17,746 bases of DNA from positions 1 to 17,746 of the forward strand of contig JBDLRP010000002.1 of the NCBI GenBank assembly GCA_039799905.1. Direction: 5' to 3'. Below, piece after piece: positions 1-17,746 of the stretch; within the stretch, counting starts at the first letter, position 1, and every line of letters begins with the position of its first letter. This stretch comes from Pseudomonadota bacterium (GTDB taxonomy: Bacteria > Bdellovibrionota_B > Oligoflexia > Silvanigrellales > Silvanigrellaceae). Under the pieces are notes generated by a model. It was not told the origin of the DNA and searched no databases. It worked only from the letters and a program-made list of their open reading frames with translations. Position numbers and translations under genes: made by a program.

Positions 1-1
1 T

Positions 2-1066
2 ACGCAATTCGGCAGTCTTATTGTCACTTTCGCTGCACTCAACGCCTGCGGGCGGACAGACGTGAATTTGAACTCACCGGCACTCGCAGGAGACACCTCG
101 AGCGCCGCGAAGGAAGATAGCTTCTCATTGAGCAAAAAGTGCTCCCGGCAAGTCGCCCCGTCATTCACCGCGGGCTTTTCGGATCACTGCCTCTCAGTGG
201 GTGGTTTTGATCGTCAATTCCGAGTTTATGTTCCAAGAAAATCCTACAACGTTCCGGCACCGCGGGCAGTTGTATTTGTGTTGCACGGGGGTGGCGGTGA
301 CAATCAAGTGGCAAGCGACGCAACTGAAAGCGCACTCGGAATTTTTGTTCCCATCGCAGACAGGGAAAATTTTATCGTCGTTTATCCGCAGGGCACCGAT
401 GACATCAGCGGAAAAGCTGGCTGGAATGATTGTCGAGCCGATGACACGGTCAAGTCCGGCGCCGATGACGTCGCCTTTTTGAGCGAGGCCATCACTCAGA
501 TGCGCGCTCGGCTCAACTTACCGCAAAAGCGGTTCTTTATGTCAGGAACCTCCAACGGAGCCATGATGACATTTCGCTTTGCAATGGAAAAATCGGCTTT
601 ACTTGGGGGCATCGCCACATCCGCCGGAAATCTTGCTGCAACACCAAAACAAGGCCGCTGCCAACGAGGACCCGAGACGCCAATTCCGGTCCTAATGACG
701 CATGCCACTGACGATCCATTCGTTCCATTTTCAGGAGGCTGTGTTGCACAACTGATTGGAAAGTCGTGCCCGCGCGGGTTTGTCAAAGGCGCAACTGAAA
801 CCGTCCAGTTCTGGCTTCAGGTGAACGGACTCAGCAGATCCCGCCCCAAAGTATCGGTGATCGACATCAACAAGACCGATGGAGGTTCTGCAGTTGAAAA
901 CAAATACGCAGGCCGAGGGGTTCCGGTCACGTCATGGATTCTCAACGGAGCAGGACACCAAACCCCAAGCAAGGCGCTCGACCGAGACAACCGAATTCTC
1001 GGTGTGCAAAACAAAGACATTGAATTTGCAGAGGTTGCTTGGCAGTTCTTCAAAACCCAACTTTGA
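2..1066 (+). CDS. Lipoprotein alpha/beta-hydrolase, LpqC/LpqP / PHB-depolymerase-family esterase (5'-partial)
   Basis: Motifs VLHGGGG (oxyanion region), GTSNGA (GxSxG nucleophile), HATDDP and GAGH (catalytic Asp and His). The frame is open from position 2 (TQFGSLIVTFAALNAC...) and gives a hydrophobic stretch plus lipobox-like LNAC (Cys at 47-49), so the true start is upstream of the window rather than GTG 62. Confidence 0.85.
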   Translation, partial: TQFGSLIVTFAALNACGRTDVNLNSPALAGDTSSAAKEDSFSLSKKCSRQVAPSFTAGFSDHCLSVGGFDRQFRVYVPRKSYNVPAPRAVVFVLHGGGGDNQVASDATESALGIFVPIADRENFIVVYPQGTDDISGKAGWNDCRADDTVKSGADDVAFLSEAITQMRARLNLPQKRFFMSGTSNGAMMTFRFAMEKSALLGGIATSAGNLAATPKQGRCQRGPETPIPVLMTHATDDPFVPFSGGCVAQLIGKSCPRGFVKGATETVQFWLQVNGLSRSRPKVSVIDINKTDGGSAVENKYAGRGVPVTSWILNGAGHQTPSKALDRDNRILGVQNKDIEFAEVAWQFFKTQL

Positions 1067-1161
1067 CGCTGACTCCCGTAATCTTTAAGAAAACCGGCAA
1101 AAGCTAGACCGCGTGAACGGATGCCCGGCTTGATCCGTATCAGTTAAGTGTGATTAACACA

Positions 1162-1200
1162 CGGCGTTGTGCCCCATCGGCATGATGCCGCTTTTTCTTT
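1162..1200 (+). terminator. Intrinsic terminator-like hairpin in the leader of the catabolic operon
   Basis: CGGCGTTGTGCC (1162-1173) pairs with GGCATGATGCCG (1179-1190) over 12 bp, including 3 G-U pairs that only form on the + strand transcript. It has a 5-nt loop and is followed by CTTTTTCTTT. Confidence 0.7.
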
Positions 1201-1226
1201 GTTAAATCTCGAAAGGGATCGTCAGC

Positions 1227-2132
1227 ATGACTCACTCCGATCACGTCACCCTTATCGAGGTTGGTCCGCGCGACGGATTTCAAAGTGAAAGCAAATTTAT
1301 TCCAACAGAAAGCAAACTGCGTTGGATTCGCGCGGCCTTGGCAGCCGGAAGCAAAGAAATTCAAATCACCTCGTTTGTGAACACCAAACTTGTTCCGCAA
1401 ATGTCGGACGCAGATGAAATCTGTGCGGCCATGATCTCTTTCCGCAAAGAGCATCCGCTTTTCGCAAACGTCACTTTCAGTGCGCTCGCCCTCAACAGCA
1501 AAGGCGTCGAGCGCGCCATCGCTGCAGGCATCGACGCCATCGATATTTCAATGTCGGCAAGCGACACACACTCTCAACGCAACACACGCCGCACCCAAGA
1601 CGAAGCCTATCAGGAACTCGTCTCCATGGTTGCGCTCGCGCGCTCCGCCGGGCTCAAGGTGCGTGCGGGATTACAATGCGCGTTTGGCTGCGCTTACGAA
1701 GGAAAAATTGCGCCGGCACAGGTGTTGGGATGGTTCGAAAAAATTGCTGCGCTCGCGCCGGACGTTTTGAGTTTGGCGGACTCCACCGGCACGGGGCATC
1801 CGCATCTGGTAAAAGAAATCGTCGGTGAATGCCAGACAATCGCTGGCGGCAAGCCCATCGTTCTTCACCTGCATGACACCTTCGGCCGCGCGATGGCCAA
1901 CCTTGTCACGGCACTTGATTTGGGAGTGCGACGCTTCGACACGTCGTTTGGCGGTCTGGGCGGGTGTCCGTTTATCGCTGGTGCCAGCGGAAACCTTGCA
2001 AGCGAAGACGTCGCCTCACTTCTTCACGACATGGGCTATTCAACCGGCATCAATGTTCCGGCGGTCATCAACATCCGTCACGAACTTGCGGAATTTCTTG
2101 GAAGAGATCTCCCCGCCAAGGCGCGGGGTTGA
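1227..2132 (+). CDS. HMG-CoA lyase family (DRE-TIM) enzyme; possibly (R)-citramalyl-CoA lyase-like
   Basis: EVGPRDGFQSE, HLHDT, GLGGCPF and GNLASED are hallmark HMG-CoA lyase motifs; 301 aa; SD-like AAGGGA upstream. Confidence 0.92.
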   Translation: MTHSDHVTLIEVGPRDGFQSESKFIPTESKLRWIRAALAAGSKEIQITSFVNTKLVPQMSDADEICAAMISFRKEHPLFANVTFSALALNSKGVERAIAAGIDAIDISMSASDTHSQRNTRRTQDEAYQELVSMVALARSAGLKVRAGLQCAFGCAYEGKIAPAQVLGWFEKIAALAPDVLSLADSTGTGHPHLVKEIVGECQTIAGGKPIVLHLHDTFGRAMANLVTALDLGVRRFDTSFGGLGGCPFIAGASGNLASEDVASLLHDMGYSTGINVPAVINIRHELAEFLGRDLPAKARG

Positions 2133-2138
2133 ACTGCG

Positions 2139-3368
2139 ATGCACGCGCAAACAATTGTCGAAAAAATTCTCTCAGAAAAAATCAAACGTGACGTGCGTGC
2201 AGGCGACCTCATCACTTGCCCTGTGGATCTGTGCACTGCCAGCGACACAACAGCTCCGCTGGCCATCCGTTCTTTTGAACAGATGTTCGCTGACACGACG
2301 CAGGCACGGCTCGCAGATCCGCAAAAAGTTGTACTCGTCATCGACCACGCCGCACCGGCGCCCAACGAGCGCATTGCAAATCTGCATAGCTTGATGCGGC
2401 AATTTGCGCGCATGCATGGATGCAGGATCTACGAGAGCGGTGAAGGAATCATTCATCACATTGTTTATGAGCAGAAATTCGCCCCTGCCGGCTCAGTTGT
2501 TATGGGAGCAGACTCCCACACAACCACCTACGGTGCATGGGGATCATTCGCCGCAGGCATTGGCTCCACGGACGCCGCTGCGGTTTGGAAAACCGGCCAC
2601 ACGTGGCTGAAGGTTCCGCCCACCATCCGTATCGAACTCAACGGCAATCTGCGCGACGGAGTGTTTGCCAAAGACATCATGCTGCACCTGCTCGCGCAAT
2701 TGGGCATGCAGCAGGCAAATTATCACGCGCTCGAATTCGCCGGCGATACCATCGCGCAACTTCCGATGTCTGAACGGATTACTCTTGCAAACATGACCGC
2801 CGAGCTGGGCGGCAAGGTCGGCATCGTTGAATGTGCACAGTCTGTTCAGGCAGATGCGCATGCCGACTACGCAAAAATCGTGCAGGTGGATGTGTCGCAG
2901 CTCGAGTCGCAAATCGCACTTCCAAACAGCCCTGCAAATGGCCGTCCGCTGGCTGAACTCTCCGGCAAGCCCGTCAATTTTGCTTTTCTAGGCACGTGCA
3001 CCAACTCGCGGATTGAAGATCTGCGCATTGCGGCTGCGATTGTTCGCGGGAGAAAAGTTGCCGACGGAGTGCGGTTCTACATTTCACCTGCGTCACGGCA
3101 GACACTGCTGCAAGCCACCCGCGAAGGTGTTTTGGAAACCCTGCTCGATGCAGGCGCCACATTGCTGGCAACAGGCTGTGGCCCGTGTGTCGGCACACAC
3201 ATGGGCGTTCCGGCCGATGGCGATGTTGTGATTTCTTCTGGGAACCGCAACTTCGCAGGCAGGATGGGCAACCGCAACGCGCAGGTCTATCTCGCCTCTC
3301 CCGCCGCAGTAGCGAGCGCCGCACTGAACGGCTGCATCAGCATTCCTTCGCTCGGGAGACAGCCATGA
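2139..3368 (+). CDS. leuC: Aconitase-family [4Fe-4S] hydro-lyase large subunit (short LeuC/HacA/DmdA type)
   Basis: TIVEKIL, IDH, GADSHT, GTCTN, GCGPCVG (three cluster Cys), NRNFAGRMG and YLASP; 409 aa. The symbol denotes the family only; the context argues against leucine biosynthesis. Confidence 0.92.
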   Translation: MHAQTIVEKILSEKIKRDVRAGDLITCPVDLCTASDTTAPLAIRSFEQMFADTTQARLADPQKVVLVIDHAAPAPNERIANLHSLMRQFARMHGCRIYESGEGIIHHIVYEQKFAPAGSVVMGADSHTTTYGAWGSFAAGIGSTDAAAVWKTGHTWLKVPPTIRIELNGNLRDGVFAKDIMLHLLAQLGMQQANYHALEFAGDTIAQLPMSERITLANMTAELGGKVGIVECAQSVQADAHADYAKIVQVDVSQLESQIALPNSPANGRPLAELSGKPVNFAFLGTCTNSRIEDLRIAAAIVRGRKVADGVRFYISPASRQTLLQATREGVLETLLDAGATLLATGCGPCVGTHMGVPADGDVVISSGNRNFAGRMGNRNAQVYLASPAAVASAALNGCISIPSLGRQP

Positions 3369-3856
3369 CAATGCGCGCGCACGTCTATGGAGATTCCGTC
3401 GACACCGACAGAATCATTGCCGGCAAATACACCAAGACACTCGACATGAACGACCTAGCCAAGCACGTGATGGAAGACCTTGATCCTCAATTCACAACTC
3501 GCTTCCGTGCGGGTGATGTGGTTGTTGCAGGAGAACATTTCGGTTGCGGATCGTCACGCGAACAAGCGGCGCTCGCACTCAGAGCAGCTGGCGTCAAAGC
3601 GGTCATCGCCAAATCATTTGCGCGGATCTTTTATCGAAATGCAATCAATGTCGGATTGCTGGTCATAGAGATTCCTCATCACGAAATCCGGCAGGATGAT
3701 GAACTCGATGGCGAATTCGCAAAGGGAATCGTTCACAACCTGACTCAAAACAAAGCCTACACAAGCAATGCTTTGCCGCCGGTCATGCTGGCGATTGTCG
3801 AAGCAGGCGGACTGGTTCCCTTCCTGCGCAATGGAGGTTCCTTTGAACAACTCTGA
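3365..3856 (+). CDS. leuD: Aconitase-family hydro-lyase small subunit (LeuD/HacB/DmdB type)
   Basis: GDSVDTDRII, FGCGSSREQA, SFARIFYRNAINVG and GGL. The ATG at 3365 overlaps the large-subunit stop (ATGA) with SD GGGAG at 3354; 163 aa. Confidence 0.92.
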   Translation: MTMRAHVYGDSVDTDRIIAGKYTKTLDMNDLAKHVMEDLDPQFTTRFRAGDVVVAGEHFGCGSSREQAALALRAAGVKAVIAKSFARIFYRNAINVGLLVIEIPHHEIRQDDELDGEFAKGIVHNLTQNKAYTSNALPPVMLAIVEAGGLVPFLRNGGSFEQL

Positions 3857-5078
3857 AGGCAAGCCGCTCGCGGCCATCCGCGTGCTTGATCTCACCCATG
3901 CGGTGATGGGCCCTTGTGCAAGTCTGATGCTGGCCGACATGGGTGCCGATGTGGTCCACGTCGAACCGCCTGAGGGTGATCCCACGCGCTCGCTCAAGGG
4001 TTTCGGAATGGGTTACTTTCCCTTCTACAACCGCAACAAAAGAAGTCTTGCCGTCGACCTCAAAACAGCCGACGGACTCGCCGTGGTGCACGCACTGGCC
4101 AAACGCTGCGACGTGTTCATCGAGAACTTCGGTCCGAACACCGCCGACAGGCTCGGACTTTCCTATGCAACTTTGCGTGAACTGAATCCGCGCATTATTT
4201 ATTGCTCTCTCAAGGGTTTTCTCTCAGGCCCCTACGAAAACCGCCATGCGATGGACGAAGTTGTTCAGATGATGGGCGGGCTTGCCTACATGACAGGGCC
4301 ACGCAACCAGCCTTTGCGTGCCGGAACTTCGGTGGTCGACATCACCGGCGGAATGTTCGGTGCCATGGGTATTCTTGCCGCTCTCTTCGAGAGAGAGAAA
4401 AGCGGAAAAGGTAAACTCATCCGCTCATCACTGTTCGAAACCACTGCGTTCCTCATGGGACAGCATATGGCCTATTCGGCACAATCGGAGACGCCGATTC
4501 CACCGATGCCCGAGCGGCAGAGTGCTTGGTCTGTTTATCAAATCTTCACCGCAAAAGACGACCTGCCGGTTTTCATCGGCATCATCAGCGACAGGCATTG
4601 GCAGCGTTTCTGTGAAGCCTTTGCGCAAACCCAATGGGCAACCGACAGCAGGCTTGCAACCAACAACGGCCGTATTGCTGAAAAAGACTGGTTTCTGCCG
4701 GCAGTCACGGCTCTGATGGCACAATTTGATCGTGCAGAAATTGCGACCCGCTGCGAGCGTTTCAACATTCCATTTGCTCCGGTGGCCCGTCCGGAAGACC
4801 TCTTCACCGATCCGCAACTCAATCAGTCCGGACGCCTTTTGCCGGTTGAATTCAACGGCAAACAAACAATGCTCCCGGCACTGCCGATTGAATGGGACGG
4901 CCAGATGCCCGAGCTCAGCCGTCATCCGCCGCTCATTGGTCAACACACAAACGAAATACTGAGCGAGCTGGGATTTTCGCACAGCGAAATCGAAAGACTC
5001 CGCACCACAAACTCCGTGGCGTGTGCTTCGGCAGCTCAGCAGACATCCGCAGAAATGCAAGGGAGACAGCCACAATGA
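3843..5078 (+). CDS. CaiB/BaiF (family III) CoA-transferase
   Basis: PLAAIRVLDL, LADMGADV, NRNKRSLAVDLK, ENF, catalytic Asp in AMDEVVQ, and PPLIGQHT. Start set at TTG 3843 (GGAGG at 3833-3837); ATG 3831 is an alternative. Confidence 0.92.
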   Translation: MNNSEGKPLAAIRVLDLTHAVMGPCASLMLADMGADVVHVEPPEGDPTRSLKGFGMGYFPFYNRNKRSLAVDLKTADGLAVVHALAKRCDVFIENFGPNTADRLGLSYATLRELNPRIIYCSLKGFLSGPYENRHAMDEVVQMMGGLAYMTGPRNQPLRAGTSVVDITGGMFGAMGILAALFEREKSGKGKLIRSSLFETTAFLMGQHMAYSAQSETPIPPMPERQSAWSVYQIFTAKDDLPVFIGIISDRHWQRFCEAFAQTQWATDSRLATNNGRIAEKDWFLPAVTALMAQFDRAEIATRCERFNIPFAPVARPEDLFTDPQLNQSGRLLPVEFNGKQTMLPALPIEWDGQMPELSRHPPLIGQHTNEILSELGFSHSEIERLRTTNSVACASAAQQTSAEMQGRQPQ

Positions 5079-6535
5079 CAATCACATTCGATCACATCAT
5101 CAAAGGCGCGACGGTCGTCCGTCCGCACCAGCCTGCTCCCGAGCAACTCGACATCGGCATCAAAGACGGCCGCTTCGCCGCGCTGGCTTCCAACCTCGAT
5201 CCGGCCACTGCAAAGAGTGTTACCGACGCGCGCGGACTGCTCGCATTTCCGGGGCTTGTTGACGCGCACATGCACACAGGAATCTATGCGCCACTCGATA
5301 AAGACGCGCGCAACGAAAGCCGCGCCGCCGCAATGGGTGGCGTCACCAGCAGCCTCAACTATATCCGCACGGGTCAGTACTACCTCAACAAAGGCGGCCC
5401 ATACGAAGATTTCATGCCGGAGGTGCTGTCGCTTTCTGAAGGAAATTATCACGTCGACTACGCTTATCATGTAGCCCCGATGTCGGCCTCGCACATCGGC
5501 GAAATGCCACTGCTGCTCGAGCGTTTTGGAGTTTCTTCGTTCAAAATTTTCATGTTCTATGGGAGTCATGGTCTGCACGGCTGTTCTCACAAGCAGCACG
5601 AATTTCTCATGATCGGGGAAGACGAGCGATACGACATCGCCCACTTTGAAGCCGTTATGCGCGGACTCAAAAGTCTTGCCGACGCGCGCCCCGACAAACG
5701 CAACGCGCTCTCACTCAGCCTGCATTGCGAAACCGCCGAGATCATGACCGCATATACAAAAATGGTCATGCGCGAGGGCAAGCTCTCGGGACTTCCGGCG
5801 TACAGCGCATCGCGTCCGCCCCACTCCGAGGGACTCGCAATTTTCATAGCATCTTATCTCGCCAACGAAACAGACTGCGTGAATATCAACTTGCTGCACC
5901 TGACTTCCCGCAAGGCAGTTGATGCTGCGCTCAAGATGTCGGTGGTGTTTCCCAACATCAACTTCCGCCGCGAGGTGACCATCGGCCATCTGCTGCTCGA
6001 CACCGACGCTCCCAACGGCATTTATGCGAAAGTGAATCCGCCGATTCGCCCGCGTGAAGATGTCGAATATTTGTGGGAAGCCGTGAAGAACGGCCACATC
6101 GACTGGATCTGCTCCGACCACGCCTGCTGTTCGGAAGAGCTTAAAACCGACAAGCAAAACCCGACCGACGTCTTCATGGCGAAAAGCGGATTCGGCGGCA
6201 CGGAATACCTGCTCTGTGGTCTGCTCACAGAAGGACGCAAACGCGGACTTTCACTCAACCGGATGGCAGAGCTCGTGTGCAGCGCTCCGGCAGAACGCTA
6301 CGGACTGGTCAATAAAGGTCACATCGAAGTTGGATTTGATGCCGATGTCGTGCTTGTGGATCCCAACAAAACTTGGGTCATTGATCCCAAAGACTCTCCC
6401 TCTGCGCAGGGCTATTCACCGTTCACGGGAATGGAGCTCACGGCACAAGTTCGACAAACCTTTCTGCGCGGCGGGCTAATATACAAAGACGGCAACGTCA
6501 TTGGCTCACCTCAGGGTCTCTACCTCAAAAGATGA
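5075..6535 (+). CDS. Cyclic amidohydrolase (allantoinase/hydantoinase/dihydroorotase/imidase superfamily)
   Basis: PGLVDAHMH (HxH), FKIFM (carboxy-Lys), HCE, HLT, KVNPPIR, SDHA, and KGHIEVGFDAD. The ATG at 5075 overlaps the upstream stop (ATGA); 486 aa. Confidence 0.9.
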   Translation: MTITFDHIIKGATVVRPHQPAPEQLDIGIKDGRFAALASNLDPATAKSVTDARGLLAFPGLVDAHMHTGIYAPLDKDARNESRAAAMGGVTSSLNYIRTGQYYLNKGGPYEDFMPEVLSLSEGNYHVDYAYHVAPMSASHIGEMPLLLERFGVSSFKIFMFYGSHGLHGCSHKQHEFLMIGEDERYDIAHFEAVMRGLKSLADARPDKRNALSLSLHCETAEIMTAYTKMVMREGKLSGLPAYSASRPPHSEGLAIFIASYLANETDCVNINLLHLTSRKAVDAALKMSVVFPNINFRREVTIGHLLLDTDAPNGIYAKVNPPIRPREDVEYLWEAVKNGHIDWICSDHACCSEELKTDKQNPTDVFMAKSGFGGTEYLLCGLLTEGRKRGLSLNRMAELVCSAPAERYGLVNKGHIEVGFDADVVLVDPNKTWVIDPKDSPSAQGYSPFTGMELTAQVRQTFLRGGLIYKDGNVIGSPQGLYLKR

Positions 6536-6587
6536 GTGGCTGACGGCCAAACAACTGTTGCATACTGAACTATTCTTCTGTATTGGC

Positions 6588-6627
6588 CGAGCAGCCAAGA
6601 CACTTCCTGTCGGCTGTCGTTTTCTTT
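6588..6627 (+). terminator. Probable intrinsic terminator of the catabolic operon
   Basis: CGA(G)CAGCC(AA)GACA-cttcc-TGTC-GGCTG-TCG bulged stem followed by TTTTCTTT, about 50 nt after the amidohydrolase stop. Confidence 0.5.
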
Positions 6628-6644
6628 AACAAGCGGAGATTTCA

Positions 6645-7367
6645 ATGAAATCATTATTCACCCTCAGGACAATGGTCACTCTGGGGGTCTCCGCGACCTC
6701 AATCCTCGCAGCTCAAATTGCCCACGCCAACGAAGCCATTTGGCGCACCGAACTTTTGCAGGCCCAAGGTGTCGGTTGCCGATTTGGCACCTCGAGCGAC
6801 CCAAACCAAGATGCTTTCGTGATCACAAGCGGGGACATGGTCTCATTTGTTTTCACTAAGCTGGGCGATACCTACCGCGACGGAAAGAATTCGAATGTAA
6901 GCATAAGCCCATGCCGGATTATTCTTCCACTTGAAGTCAACGCTGGGCAGCGCATCGAAGAAATCGGCCAAACGCTGACCTACGGGATCGTGAAGTCGAA
7001 GGGCATTCAGGCACGCCTCGATTTCATCAGCAACTTTGCCCGCCGGCAGAACAACGGACGCAGTGTGCCTGCCGATCTCAATCAAAACATGGCATCAGCC
7101 AGTGCTGTTTTTCCGGCAAACCAGATCTTCAATGAACCTTTGTCCATATTGCCGCAACCTGTTGCGCGCGTGCCAGAAGACGAACGACAGGGCTCGCCGC
7201 ACAAACGTTTTTGCAACCGCGAACGTTCGCGCATGTTCAATTATCACTCCGACATTTTCGTCCGGCTCAACAAAATCCGCGAAGGAGCAACCATTTCATT
7301 TGCGGTAGACGGACTCGATCTCAAATACGAAATGAATCTCAGGATCCGCAAGTGCCGCCGGCTGTAA
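6645..7367 (+). CDS. Secreted hypothetical protein, DUF4360-like
   Basis: Signal peptide ending AHA and SD GCGGAG. The pattern GVGC...F...CRIILPLEVNAG...VDGLD...C resembles my recollection of DUF4360; four Cys. The family call is tentative. Confidence 0.65.
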   Translation: MKSLFTLRTMVTLGVSATSILAAQIAHANEAIWRTELLQAQGVGCRFGTSSDPNQDAFVITSGDMVSFVFTKLGDTYRDGKNSNVSISPCRIILPLEVNAGQRIEEIGQTLTYGIVKSKGIQARLDFISNFARRQNNGRSVPADLNQNMASASAVFPANQIFNEPLSILPQPVARVPEDERQGSPHKRFCNRERSRMFNYHSDIFVRLNKIREGATISFAVDGLDLKYEMNLRIRKCRRL

Positions 7368-7882
7368 TTCCACCCACCGGTTCTCAATTTTCATTCATCA
7401 AAATGCACAGCCCCGTTGGCCCATTGTACTTGCTCGCCTCCTCGGAGCATCTCAGGTGCATTGCCTTTGAATCCAACTGGAAAACTCTCCTCGACCGATT
7501 TCGACTCACGCAGGAGGACCTCCTTTTTTCAGAAAGTCCGATTTTATCGGCAACAAAGCAGCAACTTGAAGAGTACTTTTTTGCAGGACGAAGACATTTT
7601 TCTCTTCCGATGGAGGCCATCGGCACATCATTTCAATTGGCAGCATGGAACGCGCTGCTGCAGATTCCATACGGCTCAACAATCTCTTATTCAGCGCAGG
7701 CAACGTTGGCAGGTCATCCGTCCGCTTGCCGCGCAGTGGGCAACGCCAACCGCCTAAACCCGCTTTGCATCGTCATTCCCTGCCACCGTGTGATCGGCCA
7801 CAACGGTCAACTCTCGGGATACGCAGGTGGCCCAAACGCCAAAAAAACACTGCTGAAAATCGAAAATCCTGACTTTTCTTGA
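7352..7882 (+). CDS. ogt: Methylated-DNA--protein-cysteine S-methyltransferase
   Basis: SPVGPL, QLEEYF, GTSFQLAAW, IPYG, RAVGNAN, active-site PCHRV and GYAGG. Start uncertain: GTG 7352 (AGGA upstream) or ATG 7403. Confidence 0.93.
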   Translation: MPPAVIPPTGSQFSFIKMHSPVGPLYLLASSEHLRCIAFESNWKTLLDRFRLTQEDLLFSESPILSATKQQLEEYFFAGRRHFSLPMEAIGTSFQLAAWNALLQIPYGSTISYSAQATLAGHPSACRAVGNANRLNPLCIVIPCHRVIGHNGQLSGYAGGPNAKKTLLKIENPDFS

Positions 7883-7921
7883 ACAGCAGTAAGGCCGGGC
7901 AGTTTTATAATTCTTTCAAAA

Positions 7922-7943
7922 TTGTAACCGCTCCGTCACAGAC
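7922..7943 (+). promoter_or_regulatory. Pho-box-like 11-bp direct repeat
   Basis: TTGTAACCGCT CCGTCACAGAC: GTAAC (7924) and GTCAC (7935) are exactly 11 bp apart, about 70 nt before the CYTH-like gene. Confidence 0.45.
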
Positions 7944-8010
7944 GCAACATTCCTTTTTCCTCGTCCGAGGTTAACCTTCCCTAAACGGCCAGAACAGACG
8001 GAGAGGCGAA

Positions 8011-8922
8011 ATGCTGCGGACATTGATCAAGCGAATTGCCTTGCTGTCGTTGTGTCTCGTATCTGCCGAATTGGCAAACCAAACCCTGAATGCTGCATCG
8101 GCGGATGCTAACCCCGACGTTCCCGCCCATCAGAAACGTGAAACCGAACTGCGTCTCGGACTCACTGAAGAAGGCTTCAACATTCTTTTCAACCGCTGGT
8201 GTGCGCATCTGGAGGCCAGCCGACGCACCGACAGCTACTTTGACGTCTTCGAAGGAGAACAATTTCTTTTTCGCAGGCAGGAGCCGAGGGCAAAACTGCG
8301 CATCCAGACGCGCGACAAGGAACTCGTTGCACAAAAGTCGTGGGTTATTGAAAGCCACACCACACAGTCCTCCGGATTTCTGTGGAGTGCGACAACCCGC
8401 ACAGCAGCGAGTGAAAAACACCCGCTCGGCGGCAAAACCCACGCCCGATTATCTTCAACTCTGCAACTGCTCGATGACGCAACTCAGAATGTTGCAAAGC
8501 CCGATGGACTTACGGCTCAACTGCAAATGCTGTGGTCGGTGCAGTCGTGGCCTGCTCATGCCGATTTCGACGACGGCACGCGCCATCTGCGCGGACCGCT
8601 CGTTCCCGCAGCCGTGGTCAGCAAAGAGCGCTGGCTCATTCCCGTGACGCTGCCCGACGGCAGGACGGGTCAATTGCAACTCGGTCGTGATTACGACGAA
8701 CTGACTGCCGACAGGTCAGTCAGCTTCGAACTTGAATTGGAACTTAAGAACACGTCGGTAGCGGATGAACAGGCCACCCTTACGACCGTAAGCAGATTCC
8801 TCCTGCTGCAGGGGCTCCGCCCGCAAAACACAACCTCACAAAAAACAAACGATTTCTTCCGAACACTGGAAAATCTTTACTCGCAAGCAGGAGATTCGCT
8901 TGTGAACCCGAGCTCTCTCTGA
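8011..8922 (+). CDS. CYTH (triphosphate tunnel metalloenzyme)-like protein with N-terminal signal peptide
   Basis: ETELR (ExExK-like), TDSYFD, KLRIQTR and FELELELK occur in CYTH order. The N-terminus is basic then hydrophobic, ending ...AASA; SD GGAGAGG. Confidence 0.65.
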   Translation: MLRTLIKRIALLSLCLVSAELANQTLNAASADANPDVPAHQKRETELRLGLTEEGFNILFNRWCAHLEASRRTDSYFDVFEGEQFLFRRQEPRAKLRIQTRDKELVAQKSWVIESHTTQSSGFLWSATTRTAASEKHPLGGKTHARLSSTLQLLDDATQNVAKPDGLTAQLQMLWSVQSWPAHADFDDGTRHLRGPLVPAAVVSKERWLIPVTLPDGRTGQLQLGRDYDELTADRSVSFELELELKNTSVADEQATLTTVSRFLLLQGLRPQNTTSQKTNDFFRTLENLYSQAGDSLVNPSSL

Positions 8923-8990
8923 CACGCTCTTGCCCTGCGGATTCATCAAAAAAACACGTCGTTATTCTGATGAATTCGAAAGGAGGCCTT

Positions 8991-9518
8991 ATGCTCACGC
9001 GAATCGCTGCTCTCGGTCTTGCCACCCTCTCGTCATCCGCCTTCGCAGTCGACCTCGATGGAATCAAGGATTTCCAGCCAGAAAACTATCTTGGCACCTG
9101 GTATCAAATCCAATCGACAAACCCGTTTTTTCAACGCGACTGTAAATGCGCCAAAGCTGAGTATTCTAAAATAGACGAAAAGACGATTGCCGTAGTGAAC
9201 ACGTGCGTGACAAACAACGGCGACATCCGGACTGCAAAGGGAACGGCTACAATCAAGGATGCCGACCACCCCAGCCGGCTCGCTGTGAGGCTTTCATTCT
9301 TCACGCCCAACTTCGTCAATTATGTGGTCACGGAAGTTGGCGAAAACTACGAATACTCAGTGGTTGTCTCGCCAGGAAACTCGCCCATCTGGATTTTGTC
9401 GCGCAGCAAAACACTTCCACCCAGCGTCCTGAGCGGCATCAGATTGCGGCTGATTGAAGCCGGAGTGCGCGTCGGTGATTTGAAGGATACCGACCCTAAC
9501 CAATGTCCCGAGATTTGA
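8991..9518 (+). CDS. Lipocalin family protein (Blc/ApoD-like), exported
   Basis: YLGTWYQI (GxW), YEYSVV and WILSR motifs. SD AGGAGG at 8981-8986 supports ATG 8991; signal peptide ends AFA. Confidence 0.9.
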   Translation: MLTRIAALGLATLSSSAFAVDLDGIKDFQPENYLGTWYQIQSTNPFFQRDCKCAKAEYSKIDEKTIAVVNTCVTNNGDIRTAKGTATIKDADHPSRLAVRLSFFTPNFVNYVVTEVGENYEYSVVVSPGNSPIWILSRSKTLPPSVLSGIRLRLIEAGVRVGDLKDTDPNQCPEI

Positions 9519-10278
9519 GAACGCGGTGAAACGCGCTTCTCACATCCACCGCCACATTCAGTGATTCGAGACTCTCGTACATCAAGCCAAGCAAAACTCC
9601 GAGCTGGACGAATTCTCCCTTGAGGTTCTTCCGCTCGGATTTGCACAGCATAAAGATTTCATGAAACGTGTGGACAAAATGCGCCATGGTGAATCTCACT
9701 GCGGTTTGGTTGCCGTCACCGAAGTGTGAGATAAAAACCTCGTGCGCCCAATCCAAGTTGATTTTTTTCAGAGCGGACTTCATCTGCTCAGGACGCCCGC
9801 AATAGTAACCCGTGTAGAGTTCGCCCATGGCGTTCAAAAAATCATCCGAAAAAACTCCCAGCAAAGGCGCTGGACTCCATAAAATATTTTGCCCGTCACG
9901 CGCAAAGCGGGTGAGTCGAACGTCAAGCAGCAGCGTCTGTTTGGCAAGAATCTGCGCGAAATAGATTTCAACAATGCGGGTCGCCATTTCAACTCGAATC
10001 ATTTCGTCAGCAGTCTTGAAATCAGTGACCACACCAGCAGGCAACTCTCCTGCCTGCGTCATGCCGCCCGCGATGATCCTTGTATCTGGCAGTGAGCGCG
10101 CAAAATGCGACTGCATTCCCCCCAGCGCACTGCGGTAGAGTTCGGGGTCACGAGTTCTTTTGGCCAGAGCCGTGGCATTGCCGATCAGTTCAAAAGGTGG
10201 GATCACCTTAAAAAAAGCCGGCGATACAAAATCCAGCAAGAAAGACCACTCAGAATTTTTTAAAAGGTTCATCAGCAT
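9496..10278 (-). CDS. Hypothetical protein; resembles a degenerate ABC1/UbiB kinase C-lobe
   Basis: Long minus-strand ORF filling the gap between plus-strand genes; ATG 10278 or 10272. RIVEIYFAQIL...D...F...DG and C-terminal EFVQLG..L...ESL pattern (see findings). Confidence 0.7.
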   Translation of the reverse strand: MLMNLLKNSEWSFLLDFVSPAFFKVIPPFELIGNATALAKRTRDPELYRSALGGMQSHFARSLPDTRIIAGGMTQAGELPAGVVTDFKTADEMIRVEMATRIVEIYFAQILAKQTLLLDVRLTRFARDGQNILWSPAPLLGVFSDDFLNAMGELYTGYYCGRPEQMKSALKKINLDWAHEVFISHFGDGNQTAVRFTMAHFVHTFHEIFMLCKSERKNLKGEFVQLGVLLGLMYESLESLNVAVDVRSAFHRVLKSRDIG

Positions 10279-10297
10279 ACTCAACAGAGTATTCCGA

Positions 10298-10349
10298 AAG
10301 TTACACAATTGCCACATCCGCCTTGAATTTTCACACGGGTTCCACACCT
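10298..10349 (+). promoter_or_regulatory. Two pairs of Pho-box-like 11-bp direct repeats
   Basis: GTTACA (10300)/GCCACA (10311) and TTCACAC (10330)/TCCACAC (10341), each pair 11 bp apart, upstream of the acyltransferase. Confidence 0.4.
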
Positions 10350-10415
10350 GCAACTTCTCAATCCCGCACCTCCCCGCAATACTCGCTGGTGACAAGCTCG
10401 GAAAGGAGCATTTTT

Positions 10416-11156
10416 ATGACGGCATCACTGTTGGCAATACTCAGGCTGAGCGTGATCGTCCTGCTGACTCTGCTGTTGATAGTCATTCTACTTGTCACTC
10501 CGACAGGTCTCAGAACGCGCACCAAGGTGTCGTCCCGTTTTTTTGGAATCCTGCTGCGCTGCTGCGGAATCCGCATCAACTGCAACCTGTCGGACGCAGA
10601 ACTGCTGCGTTTCGAGCGTGCCATTATTGTCGCCAATCACGTCAGCTATTTGGATATTCTCATTCTCTGTGCACTCCGGCCATGCGTTTTTCTGGCCAAA
10701 AAAGAAGTCGGTGATTGGCCGCTGTTTGGTTGGGCTGCGCGTGCTCTGGGATGCATCTTCGTCAGGCGCGAATCACTGATGGGTCGTGCGCACGCGCTTC
10801 GTCGATGCCTCAGGATCAGTCCGACTGCCGACATTGCGCTTTTTCCAGAGGGGACGACAACGTCATCCAGACTGCCCGAGCTCACCGCATGGGCCCGCGG
10901 GCATGCATGGATTGCCCTGCGTGGACGCGTCGATGCGATCCTCTGTTTGCGGCTAAATTATGAAAACCACAGCGAGAGGGCATGGATCGACGACCATAGC
11001 CTTTTGCCTCACCTGCTCAAAACGCTCGGCCAAAAATCAGTGCGGGTGACAGTGTCAGGAGCATGGGTCGCGGTTCATCAGTCGCTGCAGCCTGCAGACC
11101 TCGCAATCAATACTTTTGAAAACGTTTGCATGGCGGTGAGCTATGACAGTCCTTGA
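10416..11156 (+). CDS. PlsC-family acyltransferase, probably lyso-ornithine-lipid O-acyltransferase (OlsA-like)
   Basis: ANHVSYLD (NHx4D), FLAKKEV, IFVRR, FPEGT and an N-terminal membrane helix. SD AAGGAG precedes ATG 10416. OlsA specificity is inferred from the nearby olsB. Confidence 0.88.
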   Translation: MTASLLAILRLSVIVLLTLLLIVILLVTPTGLRTRTKVSSRFFGILLRCCGIRINCNLSDAELLRFERAIIVANHVSYLDILILCALRPCVFLAKKEVGDWPLFGWAARALGCIFVRRESLMGRAHALRRCLRISPTADIALFPEGTTTSSRLPELTAWARGHAWIALRGRVDAILCLRLNYENHSERAWIDDHSLLPHLLKTLGQKSVRVTVSGAWVAVHQSLQPADLAINTFENVCMAVSYDSP

Positions 11157-12099
11157 AGATATCCGCACCTTTTCGAGCAAGTACCGCAACGACATCATTC
11201 ACAGCAGGCTGGAGACCATCTCATGCGATGAAGGCAGTTTTGATATCGATCTGCTGGAAATCAAAACATCCGACAAAGTCCGCAAGGACAAATTCACATT
11301 TTTCCTCGTCGCGGGTGTGCACGACCTGGAAACCATCGGAGTGACGGTTCTCCTCCATTACTTGGCACACCTCATCGAACTGACACGCTGGAACAAAGCA
11401 TTCCGCAATTCACTCGCAAGCGCGCGTATTGTCGCAATTCCGGCGCTGAATCCGACGGGAATCATCCAACGCCGCCGTGCCACTGCAGAAGGGATCGACT
11501 TGATGCGCAATGCACCTGTTTCGGCAGAAAAGCCGGTGCCACTCTTGGGCGGTCACAGGCTTTCCCCAATGCTGCCGTACTACAGCGGCACAGGCGATCT
11601 GGCTCTTGAGAGCAGCGCACTGATACGCGCAGTGCGCGACCTATTGCAGTCTTCCAAGGGTATGATTGCACTCGATCTGCACAGCGGATTCGGGGCTCGC
11701 GACAGAATCTGGACACCGTGGTCGATGTCATCTGCACTGCCGCCGCATTGGGACCATTACAAAGCCATCGAGACTGCTCTGAACGAATCGTTTCCGGATC
11801 ACGTCTACAAATTTGAAAAACAGTCCGAGAGCTATCAGACGAACGGGGATTTGTGGGACTATCTGTTACTTGAGAATCAGAACACCAACGGACCGCTTTT
11901 CCTCCCGCTGGCGCTGGAAATGGGTAGTTGGAACTGGCTCAAGAAGGCGCCTTGGAACGCATTCAACAGGCTGGGATGGTTCCATCCGATGGTTCCGCAC
12001 AGAGTGCAAAGAACCTGCCGCAGGCACACCACACTGCTCGATTTTCTCGTCAGCGTGTGCGCCAATTCCGAAAGCTTCTTCAAACACGAGGTCAGCTGA
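11143..12099 (+). CDS. M14-family zinc carboxypeptidase / amidohydrolase (DUF2817-like)
   Basis: GVHDLE (HxxE), LNPTG, DLMRN, DLHSG and LALEMG (catalytic Glu). No signal peptide; overlaps the acyltransferase stop by 14 nt. Confidence 0.85.
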   Translation: MTVLEDIRTFSSKYRNDIIHSRLETISCDEGSFDIDLLEIKTSDKVRKDKFTFFLVAGVHDLETIGVTVLLHYLAHLIELTRWNKAFRNSLASARIVAIPALNPTGIIQRRRATAEGIDLMRNAPVSAEKPVPLLGGHRLSPMLPYYSGTGDLALESSALIRAVRDLLQSSKGMIALDLHSGFGARDRIWTPWSMSSALPPHWDHYKAIETALNESFPDHVYKFEKQSESYQTNGDLWDYLLLENQNTNGPLFLPLALEMGSWNWLKKAPWNAFNRLGWFHPMVPHRVQRTCRRHTTLLDFLVSVCANSESFFKHEVS

Positions 12100-12913
12100 A
12101 CAAGGACCGGCGGCATCGGTCAGACATTGTCGCTGTCGAGAAGTGCATCAGGAAGTCGTGACAGTGGAATTCAGGATCGTGGGATGGCCCCCCAAGAATT
12201 TTTGCTCCGAGCATAAGATATGATCTCAGCAGCGGAGGCACCAAAGACTTCAAATGAGCTTCGTCGAACTCTCCGGCTTCGACAGAAGGCATTTTTAGAG
12301 CCGGGCAATGCACATCTTCCGACCATGCACCCTGCCTTTTGAAATAGCCAACCAAAGCGGCGGCTTCCGCATGAGAGACGTTGAAGACGCTGACACAACC
12401 CACGGCTTCAGTTCTGTTGTGACTGGTCATGTATTTTGCCAATGCGCTCCAGAGCAATTTAGGAATTGAACCCTGCCGGTAGGAAGGGTGCACACAACTG
12501 CGGCCCAATTCGATTGTCAGGCGAGGTTCGAGTAGCTCTCTCAAAGGTCTTACATCAAACTCGTGAGCCGCATAGAGGTTCAATCCGCCGCTCAGTACTC
12601 TGTCAGTCGGCAGCACTCGGTAGGTTCCCACGATGCGACCATCGTGCTTCACAATCAGATGGTCGGCGAATGCATCGTGCACATCCTGATCACGCATCAT
12701 CTTCGGAGATTGATCGTGCGCCGACAGAAAAACATCGTAGCGAAGAGAAAAAACCTCATCCAGCTCGTGCGGCAGTGCCAAACGGACTTCAAATTGGGCA
12801 TTGCTGCCTGAACTCTCTTGGTTGCGGAAGTTCTGCTGCTGCAACGCTGGAACAGCCCTGAATTGACGAACCGCCTCAAAAGAAGCTGCGGCGTTTGCAT
12901 AGCCTGTGCTCAT
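12092..12913 (-). CDS. olsB: GNAT-fold N-acyltransferase, ornithine-lipid OlsB family
   Basis: LRYDVF, DQDVHD..ADHL, VGTYR, ELGRSCVHPSYR, LLW, GCVS, PPLLRSYL.LGA and P..DPEF.C.D; SD GGGAGG. Confidence 0.85.
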   Translation of the reverse strand: MSTGYANAAASFEAVRQFRAVPALQQQNFRNQESSGSNAQFEVRLALPHELDEVFSLRYDVFLSAHDQSPKMMRDQDVHDAFADHLIVKHDGRIVGTYRVLPTDRVLSGGLNLYAAHEFDVRPLRELLEPRLTIELGRSCVHPSYRQGSIPKLLWSALAKYMTSHNRTEAVGCVSVFNVSHAEAAALVGYFKRQGAWSEDVHCPALKMPSVEAGEFDEAHLKSLVPPLLRSYLMLGAKILGGPSHDPEFHCHDFLMHFSTATMSDRCRRSLFS

Positions 12914-12977
12914 TTTTAATTCCTCCCAAACCTTCTGGGAGAAATAATTTCAAATTTGCGGAAGTTCCGACAGATCG

Positions 12978-13074
12978 ATTGATTACGAAAAAGTGAATGA
13001 TTTCTGAAGATGATGGCTTCACAATTTTGTCAAAAATGCGCTCATGACAATTGGCTGTGAAACGATTGTGTCAG
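12978..13074. promoter_or_regulatory. Divergent olsB/pstS control region with Pho-box-like repeats on both strands
   Basis: Plus strand: GCTTCACAATT TTGTCAAAAAT (TTCAC 13018, GTCAA 13029). Minus strand: TTCAG (13008), TTCAC (12997), GTAAT (12986) at 11-bp steps, and GACAC (13072)/TTCAC (13061). Confidence 0.55.
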
Positions 13075-13146
13075 GCTTGCCCGCCTGCGGAATCGATCGC
13101 TATGAGCCTTTTCGTCTTGAAGCAAGACACACTCAGGAGGTTAACA

Positions 13147-13968
13147 ATGCGTCTTATCACTACTGCTCTTCTTGCAACTGTCAGCACATCTGCGTTTGCC
13201 GCTCCCTTCACTTTTAAAGGCTCCGACACATTGGCGGGAATGATGACCGATGCCATTCAAGCTGCGGGTCTCTCCGACGAGATTCAATACGCCGGCGGCG
13301 GCTCAGGCAAAGGCGAAGAAGCCATCATTGCAGGGCAACAAGGCATCGCACCGATGTCACGTGAATTGAAAAAAGAGGCCGTTGCAAAGGCAGCAGCTGC
13401 CGGAATTGAAGTTGTCGCTCACCCCATCGCTCTCGATGGCCTTGGTGTTTTCGTCAACAGCAGCAACCCGCTCAGCCGCCTCAGCCTGCCACAGGTCAAG
13501 AGTGTTTTCACTTGCGAAGTAACCGACTGGTCGAAGCTGCCTAACTCTGGCAAAACAGGACCTATTGAAGTTTTCCGTCGTGACGACAACTCTGGCACTA
13601 CCGATACGTTCAAGTCCATCGTCGGAATCAAAACCTTCGGTGCCTGCGTTCAGGTGATGGCTGAAACAACCGATATCGCCAACGAAACAGCGACCAATCC
13701 AAATGCGATTGGCTACGCAGGACTGACTGCAACGCGCGCAGGCAACCGTCCGCTCACACTTTCCAAAGACGACCGTTCGGGTGCTTATCTGCCAACAGTG
13801 CACAACGTGCGCAACAAGCTCTACCCGCTTGCACGCACACTCTATGTATACGAAGCAAAAGGCAGCTACTCGCTCAATGCGGCTGAGTCGAAGCTTCTTC
13901 CGCAAGTTCTCGATCGCTCGTTCATGGACCCGATTGTTCAGCAAAACGACTTCATCACATTGGACTAA
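13147..13968 (+). CDS. pstS: Phosphate-binding periplasmic protein, PstS family
   Basis: KGSDT, GGGSGKG, IALDG, RDDNSGT, NAIGY and YPLARTLY. Signal peptide ends AFA; SD AGGAGG at 13135-13140 supports ATG 13147; 273 aa. Confidence 0.9.
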   Translation: MRLITTALLATVSTSAFAAPFTFKGSDTLAGMMTDAIQAAGLSDEIQYAGGGSGKGEEAIIAGQQGIAPMSRELKKEAVAKAAAAGIEVVAHPIALDGLGVFVNSSNPLSRLSLPQVKSVFTCEVTDWSKLPNSGKTGPIEVFRRDDNSGTTDTFKSIVGIKTFGACVQVMAETTDIANETATNPNAIGYAGLTATRAGNRPLTLSKDDRSGAYLPTVHNVRNKLYPLARTLYVYEAKGSYSLNAAESKLLPQVLDRSFMDPIVQQNDFITLD

Positions 13969-13974
13969 TCCATC

Positions 13975-16704
13975 ATGAAGAAACATCTGCGTTTCCTGCT
14001 TGGATGCGTGGCCGTTTTAACACTCGTCGGATGCGAGGGAGACAACTCTTCCTCGTCATCCGACGAGGTTATTTCAATTTCGGCGCCACCCACCAACCCT
14101 GATTCACCCGCACTCGACAACCCGTCCAACCGTTCCGGTGAACCGACGCTGGCGGCAGACACCGAGTGCAGCGAGCCGCGCACCAGCGCCTTGCTGCCAG
14201 CCATCGTTGAAAATGAAAACAACGTACAGCCGACGATGTCGTTTGAGGAACTCAAGCAACAAATCGACACCGCCTGTGCCAGCTGCCATCTTGCTCCCGC
14301 GTCGAAGACGGGCGGATTTTGGTATGCCTCGTCACATGACAAGGCCGAGGTGCGTTTCAACGGTCAGAAGGTTGTTGTCGCAGGACTCGCAGACACTGCA
14401 GATGTTCTGCAGAAGGTATTGTCCAATAATCGGATGCCGCCACAAAACATGCGCGCCGCCGCCCCACAAAAATACACCCGCCTGCAAAGCCTGCTGGAAG
14501 ACTGGATCGCTGCCGGCAAACCAGCCGGTCGCTTTCCAATAAAGTTGGATGCCGACTCAGCAAAACAAGCCGCAAGGCAAAAACAATCCGATCTGGGCAG
14601 CTGTATTCCGCGCACCGATCAAATCGGTGTTGATGCTGAAAAAGACGAACTCTTTTTGAATGCCACACAGCTTCCTGAAAAGCTCTCACAGACTGATTTG
14701 TTCACGCTCGACAGCCTCGCCCTCGCACGCAGAGGCACGCTCTCTTACAACGTGGAATATCCGCTGTGGGCAGACAACGCCGAAAAAGGCCGCTATGTTC
14801 ACTTCCCAGCTGTGTGGGACGAGGCAAAACAAAAATGGAAGCCCTCGGGTGCACGCTATGACCCAGTTTCCAAACAGCTTGAAATTCCACCCAACACGCG
14901 CTTCTACAAGACCTTCTACAAGGCTGTAAAAAGCAAATCTGGCGAAACTCTCTTCCGTAAGGTTGAGACGCGCATTTTAGTGGTCAGAAAGTCTCCTCAA
15001 GAGCCCCTTCTGGGCAGCTACAAATGGAACGAGACGGAGTCCGAGGCGACACTTGTCACACTGCCTTATCGCGACGGTACGCCTTTCAAAGACGACATCT
15101 TCAAAATTGTCGTTGATGAAAATACTGGCAAGACAAGAAAATATGCGATTCCCGGCAAACAGCGCTGCGTTGAATGCCACAAAGGTACCGACGATTACGT
15201 GCTCGGCTTTACGCCCTTGCAACTCAACCGTCGGCCTTTCGGTGCGGCCGGCCGCGATCGCGACATCGGGGCCGATGAAGTGAGCCAGATTGTCCGCTTC
15301 ATTGATGCCGGAATTCTCAACAACGTCAGCAGCGCAGCTGAATTGCCTGTTCTCGAAGATTCAAACGGCCGTCAGGCGCGAAATGTTCACGAAACCCGGT
15401 TGCAGGGCTACATGGTCGGCAACTGTGCGCATTGCCACAATCCCGACGGTTTCGCGATGAAAGACAACAAAGTTGCGCTCGACCTGCGCGAAGGGCAGCT
15501 GTTTGATTTCGACCTGCGCCGCATCACCCGCGACTCAACCCGCAGCAGCCCCAAATATTTCGCAAAAGCCGGTGACCTCAATCAGAGCCAACTCTACCTG
15601 CGCGTTTCAGCATCCAAAATTGGCGATGGCGGCCGCTATCTGCCGATGCCGATGCACACTCCGGGCGACGCCAACTGCAAACTGCTCAACCTCACTGCCA
15701 AGTGGATATATTCATTGTCGTCTGATCCTACTGTCGCAGCAAAGGCGGATACCGAACCGATAGCATGCGAACCAGACGATGATTTTCATTGGGTTGACCT
15801 CGACATGACGTGGCCAAATTCAAAAGACTTTGTGCCCCGCAGGGCCGACTGGAAAGATCCCGTGAACGGCATGCCGGCCAAATTCGCGGCGTTGGTTCAG
15901 GATCCGCGGCTTACGAAAATTCTTCGCACCCAAGTGCCTGTTGATTTTTGGGAGCGGGTTGCAGATGCGCAAGGGAAACCCGTTGCAAAATGTGATTTCC
16001 CGCCAAAAACACCGCCGCGAAAACCTCCGGCATGGATGCTCGATAACAAAGGCGCGCTTAAACAACCTGCCAATGAGCTCTATACTCTGACTCCGGGCGC
16101 GCATTTCTACAATTCCACCTGCGCCAAGTGCCACGGCAACACAGCCGACGGCAGATCGGGTCTGGCAACCAACCTTCTCACACTCACCGGTGGTTCGATT
16201 CGCGTTGCCAATCTCAAAGACGGAATGTTCGGGCCAGGCAACGACAAGATATTCGAAGTCCCCGATTCGCGCGGCAAGACACGCAATCTGCTCGGAAACT
16301 ACCTCATCTGGATGGCCATGGAAGGAACGCGCGTCACCTTTCCGCCGGAAATGGAACCATTCGTAGGCCGTCACAAGGCACAGATGCTCAATCAGCTGCG
16401 TGAGCGTTGCAAAAACTTCATCGCGAGCTCGCCGCAAAAAGCGACCGACAGGATGAAGGACTACCTTGCTTTCAAAGATGTGTGCTTCTTCAACAACGGC
16501 AAGCCGACAGACAGGCAGCTGCAGTTTGACCCCAACACAGATCAGCCTATCAATCCGGCTGCGCTGGAAGCTTGGGCAGACAAAGCTGCCATCAATGTCG
16601 GCTGGGCGATTTATGACTACATGAAGAACGAAGGCGCGGCCGGAAAATGGCAACCCGCAAAAAACGAGTGCGACAAAGTGCACCCGTTGCGTCCTGCGCA
16701 GTAA
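13975..16704 (+). CDS. Large tetraheme c-type cytochrome lipoprotein with a central SO2930-family-like diheme module
   Basis: Lipobox LVGC (Cys20). CxxCH at aa 101 (CASCH), 398 (CVECH), 484 (CAHCH) and 716 (CAKCH). Central motifs LSQTDLF, PLWADNAEK.R, KTF, ETRIL, YKW, YAIP, NCAHCHNP and MP. Confidence 0.85.
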   Translation: MKKHLRFLLGCVAVLTLVGCEGDNSSSSSDEVISISAPPTNPDSPALDNPSNRSGEPTLAADTECSEPRTSALLPAIVENENNVQPTMSFEELKQQIDTACASCHLAPASKTGGFWYASSHDKAEVRFNGQKVVVAGLADTADVLQKVLSNNRMPPQNMRAAAPQKYTRLQSLLEDWIAAGKPAGRFPIKLDADSAKQAARQKQSDLGSCIPRTDQIGVDAEKDELFLNATQLPEKLSQTDLFTLDSLALARRGTLSYNVEYPLWADNAEKGRYVHFPAVWDEAKQKWKPSGARYDPVSKQLEIPPNTRFYKTFYKAVKSKSGETLFRKVETRILVVRKSPQEPLLGSYKWNETESEATLVTLPYRDGTPFKDDIFKIVVDENTGKTRKYAIPGKQRCVECHKGTDDYVLGFTPLQLNRRPFGAAGRDRDIGADEVSQIVRFIDAGILNNVSSAAELPVLEDSNGRQARNVHETRLQGYMVGNCAHCHNPDGFAMKDNKVALDLREGQLFDFDLRRITRDSTRSSPKYFAKAGDLNQSQLYLRVSASKIGDGGRYLPMPMHTPGDANCKLLNLTAKWIYSLSSDPTVAAKADTEPIACEPDDDFHWVDLDMTWPNSKDFVPRRADWKDPVNGMPAKFAALVQDPRLTKILRTQVPVDFWERVADAQGKPVAKCDFPPKTPPRKPPAWMLDNKGALKQPANELYTLTPGAHFYNSTCAKCHGNTADGRSGLATNLLTLTGGSIRVANLKDGMFGPGNDKIFEVPDSRGKTRNLLGNYLIWMAMEGTRVTFPPEMEPFVGRHKAQMLNQLRERCKNFIASSPQKATDRMKDYLAFKDVCFFNNGKPTDRQLQFDPNTDQPINPAALEAWADKAAINVGWAIYDYMKNEGAAGKWQPAKNECDKVHPLRPAQ

Positions 16705-16709
16705 TCACT

Positions 16710-16750
16710 CGCTCCGCTCATGTACGAGCGAAGCGGAGGCACTTTTATTT
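16710..16750 (+). terminator. Hairpin between convergent genes, possible terminator
   Basis: CGCTCCGCTC-atgtac-GAGCGAAGCG (9 of 10 pairs) followed by GAGGCACTTTTATTT. Confidence 0.4.
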
Positions 16751-17314
16751 ATCCAATTTAACAAAGCAGCCCATAAAGATTTCCGACGTGTCGATGCCGA
16801 CCGTCGGATCTTTGTATGACAAATATGCGTTCAACATCGACGCGCCCTCGCCATCGTTCTCGGCGCGAATTTCCAGATCATAAATCTCACGAGACTTTCC
16901 ATTCATTTCTGCAAAAACCTCAATATCGAACTTACTGCCCTTGAGGTCCATTTCAAGATCAAGCATGCGCTTGCTGACTTCGTGTGAGAAGAGCTGGTAC
17001 TTAGCCAGATCGGGAGTCAACTGGTTGGGAACCTGCGAGGGGTTTTCTTTATTTGCAAACGCTTCAACCACCAATGCTTCCAGCTTGCCGCCGTTGATCG
17101 TCGCGCGTGTTCGGACGAAATTCAATTTCGAATCGACTCCGGCACATTCGAGCACTCCACGCTCTTTCTCAAGAGCATGAACGCTGCGCGCCGCCTCAGA
17201 TTTACTATAGTCAATTCCTCCTGATTTATCTTTCTTGCCGCTTAGTTCTGAAGTCTTAACCTGACACGCGGTCGCAAGGAACGATGCAGTCAAAAAGCAA
17301 GTCATGAGTTTCAT
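16745..17314 (-). CDS. Hypothetical lipoprotein
   Basis: SD GAGGAG precedes ATG 17314; MKLMTCFLTASFLATAC is a lipoprotein-type signal; 189 aa; no recognisable domain. Confidence 0.8.
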   Translation of the reverse strand: MKLMTCFLTASFLATACQVKTSELSGKKDKSGGIDYSKSEAARSVHALEKERGVLECAGVDSKLNFVRTRATINGGKLEALVVEAFANKENPSQVPNQLTPDLAKYQLFSHEVSKRMLDLEMDLKGSKFDIEVFAEMNGKSREIYDLEIRAENDGEGASMLNAYLSYKDPTVGIDTSEIFMGCFVKLDK

Positions 17315-17384
17315 TTTCTTCTCCTCTAAATAGTTTGCAGACACGCTCGCGCCGACCAACTGACCGACGCAGTTTTTACAAATT

Positions 17385-17744
17385 TCAATCGGTGTAGTCG
17401 TCGGACTGACCATTGCTCAGGAACACAGAACATCGGCTTCGTTCGTCATCCAAAATACATTCAAGAATCATTTTGTTGTCTGAACTCGTGAAACGCTTGT
17501 ACATCGAACCCTGCAAGTCCCACTCTTTCACTTCCAGTGACGAATAAAGCCGCTTGGCGTCCACTGCACGGCTCAAGTGGAACATGTGCTCGTTGGCATC
17601 GCTGTCCGAACTTAAAAAGTTTTCCGCGCTGGCGGGCTTCGTCTTCAACGTCAGTGTACAAACCTTGGACACCGCTTTCTGGCAGTGCAGCTGAAGGTCG
17701 TCACCACTGCTGCTGAAGAGCTTCTGCGGCTCGCGGACCAACGG
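17385..17744 (-). CDS. Hypothetical protein with internal Cys-pair repeat (5'-partial)
   Basis: The frame is open to the window edge and contains two similar segments of the form KxFxSx(G/D)...C...CxhxL. Confidence 0.7.
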   Translation of the reverse strand, partial: PLVREPQKLFSSSGDDLQLHCQKAVSKVCTLTLKTKPASAENFLSSDSDANEHMFHLSRAVDAKRLYSSLEVKEWDLQGSMYKRFTSSDNKMILECILDDERSRCSVFLSNGQSDDYTD

Positions 17745-17746
17745 AG

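Follow-up and report, generated by a model that had tools for sequence, protein, structure and literature searches.

What is a gene for a PstS-like phosphate-binding protein doing next to a gene for a tetraheme cytochrome lipoprotein? Both lie in the window analysed here (the whole stretch of 17,746 nucleotides), and the first-pass annotation had read them as a phosphate-starvation redox module that took the place of pstCAB. The genes concerned, together with the hairpin that closes the unit, are the following.

12092..12913, reverse strand: olsB-like GNAT acyltransferase gene, divergent, sharing its promoter region with the pair (NF052555, E 1e-30, below cut-off)
13135..13140, forward strand: ribosome-binding site of the PstS-like gene, seen in the sequence
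13147..13968, forward strand: PstS-like exported phosphate-binding protein of a cytochrome-linked subfamily (273 aa; PF12849, E 5e-30)
13975..16704, forward strand: tetraheme c-type cytochrome lipoprotein (909 aa) with PSCyt1-like, SO2930-type dihaem and C-terminal class-I-like monohaem domains
16708..16738, forward strand: hairpin (-15.4 kcal/mol) separating the pair from the convergent gene, probably a terminator
16745..17314, reverse strand: convergent small-lipoprotein gene (no Pfam or NCBIfam match)

The positions of the two ORFs (13147-13968 and 13975-16704) agree with the 6-nt spacing given in the annotation, which had also described a unit free of permease and ATPase genes and closed by a hairpin and a convergent gene. 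No permease or ATPase gene adjoins the pair at this locus, and the hairpin (z -2.3, with 8 of 200 shuffles folding as well) has a T-rich run after it and then the gene ending at 16745, although it is missing from the output of a terminator scan. The divergent olsB-like gene, a candidate for amino-lipid synthesis, keeps its place close to the pair at most of the genus loci compared, and the small-lipoprotein gene is also convergent at four relative loci.

The cytochrome has 573 homologs at E<=0.001 among the 8000 candidates scored. As the annotation expected, the cytochrome gene does neighbour PstS-like genes. The two genes are adjacent, in either order, in 26 of the 29 Oligoflexia genomes with a full cytochrome, and the cytochrome is present in 27 of the 32 genomes having the PstS-like subfamily; in two genomes (G029 and G034) the two genes are on separate contigs, and two metagenome loci (L048 and L049, long-flank or near-copy) carry the cytochrome gene without a PstS-like gene. 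Enlarged, long forms of both genes are linked in all 12 loci whose flanks reach 4.5 kb or more on both sides, compared to none of the seven stand-alone SO2930 loci; the high-GC contigs with long-form pairs are probably myxobacterial. Size class agrees between the two proteins in all 30 complete pairs. Their pairwise distances correlate in the short forms (rho 0.61) but do not in the long forms (rho 0.18, p 0.16), kinship being a confounder in both. Matches to pstC or pstA were absent from loci L001-L140, while 26 of 30 canonical pstS loci were positive. These observations confirm that the PstS-like and cytochrome genes form a conserved two-gene module. Its carriers include many uncultured predatory and soil bacteria, all the source names encountered being derived from metagenomes.

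The surroundings of the pair are far less stable: olsB-like, CYTH-like, YceI, porin and DUF4397 neighbours vary between lineages while the pair persists, and none of the neighbours examined is a conserved substrate gene. A tblastn search of this genome for the neighbours known from other loci gave just a weak match to YceI and none to the Cyc2-like porin, the dihaem protein, Porin_5, DUF4397 or S26. Among 117 long PstS-like proteins (120 listed of 196, minus three OmpA/kinase fusions), none has more than one CxxCH motif and two have one, which is weak evidence against fusion with the cytochrome.

The module does not stand in for the usual transporter. A full pstSCAB, with all four genes above NCBIfam cut-offs, is located elsewhere in the genome (G000:C1:135050-141294), and its canonical PstS scores 238 bits against TIGR02136. 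The pair is thus an addition to the ordinary pstSCAB, and the annotation's "instead of pstCAB" has to be dropped.

The PstS-like protein itself retains the phosphate-binding motifs that had been read in it (GSDT at residues 25-28, GGGSG at 50-54 and RRDDNSGT at 144-151) and also has PMSR at 69-72, behind a putative signal peptide recognised by eye. Its pocket residues are kept in 70-71 of 71 homologs. Residues S26, D27, T28, S53, S71, R145, S149, G150 and T151 pair with S11, T12, S13, S41, S59, R125, S129, G130 and T131 of PBP-1 (six positions aligned directly, the three N-terminal ones matched by motif). Of the nine phosphate contacts of PBP-1 given in excerpts of PMC5381212, seven are identical; of the other two, one is changed conservatively and the second is replaced by Asp, which PDB 4omb and 4pqj also have there. 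The protein therefore shares with the PstS of PstSCAB (TIGR02136 type; PDB 4omb, 4pqj, 4q8r) the PBP_like_2 family, the phosphate contacts and a similar promoter motif upstream. It differs in scoring below the PstS-family threshold (139 bits, cut-off 206.6), in branching apart from canonical PstS in a quick tree, and in residues that are invariant in its subfamily and absent from canonical PstS (Arg144, Asp153 and the pair Cys123/Cys167). Its gene accompanies the cytochrome gene and was never found beside pstC or pstA, and the long forms have 300-600 added residues, mostly Cys-rich.

The upstream region suggests when the pair may be expressed. It contains three relevant features.

13017..13034, forward strand: Pho-box-like direct repeat with an 11-bp period (score 13.8)
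13056..13073, reverse strand: stronger, inverted Pho-box-like direct repeat, shared with the divergent olsB-like gene (score 16.8)
13077..13106, forward strand: putative -35/-10 elements, placed by eye and conserved in genus upstream regions

A Pho-box-like repeat upstream of pstS had been reported, and there are two; the one meant was probably the forward repeat. A Pho model whose training set came largely from other families did not fit here, even for the canonical pstS of this family, and a family-specific model was therefore built from canonical pstS promoters. With the motif so learned, the promoter of the pair ranks 10th of 2541 genes, and the forward repeat scores slightly above the 99th percentile (13.6). 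The inverted repeat lies just 5' of the putative -35, which a consensus promoter scan did not detect at 13077..13106. Sites scoring 14.1-18.2 occur in all 11 genus loci, in four of which the upstream gene is not divergent. Where the cytochrome gene comes first or stands alone, a related motif precedes it in seven of nine loci, two near-copies included (shuffle p<=0.05). Upstream of long-type genes the motif is not enriched (7/36 and 3/17, versus 23/136 controls). A hand-written repeat pattern gave 27 hits versus 19 in the control, barely above it, and a sigma-54 promoter was ruled out by eye on spacing. High ranks also go to the olsB-like gene, an EEP-family nuclease/phosphatase gene and an acr3-arsC site. 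The pair is thus apparently under phosphate-starvation control, judging from its promoter sequence. A PhoB-like gene lies at G000:C24:61342-62157 in the genome (223 bits, below the cut-off of 296); as phoX, phoD and a phnD-like gene (ranks 1272, 575 and 838 of 2541) do not score, we only infer that PhoB is the regulator behind the motif.

Shared control could by itself account for the pairing. The PstS-like protein would then be an extra scavenger feeding PstCAB and the cytochrome would serve starvation in a role of its own, for example by removing peroxide or as an alternative electron sink, with the common promoter keeping both genes together. We regard this as somewhat unlikely. Each gene does have its own promoter motif when the two are apart or reversed, the PstS-like gene occurs without the cytochrome in five genomes (94-97% complete in two cases), in two of which it lies beside phospholipase C or PLD-like genes, and an orphan canonical-type pstS without adjoining pstC or pstA, 4-5 kb from the pair in G108, G113 and G114, indicates that a phosphate island exists. 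Against such a reading speak the persistence of the pair across lineages while its neighbours change, the joint enlargement of both proteins in the long type, and the invariant residues proper to the PstS-like subfamily.

The acr3-arsC pair beside one of the top-ten motif sites of the genome raises the question of arsenic, which the annotation had included when it proposed redox conversion of a P/As oxyanion. The module would oxidise or reduce arsenic oxyanions that compete with phosphate under Pst induction. In the PstS-like pocket, Ser is found where PBP-1 has Ser, not the selectivity Asp, and PBP-1 discriminates against arsenate only about 150-fold according to excerpts of PMC5381212; the same Ser pattern, however, is shared by the ordinary PstS of this type. 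Arsenite oxidase islands are accompanied by pst genes, and in those described in part of PMC3834237 (aioXSRBA-cytc2 with pst1/pho) an oxyanion-binding protein, a c-type cytochrome and phosphate-starvation control come together as they apparently do here. Their catalyst is the molybdoenzyme AioBA, however, and their pstS accompanies pstCAB, while our pair has neither. The 109 selected neighbours scanned included no ars or aio gene, and AioA (TIGR02693) was not found in this genome, the one searched. The arsenic part of the proposal thus received no direct support, and we consider it very improbable.

What the cytochrome could do depends on its haems. The four CxxCH motifs reported earlier are at residues 101, 398, 484 and 716 of the 909-aa protein, which also has a lipobox Cys20 and contains a long low-complexity linker.

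14275..14289, forward strand: haem 1 CxxCH, aa 101-105 (motif in 62/62; candidate distal Met154 in 61/62)
14674..15618, forward strand: SO2930-family dihaem domain, aa 234-548 (haem 2 at aa 398, haem 3 at aa 484)
16120..16134, forward strand: haem 4 CxxCH, aa 716-720 (PF13442 above cut-off)

The haem-1 domain matches PSCyt1 weakly (E 0.004), and the haem-4 region, followed on its C-terminal side by the invariant Met780 and Met804, has CcoP-like PDB matches (E 2e-5). Four invariant Met residues in all are candidate distal haem ligands. The central domain matches TIGR03806 at E 4e-35 (121 bits), below the cut-off of 313.3. Six module and eight non-module SO2930 domains share 27 invariant columns, including the two CxxCH and the distal MP motif. 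Unlike the SO2930 family, the module cytochrome has two further haem domains and its own arginines (Arg388/397/419/420/441, near haem 2), and its partner is a PstS-like protein, not the beta-helix protein TIGR03805. Other SO2930 domains encountered lie beside such a beta-helix protein, as at the stand-alone locus L115, or are fused to a PQQ-type dehydrogenase, and three plasmid records matched with the SO2930 domain alone; no TIGR03805 gene was seen next to the pair at this locus, nor among the neighbours that recur around the module. The SO2930 family is uncharacterised in the literature found, SO_2930 appearing just in a localisation table of PMC4837345.

PDB sequence searches returned just short haem-motif matches and a weak match (E 0.004) of the haem-3 region to FoxE, the periplasmic dihaem Fe(II) oxidoreductase of foxEYZ (PDB 5mab). 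In the predicted model described in part of PMC10654088, the FoxE haems have Met distal ligands, one of which is provided by a remote segment of the chain. The matching stretch is about 90 residues long, no FoxY or FoxZ accompanies the module, and the module cytochrome differs in being a lipoprotein, three times longer, with a phosphate-binding partner.

Iron had also entered the first reading, in which phosphate bound to Fe(III) is set free by reduction: outside the cell, the cytochrome would act on Fe(III) minerals at the surface, and the PstS-like protein would capture the phosphate released. A lipoprotein with a long linker would suit this role, at least seven loci have a gene for a Cyc2-like haem porin within the operon or close to it, and a Porin_5 gene follows the pair in L044. 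Fe(III)-oxide-reducing wires, on the other hand, are dense bis-His, low-potential proteins. Here only four haems are spread over about 890 residues, one or two per separate domain, and the invariant ligand candidates are Met, not His. The Cyc2-like porin, the point of likeness with Cyc2/MtrCAB conduits and a neighbour of the module at a minority of loci, is accessory to the module; it was not found in 21 of the 29 module genomes, nor in this genome or in 32 Silvanigrellaceae genomes of its family; neither MtrB nor a decahaem protein was found in this genome (94% complete, the one searched for MtrB). The lack of both MtrB and the porin argues against an iron-reducing haem wire, and the iron proposal is weakly supported and, in our opinion, quite unlikely.

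The same methionines could occupy all four haems and make the cytochrome a pure relay. Together with the intact pocket and the lack of a nearby transporter, this would agree with a switch, in which the PstS-like protein signals periplasmic phosphate to the cytochrome and gates an electron route with no phosphorus chemistry; AioX, a periplasmic oxyanion-binding regulator beside a redox operon, provides a precedent in the available part of PMC3834237. No conserved kinase, chemoreceptor or output gene is found near the pair, however, and a lipoprotein without a membrane-spanning output is a poor signalling device. We therefore judge a sensor unlikely.

We tentatively favour, at less than even confidence, a redox enzyme of the envelope that works under phosphate starvation and has a phosphate-binding protein as its dedicated partner. 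Phosphate starvation would switch on both genes as a dedicated envelope module in which the cytochrome lipoprotein is the redox enzyme. The reaction would probably take place at haem 2, in the SO2930-type domain near the module-specific arginine cluster, and three or four His/Met haems would exchange electrons with an external partner (for example, the respiratory chain, O2 or peroxide). Its PstS-like companion would act not as a transporter subunit but as the enzyme-side binder of phosphate or of a phosphate-bearing substrate. It would trap phosphate set free, most probably through oxidative chemistry, from a source that could not be used otherwise, and would hand it on to the ordinary PstSCAB. 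Co-transcription, physical contact, axial ligands, active site, electron direction and substrate are all features of the module that we infer. Four invariant Met for four haems speak against the enzyme, as all haems could be six-coordinate, which would leave no open catalytic site. The redox module first proposed thus stands in its conserved pairing, lack of transporter genes, intact pocket and promoter motif shared with canonical pstS, while its Fe(III) chemistry is weakly supported and its arsenic chemistry has no direct support.

Literature on PstS with multiheme cytochromes, Cyc2 or Bdellovibrionota (largely open papers, by titles and abstract openings) did not contain the pair. The organisation of the module matches no system found in these searches. 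As the pair is inherited together and apparently controlled by phosphate starvation, it points to an undescribed redox step in phosphorus acquisition. Somewhat more doubtfully, it may be central to a class of envelope redox enzymes not described so far, spread across Bdellovibrionota and Myxococcota, which would free phosphorus by haem chemistry with the PstS-like protein as substrate- or product-binding subunit.

Phosphate scavenging usually proceeds through hydrolysis (phosphatases, nucleases), C-P lyase, cytoplasmic oxidation of reduced phosphorus and high-affinity transport. If our explanation is correct, a haem-based envelope module would add a redox route to these, in predators of fresh water and soil, where phosphorus economy has received little study. 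With just two proteins, the pair also offers a compact way into the SO2930 cytochrome domain, which is uncharacterised and to which it would give a first function.

Both open reading frames of the first-pass annotation, namely a PstS-like gene (13147-13968, 273 aa) and a tetraheme cytochrome lipoprotein gene (13975-16704, 909 aa), were confirmed in the sequence, as were the 6-nt gap, the phosphate-binding motifs, the lipobox and the four CxxCH motifs; the proposed terminal hairpin is present, although only modest (z -2.3). The pair had also been thought to stand in place of pstCAB. This does not hold, as the window is the entire contig C2 of a 3.38-Mb genome (93.8% complete), in which contig C1 carries a complete pstSCAB, every gene scoring above cut-off. 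The pair thus supplements the transporter rather than standing in for it. The nearest relatives of this genome that bear a name carry the label Silvanigrellaceae.

The phylum search covered 131 genomes; the cytochrome profile matches in 34, of which 29 reach full-family level and five only the level of the SO2930 domain (dihaem family TIGR03806). A PstS-like gene is adjacent within the cytochrome locus in 25 of the 29 full-level genomes, and in a 26th (G113) an assembly break leaves the cytochrome start directly behind its PstS-like partner. Adjacency was thus observed in 26 of 29 genomes, a count that includes non-independent kin (13 of the 29 belong to one genus). In G067 the sequence stops 35 bases beyond the cytochrome gene; in G029 and G034 the two genes lie on separate contigs. 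Gene order is reversed in six genomes, all from one genus. Conversely, the cytochrome is present in 27 of the 32 genomes carrying the PstS-like subfamily; the five others (73-97% complete) show SO2930-level matches only, or none. At L121 and L123, PstS-like genes without cytochrome adjoin PLD-like and phospholipase C genes. A pstC or pstA match was found in none of the compared loci L001-L140, versus 26 of 30 canonical pstS loci.

Among the top 80 of the 326 loci from metagenomes (a few near-copies included), the partner is present in 10 of 13 loci of the short type, which resembles the pair of the window, and in 29 of 60 of the long type, in which both proteins are enlarged. Where at least 4.5 kb is available on both sides, these become 5/6 and 12/12; stand-alone SO2930 loci have a PstS-like partner in 0/7 cases. 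Long-type loci encode a 1200-1350-aa tetraheme protein and a 540-890-aa, mostly Cys-rich PstS-like protein with pocket motifs usually kept, and their GC content (56-75%) and the source names of similar proteins suggest a myxobacterial origin. All 30 complete pairs agree in size class; at two high-GC loci among them, both forms are short. Pairwise distances of the two proteins correlate (rho 0.72 overall, 0.61 for short forms), but not among long forms (rho 0.18, p 0.16). That the two proteins are co-regulated without contact seems to us somewhat unlikely. Two long PstS-like proteins (L082:413-3079, L111:800-3280) have no cysteines, versus 20-43 in other long forms, and a degenerate pocket, and may bind a different ligand. 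DUF4397 genes adjoin the cytochrome at high-GC loci L045, L047 and L052, the last with two PstS-like paralogs of intermediate length (13-14 Cys).

Accessory genes vary. Some loci have YceI, a dihaem protein, a Cyc2-like haem porin and a Porin_5 gene downstream of the pair, and others have DUF4397 genes on its flanks. In 25 of the 43 loci with sufficient flanking sequence (L053-L113), an S26 signal peptidase gene, possibly for a dedicated processing enzyme, comes after the long cytochrome; it often separates the cytochrome from the long PstS-like gene. Of the 131 genomes, 48 have the Cyc2-like porin; it was not found in the source genome, in its 32 family genomes or in 21 of the 29 module genomes. 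As accessory genes are patchy and this porin was not found in most module genomes, the two-gene unit of the window is the conserved core of the module, and larger operons are expansions of it. G108, G114 and G113 carry, 4-5 kb away from the pair, a canonical-type pstS (L135:2023-3015, L175, L179) that has no pstC/pstA beside it, and so have two binding proteins in one small phosphate island.

Within the window, 10374-12913 encodes a PlsC-type acyltransferase, an M14 peptidase and a divergent olsB-like GNAT. This is a candidate cluster for amino-lipids (phosphorus-free lipids), and it remains close to the pair at most of the genus loci that were compared. A 303-aa exported protein without Pfam match (8011-8922), whose motifs appear CYTH-like, is encoded directly upstream of the PstS-like gene in several relatives. 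The run at 1227-6535, presumably HMG-CoA-lyase-like, aconitase-type large and small subunit, CoA-transferase and dihydroorotase-type amidohydrolase genes, is a catabolic cluster unrelated to the pair.

The PstS-like protein matches PF12849, yet scores under the PstS cut-off. Of the nine phosphate-contacting residues given for C. perfringens PBP-1 in PMC5381212, seven are identical, one is conservative and one is Asp (six positions by direct alignment, three N-terminal ones by motif matching); PDB 4omb/4pqj have the same Asp. Among 71 aligned homologs, out of 121 available, 70-71 conserve these positions as well as Arg144, Asp153 and a Cys pair. A quick unrooted tree with 53 proteins places 12 canonical PstS apart from the module forms, both short and long (support 99). 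A phosphate-gated electron relay, in which the binding protein would act as sensor, is in our view unlikely.

The cytochrome comprises:
aa 101-157, PSCyt1-like haem domain (weak match)
aa 234-548, SO2930-family dihaem domain (E 4e-35, below cut-off)
C-terminal, class-I-like haem domain (profile/PDB matches)

Its four CxxCH motifs are invariant in all 62 homologs aligned, a selection among 120 listed matches. In a 35-protein alignment, Met154, Met558, Met780 and Met804 are invariant in short and long rows, and no non-motif His is as conserved in both groups. Arg388, 397, 419, 420 and 441 occur in 5/5 other module rows, versus 0-2 of 8 non-module SO2930 rows. These residues are candidate haem ligands and active-site positions, as judged from alignments. 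His/Met haems are usually high-potential, and iron-reducing haem wires are typically dense bis-His proteins; MtrB was not found in the source genome, and reduction of Fe(III)-phosphate appears quite unlikely. A weak match (E 0.004) relates the haem-3 region to FoxE, for whose haems PMC10654088 describes, on a predicted model, Met distal ligands, one of them contributed from far along the chain.

A motif derived de novo from 29 canonical pstS upstream regions of several families (30 fetched, one without start dropped) is a repeat with an 11-bp period. In the nine short-type loci of these families where the cytochrome is first or alone, the motif upstream of this gene has scores of 8.8-15.4, seven at shuffle p<=0.05 (5/7 after removing two near-copies). 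Upstream of the PstS-like gene, 6 of 26 loci pass; Silvanigrellaceae contribute none of these, and even their canonical pstS fails. With a Silvanigrellaceae model (12 canonical pstS promoters of 13 fetched, one near-identical to the source genome's own excluded), the held-out canonical pstS ranks first and the pair promoter 10th of 2541 in the source genome; scores are 14.1-18.2 in 11/11 genus loci, with matches in 1/2 other family loci and 0/3 distant ones. The best pair-promoter site is inverted and common to the divergent olsB-like gene, and is retained in four genomes with a co-directional upstream gene. In Acinetobacter, phosphate limitation induces olsB, for which a Pho box is predicted (PMC11419095). 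Evidence against such control is that the phoX, phoD and phnD-like genes of the source genome fail with this model, that its other top matches are a mixed set, and that the motif is not enriched before long-type genes. PhoB control of the short-type module is likely on these promoter predictions.

One top-ten site lies among acr3-arsC, phoX and a glycosyltransferase-type gene pair (contig C15, 398-9010; L193, L209), homologs of the latter pair adjoining the module at L041 and L042. In arsenic islands, a molybdoenzyme is accompanied by pst genes, AioX and cytochrome c (PMC3834237); AioA was not found in the source genome, and arsenic handling is improbable.

Literature searches, with most subscription journals and all supplements beyond reach, returned no description of the pair; the accessible part of PMC4837345 has SO_2930 in a localisation table only, PMC12421899 matched solely in its reference list, and databases call the homologs 'hypothetical' or 'mono/diheme cytochrome c'. 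The module is real, conserved and apparently undescribed, and the evidence for phosphate-starvation control is good but incomplete. Our best reading, held tentatively, is that the cytochrome would be an envelope redox enzyme that is induced by starvation and has a phosphate-binding partner of its own, its chemistry more probably oxidative than reductive, and that together they may free or capture phosphorus for PstSCAB.
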